A stretch of 64,000 nt of DNA from NCBI GenBank assembly GCA_001244265.2, contig LN717261.1:3363591-3427590 (forward strand). The letters run 5' to 3'. The notes beneath the pieces were generated by a model, which searched no databases, had not been told where the DNA came from, and saw nothing but the letters and a program-made list of their open reading frames with translations. The stretch comes from Microbotryum violaceum. Lineage: Eukaryota. The position numbers and the translations under genes were made by a program. Numbering within the stretch: position 1 is the stretch's first letter; the number at the start of each line of letters is the position of its first letter. Shown piece by piece: positions 1-64,000 of the stretch.

Positions 1-543
1 TCTCTCCGGGTTACCTGCTCCTTAAACTTACGACCCTGTTTCCCGCCCGTAGAATTGCCCCTATCAATAATCTCCATCCATTCCTTCTCCCCCCTTTGCA
101 CGCTCTTGACCTCCTTCCAAGCCTGCTCCGATTCGTCCTGTCCTTCCAATACCTCAGCCATCGCTTCATTCGCCAAGCGCATGATGTGAGTTTTCGTTTG
201 TGCGTTCGCAGGCGTATTGAGTTCGGAAGAATCTTCCTCGCCGACGATTTGGTCCTTTGGGAAATGCGAGAAAAGTAACGAGGAAACGAGAGCTTGACAA
301 GTGTAATCCGCCACTGAAAACGAGAAACATGAAGGAATCAGTAAAATGTTCATGCTAGGTCTTGTTGAGTTCTAGTAAAGTTGTAGGCTGACCGGTGACA
401 GGACTTTTATCCTTCTTTTCGACCCCACCACTGCCAATCAATTCGTTCTGCACCTTTTGAGCCAATAACGAAGCTTTGAGCACAGCAGCTATGGCGACTT
501 TTTGTTCCTTGGCGTACGAGATAGGTCCAGTGGGATGAGTCAT
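1..543 (-). CDS. MET22: 3'(2'),5'-bisphosphate nucleotidase (Met22/Hal2), 5' part; runs off the window
   Basis: Exon 1 MTHP...KEQKVAIAAV...KKDKSPVT, a GT-AG intron (~393-314), then VADYTCQALVS...FPKDQIVGEEDSSEL, matching the KxDxSPVTxAD and GEED motifs of this family. Confidence 0.88.
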
Positions 544-993
544 GGTGGATGATGGGTTGGTGGTGGTGATGTAGCGAGAATGGGAGGTGCGATGGGCTTG
601 GAACTGGCGAGAAACGAGCGAGAGACGCTGTAGGATCCTTGAGGCTGAAATGATGAGTGAGTTTTGACTTGTAACGGTGAGAGTGATGATCCAAGTAGTG
701 TGACTTGAGAGAGCGGTTGGTGAGGAAGGAGCGAGAGAGCGTTGTCGAGAGAGCGTTGTCGCCTACTATTAGACCGGCGATGACGTGATGACGTCTCTCG
801 AATGAAAATAACAAACCGTTATCAGCGGAAGCGGTCCAAGTCAATCCGTCTGTTGGGTGTTGATGCAAATGACATTGAATACACAATACAATAGATCTAC
901 AGCTTCTCATCAAAGGAACACACAACTAGTAAAAGACGTAGAGTGGTGGTAAATGAAATGCTACGATCGCAGACGCCCTTCTCCCCCCCTCGC

Positions 994-3900
994 TCAGGAG
1001 AAAAAGTACAAACTACTCCTAATCTTGGTCAGATCAAAGTCGCCTTTCTCCGGTACGGGAGGTAATACATCCGCGACGTAAACGAACTTGGAATTCGCGT
1101 CTCGAGAAGTGGGCACTTTCCACATCTCCGCGGCTTCGACCGCTTCAGGGGTGGGTGGGGCATCCAAATCCGCGTCGTCTTCGACGGCGAGCAAAGGGAT
1201 TGTCTGTGAGCTGGTTTTGAGAGGATTCTTCGTGCTCGTCGCAGTGGCTGTGTTGGAGATGGGAATCGAATCGTGTTGGGCGAAAAGAGGAAGGGTCGCA
1301 GGACCATCTTCGGCTTCGAGTTCGGTTATCACGTCCGTAGGTTCAGAGGTCGCTTCGGCTTCGGTTTCGTTCTCGGGCGACCTGATTTGGATCGAGCCGG
1401 TGTGGTCGGGTTCGGCGTAGCGTAGTCCTCGGGGTACGCGTTTGACGGGAATGACGTGCCCTTTGTAACGCTCCAAGAACTAGAAACAAAAGCAAATAAT
1501 CGCATCAGTACTCCAACCTTGACTGCAAACCCCAATAAAGCCTTGAAAACCATCACTCACCTCCTGCCTCAATTTGCCCAAAATGTCTTGCGAATGTAAT
1601 TCGATAAAAGCCTCCCTCAACATGACCGACATCTCATCGACCGAACAAGCATGCGTCCAATACGAATCGTGTACCGAAGCAAACGCAATCTTGTCCTTAC
1701 TCGCCAACGCCGTCATCATCATATGCGTGGCGTCGAGGGAGTGAATGAAGTTGGGGGGAAGGCGGTGGCTTGGGCTCGAGAATCGACTTCGGCTGGGATC
1801 GCCGGGTCAGAAATGAAGACGCTTTGCAAAGCCGTGGTGACTTGTCTCTTACGATCCTTACGATAAGGTTGAACGACGGGGAGGCCCAAAGGAGTCGTCC
1901 AAACTACACTAGTCATCAATTCCTTCGGGATCCGACTCGGCATATCGACGTCCCTGCTCGGATCAGCCATTCCCGCCGCTTGCATCGCCGCCAACGCCTT
2001 GGAAGGTCTTCCCCTCTTCGGCAGTGCATCCGGTTGTAAAGCGGCGTTCAATCTCCCCGGTGGAATCGATTTCGAAATCAACCTCGCCGAACGACTCAAC
2101 CATTCTTGAATCGCCGTAGCGCCCTTGAACACGTCCGAAATCGACGAAAGTACCAACTTGCCCAAGTAAACCGAACAAGCGTACAAATGTTCGGCCGAAA
2201 TATCGCCACGATCCTTGAGTTGTCGTTCGATTTGGTTCTTGGCTCCGATAAAGGTGACGCCGTAAACGGTGGTCATGACCGTTTGTTTGACCACCTTGCG
2301 ACTGACTTTACCCTGCAAAATTAGCGCTTGTTCCAGTCCGTCCCCGGCGTCGCGATTGATAATTTCGTTGACCACGTTGGCGACGGCGGAGTAAACGTCC
2401 GCCGGTCGATCCCCACCGTCCAAATTGACCTGTTCAGCGCCCTTGAGATCTCCCCCCAACGCGGCGTAATGTTGCAACCCATTGCAGGTCCCGTCCTGAT
2501 GAATCGGCAATGCGCAATCATATTCCTGCGGGTTCTTCGATCTCAAAGCCTTCGACAACTCCATACACGTCGCCAAGCATTGCCAACGATCCTCAGCGTT
2601 CAACCACCACCTCTTCCCCTCCAAAGGTCGATCAGCTGAATCGTAAATCTGCTCCAAATGCTCCATCGCGAACGCCTCCCTTTCATCGAACGAAGCCTTG
2701 TCGTAGCCGAACGTATTCGCCAAATGAATCTTGAGCCACCTCAAACCCCTTTCACCCAAAGGTTTAGCTTCCCCAAACATCAACAACCCTCGACACATAT
2801 CATCACCGATATGCGACAAATTAGGTGGGATCGGGTAAGCCCTCCCACGAAAATCTAAGTTATGGGGAAAGTAAAACTTTTCACCTAAAAAGGCACGAGC
2901 GATTTCGAGTTTGTAGTTGATATCGCAACGATTCGAATGAGCCGCTCGACGATCTTGTAGAACTTTTTTGATTCGTCTTCGGTAGGTGTCCAATGCACGA
3001 AGATCGGTTTCTAGTCCTTCGGGTTTCTCCACGTCGATGGGTAGGCTCAACGTTCCTGCGGCGGGAATGTCCCCCATCGCTTCACCCGTGTTCCATACGG
3101 CCGAAACGACGTCAAAGATAGGTCGATTGATGACCCAGGATACGCTACCGAGCACATCGAGACCGGTGAAAACGTCGTCGAGGTTATCGGCCTCCGAGGC
3201 TTGTTTGAGGTATTGCACTTGTTCGTCCGAGTCTTTGGTCCGCATCATTTGAGCTGTAAAAATTAACCCCCAAACTCCCCGTCAGTTTCAAGCTCCTAAA
3301 AACAACAAAGCCATTGACGTTGCTTGAGCTCACTCGAATGAATCAAATAAGCACCCGAATTATAACTCAACCAAGGCTTGGGTTTGACGACCATAGGCAA
3401 GAACCTCGGATGCAAAGTGATCCTCAATGGATCGGTATCGATCCTACTCGCGATCGCCGGATTGACCTTGATAACGCCTACCCTCTTCCCCCTGACGTAC
3501 TGATACGAATGTGAGAAAGCAGGTTGAACCTCGGTAACGATCTTACCCGTGATGGGATGTTTGGCCGTCCTTTCGACTTGAGCAACTTGCATCAACGTCG
3601 TGATCAACAAGGACCCGACTTTGGCATGAATCGAACGTGTCCATGCCGGACGCCAGGACGTATCCCCACTTTTTTCCCTTTTCGCCAATTCCCTCCTCCA
3701 GAAAATCTCGATCGCTCGAGTAGGTTGCGCTTCAATCACTTCGCCTTGCGAGTTCAACTTGCCATAAGTTTGGATCTGTTCGAGTTCTTGTAAAAAGTGT
3801 TTGCGCGGAAAGGATTGTTGGAGCACTTGAGCATGATACTCATGTTCGATCGCTCGACCGACTTCAAGAATCCCTCTTGCAGCCTTCATCCCTTCCGCTA

Positions 3901-5584
3901 CGCCGGCGTTTCCACAATGACGTAGTAATTCGACGATCGTAATGAGCGCCATCTTGTCCGTCGGTACGAGTTTCAAGAAAGGATCGATATCCGGGTCCTT
4001 GTTCCACGTATTACTGAACCCACCGAACGAAGTCGTATCCGACCGGATTGCCGCCACCTTTTTCCCCTTCTTTGACCGATTCGCCTGGGTCGTACTTCGT
4101 CCCGAATAAAATTGTTCATTCAAAGCGGCTTCCAAAGCTTTGGTCCATTCGAACATGACGCCTTGTAACCAATTCGATTGGAGTCCTCGTTCTTTATCCT
4201 TACCGACTTTGGCCAGTTGTTCCCTTTCGTGGATGTAGAGTTGTCGAGCTGCGTCGTAGGACGATTCTTCGAGTAACTGTTGACGATTCGCAGCGGAGAC
4301 GACACCATCCGGCACAGCCAAAGTCAATAAATTCGTTCGAAGCGTTTTGAGCGAAACTGAAACGTCGGGTGCTCCCCCTGATTCAGCAGAAGTTCTAGTC
4401 GTAGGTTCGATCTCGACCGGTTCGTTAAAAGTCGTGGTCGTGGTCGAGTGGGTCGAATTCGAACTCGTATGACGTTGAGATAACTTGGTTTCAATCTTTT
4501 TGAATTCGCTCCTCAATTCTTCAATCTCTTCCTCCCAAGCCTTCCATTCCTCCTGACCTTTACCCGTTTCAACGAGAGCGTTCAAAACTTGTAAAGGTGA
4601 AACTTTTCCCAAATAACTCGGTAATTCGACGTGCCAAATCGGATCGTTCAAAATATCCTTCAAACGTAATTGATGTTGTTCGACTTGATCCAATAAAGTG
4701 GTTAAAGGTTTGAGCCAAGGTTGGTTCTTACGCGTCGTTAAAGAGATTTCTTCCTTCGCTTTGGGTGTGGAAAGTGGTGAAGGATTGTAGATTGAGGGTC
4801 CGGAGGCAACGAGTCCTTTGAACATGACGGCTAGGACGGATTCGTCGATGGCGAGGTTCGTTTGAGTTGATTGATCCCACCATAGAGGGCGTTGTAAAGA
4901 GTCAAAGTAGGACCATGCTTTGACGACGTAATCGGACCTGACTAGATTGGACAAAGGTGTGGAAGGTGTTTCGGAAGGGGTAGGTACGAGAGCTTTGATG
5001 AGTGCGCTTGAGAGGTAGGCGCGAAGAAAGTCGGCGTGAACTCGAGGAGGTAAGAGAGTTGTGAGTGAATCGTTGCGATGGGTCAAGATTCTTCGGGCGA
5101 CTTCTTCGGCGCGGGTTAGGTCTCCCGAGGCGAGACAGGCGTTGAGAATCGCGAGTTGCTCCTGCGATTGAGTGGAAGTTGTCCAGTTTGCTGGGGTAGG
5201 ATGGGTCGAGGAGGAGGAGGAGGAGGAGGCGGAAGAGGCGGAAGAGGAGGAAGCGGTAGGAGCAAACTTGTCTGTTCGTTCGACATCGGCGGGTAAGGGG
5301 GGTGCCAAGGGGGGGAGTGGAGGGACAGAGTAGAGAGGATGGCCGGGCCTTTGGAAAAAGGCTTGGTTCGAGATCGAACTCGACGGTGGCGGTGGCGGTG
5401 GCGGTGGTGGGTGAGAGGAAGGGGAGGAAGAAGCGGGATCGACCGAGGCCGAAGGAGGCGCGAACCGGGTCGTGCTCGACGAAGCGAAACGGACGAGAAC
5501 CCGTGGCGAAGGAGAGCTCGAGCTCAAGGCGATCCTCGCAGCCGTGCGTAGCCTAGCCAACCGTCGATGTGACGACAAAAGCAT
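994..5584 (-). CDS. RPO41: Mitochondrial T7-like DNA-directed RNA polymerase
   Basis: Arg/Ser-rich presequence MLLSSHRRLARLR; motifs LDFRGRAYP, HQDGTCNGLQHYAAL, RKVVKQTVMTTVYGVT, SVHDSYWTHA; C-terminal YFFS. Introns 3333-3254 and 1560-1480. One apparent frameshift at ~1755 (FPPN). Confidence 0.97.
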
Positions 5585-6299
5585 GATCGTCGTCGTCTGT
5601 GGGAGAGAGTGCGCCGGGGTCAATCAGTCTACTGCACAGCGAGTAGATTCTCGATCACGGCGAATGCGAGCGAATATGTTGACCCAGATCATTCCAGACA
5701 GGCTCGATCGAGACTGAAACGTGGCGGTGCATTGTCAATGCAGGCGGGGTATGAGCAGTGACCGTCTCTGCAAAGGTGTGTGCGTAACCGGTGGGTGGCG
5801 GCCCATGCATGCAGTGTGGCCAGTGTGGCCAGTGTCGCCACCGTCGATCCGCTGACGACGACCGCTCCCGGGAAGGGGTGTAGAGCAGCAACATTCCTGA
5901 TCGATGCAGCTGACCTACCTAGTCGTACGCGTGCCTACTCACGATCGTCTCTTGTGCTAGAACGACGTGCGTTTTCCCAAACGGCCGAGGAAGGGAGGTG
6001 CGATCACTCCAAACAAGTCGGCTCCTTTCTCGTCGAGAGCTCAAAGTCGAGCAAAGTTGAGGAAACGATTGCGAAGCGCGCGAACCGAGTCAGATTCCGC
6101 TCGGCCGCCCAACCCGCTCCCGCTCCCGCTCCCGCTCCAAAAAAGGCAAGCGCTAATACTAATTGCAATAATTGGCTCATCGGTGACGCGCTCGATCTAA
6201 TGCGAAATTCGTTTCAACAGATCAACTTCGCACCCACTCGACCCAAGGCGGGCTGCTGCCCTCCTCTTTTTTTCTTCTTCTTCAGAAGTTGATCCTTCC

Positions 6300-7255
6300 C
6301 TCTCAATGAGAACAAAGTCAGTACCCCACCCTACCCCAGTAACCCCCCCATCTTCACAGCAGCCAATTCTGAAACACCCTTCTTCTTTGCTCTACAGTGA
6401 TGATACCTCCTTTGCGTGGAACTTTATGAACCTCGACCCATTTCGTCCTTCCGCGTTCCTGTTCACCCTCAATATCTCATCCCCCAACCCTTCCACTCTA
6501 CACCAAACGGGGCCGTCTCATCTCTTTAGAAAAAAAGGACCTCCTTCATTGTCGTAGGGCCTTTTTCTTCAAAACAGTTTTGAGCGACTTCCGGGAGTGG
6601 TACAGTTAAAGGAATTGAGATTCGTTTGGGGTGAGCAGGAGCGTTGGTCGTTTTTTTATTTTTTTTATTTGACTTGATGATGGGTTCGATATGTTCTCAT
6701 CCGCTCGCCACGTACCCTTTTAACCTTGTTTTTTAAAAAACAAAAGGAGCGGTCGTATGGATGGTCTGATTCTACCCTCACCTTTCCAGTTGGGTGGTGG
6801 GTCTCATTTGAGGGGGGAGGTGGTTCAACTTGTCGGTTTAGTTTGTTGTAGTCTTGTTTAGCATGTCTGCAAGGCCTCTTCTGTAAAGTTCATTCTCAAA
6901 AGTCTATAAAGAGATCTACGCCCCTAATTACGCCCTCGAAGAAGAAAAGACCGCAACGAGACAAAAAAGGAAAAGGGAAAGAAACAGCATGAGGGAAACC
7001 AAACTGGCGGATGATCCACATACCGTATCATTCCCTGCCCCCTTTCCACTCGAGACATTCTCTTCTTCAACAACACCCACCAAGTTGATCTTGTGATGAT
7101 CCGGTCTCTTTTGAAAGAGAAAGGATGTGGGTAGGCACCTGTGGTAGTGGGCGATTGAGGAAGTTCTTCAGAGAAGCGCTTCACACGTGGAGAGAGGAGG
7201 AGAAAGCGCAAACGGCGTGCTGGGGGGGCGTGGCGTGCTGGGGGTTAGGGTTCGC
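6300..7255 (-). ncRNA. Candidate structured long non-coding RNA (identity unknown; telomerase-RNA candidate)
   Basis: No credible ORF. Several long irregular hairpins pair via G-U only on the minus strand; AACCCTAACCC at 7252-7242. Confidence 0.4.
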
Positions 7256-7354
7256 ATTAGCTTCGATTAGCTCATAGCTTTCAAAGTTGGACTTTGTGCC
7301 ACACCGTCTGGGTTTACTTTTGGGGCTCGGCATTCACCAAAAGTAGTCGAGTTT

Positions 7355-10300
7355 TTACACAAATACATAATTCATAAATACAGCTACGTCCAAATCATCC
7401 CTCTCGAACGTCGAAATGTGTTCGCAACAGATGAACGACGTAGTCGGTCGCTCGGGCGTCGATAGTACCTCGTCGGGGAGAAGATCGGAAACGAGTCGAT
7501 CAACTGAGCAAGAGTAGGTCAGGGCCGCGTGTTCGACGATCGATCGAACGAGTTTGAAAATTTCGAGAAAACTCACTTTGCTCCTGTGTAAGACCCGGTT
7601 TGTGCAAGACTTTCAAGCTCAACAATCCCGCTTCTGAACTTGAAGGCAGATCACGACGAGCTCGGGAGAAATTGCAGGTCATCGATCCGCCGACCAGGAT
7701 CGTCAAGAGGTGGGACGAAGGGCTCGTTTTGGAGTATTTGAGGACGACATCACTCGATTGAGTTGTAGGATCTGTCAAAAGTACCGTCAGACTTCAGCAG
7801 CGCGTCTGCTGTGAGTGGCGAACAGGATCATAAAAACTTACCTCGTTCCAACCATTTCGTCCTTCCCACCTCCTTGATTATGCTAGACCCTTCATCATCC
7901 TCCACTTCACTCTCCCCTTCATCGTCCTGTTCGTCCCTTACGCCTGACTCCCAACATACCTGCCACTCAATCTTTGCTCCCTTCGGTAACGCCTCGGCAC
8001 TGACGAACAAGAGCGGTACGCGGTCTACCTCATCCCCGTCTTCCTCGACGACATCTTCCTCTTCCTCCTCATCCTCGTTCTCATCTAACGCATCCTCCTT
8101 ACCTCCCCTTCGCAAAAATCCATACCCAACCCTCCAACCCTTCCTAGCCCCCTCCAAACGTCGCCCATAACTCCTCCCCAACCCCTCCTCTCCACTACTA
8201 CCCCCCCTCTCCCTCAAAATCCAACACAAACCACACAAAGCCCTACCCCCCCTCCCCTCTCCCAAACTATAACCCCTCTTCCCAATCGAAACAACTAAAA
8301 CCCTCCTCAAATGTTGTAAACTCAAACTCGTCTCTACCGCGAAAATCTCTTCCCCTTCAACCTCCTCCTTCTTCTTCTTCTCAAATCCTCGATCCTCATC
8401 CTCGATCGTTATTGTAGTAGATAGAGGTAATTCCAAAGATTGTGGAATCAACCCAATTTGACCGGCTAAGTAAATCGATTTACCACCATTAACGATAACG
8501 GATTGTGAATAAGGTCCTATATTAGCTGAAGCCCAATAGGAAATTGATTGAACGTGAACGTTCTTTCGATCGGTTTGTTCGGAGTTCATTTCGAGGAGGG
8601 GTGAAGTTGGGTCGGAGTGGGAGTAAAGTTGAGGTGATGGAGTGGTTGAGGTTCTTGTGTCGTGTGATTGGTTGTGATTATATGCTATACCTTCTAATTT
8701 AATTCTAGGTGAACCTAGTTCTTCCTCCTCCGATGGGAAAAGTATTCCAACGCAAACTCTCGTAGGAGGTGCCGTACCGAAATAAGTCGAATAGACTTGA
8801 TTGATCTTGGGGAAAAGGTTCATCGTTTTAGGTGATAGGTAGAGATTTAAATGGGTTAGGTGTAGGAGTGTTGAGGATTTTTGGGAGAGGAGTTGAATTA
8901 AGGATTTGAAGAGTTGGGTTGTTTCGGATTCGATTGGGAGGGTGGAGGAGGAGTTGGTGGAGTAGTGTGAGAGGTTGGAAAAGTGTAGCCATGGACCGAT
9001 GGTCGTAATGGTTGGTGAGGAGGGGGACGAGTTGGTCAAAATTTTAGCGCGATCCGATTCAGAGGCTCGCGCGTTGAGAGAAAGGATTTCGAGCGCGGTC
9101 GAATTTCGATAGGCTTCCCTAACGGCACGGTAGATCTTTAAGCTTGATCGATCCAACATTGGAGGAACGGTCACCAGTGATCGAAGACGGGCTCGTAGTT
9201 GTTCTAACGTCTCGTTTTGAGGATGATTCGGTTTGGGTTCGAGGATGCATTCGTCGAGGTGGAGGTGTGCGATGGTCGAATACGGGTCCGAGTTGGAGAT
9301 GATGGTTGTGGTCTTCTTACTGCTCGTAGGGGGACATTGGCATACATACAAGCGGTCAGCTGTCAACCCAGGGAATGATGAATAGAGACTGGATCCGAAC
9401 GGTACGTACAAGACGATACGCGATTTATAGATGGGACAATCGACTGTAAAGGTCTCGTATTCCCCGCCTTCGCCGCAGACGTGTAGTTCGTACTTTTTGT
9501 TCTGTAGGGTCGCGAGATAGGATGCAAGTCAGCGCGGATTAATTTCCACTCGATGGGAAGGTGAAGATTCTCTTACCAAGCGATGCAAGGTTGGTTCCAT
9601 CTGCTTCAATGATCGACCGAGGTGTTCGACGCCCAAACTAGACAGTTCTCGATGTGCAGGTTCAGTATTCCGATCTCAATCCTTCGGGCAAGATGTTGAA
9701 AAATTCCTCACCCAGCACCAGCGACTTTGACCAAGACGCTCTCCATCCCCGCTCGAACCATCTCGCCCAATAGGTCGGTTTGATTCCTGTCCCACAAGTA
9801 AGCGATGGGTACGAGGCCAAGTCTTGAGCAGCTTTCGTAGAAAGTAGGAAGTGCAAACCGTTAGCAGGAAATTGACTGCAAAACCGTTTCTGTGAGATCA
9901 TCACTTACACCTGCTCGACTCGTACTCGCTGATAGTTGGAGAGGATAGCGCCGACTGCTACGCCTTGAACGGTCGGTTCTTTTTCCTGCATGATTGGATC
10001 ACACAGGAATCAAACCCCGACTGTTATCCCGTGTAAATTTTCATTCAACCAACTGACCTTGACATCCCTCAACAATTCGTACATATCCTCCGTCTCATCC
10101 TTATCTTCCCCCGACTTGGACTCGGAAGCCAAAGTCGATGCGGAGCTCGAAGCTTGCCCAGTTCGAGAACCGTACGAATTGGCTCGATGGATCGCTGTGC
10201 CCGTGATGATTCGGGTGTAGAAAGGAAGGGATAGGGATTCGGCGATGAGGGATAGACCGGAATGAGCGACGGTTTGGTACATGTACGAGTCGAGCTCGTC

Positions 10301-10530
10301 TGTGAATCGAGTTACGAGTAGACGGGAGAGAGCATCCGTATGTGATGAAGGAGTATATCAGCTTATGGAGCAAAGGGTAAACAGATCAGGACCGTGATGA
10401 TCGCGGACGTACCTTTGCCCTTGCCCGGTCCGAGGGAAGCGACCGCGATCGGTTCGTGTCCATTGAGAATGCAATGCAGCAGGTTGTAGATCGAGTCCTT
10501 TCCGCCCGATAAGAGCGCGACGACCTTCAT
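7355..10530 (-). CDS. DPH6: Diphthine-ammonia ligase with C-terminal RidA/YjgF-like domains, multi-exon
   Basis: Start MKVVALLSGGKDS (PP-loop); ELDSYMYQTV, KDETEDMYELL, GAILSNYQRVR, HVCGEGGEYETFTVDCP; later HVQSISYWASANIGPYSQ, YLAGQIGLIP, ALPKGAKIEWQ. Confidence 0.93.
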
Positions 10531-11196
10531 CTTGCTTAGAGGTCACACTTTCAGCAAAGTGGCGTTTAGCAAAGTGGCGTTCAGCTGATGATCGGCGGGA
10601 AGGCCGGTGAGCTGTCGAGCGCGAGGTGGGGGCGATAGAGCGCGACAACTTCGCAGGGGAGTAGCGCGCGCAGAGGCGCCGCGAGTGCAGTGTTTCCTGT
10701 GAGTAGGTAGGCGCCCGCTCGGCAGGCAGACCCAACCAAGTCGGGGCCCTCCCTCCCCTATTTCTTTTCCCCCGCTTGGCCAACTGGCGCGGCGAGCACC
10801 AATGCGCCGAAGGCTCTACCCTAAATAATGCGGCCTAGATCGCATGAGGCGAAAGTGTTCAAATTCACGCCTCCAAGTCCGTCTTCAGGAGAGCGAACCA
10901 CTGCGCTAAGTTCCGAACCGACTTGAATGAGAGCGAGCCGCACTTTGGTAGCGTTACCAATTTGAAAGTCGAAAATTGCATCTCAACGACAGAAGCGAAA
11001 AAAGGGTAGATTCGAGAACGCTCGTACACGTTTTGATTGAATACCTTCCGAGTACTTTCTGTAGTTGTCCGTGGTCTGGCTGGAATCACGTGTCGCGTGC
11101 GCCCAAGACGAGCGCGTCAAGAGCGGCTCTCAGAGGAGGTCGTTCGTGCTCGGTCCCGTACGCTCGACCGATGTCATCCCCGTCCATTCCCAATTG

Positions 11197-12768
11197 ATGA
11201 CCGTCTTCACAGCTCCGTACGTTCTCATTCCAAGCAGCTCGACACCGTATCCCCCTTCCCAACCCAGAGGCCTTTCCACTCACGTATCATCCCCGTCAAC
11301 CTCTCGAGGGTTATTACGACGCCTCAATTCGCTGCTCGTCAAAGAGCACCTCCACCATCCCGAACCTCGTACAACACTTGCACCCGTATTCTCTTTGGCT
11401 GAATTAACCCCGAATCATCTTTTGGGTTTACTCGAGGTCATTTTGGCGACGAGGTTCGACCTAAGTGCAGAGCGAGAACGGGACGATCGAGGCGATGAGA
11501 GTTGGCAATTCGTTCTCGATGATGATGATGATATTGATGATGGTGCAGGAATCGACGATCGATTAGACGAGCATAAACTTCATGACGAACGGATCTTACG
11601 CTTCCTCATACTGGGTTTACAACAAGCACTCGAAACTAGATCCTTACCAGAACCTGACATCGAAACGATGCTCGACATCTTACTCGCCGACATTGACTCG
11701 TCACATCGGTTTGGAGGTTCAAACTCGACAAGGTCCGGTGTCAGGCTCATTCAACACAGAGAACATATCATCGCGTGGATCGTTGCGGGCCTGTTTGAGA
11801 TTGAGGATCGGTTACTCGACCCTCTCGACACTCAGCTCGGCCACTACTATACCACCGTCGTCGACCGAGGTGAAGACTCGTCACACATGGTCGCTGAACT
11901 AGGGATCGCGACGACGGGTTCAAGCTCACGAGGTACGACATCGGCCACGCCTACCACCCCTCGGAAATTACTTTTTCGTGATTCGCATACGCAGCCTCCT
12001 CGAACGATGATGACCTCACCATTGAAGCAAGCCTTGACAACGTACCTCCCTCCTTCACCTTCGCCTCGACTGGAAACCACGCCTCGTAAATCCATCGTTG
12101 GACTACTGCGAAGGGACAAGCAAGCTCGATCGACGAGCCCGAGTCCCAAGTCCAAGAGGCACAGTCTGGAAACGTCCCCGTCGTCGTTGATGTTGGTCAG
12201 GCCCGAGATGGAAAGGTACGATCGGTCGAGACCAAGCGCTTCGATCATTGGCGTCAAGATGGCTCGTAAGAGGGACGTGTCGGACAGCGTTGGTGAATCC
12301 GACTTGGATTTGAGCGAACGCACATGCGACTGCGAGACGGAGGGATATCGGGAGACGGGCGAGGGGGATCAGACAGAGGTCGAGTGTTCATGCTGTGCCC
12401 ACATGGATGATGGAACCGAGACTCAAGACGAACCTGTCGATGCTGTCCCAATTCATCGCCTTTCTGATCGACCGCTCGATGCGAGCGCTCAACGTCCAAA
12501 CTGGCACCTCACCATTCCCAAAGAATCAAACGCCGAGCTCTTCCCTCCAGCTCGTTTCGTCACTACACCGCTGAATAGGAACTCACCGACCTCATCTTCG
12601 TCTTCATCAAACGAGGACGAATATGTCGTTAACCTAAGGAGGAAAAGGGAGCGTGAGGAGGTGGAAAAGATGAAGTTGAGGTCGTGTGGGTTGGACACGG
12701 ATTTGGAATGTGCACGTGGGCCAAGCTGGGTCACGGGTTGGTCAGAAAAGGAGCTGCAAGGAGTGTGA
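11197..12768 (+). CDS. Hypothetical protein with helical N-terminal region and S/T/P-rich disordered C-terminus
   Basis: Uninterrupted ORF (567 codons from 11065; first suitable ATG 11197); no motif recognised. Confidence 0.65.
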   Translation: MTVFTAPYVLIPSSSTPYPPSQPRGLSTHVSSPSTSRGLLRRLNSLLVKEHLHHPEPRTTLAPVFSLAELTPNHLLGLLEVILATRFDLSAERERDDRGDESWQFVLDDDDDIDDGAGIDDRLDEHKLHDERILRFLILGLQQALETRSLPEPDIETMLDILLADIDSSHRFGGSNSTRSGVRLIQHREHIIAWIVAGLFEIEDRLLDPLDTQLGHYYTTVVDRGEDSSHMVAELGIATTGSSSRGTTSATPTTPRKLLFRDSHTQPPRTMMTSPLKQALTTYLPPSPSPRLETTPRKSIVGLLRRDKQARSTSPSPKSKRHSLETSPSSLMLVRPEMERYDRSRPSASIIGVKMARKRDVSDSVGESDLDLSERTCDCETEGYRETGEGDQTEVECSCCAHMDDGTETQDEPVDAVPIHRLSDRPLDASAQRPNWHLTIPKESNAELFPPARFVTTPLNRNSPTSSSSSSNEDEYVVNLRRKREREEVEKMKLRSCGLDTDLECARGPSWVTGWSEKELQGV

Positions 12769-13093
12769 AAGGGAGGAGATGACGTCGGTGGAGTTGATTC
12801 CGTTGAAATACGTGTCTTTGTTGTTGTTCAATCACATCGCGTTTGATGTTTGTTGCGCTCTTGTCGGAATGCTTTGGCTCAAGGTCTTTCTAGTGTCATC
12901 AATTTGTGATGCCAATTTATTTCCTTACTGTTATCGATTTTGAGCAGAGCCTAATCCGGGAGTCATCTATAAGCAGCAGCCTAATCGCAGCCCGCCTTCA
13001 ATCGGCCTTTCGCCTTTCACCTGACCTCTCTCTGACACCTTCCGAATAACTCGCTCTCGTTTCACCCTTCCCAAGCCGGTGTCACTCTCAAGC

Positions 13094-24783: not shown

Positions 24784-27670
24784 TCACCTCCTCCCCAACT
24801 TCTTAACTTCCCACAACACCTCGTCCAACTTACTTCTGTTCAAATTCGGTAATTCCTTTTTCAGATCCTCGAATTTGACTTTGGAAATCAACATTCCTTC
24901 CGGTTCACCGGGTCCTAAATCGTCTTCTTGTGAATGGGGTGAAGGGTCTTCGTCCGAGTTGGTGAATTCGTCGGGCTCGATGGTGAGAGATTGGTAGTCT
25001 GATGAACGACGCGAGGAATGCGTGGATTCAAAGAGCGCGATGAAGCAGCTGTTTACGGTCATGGTGTGAGCGACTGGTTAGATAGCGTGGTTCACAAACC
25101 AGGGTGAAGCGGATTTCACTTACAGCGGTATGAAGAAGACGATGCTCATAATAATGCGGTTTAGCTTCTTGTACGCTTCTCTCGACAAGATCATTTCGAG
25201 AGGGAGGATTAACAGCTCGATCACTTTCACACGCAGAACGACAAGCCACTTTTGATTAGCGAGTTCTGAAGCACCCACGGCTCGGGTCCACGCGCATATT
25301 GGACCCACAGTTGAATGGGGCCGGATACACGTATTGATCGGGTGCGCGAATAGCCGAGATGGTCTTGGCCGAGAAGAAGGCGAGGAAGGTCGGCACGGCT
25401 TCGTCGGTGCATTCAGCATAGGCCGAGCCGAACAAGGCGACGAGGATGTTGAGCAGGATCACGAGCGTCAGGACGGACCATGCATACTGTGATTCAGATA
25501 TCGCACTTCAAGTCAGTGGCTTATTGAGGGGTTTTCAGGGATTCAATTGAAACCGACTGACGTAGAGAATCATCCCGAAAGGGTACGAATCCGCACCCCT
25601 GGCGTAATCCTCAAATGTCGGACTTCCCAACAGCCCTTGAACCAGAGAATGAATGACCGCCTCCGTTGAGGCATTGCTATCAGGTTTGGTATTGTCGAGG
25701 CCGGTGAGGGCTTGTCCGAACCCGATCGCGAGGAGGGCAAGCAGCGTGAAGAATACGGCGGATTCTTTGAGCATGCGGAAGGTGACTGCAGGAGAAATTG
25801 GTCTGGATCAGTTACGTCTAGTCCCCGGAAGATCGACAACGAAGACCGACCAATTTGCAAGGTGCCGAAGTATTGGACTACCGCACCGCAACAGAAAAAT
25901 AAACTCATCAGCCCCTGTTTTCTACTCAATCGTCCTCAGCGTTCAAATCGCAACCTACAAAGATCGAAAATGGTCAACAACTTCATCCAAATTAATGGCG
26001 CCGCACTCGAAAGGAATTGGAAGCTCAGCAGACGATAGACCTCGGACTTGTGCGCGTCGTGGGTCATCGTATCGGCGACGCGGTAGCAAAAGGCGATTGC
26101 GAGGAGGGTGTAGATGCCATAGTTGACGATTTGCCAGAAACCGAGTGCCGCGAACCAGCCAATCTTCCAGAGCTGTTGATATCAGAAGGAGAAGGAAGGT
26201 CAGCTGTCGCGAAAAGTACGAGCAAGTCCAGTCAACGCACTTTTGTGAGATCTTCGATCAGGTAGCCGAGCAATTGGATATCTGAAAACCGCAGATCCAG
26301 TTCAGCAACACGATCTCAAGAACGTGTCGCCTTTTCCCTCCCACTCACAAAGAACGGAATCCTCTAGTCCGAAACCACGATCGGGGGTCTGGATTGCGAT
26401 GGTGTAGCAGACGAGGAACAGGGCCCACAAGCAGATGCGGAAGAAGAACTGGTAGCGAGGGACACCCACGCGATCCGGGTCGAAATGAGCTGCGAAGCCA
26501 GATGCATGAATGGCGGGTTTGTACTTTTACAAGGGAAAGTTTAAAGCTGAAGAACGTCAGGTCAGCTGGCTCCCGGTAGGTTGGGATATGCGTCCGGAGA
26601 GGGACTGACGGGCTCGTAGACGTTCGTTCCATCGGCGCTGATACGTTGGACGAGCAGACCTTTCCACAACGCAAATACGGTGCGTTGCGATTCACCCGAC
26701 GAGAGGAAGAATGTCGCATGCTGATCGACAGCCGATTCGAGAGCTGGACGTGGGGACGGAGGGTTTCAAGTTCAACCACTCATCTCGCCTGGGAAGCCAG
26801 CTACACAACTTACCCGAGAGAGGTAGACTCTCATCTCCATCGGCCTCGATAACGGTGAATCGACTGCTCAAAAGGCGGTACTGTTCCTCCATCGCTATCA
26901 GGAAAACCATCACGGCGGCTCAGCTTTTTCCCATCCGGCTACCGTCAATCCGCGCCGTAGACCCGACTAACGGGTCCTGTTAACCAGCTTCCTTGCCAAA
27001 GCCTCGCACGCCAACTTTCGACCTTCATTCTCATCTGAATCGCTCGGGTTCAAATACGCCTGCAAGCATACTCTGCCCCGATCAGCAATGATCCTCCTCT
27101 GCCAGACTGCGCGCCAAGCCTTTTCCCTCCCAGCGAGCAGCATGTGGGGGGCGGCGTGGGTGTGCGAAAAAACGAACCTGTTGGCGAAAATATCTCCTCG
27201 CTTCGAGCAAGGCGAAGGGGAGACATTGGTCAAAATCTCCGGCGATTTTGGAGTAGGCTTCGACGACTTGTTGGGTTAGAATACCCGAGACCGGACTGGT
27301 CAATTCGTCTAGTGCGACGTAGAGAGGAGACGAGAGAGTAGCGAAGGAGCGTGAGCCTACGCGGTCATCGTCGTCATCGAGAAGACGACTCGACCTCAAC
27401 ACGGAGCACGCGCGCTCACCGAGGTCGACCTGGATCGGGAGCAGCTCGAGGGTGAGCGCCTCGATACGGCGTACGATCGCAGTCACCGTTCTCGGATGGT
27501 ACACGGGGTCATGGTCGTGGTTGGCCGTACGACGGCTATGGCCAGACCCGGCGGAGCGGAGCAGCAACGGAGCTTCCAGAGCCGAGACTGGCGACGAAGA
27601 AGAGTGTCAGAGCTCAGGACATGTTCGCAGCACCTCCGGGGTACTCACTCGCTTGGTCGGCTGAAGGCAT
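24784..27670 (-). CDS. YVC1: Vacuolar TRP-type cation channel (Yvc1/TRPY1-like), multi-exon
   Basis: LELLPIQVD, LPFALLEARRYF, LACEALARKL; TM region MLKESAVFFTLL, ILLNILVALFGSAY, IRAPDQYVYPAPFN; C-terminal coiled tail. Confidence 0.85.
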
Positions 27671-28588
27671 GGCGTGTCGATCCAAGGCAGAGTGGGCCTT
27701 GGTGCGATCGACCGAGAGGGAAGGAGAGAGAGGTGTGCGCCGCAGAGAATGGGAAGCCGTTCAGACTGATGGGATCCGTGATCGGCGCTTCTTCTCGGCC
27801 GGGCGTGACAAGCCTGCGACGTCGTCACGTCGAGCCGGCGACGTGTGGGGAAAGCTGAGAGCATTCGCTTGAATTAAGCCTGTCGGTTAACCAACGCAAG
27901 TTTCGCTCTGCCAAATCTTGGAAAATACTTTGCATGCTGTGAAAAGCGGGAAGAAAGGAACTCCGACGGCTCCTTGGAGACCACGTCGTAATTCAGCCGT
28001 CACGACATGCTAAGCGTCGGCGAACCACCGATCGAGCTGTGAGAGGGTCGGTATCTTGAAAGTTTCAATACACGGTGGTATTCATCACATCAATAGTACC
28101 TTCTTCCGTCGAGCAGGTCGCGCAAGTGACGCCACCGCCTTCGTAGTACGCGTCGACGAAAAAAACTCTTCGCGATCCAACTCCTGGGCAATCCCTGCAC
28201 GTGACCTCGCGCGCGCCGGCGAGGAGCACCCCGTCCTGTTGGGCGCCGACAGGCGAAGACGAGTGCGAAGAACATGCAGCATCGTAGCCCAGAAGACATA
28301 TAGACCTGATGCAGCCCAGCGAAGGGGATTGAAGGTGAAAGCAGAATGGCGTAAGATTCCAATCAAGGTTATTGAAACTCTTGACTCGGTAAGGTTAAAG
28401 ACGAGAACTGCCAGCAGAGTGTCTGAAAAGTGAGCCCAGGTTCGCTAAACACCGAAGATGTGAGGACAGTGGTAAACTGGAAGCCTTGAGCATTGGATAA
28501 GACGAGAAGAAGGTAAAGCGAAGAAGATATCGAGAGAATATAGCGAGTACCGTTGCGCCGATCCTCGGCAAGAGCGTCGTCGAACCCC

Positions 28589-28703
28589 TCACTTCTTGAC
28601 GCACTTGCCGCTCTGCTTACTGAAGCCCGACCTACAAGTGTAGCCACAGTCGCCCGGGGTGTTGAAATGCGTGATCGCGTTGAGAGCCTTGTAGAACTTG
28701 GAT
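28589..28703 (-). pseudogene. Orphan exon encoding a degenerate unit of the neighbouring Cys-repeat protein
   Basis: After ctgtag: SKFYKALNAITHFNTPGDCGYTCRSGFSKQSGKCVKK*, aligning to the GDCxxTC...GxCVK repeat. Confidence 0.6.
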
Positions 28704-29150
28704 CTACAGTGGATTTTTACCGACAGGAAGGAAACGCGGGACCCCTAAAAGTGATCGGATCGCCGGCGCATTAACGAAAGCACTCGAACCGAGTGATCGG
28801 GCAAATGCAGGTACCCGACCTCACAGCCTTGGGGTACCGTAGCAGAGGGAGAACCACGTGGTAAGCTTAGACCGACTCTTCAAATAGCCTTCACAATGGG
28901 ACCAGAGATGAAGCTTTACCCCGTATAGGAGGACATTTCGTAGAATTACAGCTAGTAGGGATGATAAAGAAGCCACGACTCTTAGGTCAGACCAGCAGAG
29001 TGCCGTCAAGGAAGGAGCACTCGCGGAAGGCCAAGCAAACAAAGTTGAAGCGAATACGATGTGCTGAAAGCATCAAAGACGAGACAAGGATCTACGGACG
29101 GGAGAGACGGCAATGCGCCAGTCTTGGACCCGAGGAGCCGGTCGAGCTCC

Positions 29151-29713
29151 TTACTTCTTCTCGCATTTGCCGTCGCTGCAAGTGTGGTTGCAATCACCCG
29201 AAGTGGAACACCACGAGACCGAGTTGGAGACCTCGGGGCACTTAAACTTGTCGCAGGCCTTGACGCATCGTCCGTTCTTCTTGTAGGGGGGATCGCAGGT
29301 GAAGTCACAGTCACCTTTGGAGGTGCAGAATGGCTCCGAGTGGGCGGTCTTGGGGCATGTGCTCTTACGACATTCCTTCGCAAGTCTGCTCAGGTAATCA
29401 AAGTCAAGTGCGAGGTCAGCTGGATGTCGGATCCGAAGCCAGACGTCACGTCAAAGTGTCGCTCAGGCGGTCTAACGTACCAGAATTTGCCGTGAGCCTC
29501 GTAGCCATCCTCGCAGATGAAGCTGCAGGTTCCGAATCCGGGACCGGCGCAGACCGCAGTGCCACGAGTGACCTTCGGGCAGTTAGAATGAAGACATGTC
29601 GGGGGAGTGCGCTTCTTTACGACGATCTCTTCGCCGACCGGAACGGCTGCTGCCGAGCTGAGGGTGAACGCGAGCGAGGCGGCGGCAAAAATGGGGATCC
29701 AGGTGAAGTGCAT
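29151..29713 (-). CDS. Small secreted Cys-rich protein (156 aa) with three tandem 6-Cys repeats; effector candidate
   Basis: Signal MHFTWIPIFAAASLAFTLSSAAA, KKR site, intron 29480-29389; repeats CLHSNCP..C..GTCSFIC..GKFC / CRKSTCP..C..GDCDFTC..GRC / CDKFKCP..C..GDCNHTC..GKC. Confidence 0.85.
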
Positions 29714-31337
29714 GGTTCGGGAAGGTTGTTTGGATGTGTGGCTGAGGTGAGAGGAAGAGGCGAAAGTACGAGATGGGGACTGGGGCTGTATTAGGATGGG
29801 ATGGGATGTTGAATGAACATAAAAAGAGAGCCGAGAGACGAGAGGATCGAGCGGCCCCTTTTATTCGGGCGCCAATCATGGGGGGCCCACCGATCGCGAT
29901 GAACTAAAAATGGGCAATGCGCTGTCAACTTGTCCAGCCCTGCAGGCGGGGGTTTACGCTGGAATAACGTTGCTGGCGCTCGTAAGAACGCCGCTCTAAA
30001 TTCAATGCACCGCGACTCGCGATCTTCCGATCATGATCGAGGATCCCGAGCCCCAGCGCAGTGAGGCCCAAATTTGTTCTGGTCGGCAGCAGCGCAAGGG
30101 GGAGGCCCGGGCCCGTGGCGCGCGGCCGGGCGCCGGTTTAGAGCAGTGTTGCGCTGCCTCAAAGTCGGCTCCGCTTCACCGCTTTGGGATAGCGTCGCGA
30201 GATCGAAATTCGGGAGTTAAGATGCTGTGTGCGAGCTGTGCGTGCGAGTGCGTGCGCCTGGGGGATGCAGAAATGAACGTCAGGCATTAGGGGTCGGTGC
30301 CTCGAGGTACCGTCGCCTCGATGTCTGGTCCGGTAGCTCGCAGGGCTTGCACTCAGTAGGACCCCGACTGATGGAAGTGTCTAGTGGTGCTGCACTAGAT
30401 CAGTGCCCTGCGTTCCAGAATTCTCATCGTGGGGCGGTGATCCGGTGATTGCCACTTGCCACTGGTGCCAGGCTCGTCGCTGGAGGTTCCTTTGTGAGTT
30501 GCAAGTGAGATCCGAGATACACTCAAATTGCTGACATACTTGTCTCAAGACCCTTGGAGCCAGGCTTCGTGAAGTCATGTACCGCATTGAAGCCATGTTG
30601 CCCAACACCACGCCTCGCTGCAAGTCGCTCCTGAGCCTGAAGTGCAGTCGCCGAAAAGGGTCGGTTGTGCATTTCGGGCGAGTCGCCGCCGTGAATCTGA
30701 TGTTCCGCGTCTGACGACCCTCGAATTCCGGTTAGTAGGGTTCAAGTCTCGACGGTGCTTCATTCGAACTGCTACAAGTCGAAGAGGCACCGTGTAGTGC
30801 CTGCGCGCGCCGAAAGCGATAAAGCGTCGCGCAGACGTCCGAGCCCCTAAGTCGAAAATGGGTCACTTATCTTCAACATCAAGTCGTTGAGAGTCTCAGT
30901 GGCTTTGGATGATTCAACTACACTTCTGGGGTTGAAATTACGGAAACGCATCTGCGAAAGGCTGATAGCAGCGAACCATCTTCGAGAGCTGTAATCCTTG
31001 CGGGCAAGTTATCTGGGGGAACGGTCAGTGTCACGTGATCTGCCGATGCCGTCGGCGTGCCGGGATCGCGGTTTTCTTTCCCGACGCGAGCGTCGTCAGT
31101 CTTCCTCTGTTGAGCTCGTTCAATCACCACCGCGGCACCGTCCAGTCTCGAATCGGTCCCGTACCGACTTTGATTGGTCAAGCGCATCTCACTAAAGCGA
31201 CTAACCTCGTGGGCGGGTCTCGACGCCATCTGCAACTATAGCCGGCCTGAATCGGACTTGACAAGCTCGAGATCGCCTCCCGCTCATCGCATCGGGTCCC
31301 ACTTCCATCGACACGCTTACACGCTGTGACCCCCAAG

Positions 31338-33929
31338 ATGAAGTCCCGGATGCCCTCACCTCGAGTTTTCTTACGGTGCTCGTCGCTACACCCCAGGACT
31401 ACGCTCGCACGCGTGGTCCCTCGTGCGATCGCTCGCCGCTCTCTGTCCTCATCCTCGTCCTCCCTGCCCGCGACGCACAACACCCCCTTACACCAACTAT
31501 TCGACGTACCCCTCAACTCCTACGCCTCTTCTCCCGCCTATTCCTCCAATCCGACCGGTCTCTTCCTCCAACCGGTCCTCACCACCCCGTCTTCCTTCCC
31601 CGTTCTAGCGCATCGCACGACCCTGCGCGCCCAAATCCTCGTCCAACGAATCTGCGACCCGTCAACGTACGCCCAAAAGAACTTTCAAGACCTCACCCAA
31701 GCCGAACATGCCCTCTTGGCGATGGTCAAAGATCTCGATCGATTGAGCGACTTCTTGTGCGGGGTGATTGATTTGGCTGAATTGGTGAGGAATGTTCATC
31801 CTCAGGAAGAGTGGAGGTCAGAGGCGAATGAGGCGTATGAAGGGTTATGTGCGTATATGAACGAGTTGAATACACATGTTGGACTTTATCAGGTGAGTTT
31901 TAAAAAAAAAATGTGTTTGATTTTTGAAGGGGAGAGGCAAATGAGCTAACCGAGCTGGAAGATTACTTCAGGGCCTTAAATCACTTCACTCGATTCTACC
32001 TGCGACGACCCCTCAAAAATCACCTGAACTCTTCGCCGCTTATGCAGTCACTACGCCTTTCTTGCGTGATTTCGAAAAGTCAGGTATACACCTCCCGTCT
32101 CTACAACGTACCAAGTTTGTCGACCTCTCAACGGAGATTTTGCAATTGGGGAGAAAATTCTTGATCAATGCTGGTGAACCTAGGGAAGGCGTTCAAGTCG
32201 GGGTCAAGGAGGTGGAAGACGGGTTCGGGAACGCTTTTGCACGGAGGATCTTGGGTGAAGAAGCTCAAGCGAATGCGGTTGGAGTGGTTGATCCGATCAG
32301 TTGGGAAGGTCGCGTTCTGGCTCGACAACACCCTTCTTCTGAATTGAGGAAACGACTCTACCTCGCTACGCACAGAGCGCCAGATCAAAGTCATCTAGAC
32401 ACGCTCGACGATCTCTTGATCAAACGAGGTGAATTGGCGAGGTTGGTGGGTAGGAATTCATGGGGTCAAATCGTATTGGAGGACAAGATGGCCCAAGATC
32501 CCGAGAACGTTATGGGCTTTCTGGACGCTTTGGATGCGCATAACCGACCTTTGGCGCAAAAAGATCTCCAGAGGTTGCAGCATGTTAAACGACAGATCGA
32601 AGGAGGTGAGGGAAGGATCGACGCGTGGGATCGGGACTTTTATTCAGACCTCGTCAATCAGAGACCTTCACCGATCCCGGATTTGGCACCTTTCTTCTCC
32701 GTCGGAAGTTGCTTTTTCGGCCTCTCCAAGCTCTTTGAACGTATTTATGGGATACGGTTCGAACCCGAGGAAATGAGACAAGGGGAAGGATGGGATTCGA
32801 GTGTTAGGAAATTGCGCGTTGTCGATGATCAAGAAGGGGAAATTGGGACGATTTATTGCGATCTCTTTGCGAGGGAGGGGAAACAACCTGGAGCGGCGCA
32901 TTATACGGTGAGGTGTTCGAGGAGGGTCGATGATGATCGACCCGAGGCGGATTTTGGGGGCAAGGAATTCGTCGACCTTCCTTCGGGGGAGAGGGTGTAC
33001 AAAGCTCAAGCGGAGGAAGGTTTGTTGCACGTTCCGAGCGTCGAATGGAATGGGAGGGAAGGGAGGTATCAACAGCCTATTGTGGTGTTGGTGTGCGCGT
33101 TTGGTATGGAAGAGGAGTGGCAAAAGGCGACGAGGACTTGTCTGCAGTGGCACGAGGTCGAAACGCTGTTCCATGAGATGGGCCACGCGATTCACTGTGA
33201 GTTCTCGATCGGCGAAAGGGATGGTATCTGTCGGTTGCCCGAAGAGATCACTCATCGTTCGCTGGAAAATTAATGTCAATGTTCACAGCTATGATCGGTC
33301 GAACCTCTTACCACAACGTTTCCGGCACCCGCTGCGCAACCGATTTCGTCGAGTTCCCTTCGATCCTAATGGAACACTTTATTACGTCCCCTTCCGTGCT
33401 CGACCTCTTCGCACATCATCCTGCCTCCGGTCGACCGATTCCTCGTTCGATCCTAAATCAAATGTTGGTCGATCGCTCCACCTTCTCCGCGTTGGAAACG
33501 ACAAGTCAAATCATGATGGCAGCATTGGACCAACGTTATCACTCGGGTATCGTAAAAGACGGGTTTTCATCCCGCGATCAACTCGCTACAGTAATGAAGC
33601 GGTACCACGTCCTACCCCTATCTTCGGACGTTCAAGCCGATTGGCACCTTACGTTCGGTCATCTCTTTGGATACGGAGCGACTTACTATTCCTACCTGTT
33701 CGATCGGGCTATAGCAGCTAAAGTGTTTGGGCAGAAATTCGCGGAGGATCCTTTGAATCGGGAGAAGGGGGAGGAGTTGAAGAAAAGTGTTTTGAGGTGG
33801 GGTGGGGGAAAGGAACCTTGGGGGATGATTGGGGAGTTGGTAGGGGAGGAAGAGGTGATGAGGGGTGGGAAGAGAGGGATGGTCGAGGTCGGGAGGTGGG
33901 GGATCGAGGAGGCCAAACAAGGCAAGTAG
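31338..33929 (+). CDS. OCT1: Mitochondrial intermediate peptidase (M3)
   Basis: Presequence; DRLSDFLCGVIDLAELVR, AAHYTVRCSRRVD, LFHEMGHAIH, SGTRCATDFVEFPS, FGHLFGYGATYYSY; introns ~31893-31971 and ~33198-33288. Confidence 0.96.
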
Positions 33930-34131
33930 GGGAGTAAGTGGGGCTTTGTAGACGAATTGTCAAGATGTTGTACCACAAGAAACAGTCGATTTTCAAGATG
34001 TGCTCTGTTCGGAAGAGCAAGAACTACGCGGCAGGTGGCGAATTGATCTTCTCCAAGACAAGTACAACAAGTTCAATTTCGTAATCATCACATACATTCG
34101 GGTTATCCAACCAAGAAGCTCCTACCACTCC

Positions 34132-35604
34132 TCAAACCCTCCACCTCCTCCTCTTCACAACCCCACCCCCACCTCCACCACCCGTCGTCGTATTCCCCTG
34201 CAAACCGCCCGCGACGGCCACCGCTCCATTCGCAGCCATCAACGCCTCCTCCAACGCACTCTGATCAATTTCCGTCGTGCCCATCCTCAACTTCCAAACC
34301 GGTTTATACCTCCCCTGTGCCGTCGGGTTCCCAATCTTGTTCGCGGAAGAGGAAGCAAAAATGGGTTGACTTGCCGTTTTAGAGGAATACCATTCGGTCG
34401 AGTAATCAACCACGTCCAATTCTTCCCCATTACCAAGCAGTCCAATGGTGTCCGATCCGTTCGGCGCGGAAGGGTTAAAGATTGATTGTTGAGGACGGGC
34501 GGATGTGCGTAAGATGAGGTTACGTAAGGAGGCGGCGACTTGGGTCGAGTCGTTTTGGCGTGATTGGAGGGTCGCGAGATGGGCGAGGGCGAGGGGAGAG
34601 GGTTCTTGGGGTTTGGGATGGTGCGTTAGGTTCGGTGGGACGAATGGAGCTGATAGAGTCGGGGTAGGGTAGGCCTACGAGGAGGAGAGCGGTGGCGAGT
34701 GGGGTTCAGTATAATAGAAAAGGGCTGAGCAGATAGTTTCGAGTCACGTACTGGAGTGACTTTGAAACTATGCTTATTGGGCAACGCAGGCAAGCCCGGG
34801 AGGTCACTGAGCGCATCGGACGTCCTCTTTGAAGCGATCGTCTGCCCTGTGACGATACCGGATGCAATGGCTGCCGGCGTTGAGTTGAAGATGTTGATAA
34901 ATTCCTTCTCCCTCTTTTCCCTTTCGTCCTGTTCGCCTTCGTCGTCGAATCTTAGCAGTGGTCCAGACGGAGACGAGCGCCGCTTGGACGAGCTTTGGAA
35001 GCGCAGTTTGGGCCATTCTTCTGCATCGCGCAGGATGTAAACATGTATGAGTGCAGTGTATGAGCCTCAAAAGTTGTACCCGGTCATGGTCTGACCTGAT
35101 GGACGATGCTTGGTGCGGTTGACCTCGTGCACGAGCTCGGGTTCGGATCCGACGCCTAGTCTGCGACAGCTCTCGACAAGATCCTTGACGTTGGGTCGCA
35201 CGCGTTGTGCATGGTTCGCTAGGTCGTGGGCCAGTAGCAGCGCACTACCAAAGACTGCGTGTTGTCATCAAGGGAAACACGATTGGATTGGGTTGTTCGA
35301 GACGGAAAAAGTCAGCTCCAGCTGGGCCTTGCTCTCCTGCTGATCCGATAGTCGACTGTCCAAGGAGATCGCCCAACTCACAAGTGAACAAGCACCCCTC
35401 GATCTCTTCCAACGCGTCCTGTTGCGCACTATCAAAGCCCACTTCCTGCAGTTCACGCGCAACCAAACGGCGTACGACATTGGCAGCGACGGAGGGGGGC
35501 AACGTCGTCGTTTGGCCCTCGTGTTCCTCGTGTAGTGTGGAGGCAATTGAGCAGGAGGATGAAGTGGACGCTGTGGGAGATGGTGGGACACTGTCCGTGT
35601 CCAT
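34132..35604 (-). CDS. TAF8-like bromodomain-associated histone-fold protein, multi-exon
   Basis: VARELQEVGFDSAQQDALEE...ANHAQRVRPNVKDL (Bromo_TP-like) and PGLPALPNKHSFKVTP (TAF8 C-like). Confidence 0.7.
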
Positions 35605-36831
35605 GGTTGCGATTGGGCCGAGCAGGAGAGAGCAAGCAAGAGCAAGCGTGCTGGCGCCGCCGTCACGCGATCAGCTCACAACCCGCCAGAGCAGTGCCAG
35701 AGCCCGCCGGTTCCGAAAAGTTCTCTCGGCATCCCATGACTCAGGGGGGCTTGAGGTGCGCACACGGCAAGTATGAACACGGCAATTTTACACATCGTAT
35801 GAAGAAACGCATCGATCACATTTGGTGCTCAAAGCTTCAAGTTGCAACGGAGAGAAGAAAAAAAATCAACTGTCAGTCCGCGCAAGGGACTTCCGCTCGC
35901 AACTGCCTAGCTCGGCAAAATCAGACCTATCTACTAGGCGTCTAACGGCTCGCGACGGACGAAGAGGCCCTGCAAAAGCGTATGCACCCGGAAAATATTT
36001 GGAGATTATTATCATTCGAAAGCTGAGTTGGAGGGGGAACCGGGCGAAGCATCCAACGAATTGCAATAAGTTTCGTCGGGAGGGCGTAAGGGAGTTTTAC
36101 AAGGAATAGGGTATCGAATTCGTCCTTGAATTGGTCATAATCCCTGTGCTGGCTTCCGAGATCAAGAAAGCATGGTCAAGAATTACTTGGAATAGTTTGG
36201 AATTCGATCAGACGATGTCTGCCTCCCAGGACGACTCCAAAGTCGTGGAGGTGGGAGAAGTCGACACTCGAAGAGGGTTCCGAATTTGAATGGGAGACGG
36301 TTTCGGAAGCGGAGGAACACAGGGAAGACATACCCGAAGGCATGGGTGTCAAGAGCTCTGATGAAGCTGAAATGTTGGTTTCGCACAGTGGGGTTTGCTG
36401 ACATGGAATCCAAGAGCCCGCCAGCGGGTTTCCTGATCGTGGACTCGGAGGACGGACTCGACGTCATGTGGGGCCCCGCCCAGTCCAAACGATGGTTCGA
36501 CCCTTCAGCGGCACTACCCACTAGAAGACCTTGTGCACTCACTGGCAAGGCTATTTTCTTTGAGTTCTATCTCGCCATTTCTAGACGTCTGAACTAGCCA
36601 AGGTGTTGTCGGAGCACACCTTCAGGGTCGAGCAGGCCGAGCTGGTAGGCAAGCCCGAGCCCCCAGGAGCCAGCTTGCGATCAAGGGCGTATGCGCGCGC
36701 GCCGCGAGTCCCTCGTCATCTCTTGCTGTAGCCCAGCTCGCGAACGAACAAAGGTGGTGTCGACCTCTCTTAATCTACAACGACAAGCTCCCGTTTCAAA
36801 ATCTCAGTTTCACCAAGGTCCTGATTTCCGG

Positions 36832-38217
36832 ATGACGACCCGACTCGCAATCGCGCAATGCCTTCCGACCGAGATCATCGAGCACATCGCCCTCTACACA
36901 GCGCACTGGCGGGTCAACCCTCCGTACGCCGAGTACACCTATGCCCAAGACAACGTCGAGACAATCAAAAAGGCTTCCATGACCTGCCGATCTTGGAGAG
37001 CGGGTTTTGGGCGTATGAGGTGCCACACGGTCTCCTTCAACGACCGGGCTGGGGCCTTAATTCATAACTCATTCACTCAGGCCGACGCTTACGACTTTGT
37101 GCGGTGGCATCAGCAAGTCAGGCCGTATCCGGCGCGAGTCTTGATCTCCCGATCCATCCTTAGTTCCAATAGCTTCGAGGAAAGCCTTGGAATCGTGCTG
37201 CGATGCGTCGGTACGACACTGCGATCTCTCGTGCTGTCCGGAGACGAGCTACCTCGGCTCAGTGCAGACACGTGGGACTGCTTGCCGCCTGAGTTAGCAC
37301 GCTCCGGGTCACCACGGCTCTACAGACAAATCGATGATGATAACGCTTCTGCTCCCTCTCTTTTTGCGCTCCGACCTGCGCCACCATTTCTCCCCTCAGA
37401 GCTCGAAGACCTGATCTTAGTCGGAAGCACGAGGGAATACGATTGGGACGAGCTTCGAGCTGTGCAACTTCCCTCTGTTCGGCGGCTCGTTGTCCAGACC
37501 TGTCACGGCGCAAGCATCGACCAGTTTTTGGAGCACTATGAGTTGCCTGGACTTGAGGATTTCACGATGGTCTTGGACAGTCTCCTGAGTTGGGAAGAGC
37601 AGGAATATGAGGTCAATAGCGTCATACCCTTGCTGGAGCAGCTCTTCACCGAATCGAAGCCGGGCATACGACGGCTCAAGTTCGAACTTTTATGGGATTC
37701 GCCGTATCCGTATTCTGCATGGACCGTGCAACTTGCTCGAACGATCCATCTCTGCACATCCACTTTACGGGACCTTGAATTGGAGGTGATATCATACGAT
37801 GCATGCGATCGCGAAGACGACCCCGTGTGGCCCGACAATGTGGATCAAGTACTCGATAACCTTGGACCGGACACCCCGCTAGAACGTTTACGAATTGCCC
37901 TGCCAGTGTGTAACATTTTTACATGGGAAAGGTTCATTGATTTTATTGAAGACAACCTTGACAATTGTCAAGCGCTGCGAAGGCTCGCCTTCCTTCTTGT
38001 CCATCAATCCGTGGGGGGTACCACACCCAACATCGGGACCAGGCCGGAAGTTTGGCACCTCGGAGACGGCGTACATGTGTCAGATTGCCGTCAGGAAGGA
38101 GCCAGGGTTAGTCCGAAGGAAGTGGGTATGCTCGAAGGGGACAGGTGGGATAAAGTGCGCGAGCAGTGTAAAGACCGAGGGATCAAGTTCGTGCTCCGTT
38201 TGAGTATCGATTACTGA
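36832..38217 (+). CDS. Intronless F-box-like protein with degenerate leucine-rich repeats
   Basis: LPTEIIEHIA...SMTCRSWR at the N-terminus; repeated LxxLxL units (LRSLVL, LEDLIL, LRDLEL, LERLRI, LRRLAF). Confidence 0.7.
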   Translation: MTTRLAIAQCLPTEIIEHIALYTAHWRVNPPYAEYTYAQDNVETIKKASMTCRSWRAGFGRMRCHTVSFNDRAGALIHNSFTQADAYDFVRWHQQVRPYPARVLISRSILSSNSFEESLGIVLRCVGTTLRSLVLSGDELPRLSADTWDCLPPELARSGSPRLYRQIDDDNASAPSLFALRPAPPFLPSELEDLILVGSTREYDWDELRAVQLPSVRRLVVQTCHGASIDQFLEHYELPGLEDFTMVLDSLLSWEEQEYEVNSVIPLLEQLFTESKPGIRRLKFELLWDSPYPYSAWTVQLARTIHLCTSTLRDLELEVISYDACDREDDPVWPDNVDQVLDNLGPDTPLERLRIALPVCNIFTWERFIDFIEDNLDNCQALRRLAFLLVHQSVGGTTPNIGTRPEVWHLGDGVHVSDCRQEGARVSPKEVGMLEGDRWDKVREQCKDRGIKFVLRLSIDY

Positions 38218-39507
38218 TAGCATCCGAAGGAGAAATCTAAAGCAGCGTGGCTAAGGATGGGGTAGAGTTGGGGCTTGTACAATCGTTAGGTAGAGCTATC
38301 ATGAACATAATTGAGTAAGACCTGTCAAAAATAAAAAGACTGAGAAGGCGGCGCAACAGCGGGGAATTGTAGCACCGTAGTGAACTGCGGCTGTGCGCCA
38401 TCTTCAGTCGAGCGTCAAGCGATGTATGCTAATCAGGGAATGCTGTTCGAGAAACACCGCGACATTCTTGGTCTTCAAGTGGACTCAGCCATAGAGCGTC
38501 GGCTGAAATGCGGCGTTCCAGCTGCGACACGTCATGCTCTTGCCCATCACGGCTTGATGGCGATCGCGCAATAGCGCTGGTAGGTGGCGATTCTGCTGGG
38601 AAAGGTCGTGATGTGTGTAAGATCTCAACATAGAAGCCTGAGCGTGTTGGCGTCATTGCTGCAATTGACGTGCGCAAGAGAGCTGGTGCGCAGCGCAAGG
38701 GCCACCCAGTGAAGCTTCGACCCCTAGAGATCGAGCAGATTCGCTTGACTAGGGGCGACTCGATCGTCTTCTTACGCATTGTCAAACCTTTGACACTACA
38801 CTCCTCATGGCAGGTCTTTTCTCATTTGAACTGATGGTTGATTGTGACCTAAGAAAAAGTGGCTTAGAGGTATACCAAGCCCTCTACCGTCCAGCTCCGA
38901 CATCGTCAACGGCTTACCGTCGGCAACTAAGGGGTCATTTGGGGCCCACTCCCATGTGCCGACTGGGAACTTGAAGAGGAGCGGTTCAAGCAAATTGCCG
39001 ATGCATACGCAGTTGACGGTAAACTTCGGCATTGTTTACTTGTAGGTCCCAAAATACGGTATTAGGTCTTGTATGGTAGATGCGATTGACTCTGGAGTTC
39101 AGCAACAGCAACTCGGTTTGGAGGCGCGGTCTCGACTGCCGCAGAAGTAGGAGCTGCGGTCGCCATCGCAAAAACCCCAGCTGCACAGCCCAATACTGCT
39201 CCTTTCGCCAACTTGCCGCGTACCTTGTAAGCCCGATTGCGCAAAGCCTACGAGTGAACCCGGAACTCTGCTCCCGCTTTTGAAATGAGCGTGGGCGGCG
39301 GCGCCGGCCCGCCTCGACCGCTGGTGGGGGAATGGCGCGCGGGGGGGAGGGGTGCCGCGCGCCGCGCGCGCCGTCCACACATGGACGTTCGCTCGGACAC
39401 GTTTTCGGATTCGTTCCTTTACTCTCTCACCCACCAAATCGCCCAAGGAATTTTATCTATCAAACTGTACCTTTTCCTTTCGGAAGGTATCAATCGCATC
39501 TACTAGG

Positions 39508-40459
39508 ATGACGATGACTCCGCTTCAGCTCAAGGTCGAACCGCTCACCCATGAGGCGTGGGCTACGTTTGGTCATGTGATCCAAGGCGCGGAGGACTCG
39601 AGCGCAGTTCCGCGGGGATAGCCGTGAATAAGATCTCGCATACAACTCGATTGGTTAGTAGGAGACTTGGATTTGTCATTCAATAAAGATTCCTTCTCTG
39701 AGAAACACCCGTGATGGGATCTGCAGGGCCACAAGTTCAATCGGCTCGCGCCTATCACGTCGTCCTACCCCGCCTCTTCCTCCTCCTCCTCGACCCAGAA
39801 GCGGACAAAGCCGTGACCTCCATCTCCTTGGCCCGGATAGGACCCGTTCCTGAACTCAAGTTTGGCACCTCGTTCGAAGTGAGGATGTTGGAGCGACATG
39901 CGGCGTCGAGCCAGGCGTTCATCCCGCTTAATACGAGTGGGGACGAATGGACGAGTTGGAATGGCGAGAAGGGGTTGAAGGGGCAGGAACAGACGCCCGG
40001 GGGATGTTAGTTATGGGGGCTTTGAGTGGCGAAGGTGAGTGCAGGAGAATGGTGGTGTGGCGAGCAGAAGCCACGATGGAAGGCTCAGCCGCAGAGCAGA
40101 AGCAAAGTCCCGAGTCTGATCGCTCGCTCCTCTCTTGCTAAACCACAGACGACAAGCCCGATCTCAACAGTCTTCGAGTGTTCCTTTCTTCCCTTCCCAG
40201 GGTCTTTCGTACAACGAGGGAGTATGGCGTACGTCCGAGTTCCACCGTTCAGCTCTCGGAGAACGTGGCTGACCGAAAACTCGGTTCATCGCAATCACTT
40301 ACAGACCACTCGGTACTCTCGTTCAACTATGCCGACTACGCAATTGTCGATACTCAGATTACGACTGATTCGAGTCTCAAGGTAGACTGCGAGATCTTGC
40401 GACGAAAGGTTGGCGAGGAAGCGCCGTTTGCTGTGGTGGAGGTGCCGATGATTCAGTGA
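39508..40459 (+). CDS. DAL3: Ureidoglycolate lyase-like (AllA/Dal3); three homopolymer frameshifts as assembled
   Basis: VEPLTHEAWATFGHVI, MLERHAASSQAFIPL, DDKPDLNSLRVF, QGLSYNEGVW/HHSVL, VDCEI. Confidence 0.8.
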
Positions 40460-40817
40460 AAGGGGTTATGCTCCCGTAAAGGCACGGGCGTTATGGGGTG
40501 TTTATGTTTGTCGGTTTTGTTTCGTGAGAATGTAATGTATTTATCGCATTGGTATGTGCCTATTCATAGAGTATGGCTTCGATGTGTCTTGAGGTTTGAC
40601 GTGATCGGGGTTCGGCGATTTTTGATCCGTGTGAGGTCAGATTGTGGCTGTGCAGATTCGAATCTGATCGAATGACATTAACCGCGCGCGCGGGTCGGGG
40701 TCGAGGCGGGTCGACTCTTCCCGTCTCTTTTGTCCTCTTGCCCCACACCCCGTTCTCAGCTCAAACACAACTCGCTTTCAACTCCCACCACTTTCAACAC
40801 CTATTCAATCCGTCATC

Positions 40818-43491
40818 ATGGTCAGTTGTAATATTGCTGCATCCCCTCCCTTGTACACTGCTGCTCGGCCTGGAAGCCACCTCGCCCCTCTTCGACCAAC
40901 CCCCTAGACTGACCACGCCCCACTCCTCGGCTCGACCATTTGCTAAACGCATCGGTTCCTTCCATGGCTTGCAGGGACTCGCAGCAAAGATGGCAGCCGC
41001 TCAAGCCGCCGGCAGTGCCGCTACACCCGGCTATGGTACCGCAGGAGGTGCCGCCGCCGCGCCTGCTTATGGAGCCCCGCCTGCTCAGCAACAACAACAG
41101 CAACAGGGCGCTTATGGTCAACCTTCGCAGCACGCTCAGGCACAGTCTGGTCAGCCGCAGTGTGAGTGGTGGCGTAGTGCTCCGTGTTGGTAAAGTGCTT
41201 GATGGAACGACGTGTTGGCTTTGAGCGATTTCGAAATCGATCGAAACGCCAAGCTTTATGTGGGGCCGCGCGGTGCGCGCTGAGAGGACGATCGGAAGAG
41301 AGAACTGACCAACCAACCCCCACCTGTGTCCGTTCGCATCAACGCTCGGGCAGATGGAGCTCCCCCCGGTCAGACGCCTCAATGTGGGTGCATCAAGTTC
41401 GTGTCGGTTACTCGTTGCTGAATGCTGACGATCGAGACACTGCCGTATACGCCACACAGACGGTGCCCCGCTGGTCAGCCGCCCTCGGTTCCGGGAGGAC
41501 GACCCGCTCAACCTGGTCAGCAGCAAGGTGGGTGCTTTTTTCAGAACTCTTGTTTCCCTCCTCGCCGCTCGAGGCCTGATTTAGATCGACATCATCACAG
41601 GTCAATACGGTCAACAGCCCCCTATGGCCAGCCGCAACAGCAGCAAGGCCAGTAGTTCGACGCAAACTCATCGCGTTTAACGTAGTGACCGATTCTGATC
41701 TGCGCCCCCCTTTGCATCTTTCACAGGCTACGGACAGCAAAGCTCTTACGGTCAGCAAGGTCAATATGGCCAACCACAAGGGCAATGTGAGTTTCTAACG
41801 CAGCTGGCCCTGCGAAAACTTTGGCACCGAGCTGAAATTGCTTATGACTTTCCTCGTACAGACGGCGCACCGCAGGGTCAGTAAGGTTACGGCGAGCAGA
41901 TGTTCCACAGACAGCTTCATGTCAGGTAGCTGAGGTTTGTTCTCGAGTTTTGCTTTCACCAGGCGCTTCGCAGCAAGGGCAATACGGCCAGACTCCCCAA
42001 GGACAGCAGCAATGTAAGCTCCGATCGAGGCTCATGCGAAGATCGAGTCGTTAATGGTATGCCTATCCTATCGCCACAGACGGCGCCCCTCCACAAGGCC
42101 AGTACGGAGCTCCCCAACAAGGCCAATATGGCGCGCCTCAGCAAGGTCAATACGGTGCACCGGCTCAGGGCCAACAGCAATACGGGGCCCCTCAACAAGG
42201 CGGCGCTGCCGGTGTCCCGAAGGACCTCCCGTTCAAGCGATCCTCGACACGCTACGTGCGGGTGTGCAAGACCAAAACATTTCGGCCTTTTACCCCCCCG
42301 GATCGCTCGAACGCCTTGCCGAGAACGTTCATCGCTCCCGGGCGTTGCCCAGGATTGCCGCGTTGTTCCAGATCCCGATGGAGGTCGCGATGGATCTTGT
42401 ACGCTTGGCCTTGTTCGACGTCATTCTCTATACCGACGATTCGGGTTCGATGTCGTTCGAGGAGAATGGATCGCGCATCGAGGATTTGAAGATGATTGTT
42501 TCCAAGGTCGCGAGTGCGGCTTCGTTGTTCGATCAGGATGGTATCCAAGTCAGGTTCATGAAGTACGTCCATGTTTTTTTGGCCTCCTACGCTCTGGGCT
42601 TGACGCTCAAGGAGAGAGATGCTGACCCTTTTCCCCCATCCCGCCTCCACCAAACAGCTCGCCTGTCGAAGGCAACAACATCAACTCGGAAGCCGCTGCG
42701 TCGGCGCTCGTTGCTCAAGTCAAGTTCTCGGGGCTCACGCCGCTGGGTACGGCGATGCATTGCAAGATCCTCGAACCGCTCGTGTTGCAGCCGGCGAGGC
42801 AAGGGCGATTGCAAAAACCCGTACTCATCATCACCATCACCGACGGACAGCCGGGTGGAGAAGCTCGTGAGTATTCTGCAGACGTGAACCTCATTACCGA
42901 ACGGACAGGCTCAAACCTGAAACTTGCCGGCTTGGAAATTGATCACAGGTGATACGATCGTGCGCGTGATCAAGGCCGCGAGTCAGGAGTTGCGCTCGAC
43001 GCGCTACGGCAGCGACGCGATTTCATTTCAATTCGCCCAAGTCGGCGAAGACCAGGCGGCGCGCCAGTTCTTGGAGGAGCTTGATGTAAGTCGGAAAGAG
43101 TTCAAGGATTGAGTACGCACGGTGAGCTGATGCGAGAGTTTCTTTGATGGGTTTTGCTCTGATAGGTTAACCCCGATATTGGTGGCTTGATTGATACTAC
43201 TTCGTAAGTTCCGAGCTCGAGCGGACTTAACGTTTGATCGCTTGAAGGTACTGATTTTGCGCACCTATTCCATAGTAACTACGAGAATGAAGCCGACAAC
43301 ATGATGAAGGCGAACCCGCCTTTGGAACTCACGCCTCAGCTCTGTACGTATCGAGGCGGCGTTTCGAACAAGGAAGGCTCTCAAAAGCCTTTTCAAAACT
43401 GACCGTACACCCATTGTCGGATCGTACAGGGATCGTCAAGATGCTGTTGGGAGGTATTGATTCGTCGTACGATACCAAGGATGAGAAGTAG
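40818..43491 (+). CDS. Protein with Q/G/Y/P-rich low-complexity N-terminus (many microexons) and C-terminal vWA domain
   Basis: ATG-only first exon, then GLAAKMAAAQ; YGAP/GQYGQ repeats; vWA motifs DVILYTDDSGSM, TPLG, KPVLIITITDG, FQFAQVG. Confidence 0.85.
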
Positions 43492-43826
43492 AGTCATCAA
43501 TGCGTTTGTGGGGAAGCTCATAGCTGCGTCTGATTGGGCTGGCTCACGGGTTCGGTGAGATTGGATTGAAACCGACCATGCCTTTCGACCATGCCTTTCA
43601 TTTTGTGAAATTTTGACGGAGAATGAGAAAAAACAAAACGAGTCCTATGCGACGGGATCGGGTCGAATTCGAACGACGTGTCCCGGCGTTGTTAAAAACC
43701 TGTCGATCGTCACTTCATTGCCCCACATCCAAGCGAGCGCTTAATTAGTAGCTCACGCGACCCTTGATCTCCGACCTCCTTCCTTTCACTATCTTCACTC
43801 AAATCACATCACCCCGAGCCGTGATA

Positions 43827-45436
43827 ATGATAACGTACTACATGCTCGAAAATTCCCGTGCCATTCGTGTTGAATGGTCGCTTCGAGAACTGGGATTGGA
43901 GCATGAGACCAAGTGAGTTGAGTGGGGGTCCGGCCGATGCTCGACTCGTTCGAGCGGAGCTGGTCGGGCGGTGGTTGGTAAAGTGTTTTGGTGGCTGAGA
44001 TTGGATTCTTTGAGAGGTCAGATGCTATAAAAGGGTCAATGGGAAGAAAGCTGTAAGTGAACACCATATCAACTACTAAGCTTACCAAGTAGTATCAGGG
44101 CGAGCTCTCTTGAAATGAAGGCAGCACCGGTGGTCGGATGTGGGGGTTCTTTCGAGCGAACCCCCCCCCCCGCTCATCTTCATTGGTCTCGCACATGAAC
44201 TCATTCTTTGGGAAGTTGATTATGCATAGCCACCAGAGATGAAAGAAGAATTCGGTACGAAGGTGGGAAAGTCTCCGGCTTTGAGGGATGGAGATCTTTT
44301 GATCGTCGAGTCGTCGGCGATTTTAACGTACGTCACTACTTGCGGTGCCGATGGATCGGAAGTCGGTTTCGGTCGGTCTAATCATAATGCGCAACAAGAC
44401 TAGGATGGAGCATTCGATATTGAATCGAGGGTTTTGTGTGGAATTTTTGCAGGTACCTCGCGGAAAAATACGACGAGAGCGGTCGACTTTTGCCAGGCTT
44501 GGGCAGGGACAGGGAGCAGGACAGAGTCGATACTTTCGCTTGGATCGGGTTTGCCGAAGTGTGTGGAACTTTGCTGCAGGTACCTCGCGGAAAACTACGA
44601 CGAGAGCGGTCGACTTTTTCCAGGCTTGGGCAGGGACAGGGAGCAGGACAGAGTCGATACTTTCGCTTGGATCGGGTTTGCCGAAGTGTGTGGAACTTTG
44701 CTGCAGGTACCTCGCGGAAAACTACGACGAGAGCGGTCGACTTTTTCCAGGCTTGGGCAGGGTGCAGGACCGAGTTGATACTTTCGCTTGGGTCGGGTTT
44801 GCCGAAGGCGCTCTAAGTAATTATAAGTTTGCGATTTCGCCCACACGGGGATTGCTCCTTCCTACACAGTACACGAATACGACTGATGGATCAATGTGGG
44901 GTTGTTGAATGCAGTGGCCCATGCTCTACCGATCACTTACGCGGCGTGGTTCATCCCCGACGAGTATGAAAAGGCCCATCAAGGTTTTCATGATAGCCTT
45001 AGTCAGTTTCCCAATCTGCGTCGACAGAATTAGCGGAAAACTCGATTGAGTTAGACCAAATATGACTTGCTCCCTTCAGAACCCAACGTTATTAACGATC
45101 TCAATTACCTCGAAGCCGAACTTGAGAAGAAGGTCGAACGCTTCAGGAAGAAGAATGGTCAAGGTGCTTTCTTGGTCGGACAAGATTTGACGATCGCGGA
45201 TATTCAGGTCGCGTTGCCCATCGAGTGAGTCGAGGTGAAGTTTTTACGGGTGTTCATCTGGGCTGAGGTTGGTGATCAAACGTCTTAGGTACATCTTTAC
45301 GCACCCGACGATTTCCAAGGAATTGAAAGACGAGATCCGAGGTTATACGCAGATCAAGGTTTGGCTGCGGGGTTTGGAAGCGAGGCCCGCTTACAAGGAG
45401 GCAACCAAGGTCGCGGAATGTCTTTGTTTTGCCTGA
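43827..45436 (+). CDS. Glutathione S-transferase (Gtt1-like) with a tandemly triplicated exon segment
   Basis: MITYYMLENSRAIRVEWSLRELGL, GKSPALRDGDLLIVESSAILTYLAEKYD, FAEGALMAHALP, FLVGQDLTIADI, WLRGLEARPAYK. Confidence 0.85.
44432..44806 (+). repeat. 127-bp tandem repeat x3 (intron 3' end plus most of a GST exon)
   Basis: gcag|GTACCTCGCGGAAAA at 44453, 44580 and 44707. Confidence 0.95.
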
Positions 45437-46528
45437 TGATGTGTAGAGTGTGTGTTCAAAGGGGGCTCTCAAAGCAATGCAGTTGCTAGCGTACTATCTT
45501 TGGTTGCGCCTGCAGCATAACGACCGAACCTCGGAAGAAATTGTTCAGGAAGCCTCGAGCGCACCTGTCCATGGCCAGCAGCCGGGGGTTGGCCGACGTC
45601 GGTCTCGGCGAACCGAATTGCCGGCGGTCGGGGACAGTGGTTCGTACATATTGTGGCATGTATGCATTATCTAGCAAGTGTCTACCTCCGTTACCATCTC
45701 TGACGTGTAGCCGGATGGTTTGGATCGTTGGCGTCCAAATCATCCGCAGCTGCCGCGCGTGCTCCGCTTCCTCAAGTCCTTCGAGAGCGTTCCAACTCCT
45801 TGACGTCTTCTTCGTCCTGTCCCTGATCCTCGTCTTGTTCCTCTTCGTTTCGACGTTTGCCAAGGTTCCTCTTGTAAATGATCTGTTGGCTTCTGTTAGG
45901 GTTTTGATCGGTCTTCTTGCTTCTTGACGGGCCCGGGCCTCTAGAGCCGGTCATCCGATGTGACCGCAAGGAAACATGTCGATTCTGCAAGGGCCGAGGG
46001 AGAAGTGATTGGTCAGCGCGCAAGCGAGCGCACAATCAAGGTAAGGACCGGCGCGTGTTACTTACATACTTGACGATTCCTATTGCTTCGAAGCAGCATG
46101 TTCCTCCACAATAGTGTAGGTGCTTGTTCTGGCACAGACGAGTCTGCGCGCGTCCTTGGGATAATGTTCTTCGGGCAGTTGCTAGCTGTGAGACCATTCC
46201 AAGCCGAGCTCCGCAAGCGGCCCATACACCTGGACCGGAACAGGTGTTCTAATCTCTGCCGCTACTGCATCACCTACTGGGTCGAGGAATGTTACGAGTG
46301 GTGCAGGGAAGTCAGAGCTAGTCGGTGGTCGGGTTCTGCTCGTTGAAATTGCCGGGACCTACGCGAAGCCGATCTTAAGGGACGTTGTCAGTTTGGTCGT
46401 GCTTGCAAGTATACTCACACAAGCTCATATCGCCTTTGTCGTTTCGTACGTACATGCCATCCGCATCGAGGTACTTTCTGGCTGCAGGAAGTGGACCGAG
46501 GCGACACGTCAGCGAAAAGTTGGCCGAC

Positions 46529-46590
46529 TTAGCCCGAACGTGAGTCAGCCCGAATCAGCCCGAACCTGAGCCCGAACCTGAGCCCAAACG
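46529..46590. repeat. Short AGCCCGAA-type tandem repeats, probably transposon subterminal
   Basis: agcccgaa occurs four times, plus agcccaaa, within ~60 bp. Confidence 0.6.
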
Positions 46591-47099
46591 TGGCGAAGCA
46601 CACCCTTGAGTCAGAACAATTACCCCAAGCTGAGCTCACCATGCCCTTCCCATTCAGACTTTGAATCTCCTCGTCATTCCCGGATGCAGATCCTCCATTG
46701 CTAAGCTTCCGTGTGGCAGGGGACAGAAAGGTGGGTGGGAGAAGGACTGAACACGTGAACGGAAAGAGGCAAAGGGAGAAACGGAGGCGCGCGCGTGGGT
46801 TATGCGCAGGCTCACATAGCTTGATTAGATTTTGAGTTAATGTCATTAATGTGCACGACTAACTGAGAAAATGTCCGCGACTACGCCCATTGCTCCACGA
46901 TTTTCGCTAAGTCCTCTCCCGGACTCTCAAACGTGGTCGGCGCTCAGATCGACGACACGGCGCTGTCAAACGACACACAAGCCTCTGGCAGCGTCTCAAG
47001 TAGTAACTTGCATATTCAATACATGCGGTATTACACCTTACACATAGCCGATTTCATCGAATAGCATGGATCTTGATCGCTAAGTTGCCATGGAGCGGC

Positions 47100-48401
47100 T
47101 CAACCGTTAATGGTCACGCGCGTCGCAAGCAAGAATTATCTGACCTCTTCTCTGTGAGCTGATGCACCTGAGTGCAGATGCTGCCTTGCAAATGGCTTGT
47201 TCGCGGTTTCCTCGCTTCTCTTATCTCATCAGTGTACCGGCACTGAGGAGGTATCCCTAGTGCAAGCGGATGGAGCTCGAGCACATGCACAAGACAACTC
47301 CCAGGCGCTCCCTCGTGAACGCGAAGGAGCCGATCGTGTCGAACGTTTTGGTCAACTTTTGGCGATTTATGAGTTCCGATAGGGAGAGCAGGTGCGCGCA
47401 TTCGCACCTGATTGTGCCAGGTGGACCTACGACCCTCACACGTTCCTATTGCTTCACAGAACTACCTACTTGGGAAGGTACGGTCGCTTGGTTTGAGCCA
47501 CTTGCAACCCGTCTACGACGCGATCGAACAGGCCCCGATTGCCAAGCCGACGCCAAAGCGGCAAAAGCGGAAGGCTGTGTCTCCTGTAGGAGCGCAAAAG
47601 CATCAGAACTTGTGCTTCACTCAAGTTCAACATGCTTCAGGAGCGGTCGAGATTGTGGATTTGCGGTGCATCCTGGCCTCAGCTGGTCGCATACATCGGA
47701 GGGTTGGTCGGGAGGAGTCTCGGCAGTACATCTTTGACCACATGGATGATGAAGCTCGGCCTAATTTTATGAACCTGGAATAATACACTGGCTTCCTTCA
47801 CTCGTCTGTTTCATCCACTGCCAGAGGCAAGAGTGTTACAGAGAAGTTCTAGACATCCGTGGGTGGTATTGCGGTGGTAATAAACCCCAAACCCGGTAAC
47901 AACTACGCTGCACGTACGGAAACCCGGAGGCCGGGGCAAGCCATCCAAGCAGATATTACCCATGTCAAAGTTAATACCCAGCTGGGGGTATTACCGCGCG
48001 CCTGGGTATTACCCCGTTCAGCTGGGTATTAACCCCGTTCAGCTGGGTATTAATCCCGTTCAACTGGGTATTAACCCCGTTCAGCTGGGTATTAACCCCC
48101 AGGTGGGTATTACCCCTCAACTGGTTATTACCCGCAAGCTGGGTATTACCCAGAGAGATGAGTAATACCCGGCTGGGGGTTATTACCGCGCGCCCGGGTA
48201 TTCCCCGTCGGCTGGGTATTACCCAGGGAGATGAGTAATACCCGTCAGAGAGTCAATGCCCGGCGTGGGGTTAAAACCGCGCGTCTGGGTATTACCCGTC
48301 GGCTGGGTATTACCCAGGCGCGCTCGGGACAATACCCAGGTGAGACCTGGGTAATACCCTTCAGAATGGGTGGTATTACCGGAATTAACCGACCCTCAGT
48401 G
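47100..48401 (+). mobile_element. Degenerate CACTA/EnSpm-like transposon 3' end
   Basis: Broken frames FGQLLAIYEF...VEIVDLRCILASAGRIHRR...QYIFDH resembling basidiomycete CACTA transposase C-termini; subterminal repeat array; ends in CAGTG (CACTG on the minus strand). Confidence 0.55.
47955..48385. repeat. Array of CTGGGTATTA(A)CCC motifs in both orientations, including a 21-bp tandem unit
   Basis: cagctgggtattaaccccgtt-type unit about four times, plus many gggtattaccc / gtaataccc copies. Confidence 0.9.
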
Positions 48402-49291
48402 GCAGCGCGACTGCTCCCGATGGGTTACCTGAAGTACTTGGACTTGTAATTGCTTCCGCAGAAATTATATGAAAGCACTTTACGTCGCTTTCTGCCCTAT
48501 ACACCGTTTCGGCATCAAGTGTAGTGACTATGACTTAGTGCAGGCCTGACCCGGGGCAACGTGGCTCCCGCCGGGAACAATGTTTCTACCGGCTCAGGAT
48601 GCCCGATCCGATAGGGTTTTATCGCCGCTGCGCGGCGCGATTAAGATCGTCCCTTCTTTAAGTTGTCTGCCCGAGGTGCAGTCAGGTCCCGGTGGGTACC
48701 AAGGTAGATGCACCGGGAATTCGGAAGGTTTTAGGTTCAGGCTAGAGAGGTGGGTACCGGGCAACGCTGCACTCAGCGCTGGGCACTCCCGAGTCCCAAC
48801 CCTCTCGACCCTTGGTTACTGACTAGACTCGAGGGCACGGCGCGTGACCACGACCGGTTCGTCGGTCGGGTCAGGGATGGGCTATTATTAGGTCCCGCTC
48901 GGCAACTCATGGGCTTGCTTGTGACTGACCTACCCTCACTTCCCGACATCCGCCTCTGAAACCTTAATGGTTAAAGGAGGTGGTTGTAGGACGGGCTTTT
49001 GAATCCACTTCCTTCCTTTCTCTCTTCCACACCACCCCTACCCCCCAGTCTCCTCCACATCCCGAACAAGTCTTGCCCCTCTCTAACTCTCAACCGACCC
49101 CTAAAGCCAGGTCACCGACTTACCGTCTGGTCCTCTCCATTAGTCTCCACTCGCCTCGTCGCGCTCTTTTATAGCTTCCTACCCTCGTTGTGAGTCTTTC
49201 TTCCAGAACAAATCCGAGTCCCTTTGCTCGTGCAAGACCACTGACTCGGACCTGCCCGTTCCTGCCACGCTATCACCTCACTGCCTGCGTC

Positions 49292-50233
49292 ATGGCCAAC
49301 GGCCCTCCCTCCTCGATGCGAGTCCAAAAGTCAAGATGTCTTCAGAGCTTCGCCAAGTCGTTAACAGCCTTTCTTTACTTGAAATCCGCGCTGGCGTTGC
49401 CACAATTGTTATCTATCTCGGGTTGGTCGCGTTCACAATCATCTTCGCGCGATAAGCGATCCGGCGACGGCTCGTCGAGCTTCTCGACGGGCTCGCAGGG
49501 GCTGGTCAAGCACGACAACTGCAACCCGACCTGTCCTTGTGGGACCCGACTGGATTCGGTTGCAATGCCCACCTGTACCTGGAATTGTGTCTGGTGGTCA
49601 AATTCCGTCATCAACAACTTGGGGGCGCTCGTTGATGCGATCGCCACTGTCATCGTCGGCATCCTCGGGTACACCGCGACGAGGGCGACGACGAGTCACT
49701 TCAGCACGACGGGCAAGCGAGACAACGTCACCTTGCATGCGTTCAGTGCGGCGGTCGATGACATCTTTGGCACCAAGGACCGCAAGCGCGACGGAAGTGA
49801 TCTTCAAACGGTCGACTACACCATATTGTTCGCCAACGGCACCGTCGACGGCATTTACACCGAGTTCAACGTGACGGCCGGTCAAGCTGCCGCTTACATC
49901 GGCGATTCCTACGCTGCAAGTTGGGTCGCTTCGGACTCGGCCCTCGAAAAGCGTACCGACACGCTCACCAATGCCAAAGTCATTTACCACAACGCAAAAG
50001 TGGGTGGCGATGTCCAAGTCAGGTCGTTCACTTATTCCGAGAGGCAACAGGCGGGCAACACGATCGCGGGCCGCTTCTCCGATATCTGTCAGTACGATGG
50101 CAGGGCAATGTGCGACTGCCTGCGCTCCGGGGAAGGCAACGAGTTTGCTGGTGCTTTGACGGTCGAGGGTCAGGCCAACAACAATGGCAAATACCAAGCA
50201 ATGAACTGCAACTGCGATACCCGTTCCTGGTAG
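49292..50233 (+). CDS. Intronless secreted preproprotein with killer-toxin-like alpha/gamma/beta architecture
   Basis: Hydrophobic signal ending SALA; Kex2-type sites DKR, GKR, RKR, LEKR; Cys-rich amphipathic alpha part, glycosylation-sequon spacer, Cys-rich beta part. Start could be 49292 or 49316. Confidence 0.7.
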   Translation: MANGPPSSMRVQKSRCLQSFAKSLTAFLYLKSALALPQLLSISGWSRSQSSSRDKRSGDGSSSFSTGSQGLVKHDNCNPTCPCGTRLDSVAMPTCTWNCVWWSNSVINNLGALVDAIATVIVGILGYTATRATTSHFSTTGKRDNVTLHAFSAAVDDIFGTKDRKRDGSDLQTVDYTILFANGTVDGIYTEFNVTAGQAAAYIGDSYAASWVASDSALEKRTDTLTNAKVIYHNAKVGGDVQVRSFTYSERQQAGNTIAGRFSDICQYDGRAMCDCLRSGEGNEFAGALTVEGQANNNGKYQAMNCNCDTRSW

Positions 50234-50325
50234 ACCGTCGTCCCTTACCATACCCGACATCAAAATTCCTATCAAGTACGGCTACTGTAATCCAAGTTTC
50301 CAAAACCCGGTTCAGATCAATTTTC

Positions 50326-50590
50326 TGCTGAAACCATCAAAAAAGTTCCCCCAACAACATCCCGAACCTCTTGTACTGTTCACTCTCCCCTTACCTGACT
50401 GGTCTGGGTCTTGTGGATGCACGAGAATTCTTAACCCTAGTAGCCTATCGACACTGCGCTTCGTTAGTGTTTGGCATGTTTTGGTCCATTTAATGCATAG
50501 CGATCGACGAAGGCCATTGAAAGGGCCTTTAGTAAACATGATACTGTGAAGGTAGACACGGGTTGTTCAACACTCCCCGTTTCCTCTCCT
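50326..50590 (-). mobile_element. Possible Copia-type PPT plus LTR remnant
   Basis: Minus strand GAGGAGAGGAAACGGGGAG directly followed by TGTTG at 50572; the far end is uncertain. Confidence 0.35.
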
Positions 50591-51064
50591 CTTTGCAATG
50601 TTCCACAGTCGGATCGATCCGTCGAGTGAAAACGAGAGGACGCTTCAGCCCGGCCCTTGCCGAGACAAACTTTGTGTGGCCCGTCCTGGTCCTGAGCTCT
50701 TTGCCGGCCAGGGTGATGAGAATCACTGTTAGAGGTTCTGGGAGTTCTTTAGCAGCCTATGGCAGGACGACCTCCCCTGCGTTTTCCTGACAACAGGCCT
50801 CACGTTCCGCCTCCGGCCGGAAGGAGATCGGCATATTTCGCCATCGTAGACACTAGAGTCGGTACTACCAACCATTCTTCAAACCGCTGAGATGTGGGCC
50901 GATTTTCCTATAGATTTATGGCCTTTCTAAATGCTGAAATCACAGGGGCCTAGGGATTGTTGCACTGCACGAGCCGTTCGGAAATCTGAGCAAAATCTGA
51001 ACAGGTTCGGCATAAGTTAATCTTAGTGCTATTCTGGGAAAATTTGGGCTCACCTTTTGGTGGT

Positions 51065-52670
51065 TCTATACATAGTCTACCCCCCCTTCCCCTTTATTAC
51101 CTTAACTAGTTACCCTGACTATTACCCTTTACTACCTCTTTATATATATAAAAGGTCGATCCGCGACCCATGTACCTAAAATCGCTGTTTTTGACTGTGT
51201 TGCGGCCCTCTGGGCCGCCTATAGTGAATGTACCAGTACAGTATTGCGTCTGCCGCACCTGCCTGTGATTTTGGCGTCCCGACCAGAAGTTCAGTTTGCA
51301 TAGGATTTAATGTATAGCAAGCGCGTGGGTTTGCATGACACTTCTTCTACAGAGCTCAGGCGTGGTCTCGCTGTCGTTGACGCGCGGACGCGGGCGCCGC
51401 TACGCTGCGCGATGCCCCGTCGATCACGTGACGTATTTCTGGCACCCCGATACCGGTTTTAGGGGCTCAACAACAACATGAGGTTTCAGCCGCTGTGAAT
51501 ACTCCTCTGATGACTAGGCAGTCAAGGACCCCGTATGTTTCGGATATTTCGACGCCTTTACCATCGACTCGGCGCACTCTCGGCGCACTCTCGGCGACCT
51601 AATTCCTGCCGTCAATCAGCGCCCAACCTTTGCCAAAACATGGCTCATCTGCCCGGCCGAGGCCACCGACATTCAACTTGGACCCGAGGGCGCAGACAGT
51701 CGCATACAAGGATCCACTTTGACCAAGCTCGATTCTACGTTGCGTACCGGCAATTGCTTGGTGAGGGAATTTGCATCGGCCAAAGCTCGCGCAGGTTAGG
51801 CCAAAGAGTGGGTCCTGCGCCTCTGCCTACCAGCTGGCCGAGATCGACGCACCCACAACCTTCCTACGTCGAGCACCGAAATGGGGATGCTTATCTGCGA
51901 TTCCGGGGAGATCGTGGACGCAAGACCTTATTCTCCAGGTGCACGGTGATCGATGTCCCGATGGTCGGCCCAAGTACCCAATCGTTAGCTCGCTCCATCC
52001 GTCGGCGATGCCTCTTCGTTATCCACTACTCTTCCCCGCAGAGGAAGATAGCTTCCACCTCAACATTCCTCTTTGCGCGTTCAACCAAATTGGGCCACTC
52101 TTTGCCAAAAGACCGCGACGAGGAGGAAGGGGACGCAGAGAATGGTAATGGTGAGCGTAAGCCCCTTCGGCTCTTTCTCGGATGTTCCATTCTGTTAAGG
52201 CGCACGCACAGACTGACATTGAACTTTTGACCACCTAGGGCGAAGCTCAAATAAAGGGGATCGAGGTGGCGAGTCTCGCGTTCACAATTATTTGCGTACT
52301 ACTTGCACAAACGCGACGAGTACTTCTCAATCCCGCATTGCACCCAACGTGCCTTCCTAGCGTTCGTGATGACGGATACTCCCAGGTCGAGACCGATCGA
52401 CTCAACTTACCTCCAGTTGGATCAAAAAAACCTCCGCCTCACCACAAGCCAAGGCATCATCAGCTTGACCCCGAATCAAGTTGGATGTTCGGTGATTTTG
52501 GGCTCAACGTTCAAAAATAGACCGCGCGAGAGCACGCAGCGTTACCAAGATGCGATGGCGTGCGTCGTAAAACATGGGATGCCTTCGCTGTTCATCATGG
52601 TGACGTGCAACCCCGAATGGCCTGAAATCAAGGCTGCACTGGGACCGAACGACCAAGCATGCAACCGAGA
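51065..52670 (+). mobile_element. Degenerate Helitron (Rep N-terminal region), copy A
   Basis: PLRYPLLFP..E..FH.NIPL and VILGSTFKNRPRESTQRYQDAMACVVKHGMPSLFIMVTCNPEWPEI (Helitron_like_N); frameshifted; 5' boundary approximate. Confidence 0.85.
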
Positions 52671-55600
52671 CTACTATTTGAACGACGATGACTTCGATCG
52701 ATCATCGCTGCTCACCAACATGACGGTTGCCGAGCTCCTCGCCTTCGATGTCGCTCCCGCCGACGCGTCTCTTCACATCGAGTTGTCCAAAGACGAGCCC
52801 ACCCAGTATTCGACCTTAACCTACCCGACTCTTCAGACCAGAGACGCGTTTCTCGCTACCGATGCTCTGATCAATGCACGCAAGAAAGGATATCGATCTT
52901 TGGCCGTCGGGTCGACGTGTTTGCCGCTCGGCGCCGATCGGCTATGGTCAGAGTACGACCGAGCAAAAGACGTTCAAAGCTGGGCGCTGCGAGCTCAACG
53001 ATGGATGGACAAATTATCGTTATCAACGAAATTGACCGCAGACGTATCGCTGTCGCACGTCGCATACTGAACGGACTGCAATGGCAAGAGCAAGACGGGC
53101 TTCTACCATTGCCTCTTCTTGCAAGTGGAACGAGTTTGGTTTGTCTCCTGAGATTCTTAAGTCAGTACACCAATCCTTCAGCTGGCCACTCGTATTCATC
53201 TCGTATCTGAGGCAACTTGCTTATTCGCGTCTCTACCCAGGTCATGATTGGCTCGGTGAAGCCGCGGTGAACTTGTCAATTGAAAGCGTCCTTCGAGCTG
53301 GACGAGTGCAGAATCCCGATTTCGAAACAACGTATGGACTTATACCCTCCACCGTCATCTTCTGGGTAATGGCTCGCCCTCCCGACTCGGATCCTCATTC
53401 GATCTTCAAAGCCTGCTTTTTCGGCCCGCCAAACCAGTATCGGAATCTCATCGAGCTAGGCGATTGCATGCGCAACACGCCGACCTCAAAGTCAATCTGG
53501 TTTCTACCCTCTGCTCCGACAGCCATTGGGTCCTGGCCCGCATCAACATGCATAAGCGGACGTGGTCTGTGATCAACTCACTCTCCGCCACTCCGATCAC
53601 CGCGGCTACTCGGACGGCCGTCCTTACGCTATTCAAATTTCTGAAGCTGGACATCAAGAACTAATTCCCTCATACTCCTAAGGCGGAACAACAGGAAGAC
53701 AGCTACTCGTGCCGGCCGGCTACGATCAATGCAGTGGAGACGGAGGTGCTTGGGATTGGGTCATTCAACGCAGCGCGCGCTCACATGTCACTGCCTCGTC
53801 AATTCTGTCGTTTATCCTCTCTGGTTGGTGCTGTCGAGGATCCTAAAGAGATCGAATCCATCGCTGCCACGGGCGCAAAATCAAAGGCAAAGTCTGGGAG
53901 GGGATCCGCTGCCGGGACACTGAGCAGCAAGAGCACGTCGGCAGAGTCCGGCAAAGCAGCGACAATCAAGCCAACAAATCAACGAGTCGCATCATCCTCA
54001 AAGAACCCGCCAACTTCTCGACTCCAAACGAACTTCACCAAAGCATCGAAGCCGACGAAAGCTCGAGAGCTCACCCCGAGGAGCATACGACGTGGGCTCG
54101 CGACCATCCGCCTCTTTTCAGGAGGCTTACCGTGTGAAGAATGCGCAAAGCTCCCTAAGAATTCATCCTGTCGAGCAGCTCTTCGGCGTCAATATGCTGC
54201 TGGCGCAACTCGCAAATACACCAACAAGAAATATGTCGCGGGCGATACACTTCTCTCAGCCATCTACCGGCGACATCATGGACTAGAAGAGATCCTGGAT
54301 GACAAGGGTCAAGGGACCGTGTGTCTACGATTAGCGCAAGGTGTGGCCTCAGGAGAATTTGGCGGAGCGAACATCTTGGAGGGATTGGTGAAAGCGGCTA
54401 CGGTCAAGCACGATCGGATGGTCCAGGGCAAATCAATGCGAGGCTTTGTGCGGTCCGAACTGCTGCGTGACTTCGAGCAAGCCATGGCGCTGGCGTCTCC
54501 GATGGCTCTGAGAGTGCTGCAGGCTACAATCGGCGCATCCACAAGCCGAAAACTGCAGTGAGTACCGTCATTCTTTCGTTCTAATAATTCAACCTCATAC
54601 TGAATGATCGAGGTGCTTGCAAAATGGACCGAGCGACATCAGGCAGGATGCGCCTCGGCCTCGACAAGTCCGACATGGATCGTGTCTGCGCGAAACTCGA
54701 AGCAGACGGCCTAACGTTCAATTTACACGTAGACGACACGAACTGTCGATCCAGGATGCGAACCACTCCATACTACTCAGAAGACCTCAGTTTAGAGCGC
54801 GAACTACGTATGAAGGGCATATTCCGCCACGAGCTGATCGGATCAATTGGTCCGCCGCGCATCTACGAAACTTCGGGTGAACTCCCTGATATGTTCAGCG
54901 GACCTGACCCCCCGGTTGCTGGAACCAAAGTGAGTGGCAATGATTCTTTTAAGTTTGTACTTCATTTCCACGAGGCTTTATCATGTGTCGCCTCTTCAAT
55001 CAGATCCGAGCTTACATGATAGCAACGAACGATGTTGGCTCCCCAGCACAGGTGTTTGCCGCTTTTGTGATCGGCGAAACTACGAACGCGGAGGACGCGA
55101 CCAAACAGTTACATTCAGTGAAACAAGAATCAATAAAACGTCGCGTCGCACACCTTCTGGTATCCATCTCCGCAGATGGTGCGGCAAGCGAGGGTGTGCT
55201 GCAACGTAATGTTGCCGTCCTTCTGCGCGATCAGGGTGGCGCTGTTGCTCAAACCGGATCAAGGAACGTGTCATCACACACCCTCCCCTCCCCAGATCCG
55301 GACGGAGTGTTTCCTGAGATCACTATATCGACCGTCAACGTCGCGGAAACGCCGATAGTCTTCTGTCGGACGAAAAACACCTCGCCAAATGTCTGAGGAA
55401 CGCTATCGACTCTGGAGCAAGATTGCTGTTCGGCGGTCTCGGATGCGTTGCCTACCAGGATATGCTCTCCATCCTGGGCTGACTGGAGTCGCGTCGTACT
55501 CTTTCTCGTCGTGATGTGGTCGGGCGTGATCGTCAAGGCGACAATGCAGCACATCGGGCATTCTCCAAGGCGACGCTCGAACTCGTAGCCGAACTCGCTG

Positions 55601-55910
55601 AAGACAAAAAACTCGACCCCGATGCCGTCGTATATCTCTTCCTATGTGGCGAGTTACACGATGCCATCCAGAACCGGTCGCTTCAGCCCCTTAAGCGTAT
55701 CAGGATGTTGCTCGTTGTCAGGTATACGTTCGAGGCGTGGTATGACTTTGTCCGAAGTCGCCCCGGATCTAGCTCTCACTCGTTCCTCGCCAAAGAAACG
55801 CTTGATGGGGTCAGGAAGATGGTTGACTCAACAATTGCTCTCGTCCGCAACTACCGAGAATTTTGGCCGAAGGAATCGTTCATTCCCTGGCGGCATGGCA
55901 CAGAAATGGT
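52670..55910 (+). mobile_element. Degenerate large transposon ORF: Ulp1-like (C48) protease followed by P-element/THAP9-like transposase
   Basis: DWLGEAAVN...HWVLARIN...INSL...QQEDSYSC; then SISADGAASE, DEKHLAKCLRNAIDSGARLL, DRQGDNAAHRAFS, YLFLCGELHDA, HGTEM; several stops and frameshifts. Confidence 0.65.
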
Positions 55911-58122
55911 GGACCAAGGGGTGGGCAGAGCGGAGGAGTAAAGGGGACAAGTTGGCGAGGGAGGTGGTCTGGGTTTGGGTCGATGCGGACCAGTGGATGG
56001 GGTGGCTGAAGGGGATGTACTTGGTCAACTGGGGGAAGCGACCGGGAATCGTCGTCTCGGACCCAAAAGTAGGTTGTCCAGCCTTTTCTTGGATTTTCGC
56101 GTCGAGTTATTGATGGGCATCGTACCTGCCCCTTCTCACACAGGAACTGGCCTATTGGAACCGCGATCTCTCGTTCGAGCCCATCACGTCGGACACTGTG
56201 TACGAGACGATCGAGCAAGGGATTCTGACCAACCGGTTGAAACCTCTGAGCTCGAGATCATTATTTGATCGACTAGCACATGTGAGCCTGAACTCTGTCG
56301 AGTCCAAACGTTCCCCTCCTGCCCCGGCGACTGATTCATTTCGATTAGCGCCTCGCGCTTCTTACCGACTCGTCATTCAAGTCGTACTTCTCCTCCCATC
56401 CTTTCGCCCTCGTTTTCTTCATCATCTCATCGTGGGTGGCCGGATGGTGAATCCTGCGACAATGCCTGGGAGGAGATGGGGGTGCCTCTCTCATGGGTGG
56501 GAGTAGCGGGCCGGCGGGTGCGAGCGGTAAAGGCGGGACTGTTGTGGGAAATTAGTAAAGGGTCAGCGGTCCAGAGGGACTTGTGGCATTGGGAAGTTGG
56601 CGCGCGCGTGGCGCGGCGCCGGATGGAGGCAGATGGCGGTGTGGCGTATTGATTGGACTCAGAGGTGGCTTGTACGCGGATACTATCTAAGGCTCTGGTC
56701 TCGTTCACTCTCTCCTTCTTCTTTAACACACACTCGATATCTATCTCGCCCATTCGCCTGCTACAAGTTGATTGACCTTGGCGATACTCTATCTCACAAT
56801 AGGTCATCTATCAACGCCGTGTAGCTACAGCGAATCTTCATTCATTCATTGGTACTCCAAGTCCAAATCCACAACAGGGACGGCCAAATACGAGTGAAGG
56901 GGCATCAAGCCCTCTGAAAGTTCCCTTGTATATCGTAACGGTGTGTAATGATGACGCACATCTCGCATGCGCCCGAGCGGTCAAACTTTCGTGACATAAA
57001 CACCAAGTCAAAAACTGTCGGGGCGAGGCAGGCCATATAGATATGCTTCAACAATCGCAAGTTGTTCATCTCTCGAACTTGACCACGCAAGGTCAAGTGG
57101 TCTACTGAAGTTCAATTTGACCGAACCAGCGAGGATCCGTGATCGTGCAGCACAGCAGTGGAGATCCTGGTAGGAGTCGCGGAATGAAATAGTGGGGCAA
57201 ATCGAGGTTCGCACGGACTCGCCTTTTCGGGGCCAGTGTCATGTCAAAGCCGCGAGCGATTCCGCACTTGCGTCAGCCATGTGTAAACGATGTGTCGGCC
57301 ATATTCTTCTTCATCCCCTCTGTTTGCTGAGGTGTCACCAACCCGTCAGATAATGCCAAGTTTTGCCGCTTTTGCCATCAACATGTCGGCGTATTCTTGG
57401 AAGCGTTGGGAGGTTTCAACGAGCGTTGTAAATACAGAGCCGAGCTCAAGGCAACTTTGAGACGGTCCTCAAATGACACCCTTCTTCTCTCTTTTTTAAT
57501 GTAGAACTTGTTCATCATATTGCGCCCGGTTCATGTTCCCCCTATTTGGCCTATGGAAAAACGAGATGGAAGTCGACGATGATAACACAAACCGCCCGCA
57601 AGATGCAAGAAACGGGCCGGTGTCCACCAATACGATACTTGATTCGAAGTGCCCCAGCCAAGCGGTTGCTCCCCCTCAGGAGACGAATGAGAGAGAGAAG
57701 GAGAGAGAGAGAGAGAGAAAGAAAAAGACCTGGCGTACTAACGACAAGAGGCCCACCCCGCACCCACTTCCCAACTCGGTCGAGACACAGACAGGAGAGC
57801 GACTGCGCAGCCACCCTAACCCGCGAAGCCCCAAGTCTATGCTCGGTCACAACAAGACGCGGTGGAGGCCCCTGAAAAGATCCACTTCAGCACTCCCTGA
57901 CCCCTCAAATCCGACTTTCTGCCTGTGTATGCTGATCCCTCCCTTGACTCAGAACCCCGAAGCCGAAGAGCGCGAGCCACCGTCGAGTCAAAGCTAAATC
58001 GCGAGCCGGTCTATGAGCTACGGAAGCAGACCTGTAATAGATGAAAGATGAAAGCAAGATATTTAGTATACAGGTTTTTTCCCGCGCAAGCCGAAGAACT
58101 ATGCGGATCACTAAAGCAACTC

Positions 58123-58268
58123 TGTTGAAGGTGTTAGTAGACCCTGCACTGATATCAGGGGCCGGATAGCTTAGTTGGTCAATTCAATGAATGGAAGCGA
58201 CCCAGGTGCGAGTCCTGGTCCAGCCGTTCTTCTTTGTTGATCATTTGGAATCTTTGTTGATTCCAACA
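58123..58268 (+). mobile_element. Solo LTR (146 bp) of the tRNA-containing LTR family
   Basis: TGTTG...CCAACA termini with TSD AACTC at 58118-58122 and 58269-58273; homologous to 22508-22665; decayed tRNA-like core at 58160-58226. Confidence 0.92.
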
Positions 58269-58448
58269 AACTCTTCTCCAGTAAGAATTGTCCGAATTAA
58301 ACCGCCGAAGTATTGCATTCATGGCAGTGATAAGGATAAGCTGACAAATACCGACACGTGAAAGAATAAAAAACACGGACACCAGGTCCTCTGGTGGACG
58401 TCACGGCGTCAAATGTGTGAAACTAGATGCAGAGGTAACCGCCCGAAA

Positions 58449-60407
58449 TCACAGTTCGGTGCAATGGAAGTCGAGCTGTGAACGAGGCGAATATGAAGAC
58501 TTCGTCAGGATGATGAACGCACTATCAGCTTGAATCGGGAGACCCCATCTGCCCAAACTGACCTGCTTCTCGGAGTCGACGTTGTGGCAGTTGTACACGG
58601 GAGGAGTACTGGGCGTAGGTAAGCTCAGGTGAGTCCCGATGGCAGTGATACCAGTGCACTCCTTGGAGCAATCGAGCAGGGCGACCACATCCTTGTACTT
58701 TCCACTGGAGGTTCCGGTGACGTTGATGTAGTGCACATCCGAGACCGTCATCTTCGAGGGGAACTTGGTGCAGTACTCATTAGAGTTCATATAGCAAGAG
58801 GTGATCAAAAGAGGCTCGTCCACATTTTTGTTCACGAAGTTTTGGAACGTGATGTTCTTGACGTAGCCCGATCCGCCACCGGCGTCTTTGGCGGTGCCGT
58901 TACGATCGGGCCAAGCCTGAGGTTCATGGACACACAAGAATAGTGAGTGGGTCAGGTGGAGGCGAACAGATGATTGTCCCGCGGGTAAGGCTAACCTTGA
59001 TACGAGCACCAGCTTGGGCATTAGACATGGAGATGTCATGGATGTAGACATTCTCGACCTGATGAATATGTCCAACCCATTCAATGCACGACTCCCACTG
59101 GATTCGCTAGGCGAGCGATCGACCCCACCAGGCTGACTCACGATATCGTAGGAGTCGACGTACTGGCCGAGAGAGCCAACCGAGATGCCATGGGATCCAT
59201 TGCAGTTCACGCGACCGACCTCGACATTGGTCGAGTTGGGCTTCAGAGAAACACAGTCGTCGGCGTTGTTGACGTTGAAGTCCAGCAGAGTCACGTCATC
59301 CGAGTTGTATGTGTCTACTCCGTCAGTGTTGTAGGGTAGGGAGTCGGACTTCGACACGGCGTCGATGTTGATATTGGACATCGTTACTTGCTTCGAGTGA
59401 GTGATGAAGATGTTCCAGAACGGCCCATTCAGAAAGTTGATGTACTCGACCCTGACGTTCTTGGCGTTGCCGATCGTCAACAGGATCGGTCGGGCGTACT
59501 CGGTGCTCTCGATACCATGAAGGTTACCCGCCTTCTTGTCCTTGACAAACTGGTCCCACCATTTCTGGATAAAGCGGAGCAGGGTCAGCTCAGGGTTCTT
59601 CGGTCGACGTTGCTTAGAAAGATCTTCCTTACTTGACCATTGCCGTTGAAAGTGGATTGCTTCTCCGCTTTCGAGGTCTTCGAGGTCGGGCTACCGTGGA
59701 GCCAGATCTTCTCTCCTTGGAGCTGCGCAAGCCGATGATCAATGAGATTCGGGAGCTGTCAGCCTGAGAACGGTCACCGGCACAAAGAGCAGCCGTCAGC
59801 GGAGGGATGGAGGTGGACTCACGAAAAAGAAGGTGGTCACATTTTGGTAGTAGAGCTCGTAGGAGCCATCTCCATGGGTATCCGTCGTAGGTTTTGACCA
59901 GTAAGCAATGTCGTCGGAATAGGTGACTGGCGACAAGACCATGTTCAGGACCGAGCCCATTGCGATTTCGGAAATGTGGAGGAACTTACGTGTTCCAGTC
60001 AACTCAATCTCGACATTATAGAGCATAGGCGTGTAGAGGAGACTCTTGACGAGGTAATTGCCATTCAAGACAATCTGCCGAAGCGGAGGCGGATACGTGT
60101 CAGCATCCCCTGCGCTCGGTCCCGCACGCTCTCATGCGAGAGGTCCGAGGCGGCTTCAGAGGCACGGTCTGTGCGCACTGACCTTCGCGTTTTTCTGGCA
60201 CTTCGTGAAGGCGTCCATAATTTTGGGTGTCGAGTCCTGCCCGACACCGCTCTCATCGACAATGCAGGTCGTCGTGCCCGAGGAGGCCTGTAATACACCG
60301 CTAGCTCTGTGATGGCGATAGCGATGGCTTGAATGGCCTGAGCTGTGCTTGTGCGCTCCCGCAAGGGCGGCGAGGGAAAGAGGCAAGGCTGCCAAGATGA
60401 TCTTCAT
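58449..60407 (-). CDS. Secreted GH28 (exo-)polygalacturonase, multi-exon
   Basis: Signal MKIILAALPLSLAALAGA; catalytic motifs NTDG, ADDCVSLK, GSHGISVGSLG, ARIK. Confidence 0.93.
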
Positions 60408-61334
60408 GGTGTAGGGGCACGGCAGGAGGAAGTGGGGAGGAAGTGGACGAGAGTTGAGGTTAAAAGGACGGACGAGAGAGAGGTAGAGAGCATAGAGGGG
60501 AGTGAATCCCTTGCAGTTCGGTCTTGATCCCGGCGCGACGTCTGTGTCAGGATCTGTCGCGTCCATCTTAAAGGAGGCTCAGTCGTTGGCGATCGACTGG
60601 GCTCAGGAGCTTGTAGGCCCCGCCTAGCGCCTGACCGCCGACCAGCAACGCCGAACGGGGAGCAGCCACGATTCCACGACTCCACGAGATTGACATGAGA
60701 CCACGACCGTTTCACTACCCTATAGACTCCGAGACGCCGAGATGCCAGGACATTCAATGCGTGGAATGATGACACGTTCTTACCCGAGAGACGGGTAGGT
60801 CTTTGCCCAAGGTCCCCTCCATTCGCTGCAAAGTGTCTGGGCATGTCTCAGCCTTACTGTGACCGCTTTTATTGGCTAGACTAGAAAGGGCTATTTGTTC
60901 CGACAGAGACAAATTAAATTGATTCGGTTTGTTAGAGGTCTTAGGTACGGACCTGCCGATACTGATAGCCGCTAGCCTCATAGGAGTGCTTTCAGCCGGT
61001 ACATGTCAGGGGCGAACGACGCGACACGTATTCTCCGTCATAGTGAATGGCACTGCTTACTTCTCTTGAGATCGAAAAGGAGGGATGGGCAGTGACTTCC
61101 GAGGAAGAGTGAGTGTCCAACCTTTTTTCTAGACTGCTCCCTCTCCATCAGCGGCTAATGCGGATGGCGCTGATACTCGGGACTTTTCGCTCGCTTTGTT
61201 TTACCAGGGGGTAAACGTCGCACTTTCCCCTATGATGAAAAATGTGCCCCGAAGCCGGTCGCAGTGTGAAGACTTCGGTGGCGACACCTCCCTAGGACCT
61301 GACCCGCTTCGGTGCCGCGATGACGATCAAAGGC

Positions 61335-61731
61335 ATCCAGAGCACGTAGATCGGCAAGATGAACGAGTAGATTGGGTAGGCGAGCTGCGCGTTTATATTG
61401 GGGGCACCGTCAGCCTCAAATGCCGGACCCGGCAGACACCGTAGGCACTCACGATGTAGATCACGAGCCAGCCAATGAACTGCCACTGGCGCTTGAAAAG
61501 GAAGATGACCGCCTGGAGACCGTAAGTCTGTGTGTGTAGAACAGCTCGTCAGTAAAACCGACAAGTTATCGAGTGCCCGGATTTGCCCACTTACTGCACC
61601 GACCATCGCCAACGCGATGACGGGAACTTGGGTGTCTCCGAGTAATACTTCGACGATGAGGTAGATCAAGTAGACGAACGTCGCGGGAAGAATGAGCGTT
61701 CCAAAAAGATCGATCATGACGAAGAAGCGGA
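61335..61731 (-). pseudogene. Internal fragment of a class V/VII-type chitin synthase gene with two introns
   Basis: RFFVMIDLFGTLILPATFVYLIYLI...AMVGAV / [24 protein letters not shown] / LAYPIYSFILPIY; the rest of the gene is absent. Confidence 0.85.
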
Positions 61732-61732
61732 T

Positions 61733-62282
61733 GTGATCGCGTGCGCCAAGGCCAAGCATCATGTCGCCAACGAGCAAGAGCACTACCGAAGAGGGTCAGG
61801 TGCTATTATATCATTTACTAATACCGATGATCGAGTCATGCATGAAGTATACGTGAGTCTGCTTCACTGCAAGTCTCTCGAGCCTTCCAAATAGTCAAAG
61901 CTGACCGGTGTCCTTTTCTGATTCATCGATGTGCCCTCAGAACCACCCTTTTTCCGAATCAATCCGGGCCGGTGTAGGATCGATCATGTGCTCGTATAAC
62001 CGTATCAATCAGACGCACGCTTGCGAAAACTCGTACCTGATGAACAAGCTCGCTAAGCAAGACCTGGCGTTCCATGGCTTCGTCGTCTCGGATTGGTCGC
62101 CACAGCCGAGCGGCGTCAGCAGTGCGCTTGCGGGTCTGGACATGTCGATGCCAGGTCAGTAGATATCTTTCGTGGGTAACAAAAGCTTCTTATACCTACT
62201 GTAGACCTATCTCTTCTGCAGGCTTCCGATCCTACACCGAGGGGTTGGACAACCAGCAGAATCCCGCCAAATCCTACTATCC
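61733..62282 (+). pseudogene. Internal fragment of a GH3 beta-glucosidase gene with two introns
   Basis: VIACAK..HHVANEQEHYR...DDRVMHEVY / HPFSESIRAGVGSIMCSYNRIN..ACEN...GFVVSDW...LAGLDMSMPG; truncated at both ends. Confidence 0.88.
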
Positions 62283-62430
62283 TTTAAAACTATTTCCCAT
62301 CAACCAGTGGGAACTCGTTAAATAAACGGGAGGGTGAAATTCAAATAGCAGGAGAATTGAAAAGTCTACATGGTTTCAACAGAGGTTAAATAAAACCACT
62401 ACGAAGTACAGCAAGGAAGCAGTTCTTCAT

Positions 62431-64000
62431 TCACAAACAGCCTGCCCGTTGCTTGTTGCCAAAACGGTCGTCGTCGCAGAGTCGGTTCAACTTGGCTTCA
62501 AACGCTCGTGCAATGAGTTCTGGTCGGTCGCATGCTTGGTCGTTCGGTCCCAGTGCAGCCTTGATTTCAAGCCATTCGGGGTTGCACGTCACCATGATGA
62601 ACAGCGAAGGCATCCCATGTTTTACGACGCACGCCATCGCATCTTGGTAACGCTGCGTGCTCTCGCGCGGTCTATTTTTGAACGTTGAGCCCAAAATCAC
62701 CGAACATCCAACTTGATTCGGGGTCAAGCTGATGATGCCTTGGCTTGTGGTGAGGCGGAGGTTTTTTTGATCCAACTGGAGGTAAGTTGAGTCGATCGGT
62801 CTCGACCTGGGAGTATCCGTCATCACGAACGCTAGGAAGGCACGTTGGGTGCAATGCGGGATTGAGAAGTACTCGTCGCGTTTGTGCAAGTAGTACGCAA
62901 ATAATTGTGAACGCGAGACTCGCCACCTCGATCCCCTTTATTTGAGCTTCGCCCTAGGTGGTCAAAAGTTCAATGTCAGTCTGTGCGTGCGCCTTAACAG
63001 AATGGAACATCCGAGAAAGAGCCGAAGGGGCTTACGCTCACCATTACCATTCTCTGCGTCCCCTTCCTCCTCGTCGCGGTCTTTTGGCAAAGAGTGGCCC
63101 AATTTGGTTGAACGCGCAAAGAGGAATGTTGAGGTGGAAGCTATCTTCCTCTGCGGGGAAGAGTAGTGGATAACGAAGAGGCATCGCCGACGGATGGAGC
63201 GAGCTAACGATTGGGTACTTGGGCCGACCATCGGGACATCGATCACCGTGCACCTGGAGAATAAGGTCTTGCGTCCACGATCTCCCCGGAATCGCAGATA
63301 AGCATCCCCATTTCGGTGCTCGACGTAGGAAGGTTGTGGGTGCGTCGATCTCGGCCAGCTGGTAGGCAGAGGCGCAGGACCCACTCTTTGGCCTAACCTG
63401 CGCGAGCTTTGGCCGATGCAAATTCCCTCACCAAGCGATTGCCGGTACGCAACGTAGAATCGAGCTTGGTCAAAGTGGATCCTTGTATGCGACTGTCTGC
63501 GCCCTCGGGTCCAAGTTGAATGTCGGTGGCCTCGGCCGGGCAGATGAGCCATGTTTTGGCAAAGGTTGGGCGCTGATTGACGGCAGGAATTAGGTCGCCG
63601 AGAGTGCGCCGAGAGTGCGCCGAGTCGATGGTAAAGGCGTCGAAATATCCGAAACATACGGGGTCCTTGACTGCCTAGTCATCAGAGGAGTATTCACAGC
63701 GGCTGAAACCTCATGTTGTTGTTGAGCCCCTAAAACCGGTATCGGGGTGCCAGAAATACGTCACGTGATCGACGGGGCATCGCGCAGCGTAGCGGCGCCC
63801 GCGTCCGCGCGTCAACGACAGCGAGACCACGCCTGAGCTCTGTAGAAGAAGTGTCATGCAAACCCACGCGCTTGCTATACATCAACTCATACTCAAACTG
63901 TTCAATAGTTGCGTACCCCGCCAAAAATCAACAAAAAATGTCTTCGGGCTGTAGCTCGACTTTTATGGTGCCGAAAATGCGGAAAGGGTCGTACATGACT
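62431..64000 (-). mobile_element. Degenerate Helitron, copy B (inverted, nearly identical to copy A)
   Basis: ~62525-63882 is the reverse complement of ~51310-52667; the frame continues DRPELIARAFEAKL. Confidence 0.88.

What the first reader, a model, noticed from the sequence alone, without database searches (positions are those of the whole stretch)
6300..7255. Structured ~0.9-kb non-coding region directly 3' of DPH6, starting with a telomere-template-like motif
Seen on the minus strand: AACCCTAACCC (7252-7242) ~100 nt after the DPH6 stop. A three-way junction follows at ~7133-7075 (ACCCAC/GTGGGT closing an ATCC..GGAT arm and a 4-bp stem with 5-nt loop, CAAG-ATCAA-CTTG). Then a long hairpin ~7070-6936 (GATACGGTATG/CATGCTGTTTC; TTGAAGAAGAGA/TTTTCTTCTTCGA), a second ~6650-6433 (CGACC/GGTCG, ATCTCA/TGAGAT, CCACTC/GAGTGG), and a long-range helix TGAGAATGAA(6898)/TTTGTTCTCA(6307). 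Many pairs are G-U on this strand and would be A-C on the other. Known: Ustilago maydis telomerase RNA is processed from a protein-coding mRNA precursor; CR4/5 is a junction with a 4-bp/5-nt P6.1; yeast Tbf1 binds AACCCTAA-like boxes at snoRNA promoters. Inference: a telomerase RNA, or another lncRNA under a telo-box promoter. Caveats: no pseudoknot identified, and the P6.1-like loop lacks the usual G.
Basis: partly seen in the sequence, partly recalled or inferred. Interest (0 to 1): 0.8.

Follow-up and report, generated by a model that had tools for sequence, protein, structure and literature searches.

The report
Unannotated spliced lncRNA locus, not telomerase RNA
The gap between the DPH6 and RPO41 genes of an anther-smut fungus (Microbotryum) is transcribed into a spliced non-coding RNA read from the strand opposite to the one proposed, and the telomere-like motif beside it fails the tests for a telomerase RNA template.

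Summary
The window is Microbotryum lychnidis-dioicae-like DNA. DPH6 matches MVLG_03729 and RPO41 matches MVLG_03728, so no gene is annotated between them.

The motif AACCCTAACCC(C) is at 7252-7241 (-), 103 nt after the DPH6 stop.

- **Beyond chance:** the long hairpin 6930-7075. On the minus strand z = -6.2, with 15 G-U among 56 pairs; on the plus strand z = -2.1. The second hairpin, 6425-6660, has z about -4 on both strands.
- **Not beyond chance:** the "CR4/5-like" junction (z = -1.8 on both strands). The long-range helix is one of 53 such helices.

Spliced public contigs, identical to the window, cover 5919-7184. They carry two introns of plus-strand polarity, 6317-6397 (GT..AG) and 6146-6220 (GC..AG, inferred). 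So at least the RPO41-proximal part is a plus-strand spliced RNA, head-to-head with RPO41. It has no ATG ORF longer than 56 aa and no Rfam match.

The telomerase RNA hallmarks are not met. The loop AUCAA does not fit NUNGN, the junction sits beside the motif rather than distal to it, and no pseudoknot was found. No relatives' DNA could be obtained for covariation.

Verdict: a real unannotated lncRNA locus. Telomerase RNA about 4%. A second, minus-strand lncRNA under a telo-box promoter stays open at about 30%.

The parts
7355..7503 (-). Last exon of DPH6 (diphthine-ammonia ligase, MVLG_03729-like), with stop TAA at 7357-7355
   Evidence: tblastn of P0001 ends at 7358. A contig shows the minus-polarity intron 7504-7576. 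Pfam finds Ribonuc_L-PSP in the large exon.
7241..7252 (-). Telomere-like motif AACCCTAACCCC. On the plus strand it reads as G-strand telomere sequence.
   Evidence: The species' telomere repeat is TTAGGG (PMC4469406 passage).
7184..7240 (-). Promoter-like cluster on the minus strand: CCAGCACGCC twice, a 19-nt CT-rich tract, and CACGTG at 7189-7184
   Evidence: Read directly. A promoter role is inference only.
7075..7133 (.). Three-way junction with the 4-bp / 5-nt stem-loop CAAG-AUCAA-CUUG
   Evidence: It is the MFE fold on both strands, but z = -1.80 and -1.85. Not beyond chance.
6930..7075 (-). Long hairpin A: 56 pairs, 15 of them G-U. Stable only on the minus strand.
   Evidence: Weak shape-only Rfam hits to miRNA precursors, far below gathering scores.
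6425..6660 (.). Long hairpin B: about 77 pairs, equally stable on both strands
6545..6766 (.). A 222-nt stretch that is the only part held, at word depth 29-36, in two very small RNA-like runs. The ends are identical in both runs.
   Evidence: X1, X2. It does not fold better than shuffles on either strand. No Rfam match.
6398..7184 (+). Last contiguous transcribed block: exon 3 of the plus-strand RNA. The part right of about 6766 may belong to a second transcript.
   Evidence: Contig pieces 6398-7180 and 6398-7184. The strand of the right-hand part is not shown.
6317..6397 (+). Intron 2 of the plus-strand RNA: GTCAGT...CTGAAAC...TCTACAG
   Evidence: Joint 6316|6398 in 2 of 2 spliced runs, ends GT..AG on the plus strand, no ambiguity.
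6221..6316 (+). Exon 2 of the plus-strand RNA. It holds the first ATG, at 6306, of a 56-aa ORF.
6146..6220 (+). Intron 1 of the plus-strand RNA (GC..AG, 75 nt), inferred
   Evidence: 39 record letters lie between contig pieces that end at 6104 and start at 6219. Of the three possible cut positions, only plus-strand GC..AG fits a known splice class. The tool dropped this joint row because of the repeat at 6105-6144.
5919..6145 (.). Shared 5' region: RPO41 exon 1 (minus, 5' UTR) overlapping exon 1 of the plus-strand RNA. It includes a (CCGCTC)4 microsatellite.
   Evidence: Contig continuity between a minus-polarity intron and a plus-polarity intron. There is no ATG on the plus strand in 5919-6145.
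5597..5918 (-). 322-nt intron in the RPO41 5' UTR (GTAGGT...CACAG). The RPO41 ATG lies about 12 nt downstream, at about 5584.

Best explanation
The DPH6-RPO41 interval of this Microbotryum genome is an unannotated non-coding transcription unit, not a telomerase RNA gene.

**Shown**
- RNA-like contigs identical to the window cover 5919-7184.
- They are spliced at two introns whose ends are canonical only on the plus strand.
- So a plus-strand RNA starts head-to-head with, and overlapping, the first (5' UTR) exon of RPO41, and runs towards DPH6.
- It has no credible ORF and no known RNA-family match.

**Inferred**
- It is a divergent lncRNA sharing the RPO41 promoter region. It probably has a polyadenylation site near 6766, and either a longer form or a second transcript reaching 7184.
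- If it acts at all, it most likely acts in cis, through transcription across or next to the RPO41 5' region, or as a hairpin-bearing RNA that could feed the fungus's RNAi machinery.
- The telomere-like motif is a DNA-level feature, either a Myb/Tbf1-type boundary or promoter site or a chance match. It is not an RNA template.
For: **Identity of the flanks**
- The DPH6 ORF is 98% identical to MVLG_03729, and RPO41 is 99% identical to MVLG_03728. Both are from M. lychnidis-dioicae p1A1 Lamole; exon-level tblastn identity ranges from 50% to 100%, with the exons flanking the interval at 98-100%.
- The locus tags are consecutive, so no gene is annotated between them (inference).

**Transcripts**
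- 2 of 2 spliced runs (X9, X10) give one contig with 0 differing letters.
- It joins RPO41 | minus-polarity intron 5597-5918 | 5919-6104... | 6219-6316 | plus-polarity GT..AG intron 6317-6397 | 6398-7180 or 7184.
- Both plus-strand introns have branch-point-like and polypyrimidine-CAG features.
- X1 and X2 each hold a 222-nt contig, 6545-6766, at word depth 29-36.

**No coding potential**
- The longest ATG ORF of the spliced plus-strand RNA is 56 aa. On the minus strand of 7184-6398, 44 aa is the longest ATG ORF.
- The 52-aa exon-3 peptide has 1 hit at E <= 0.001 among 1.84 billion representatives. That hit is a 351-aa protein matched in 6 stretches, which I read as low-complexity.

**No known RNA family**
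- Rfam E-value scans of 5500-8000 and 6480-6830 gave only sub-threshold chance-level hits.

**Not a repeat**
- No second copy within the 64 kb. No marked CpG depletion.

**Background from papers**
- RNAi genes are present and expressed in this species (PMC4469406 passage).
- In yeast, Tbf1 sites act as promoter boundaries (PMC4551913 passages).
Against: - The contigs are unstranded. Only the introns give polarity, so the strand of 6398-7184, which holds the junction and hairpin A, is not shown.
- Hairpin A is strongly minus-strand-specific. This fits a functional minus-strand RNA better than a plus-strand one.
- The plus strand just before 7184 has no AT-rich 3'-end-like context, whereas the minus strand there looks like a start site (CT-rich tract, CACGTG) (my reading).
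- Intron 1 is inferred from record coordinates through a masked repeat.
- The RNA nature of X9 and X10 is inferred from splicing; the run records do not state it.
- No function of the lncRNA was tested.
Confidence: 0.6

Rival explanations
1. Two convergent non-coding RNAs. Besides the plus-strand spliced RNA, which would end near 6766, a second unspliced minus-strand lncRNA starts at about 7184-7180. That start lies roughly 60 nt downstream of the telo-box, directly after a CT-rich tract and CACGTG. This RNA carries the junction and hairpin A and ends near 6545.
For: - Hairpin A is stable only on the minus strand: z = -6.2 against -2.1, 15 G-U pairs, 12 of 12 arm transitions in the minus-favouring direction, and second most extreme locus of 5,322 window-strands.
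- The motif cluster on the minus strand at 7252-7184 looks like a promoter. CT-rich tracts before fungal start sites and ARCCCTAA Tbf1 sites are recalled knowledge. The Tbf1-snoRNA promoter link was seen as a passage in PMC4551913.
- The 222-nt contig has identical ends in 2 of 2 small runs. That would fit the overlap of two convergent 3' ends (inference).
Against: - No strand-resolved evidence for any minus-strand RNA here.
- One plus-strand RNA reaching 7184 explains the contigs equally well.
- The hairpin's asymmetry could come from a G-rich purine tract facing a U-rich pyrimidine tract. However, shuffles that preserve each arm still gave 0 of 300 as stable.
Confidence: 0.3
2. Telomerase RNA on the minus strand, processed from a DPH6 read-through precursor, with AACCCUAACCC as its template. 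This would parallel Ustilago (Emi1 mRNA) and the proposal for Malassezia (NDK1).
For: - The motif is 11 nt, that is 1.8 repeats, complementary to the TTAGGG telomere of this species.
- It lies 103 nt after a coding gene's stop. Basidiomycete telomerase RNAs are reported or proposed to derive from the transcript of an upstream coding gene (PMC9564094 abstract and passages; PMC12506658 sections 10 and 15).
- Long helical arms are typical of fungal telomerase RNAs (recalled).
- A 4-bp / 5-nt stem-loop sits in a three-way junction.
- Only 1 paper in the held library has both 'telomerase RNA' and 'Pucciniomycotina'. The only passage shown for 'Pucciniomycotina' in it (its single occurrence) is a tree legend, so that RNA appears undescribed for this subphylum.
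Against: - Plus-strand splice polarity across 6146-6397, inside the proposed RNA.
- The loop AUCAA does not fit 5'-NUNGN-3'.
- The junction folds no better than shuffles on either strand.
- The junction lies 108 nt after the motif, with no U-run of four or more in between. The conserved order is template, then pseudoknot, then distal junction.
- No pseudoknot was identified.
- The global fold pairs the motif itself with a G-rich stretch at 6320-6350.
- About 86 such 11-mers are expected by chance in a 26-Mb genome (my arithmetic).
Confidence: 0.04
3. Hairpin-RNA (microRNA-like or siRNA) precursor locus: hairpin A and/or hairpin B are cut by Dicer into small RNAs.
For: - Two long, nearly continuous hairpins of 56 and about 77 pairs lie inside a transcribed non-coding block.
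- The species has one Dicer, two Argonautes and one RdRP, all expressed (PMC4469406 passage).
- cmscan gave shape-only sub-threshold hits to miRNA precursor models.
Against: - No small-RNA data could be examined.
- The Rfam hits are far below gathering scores (29 bits against 150).
- Hairpin A needs a minus-strand transcript, which has not been shown.
Confidence: 0.1
4. A small-protein mRNA: the plus-strand RNA encodes the 56-aa ORF that starts at the transcript's first ATG (6306) and stops at 6555-6557. That would leave a 3' UTR of about 210 nt if the RNA ends near 6766.
For: - There is no ATG in 5919-6145 or in exon 2 before 6306.
- The ORF crosses intron 2 in frame.
Against: - No meaningful homologue among 1.84 billion representatives.
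- No annotated gene in the reference.
- Long open frames are common in all frames here.
- I did not run Pfam on this peptide.
Confidence: 0.08

Closest known systems
Divergent (bidirectional-promoter) and antisense lncRNAs of fungi
   Same: Spliced, unannotated, and without coding potential. It starts head-to-head with a protein-coding gene (RPO41) and converges on the neighbouring gene (DPH6).
   Different: It holds two unusually long hairpins. One stretch of it (6545-6766) is held at notable depth in very small runs that hold neither neighbouring gene within the laid stretch. No function is known.
Ustilago maydis telomerase RNA (UmTER), processed from the 3' UTR of the Emi1 mRNA (PMC9564094)
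   Same: A template-like CCCTAA-type motif lies shortly after a coding gene's stop, in a long, structured non-coding stretch of a basidiomycete with TTAGGG telomeres.
   Different: - The upstream gene differs (DPH6, not Emi1).
- No pseudoknot was found, the P6.1 loop does not fit the consensus, and the junction is template-proximal.
- Splice polarity shows an RNA of the opposite strand.
- UmTER homologues were reported only in Ustilaginales, Urocystidales and Violaceomycetales (passage).
- The supplementary lists of that paper could not be seen.
Tbf1-type TTAGGG/ARCCCTAA sites at promoters and promoter boundaries in yeast (PMC4551913; Preti et al. 2010, seen only as a reference in that paper)
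   Same: A single telomere-like box in a gene-flanking, non-telomeric position, next to a CACGTG (Cbf1-type) box.
   Different: The organism is a basidiomycete in which no such factor or site has been tested. The site lies between two converging transcribed blocks rather than in a classical divergent promoter. The window shows no enrichment: 14 telomere-like 8-mer positions against about 12 expected (my arithmetic).

Membership tests
Telomerase RNA (TER) | Template complementary to at least about 1.5 telomere repeats | tested here: met
   AACCCTAACCC is 11 nt. The telomere repeat of M. lychnidis-dioicae is TTAGGG (PMC4469406 passage).
Telomerase RNA (TER) | The template lies inside a stable RNA transcribed from the template-bearing strand | tested here: inconclusive
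   Only unstranded contigs were available. Splice polarity shows a plus-strand RNA at 6105-6398 and beyond. No strand information exists for 6398-7184, and no read data for the motif itself.
Telomerase RNA (TER) | Template-proximal pseudoknot with a U-rich loop forming a triple helix (PMC3592445 passages) | tested here: inconclusive
   The 108 nt between the motif and the junction (7240-7134) hold no U-run longer than 3. U- and A-runs exist further on (6745-6650), but no pseudoknot search or covariation test was possible.
Telomerase RNA (TER) | Template-distal three-way junction (CR4/5) with a 4-bp P6.1 stem and a 5-nt loop 5'-NUNGN-3' | tested here: not met
   The 4-bp stem and 5-nt loop are present, but the loop is AUCAA: U at position 2, A instead of G at position 4. 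The junction is proximal to the motif. Its z is -1.8 on both strands.
Telomerase RNA (TER) | Conservation and covariation of the core helices among relatives | not testable with these tools
   No genome is held for this window. The first metagenome scan found nothing. The second gave 4 RPO41 loci; 0 of 4 have DPH6 on the stretch held, and 0 of 4 hold a telomere-like 9-mer.
Telomerase RNA (TER) | Association with TERT, and templating of telomere repeats | not testable with these tools
   This needs an experiment.
Long non-coding RNA | Transcribed, longer than 200 nt, processed like an mRNA, and without credible coding potential | tested here: met
   Spliced contigs cover 5919-7184. The longest ATG ORF is 56 aa. 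There is no meaningful homologue and no annotated gene.
microRNA-like / hairpin siRNA precursor | A long hairpin in a transcript that yields discrete Dicer-dependent small RNAs | tested here: inconclusive
   The hairpins are present and significant. Small RNAs were not testable.
Tbf1-type telo-box DNA site | A match to the TTAGGG / ARCCCTAA core in a nucleosome-free promoter or boundary, bound by a Myb-type factor | tested here: inconclusive
   The core motif is present (the consensus is recalled). Binding and chromatin state are not testable here.

The most novel reading that the evidence does not exclude
The minus strand of this interval encodes the first telomerase RNA of the Pucciniomycotina. 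It would be cut out of a DPH6 read-through transcript. It would have an atypical layout, with the junction before the pseudoknot and a P6.1 loop without the conserved G, and it would be overlapped by an antisense spliced RNA.
Probability: 0.04. Interest if true: 0.8.

Novelty: new member of a known kind. Interest (0 to 1): 0.2.

Why it matters
If the telomerase RNA reading were right, it would give the first such RNA for a whole fungal subphylum. It would also be a third case of a basidiomycete telomerase RNA made from a coding gene's transcript. The evidence here makes that unlikely.

What remains is smaller:
- An unannotated, spliced lncRNA head-to-head with the mitochondrial RNA polymerase gene of a well-studied plant-castrating fungus.
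- One strongly strand-specific long hairpin in an organism with active RNAi.

Both are useful for annotation and are a cheap target for strand-specific RNA and small-RNA mapping. Neither is surprising in kind.

Tried and rejected
- **Whole genome:** none is held for this window. I could not check telomeres, copy number, or the Emi1 and NDK1 loci.
- **Sequencing runs:** no RNA holder is listed on record. X9 and X10 are taken as RNA only because their contigs are spliced.
- **Uncovered stretch:** no laid contig covers 7185-7308 in X9 or 7181-7352 in X10, and the motif lies there. I therefore do not count it for or against a template role or a start site.
- **X1/X2 library type:** the mean contig length is 242-248 nt (2,937 records with 0.71 M letters; 4,356 records with 1.08 M letters). 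This made me suspect shallow or 3'-end-biased RNA libraries. That is a guess.
- **The 222-nt piece:** its strand and the meaning of its sharp ends are unresolved. Its left end coincides with the apex of hairpin B.
- **Rfam:** nothing at gathering level except two tRNAs elsewhere in the window. E-value scans gave only chance-level hits: MIR840 at 29 bits against 150, and Thr_leader at 20 bits against 55.
- **snoRNA features:** I read C/D and H/ACA box features by eye around 6545-6775 and found no convincing terminal stems or box spacing. The piece folds no better than shuffles.
- **Relatives' DNA:** the metagenome scan with DPH6 found no relative. The scan with an RPO41 alignment gave 4 loci at 46-57% identity, none with DPH6 nearby. 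No covariation test was possible.
- **Transposon or repeat:** no second copy in the window, only one trivial inverted pair, and no clear RIP-like CpG depletion. Genome-wide copy number was not tested.
- **Earlier findings of this scan:** nothing relevant.
- **Literature:**
  - 7 papers hold both 'Microbotryum' and 'telomerase', of which 5 were listed. None concerns the RNA subunit, judging by title and abstract start.
  - The mixed search listed 12 of 699 papers, none with the term 'telomerase RNA'.
  - One search was too broad to be useful.
- **Supplements:** those of PMC9564094 (the 18 basidiomycete homologues and the synteny figure) are closed. They may say whether Pucciniomycotina were searched.

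Full report
**Where we are**

The large minus-strand ORFs on either side of the finding are a diphthine-ammonia ligase (DPH6) and the mitochondrial RNA polymerase (RPO41).

- The DPH6 ORF is 98% identical to MVLG_03729. The RPO41 ORF is 99% identical to MVLG_03728. Both are from Microbotryum lychnidis-dioicae p1A1 Lamole; exon-level tblastn identity ranges from 50% to 100%, with the exons flanking the interval at 98-100%.
- The window is therefore this anther-smut fungus or a near-identical strain (Pucciniomycotina).
- The locus tags are consecutive, so the reference annotation has no gene between the two (inference).
- The species' telomere repeat is TTAGGG, and it has an expressed RNAi machinery (PMC4469406 passages).

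**Observation**

- AACCCTAACCCC lies at 7252-7241 on the minus strand, 103 nt after the DPH6 stop at 7357-7355.
- CCCTAACCC occurs twice in the window against 0.36 expected. 4 of 100 shuffles gave two or more.
- Telomere-like stretches of 9 nt or more occur at three places in 64 kb.

The structures differ in how far they exceed chance.

| Element | Minus strand | Plus strand |
|---|---|---|
| Three-way junction (7072-7140) | z = -1.80 (10 of 200 shuffles as good) | z = -1.85 (8 of 200) |
| Hairpin A (6930-7075) | -63 kcal/mol, z = -6.2 (0 of 200; arm-wise shuffles 0 of 300) | -32.9 kcal/mol, z = -2.1 (8 of 200) |
| Hairpin B (6425-6660) | z = -4.29 | z = -4.00 |
| Whole 956 nt (20 shuffles) | z = -2.95 | z = -2.63 |

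- The junction is the MFE fold but is no better than chance on either strand.
- Hairpin A is the real signal. 15 of its 56 pairs are G-U, and all 12 transition differences between its arms favour the minus strand.
- Hairpin A is the second most extreme locus among 5,322 window-strands.
- Hairpin B is symmetric and is built mostly of Watson-Crick pairs.
- The long-range helix is one of 53 helices of 10 bp or more in this RNA, so it carries no weight.

**Transcripts**

One call of read laying was allowed. Two runs (X9, X10; one study) gave contigs identical to the window that skip introns, so they are RNA-like.

One contig of about 5.6 kb runs as follows:
1. From RPO41 across a 322-nt intron of minus polarity (5597-5918, GTAGGT..CACAG).
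2. Through 5919-6104 and a masked microsatellite.
3. Across a 75-nt gap that fits only a plus-strand GC..AG intron (6146-6220). This is inferred from the record coordinates.
4. Through 6219-6316.
5. Across an 81-nt intron with unambiguous plus-strand GT..AG ends (6317-6397).
6. Then unbroken to 7180 (X10) or 7184 (X9).

What follows from this:
- The RPO41 start codon lies about 12 nt after the first intron, at about 5584, so exon 1 of RPO41 is 5' UTR.
- A contig that carries introns of both polarities must merge overlapping transcripts. These are the RPO41 mRNA (minus) and a plus-strand spliced RNA whose first exon overlaps RPO41's first exon.
- The proposed telomerase RNA would run antisense to this RNA. 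Its long-range helix at 6307 would sit in the plus-strand RNA's exon 2.
- The strand of the block 6398-7184 is not shown.
- Two very small runs (X1, X2; another study) each hold only a 222-nt contig, 6545-6766, at word depth 29-36, with identical ends.
- That piece folds no better than shuffles and matches no Rfam family. I cannot say which strand it is, or why its ends are sharp.

**Coding and family tests**

- The spliced plus-strand RNA has no ATG ORF above 56 aa. On the minus strand of 7184-6398, 44 aa is the longest ATG ORF.
- The 52-aa exon-3 peptide has one weak, multi-stretch hit among 1.84 billion representatives.
- Rfam gives nothing meaningful.
- There is no second copy in the window and no clear RIP signature.

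**Telomerase RNA test**

The defining features come from passages of PMC3592445 and PMC9564094. They are a template; a template-proximal triple-helix pseudoknot; and a template-distal junction with a 4-bp P6.1 stem and a loop 5'-NUNGN-3'.

- The template feature is met.
- The loop here is AUCAA, so the G is missing.
- The junction starts 108 nt after the motif, and no U-run of four or more lies in between.
- The junction is not significant and not strand-specific.
- No pseudoknot is apparent.
- A 26-Mb genome should hold about 86 telomere-like 11-mers by chance (my arithmetic).

In favour:
- Basidiomycete telomerase RNAs are reported (Ustilago, Emi1) or proposed (Malassezia, NDK1) to come from the transcript of an upstream coding gene.
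- No such RNA seems described for Pucciniomycotina. Only 1 paper holds both terms, and the only passage shown for 'Pucciniomycotina' in it (its single occurrence) is a tree legend.

Covariation could not be tested. No genome is held. The four metagenome RPO41 loci lack DPH6 and lack telomere-like 9-mers. I put the telomerase RNA reading at about 4%.

**Best reading**

- **Shown:** an unannotated spliced plus-strand lncRNA that starts head-to-head with RPO41.
- **Inferred:** it shares the RPO41 promoter region and may act in cis or carry Dicer substrates.
- **The motif:** it is then a DNA-level site or a chance match. In yeast, Tbf1 sites mark promoter boundaries and snoRNA promoters (PMC4551913 passages).

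**Main rival, about 30%**

A second, minus-strand lncRNA would begin near 7184, behind a CT-rich tract, a CACGTG box and the telo-box, and would carry the minus-specific hairpin A. The strand asymmetry of hairpin A is the best argument for it. Only stranded data can decide.

**Novelty and interest**

A real but ordinary kind of feature: a new lncRNA locus with an unusually strand-specific hairpin. Interest 0.2.

Noticed in passing
window 47950-48430: A dense array of about 21-nt repeats built around the palindromic core GGGTATTACCC, with many direct and inverted copies. It is the most stable-folding locus of the whole window on both strands. It could be a satellite or a cluster of binding sites.
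   Followed up: partly
window 4825-5584 (-): The reference RPO41 model (MVLG_03728, 1,223 aa) starts at window 4825. The ORF continues upstream to an ATG at about 5584 with a presequence-like N-terminus (MLLSSHRRLARLR...). That ATG sits 12 nt after a spliced 5' UTR intron. Homologues of 1,226-1,329 aa in other Microbotryomycetes cover 81-98% of the longer query. The annotated model looks N-terminally truncated by about 250 aa.
   Followed up: partly
window 6545-6766: A 222-nt contig with identical ends is the only part of the laid 2.4 kb held in two very small runs, at word depth 29-36. Its left end coincides with the apex of hairpin B. Strand and meaning are unresolved.
   Followed up: partly
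window 45895-45903 (-) and 57813-57822 (+): Two further telomere-like stretches, AACCCTAAC and ACCCTAACCC. Their position relative to genes was not worked out.
   Followed up: no
window 6113-6138: A (CCGCTC)4 microsatellite lies in the region shared by the first exons of RPO41 and the plus-strand RNA. It made the read tool mask 6105-6144.
   Followed up: no
window 20662-20733 (-) and 22545-22616 (+): Two tRNA genes, the only Rfam matches at gathering level in the window.
   Followed up: no
L002 and L004 (metagenome loci): Environmental Microbotryomycetes-like RPO41 genes (53-57% identity) show no DPH6 on the stretch held upstream: 10 kb in L002 and about 4.3 kb in L004. The DPH6-RPO41 adjacency is therefore not general in the class.
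   Followed up: partly

Follow-up and report, generated by a model that had tools for sequence, protein, structure and literature searches.

A small fungal protein family with a killer-preprotoxin-like layout and predicted fold, and a Microbotryum copy whose start is probably spliced off

An open reading frame (ORF) in a 64,000-nucleotide stretch of Microbotryum violaceum DNA (the window) is, by its sequence, a member of a small, unnamed fungal family that comprises Microbotryum proteins and a few relatives. On balance, the sequences and structure models lead us to read this family as secreted precursors of the K1/SMKT type. This killer-preprotoxin reading is supported for architecture and fold, and not for sequence or activity. 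In the window copy the Lys-Arg pair ahead of the alpha part has been lost (R74H), and the start is probably spliced off in the one joined form seen; this copy may not make a secreted toxin.

The ORF and its basic pairs, cysteines, Cys-free spacer, sequons and hydrophobic helix were placed correctly in every case by the first-pass annotation of this DNA (Table 1). Three named Microbotryum proteins match the ORF with E-values of 1e-138 to 1e-145 and 74-83% identity; the ORF is therefore a real gene and no chance frame. Basic residues stand at K55-R56 (ending at 49459), K142-R143 (ending at 49720), R164-K165-R166 and K220-R221 (ending at 49954), and the reading frame closes with the stop codon at 50231-50233. 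Five cysteines lie in residues 57-143 (positions 77, 81, 83, 95 and 99) and five in residues 222-313 (positions 266, 274, 276, 306 and 308). In the spacer, residues 144-221, there is no cysteine, and three sequons occur: NVT145, NGT182 and NVT193. Residues 110-127 form the hydrophobic helix, which reaches a Kyte-Doolittle maximum of 2.27 in a 15-aa window and is followed by basic residues.

Table 1. Features of the ORF and of the joined form, in positions of the window.
Feature	Position	Strand	Remarks
Genomic ORF, 313 codons	49292..50233	+	ATG-to-stop frame
Frame-0 leader (delta-like)	49316..49459	+	Weak hydrophobic core, Ser-rich stretch, window-specific DKR
CX3C-X13-CX3C motif, start of alpha part	49520..49588	+	Conserved C77, C81, C95, C99; C83 window-only
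Hydrophobic central helix of alpha	49619..49672	+	Residues 110-127; G123, Y127, A129 invariant in alignment A1
Alpha/gamma junction, TGKR/D	49715..49720	+	Dibasic at aligned place in 6/8 covering sequences
Gamma spacer	49721..49948	+	No Cys, three sequons, central RKR 49781-49789
Gamma/beta junction, LEKR/TDTL	49949..49954	+	Dibasic 5/8, monobasic 2/8
Beta part, 92 aa, best conserved region (CxC...CxC, VEGQANNNGKYQ)	49955..50230	+	No sequons in 8/8 sequences
Exon 1, as far as contig reaches	49008..49189	+	X11 contig; 5' untranslated, no ATG
Probable intron, 141 nt, GTGAGT...AAAAG	49190..49330	+	X11 joint 49189->49331, 182 letters on shorter side
Exon 2, as far as contig reaches	49331..50624	+	X11 contig, no other letters, no gaps
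Out-of-frame ORF, 39 codons, membrane-like core	49336..49455	+	First ATG of joined form
222-aa product from M92	49565..50233	+	First frame-0 ATG of joined form; identical to P0002

Ordinary genes occupy the left part of the window, among them those for a phage-type RNA polymerase, a diphthamide-synthase-like protein and an M3 peptidase, and the right part holds tandem repeats and Helitron-like fragments arranged as an inverted pair with 1377-nt arms that are 99% complementary. Downstream of the ORF lie Helitron-like N-terminal fragments together with partial GH28 and chitin-synthase matches. The earlier description of the neighbours as decayed may apply to these fragments and partial matches, which could be either broken genes or exons. 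A possible viral origin, suggested at the same time, found no backing in the scan of IMG/VR by pattern and tblastn: it yielded no viral relative by sequence, and none of its 23 pattern matches was a relative.

HMMER and word-index searches of protein collections gave a family of 11 relatives. The exhaustive HMMER search covered 1.84 billion representatives, of which 10 passed E<=1e-3; one of these (P0002) is the window's own product. Full-length relatives are the three Microbotryum proteins P0001, P0003 and P0004 and the distant P0005 (44% identity). Members with names are M. intermedium BQ2448_7515, BQ2448_612 and BQ2448_610 and one M. saponariae protein. P0006, P0007 and P0009 form a clade of partial models, P0007 being a partial protein labelled Zymoseptoria brevis on a 2.1-kb contig, and P0008 and P0014 also belong to the family. 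Three further members, P0011, P0012 and P0013, are short and consist of a strong N-terminal membrane anchor (19-aa hydropathy 2.35-2.97) followed by the alpha motif only; P0012 has additional hydrophobic stretches. The locus tag of P0013, M. intermedium BQ2448_610, differs by two from that of the full-length BQ2448_612, and P0013 has no relative in its own length class. M. intermedium has two full-length copies and one truncated copy. A 2684-aa repeat protein of bacterial-looking layout, P0010, was dropped from the family as spurious.

Searches of Pfam and of PDB sequences gave no link to a known toxin. Pfam assigned no family to the ORF. Over 12 members its only matches were weak: NCD3G in seven (best E 0.0076), and four further families, DUF5807 (E 0.021) among them, that matched a single member apiece. 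Sequence searches of the PDB returned nothing below E 0.5. A profile search with alignment A2 found seven sequences among 6431 candidates, all of them already known, and none of the 226 matches of a pattern search with alignment A1 over JGI metagenome contigs was a relative. The best scores in the ESM Atlas were 0.83-0.86, to Ascomycota clusters, and lay under the lead threshold.

The four-part, Kex2-type precursor layout proposed for the ORF recurs in the relatives, including the distant ones. Full-length members would consist of a leader, an alpha part, a variable and presumably glycosylated gamma part and a conserved beta part, separated by Kex2-like basic sites. The alpha part would open with a disulfide-stapled CX3C...CX3C hairpin, followed by a buried hydrophobic helix. 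The alignments are shallow (11-12 sequences; A1 is a six-sequence alignment). In them the basic pairs mark the places where a conserved part meets a variable one. Identity to distant members is 60-67% in the alpha hairpin, 42-60% in the remainder of alpha with the helix (residues 101-143), 54% in beta and 22-29% in gamma. Within Microbotryum gamma is conserved as much as the other parts; the contrast between gamma and these parts is therefore a long-term one. The motif R221-x-D223-x-L225-T226, across the gamma/beta border, is invariant in A1, and a central basic pair in gamma is found in the four Microbotryum sequences and in P0005.

Sequons follow the same division. Beta has none in any of the eight sequences and gamma has one to five in all eight, with shuffling P-values of 0.003-0.06 for the lineages of Microbotryum, P0005 and P0006; for P0007 and P0014 they are not significant. 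Conserved cysteines lie on both flanks of the hydrophobic helix. Together, the sequon pattern and the cysteines on both sides of the helix favour a precursor that would reside wholly in the secretory lumen, with no cytosolic tail.

Several details of the first-pass annotation were revised by the alignments. It had taken the odd cysteine counts as a sign of an inter-chain disulfide. The conserved set is 4 + 4, CX3C...CX3C in alpha and CxC...CxC in beta, so the odd counts lend no support to such a bridge: only the window sequence has C83, and P0005 and P0014 are without C266. The DKR taken to end a pro-peptide is likewise window-specific, reading DER in P0001 and DKQ in P0003. The conserved pre-alpha KR lies 18 residues downstream and is present in four of six sequences; it reads KH in the window. 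This exchange, R74H, is one of only two window-private changes at deeply conserved columns. In 276 columns the window protein has 8 private changes, against 14-34 in the other three Microbotryum proteins; it is the closest of the four to the consensus and has therefore been under constraint until recently.

The N-terminus had been annotated as a signal, which the hydropathy bears out poorly. Its best 10-aa window scores 1.74, compared with 1.5-2.06 in P0001, P0003 and P0005 and 0.66 in P0004. The leader would be a weak signal with a modest hydrophobic core, and a negligible one in P0004. Read in frame 0, the three codon positions of the leader have GC contents of 0.41, 0.55 and 0.57, which are unlike those of the rest of the ORF and fit the other frame, that of the 39-codon ORF, better. 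GC3 is 0.74 in the remainder of the ORF, against 0.54-0.58 in three housekeeping ORFs of the window.

The gene had also been described as intronless and undamaged, and here the contigs of public runs gave a different picture. Twelve runs contain the stretch or part of it, none of them recorded as RNA, and the contigs of four were compared with the window. Run X11 contains the exact sequence: one contig of 1476 nt covers 49008-49189 and 49331-50624 without another letter and skips the 141 nt between them, which begin with the donor GTGAGT and end in AAAAG, thus GT..AG. The skipped stretch contains both upstream start codons, ATG 49292 and ATG 49316, of which the latter (M9) is the start used in the models of all three Microbotryum relatives. 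Apart from a 47-nt repeat, X11 covers nothing beyond 49008-50624, and nothing of 49190-49330; we give this lack of cover no weight. Run X2 contains a copy that is about 92-96% alike, in which 49189 is again the left side of a joint, here to 49303. The shared left edge at a consensus donor points to splicing, or to copies made from spliced RNA, and we consider it likely that both joints arose in this way. An allele with a deletion in the DNA is a conceivable alternative to splicing for the skip of 49190-49330. Where the joint of the X2 copy ends, at 49301-49302, the window reads GG; the acceptor ending at 49302 was presumably lost in the window copy, which would use the downstream AG instead.

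The joined form lacks both upstream ATGs, and a signal-bearing precursor is therefore not makeable from it. Its first ATG, at 49336, is off-frame and reaches a stop at 49453-49455, and the next ATG in frame 0 is M92 at 49565. As judged from these frames, the form seen appears unable to yield a secreted precursor, and the window copy's own output is uncertain. Possible products of the joined form would be a membrane-like peptide of 39 aa from the other frame and/or the 222-aa product from M92. The 39-codon frame has a 19-aa hydropathy of 2.41 and is 47% alike to the N-terminal anchor of P0013 over residues 32-70 of that protein. The product on record for the locus, P0002, is exactly the 222-aa M92 form, which has no leader and keeps one half of the cysteine motif. 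The 5' end of the window copy may either have been disabled recently or be regulated through splice-site choice or intron retention.

Alternatively, the skip could be a minor event and the gene an intact toxin gene, whose full precursor of 313 or 305 aa would come from transcripts that are unspliced or spliced in another way. The length of the skipped stretch is divisible by three, and frame 0, closed upstream by a stop at 49172-49174, is open from 49175 through it. ATG 49292 has a G at both -3 and +4, the protein body lies closer to the consensus than that of the other three Microbotryum sequences, and contigs drop rare variants. However, the only bridging contig in a run with the exact sequence has the skip, and the recorded product is the M92 form. 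The GG at the end of the related copy's joint and the lost pre-alpha KR likewise speak against an intact gene, and we hold this reading to be unlikely.

The X2 copy differs from the window in ways that bear on the family as a whole. It carries H74R, which restores the pre-alpha KR, lacks C83, has R221C, and contains gamma indels that add up to +4 nt; provided that the contig is correct, these indels leave it unable to encode the whole protein. With a copy that is frame-broken and altered at R221, the killer-like family would appear also to decay.

Further differences between the X2 copy and the window were recorded. Eight are listed in the leader, of which three are synonymous in frame 0 and four in the other frame, numbers too few to decide between the frames. 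From 49483 on, 15 of 22 listed changes alter the protein, and 19 more differences across the stretch are unlisted. The loose end behind 49727 resembles 49356-49385 by eye.

Two AlphaFold models were obtained. The first, over the whole length, was poor (pLDDT 52), and the second reached a pLDDT of 64.9 and a pTM of 0.70. AlphaFold confidence is likewise low for K1-superfamily toxins, according to the killer-toxin structure paper (PMC12637454 / PMC13211469). In the second model the hydrophobic helix of alpha comes first; gamma then gives a helix and four strands, and beta a strand and a long helix followed by two strands. Its helix 37-58 corresponds to ORF residues 110-131, with pLDDT block means of 53-88. 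The alpha/gamma KR is placed at the C-terminal edge of a low-confidence loop (59-69), and the gamma/beta KR inside another (134-150).

When the viral structure library BFVD was searched with Foldseek, the K1L toxin of Saccharomyces paradoxus virus M1L ranked first (E 2.7e-3, prob 0.72, TM 0.28) and the K45 preprotoxin second (E 4e-2, prob 0.57, TM 0.34), and rank 3 fell to a prob of 0.07. Striking as the ranks are, both matches are marginal, lying above the tool's 1e-3 mark with an rmsd of 10-11 A and low TM-scores. In the PDB, Foldseek found nothing at E<=1e-3 with either model. A structural aligner run against the PDB placed 15 pilins (3.8-4.8) among the 50 matches listed, including 4d40 and 4noa, two pilins that the killer-toxin structure paper names as matches of K1-superfamily models (PMC12637454 / PMC13211469). 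We treat the ranking of K1L and K45, which rests on a predicted model, as a promising lead and no proof. The original interpretation as a killer preprotoxin draws support from layout, conservation pattern, sequons, fold order and the top BFVD ranks, and none from sequence homology. Complex prediction for alpha (58-141) and beta (222-313) without alignments scored 0.02, which weighs neither for nor against binding.

A different account of the same protein would make it a membrane protein and no toxin precursor, with the cysteine motif outside, the helix as a membrane span, the C-terminal 190 residues cytosolic, CxC...CxC binding a metal and the KR pairs incidental. The helix, with its 15-aa hydropathy of 2.27 and the basic residues after it, is long and hydrophobic enough for a span. 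P0011, P0012 and P0013 have a strong N-terminal anchor ahead of the cysteine motif, P0012 with more hydrophobic stretches; the M92 start of the joined form lies 18 residues before the helix, which could then serve as a signal anchor; and the fold matches are generic. Against this, gamma is rich in sequons in independent lineages and beta has none, and the basic pairs are retained exactly at the borders of conserved and variable parts. The predicted model appears to pack the helix with a sheet as one domain (pTM 0.70). In addition, the best viral-library matches are preprotoxins, whose central helix, according to the structure paper, is predicted to be membrane-spanning and yet is buried (PMC12637454 / PMC13211469). 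A membrane protein is thus an unlikely identity for the family.

The killer-toxin-like fold might alternatively serve plant infection as an effector, or act against the plant microbiota, in line with proposals made for KP4- and KP6-like proteins in other plant pathogens; it would then be no weapon against fungi of its own kind. A hydrophobic central helix is, in our reading, typical of membrane-attacking toxins and less so of known apoplastic effectors, and the words 'killer' and 'toxin' are absent from the main text of Microbotryum secretome papers. We regard such a role as quite unlikely.

A highly speculative extension, to which we assign very little weight, would make the 5' end a switch through which one locus yields either a toxin or a membrane-bound, non-secreted product for self-protection. 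The acceptor of the relatives would keep the frame-0 start and lead to the secreted precursor. The window copy would splice 28 nt further on, so that its first ATG would open the 39-codon frame, coding for a peptide like the N-terminal anchors of the anchor-plus-alpha relatives, and the next start would give the leaderless 222-aa form. Such an arrangement would be reminiscent of the precursor-borne immunity of K1 and of poison/antidote pairs in which alternative 5' ends give the two products. A Kex2-processed repeat protein (KEP), which has near-identical peptide repeats between KR sites, was rejected, as the ORF has no direct repeat at the DNA level (minimum length 60) and its three parts are unlike in composition and conservation.

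Returning to the preferred reading of a K1/SMKT-type precursor, we infer secretion, cleavage and toxicity from the layout, the conservation pattern and the predicted fold, in the following sequence. The precursor would enter the endoplasmic reticulum, where gamma and beta would wrap the hydrophobic helix. A Kex2-type protease of the Golgi would then remove the leader and gamma and release an alpha/beta pair, joined mainly by non-covalent contacts. Finally, the alpha helix would attack the membranes of rival fungi.

Reports of killer activity ('mycocins') in basidiomycete yeasts go back a long time. Full-text literature searches, and term look-ups in both versions of the killer-toxin structure paper and in Microbotryum secretome papers, gave no description of a killer toxin gene in Microbotryum or Pucciniomycotina, nor of an anther-smut toxin linked to Kex2. 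If the family is a true K1-type branch, the architecture would extend from the satellites and chromosomes of budding yeasts to a basidiomycete plant parasite. It would also provide a candidate weapon in the competition of anther-smut strains that co-infect one plant, and new alpha domains for antifungal work. The probable 5' intron that removes the start also illustrates how a reading frame without visible damage in raw DNA can give no secreted protein.

The closest known system is the K1 superfamily (K1, K1L/KKT, K2, K45 and K74). Its core, as described, comprises a hydrophobic helix in alpha, a sheet of 4-7 strands that mostly follows it, and a second helix in beta, beta being strand, helix and two strands (PMC12637454 / PMC13211469, bioRxiv 10.1101/2024.10.11.617966). 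K1-like toxins are reported to share the consensus LAKRxDxP, and K1 and 5 of 13 K1 homologs have a basic pair in mid-gamma (PMC12637454 / PMC13211469). The family resembles these proteins, so far as they are described there, in its length of about 300-340 aa, in the leader/alpha/gamma/beta layout, and in basic junctions that lie in exposed loops. Further likenesses are KR-x-D at the gamma/beta border (compare LAKRxDxP), the mid-gamma basic pair, the hydrophobic central helix of alpha and the order of secondary structure in the second model, including the predicted strand, helix and two strands of beta. A delta/alpha/gamma/beta order bounded by mono- or dibasic Kex-type sites, which is a criterion of the superfamily, is present in the family. 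In contrast to the K1 superfamily, the alpha part of the family is 68-87 aa long, where a mean of 113 is reported, and it opens with CX3C...CX3C and contains a single hydrophobic helix. The gene studied here comes from a basidiomycete (Pucciniomycotina), while the K1 family proper is described mostly from Saccharomycotina, and the Microbotryum gene is chromosomal, has a probable 5' intron and has no demonstrated sequence similarity to them.

For the SMKT and Gnk2 types, no such Pfam family appeared at E<=10 in the 12 members, and SMKT (1kvd, Millerozyma farinosa) did not appear in the PDB sequence searches. KP4 and KP6, from Ustilago maydis viruses and with homologs in Zymoseptoria, are unlike the family in that they are without such a central helix and without a long glycosylated gamma; neither gave a sequence match in Pfam or among PDB sequences, and KP6 was absent from the match lists. 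The genomic behaviour of the family invites comparison with KKT of budding yeasts, whose genes are reported to be multi-copy, to lie in unstable regions, to occur decayed or truncated beside intact copies and to be found in sporadic taxa (PMC7888664). Unlike these KKT copies, the gene studied here sits in a setting that, as far as the window shows, is transposon-rich and not subtelomeric. Like them, it belongs to a family that includes both full-length and truncated copies in M. intermedium; the copy of run X2 is frame-broken, and the surroundings of the gene are rich in repeats.

GC at third codon positions (GC3) reached 0.74 across the alpha-gamma-beta body of the killer-preprotoxin-like gene (window 49460-50230). 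The corresponding values were 0.57 for its leader and 0.54-0.58 for three housekeeping ORFs that the window also contains. The leader also holds, in another frame on the forward strand, an ORF of 39 codons (49336-49455) whose product has a strong membrane-like core. In the joined transcript form, represented by a contig of sequencing run X11 that connects 49189 directly to 49331, the first ATG belongs to this 39-codon ORF. The ORF product is similar to the N-terminal anchor of BQ2448_610, the Microbotryum intermedium relative in which such an anchor precedes the alpha motif only.

Run X2 carries a diverged copy of the gene. One X2 contig of this copy, aligned to window 49625-49727, departs from the gene directly after the alpha/gamma junction, and past the departure point its letters, as judged by eye, resemble leader 49356-49385. 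The contig could represent a rearranged or tandem copy.

A 47-nt element (50660-50706) has loose ends on either side in both X2 and X11, and also occurs, with seven differences, in another high-depth X11 contig. It is a dispersed short repeat adjoining the end of the gene's contig. Further repeats, Helitron-like ORFs, and genes or partial gene matches of the window are listed below. Translation of the array with the 18-nt period yields a short, repeated peptide. The break between the two ORFs of the RNA polymerase gene is presumably either a short intron or a change of frame. The partial matches to glycoside hydrolase family 28 and to chitin synthase may be exons of functional genes or mere fragments.

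Repeats, Helitron-like ORFs, and genes or partial gene matches in the window
Feature	Position	Strand	Remarks
Phage-type (mitochondrial-like) RNA polymerase gene	1722-5623	-	two long ORFs: 1719-3281, 3296-5623
Tandem array	44448-44828		127-nt unit, 3 copies; upstream of killer-preprotoxin-like gene
Degenerate array	48073-48318		18-nt period; upstream of killer-preprotoxin-like gene
Inverted pair	51292-52668 and 62524-63900		arms 1377 nt, 99% complementary; spacing 9855 nt
ORF with Helitron helicase-like N-terminal domain	52255-53067	+	covered by inverted pair
Copy of Helitron helicase-like ORF	62431-62937	-	covered by inverted pair
Glycoside hydrolase family 28, partial match	58452-59690	-	profile positions 85-198 of 324
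Chitin synthase, partial match	61295-61795	-	profile positions 395-444 of 527

Among the family members, only the relative P0007 bears a name from outside Microbotryum. This partial protein derives from a 2.1-kb contig labelled Zymoseptoria brevis, in an ascomycete assembly. It could reflect a patchy spread of the family, or the contig could have strayed from another fungus.
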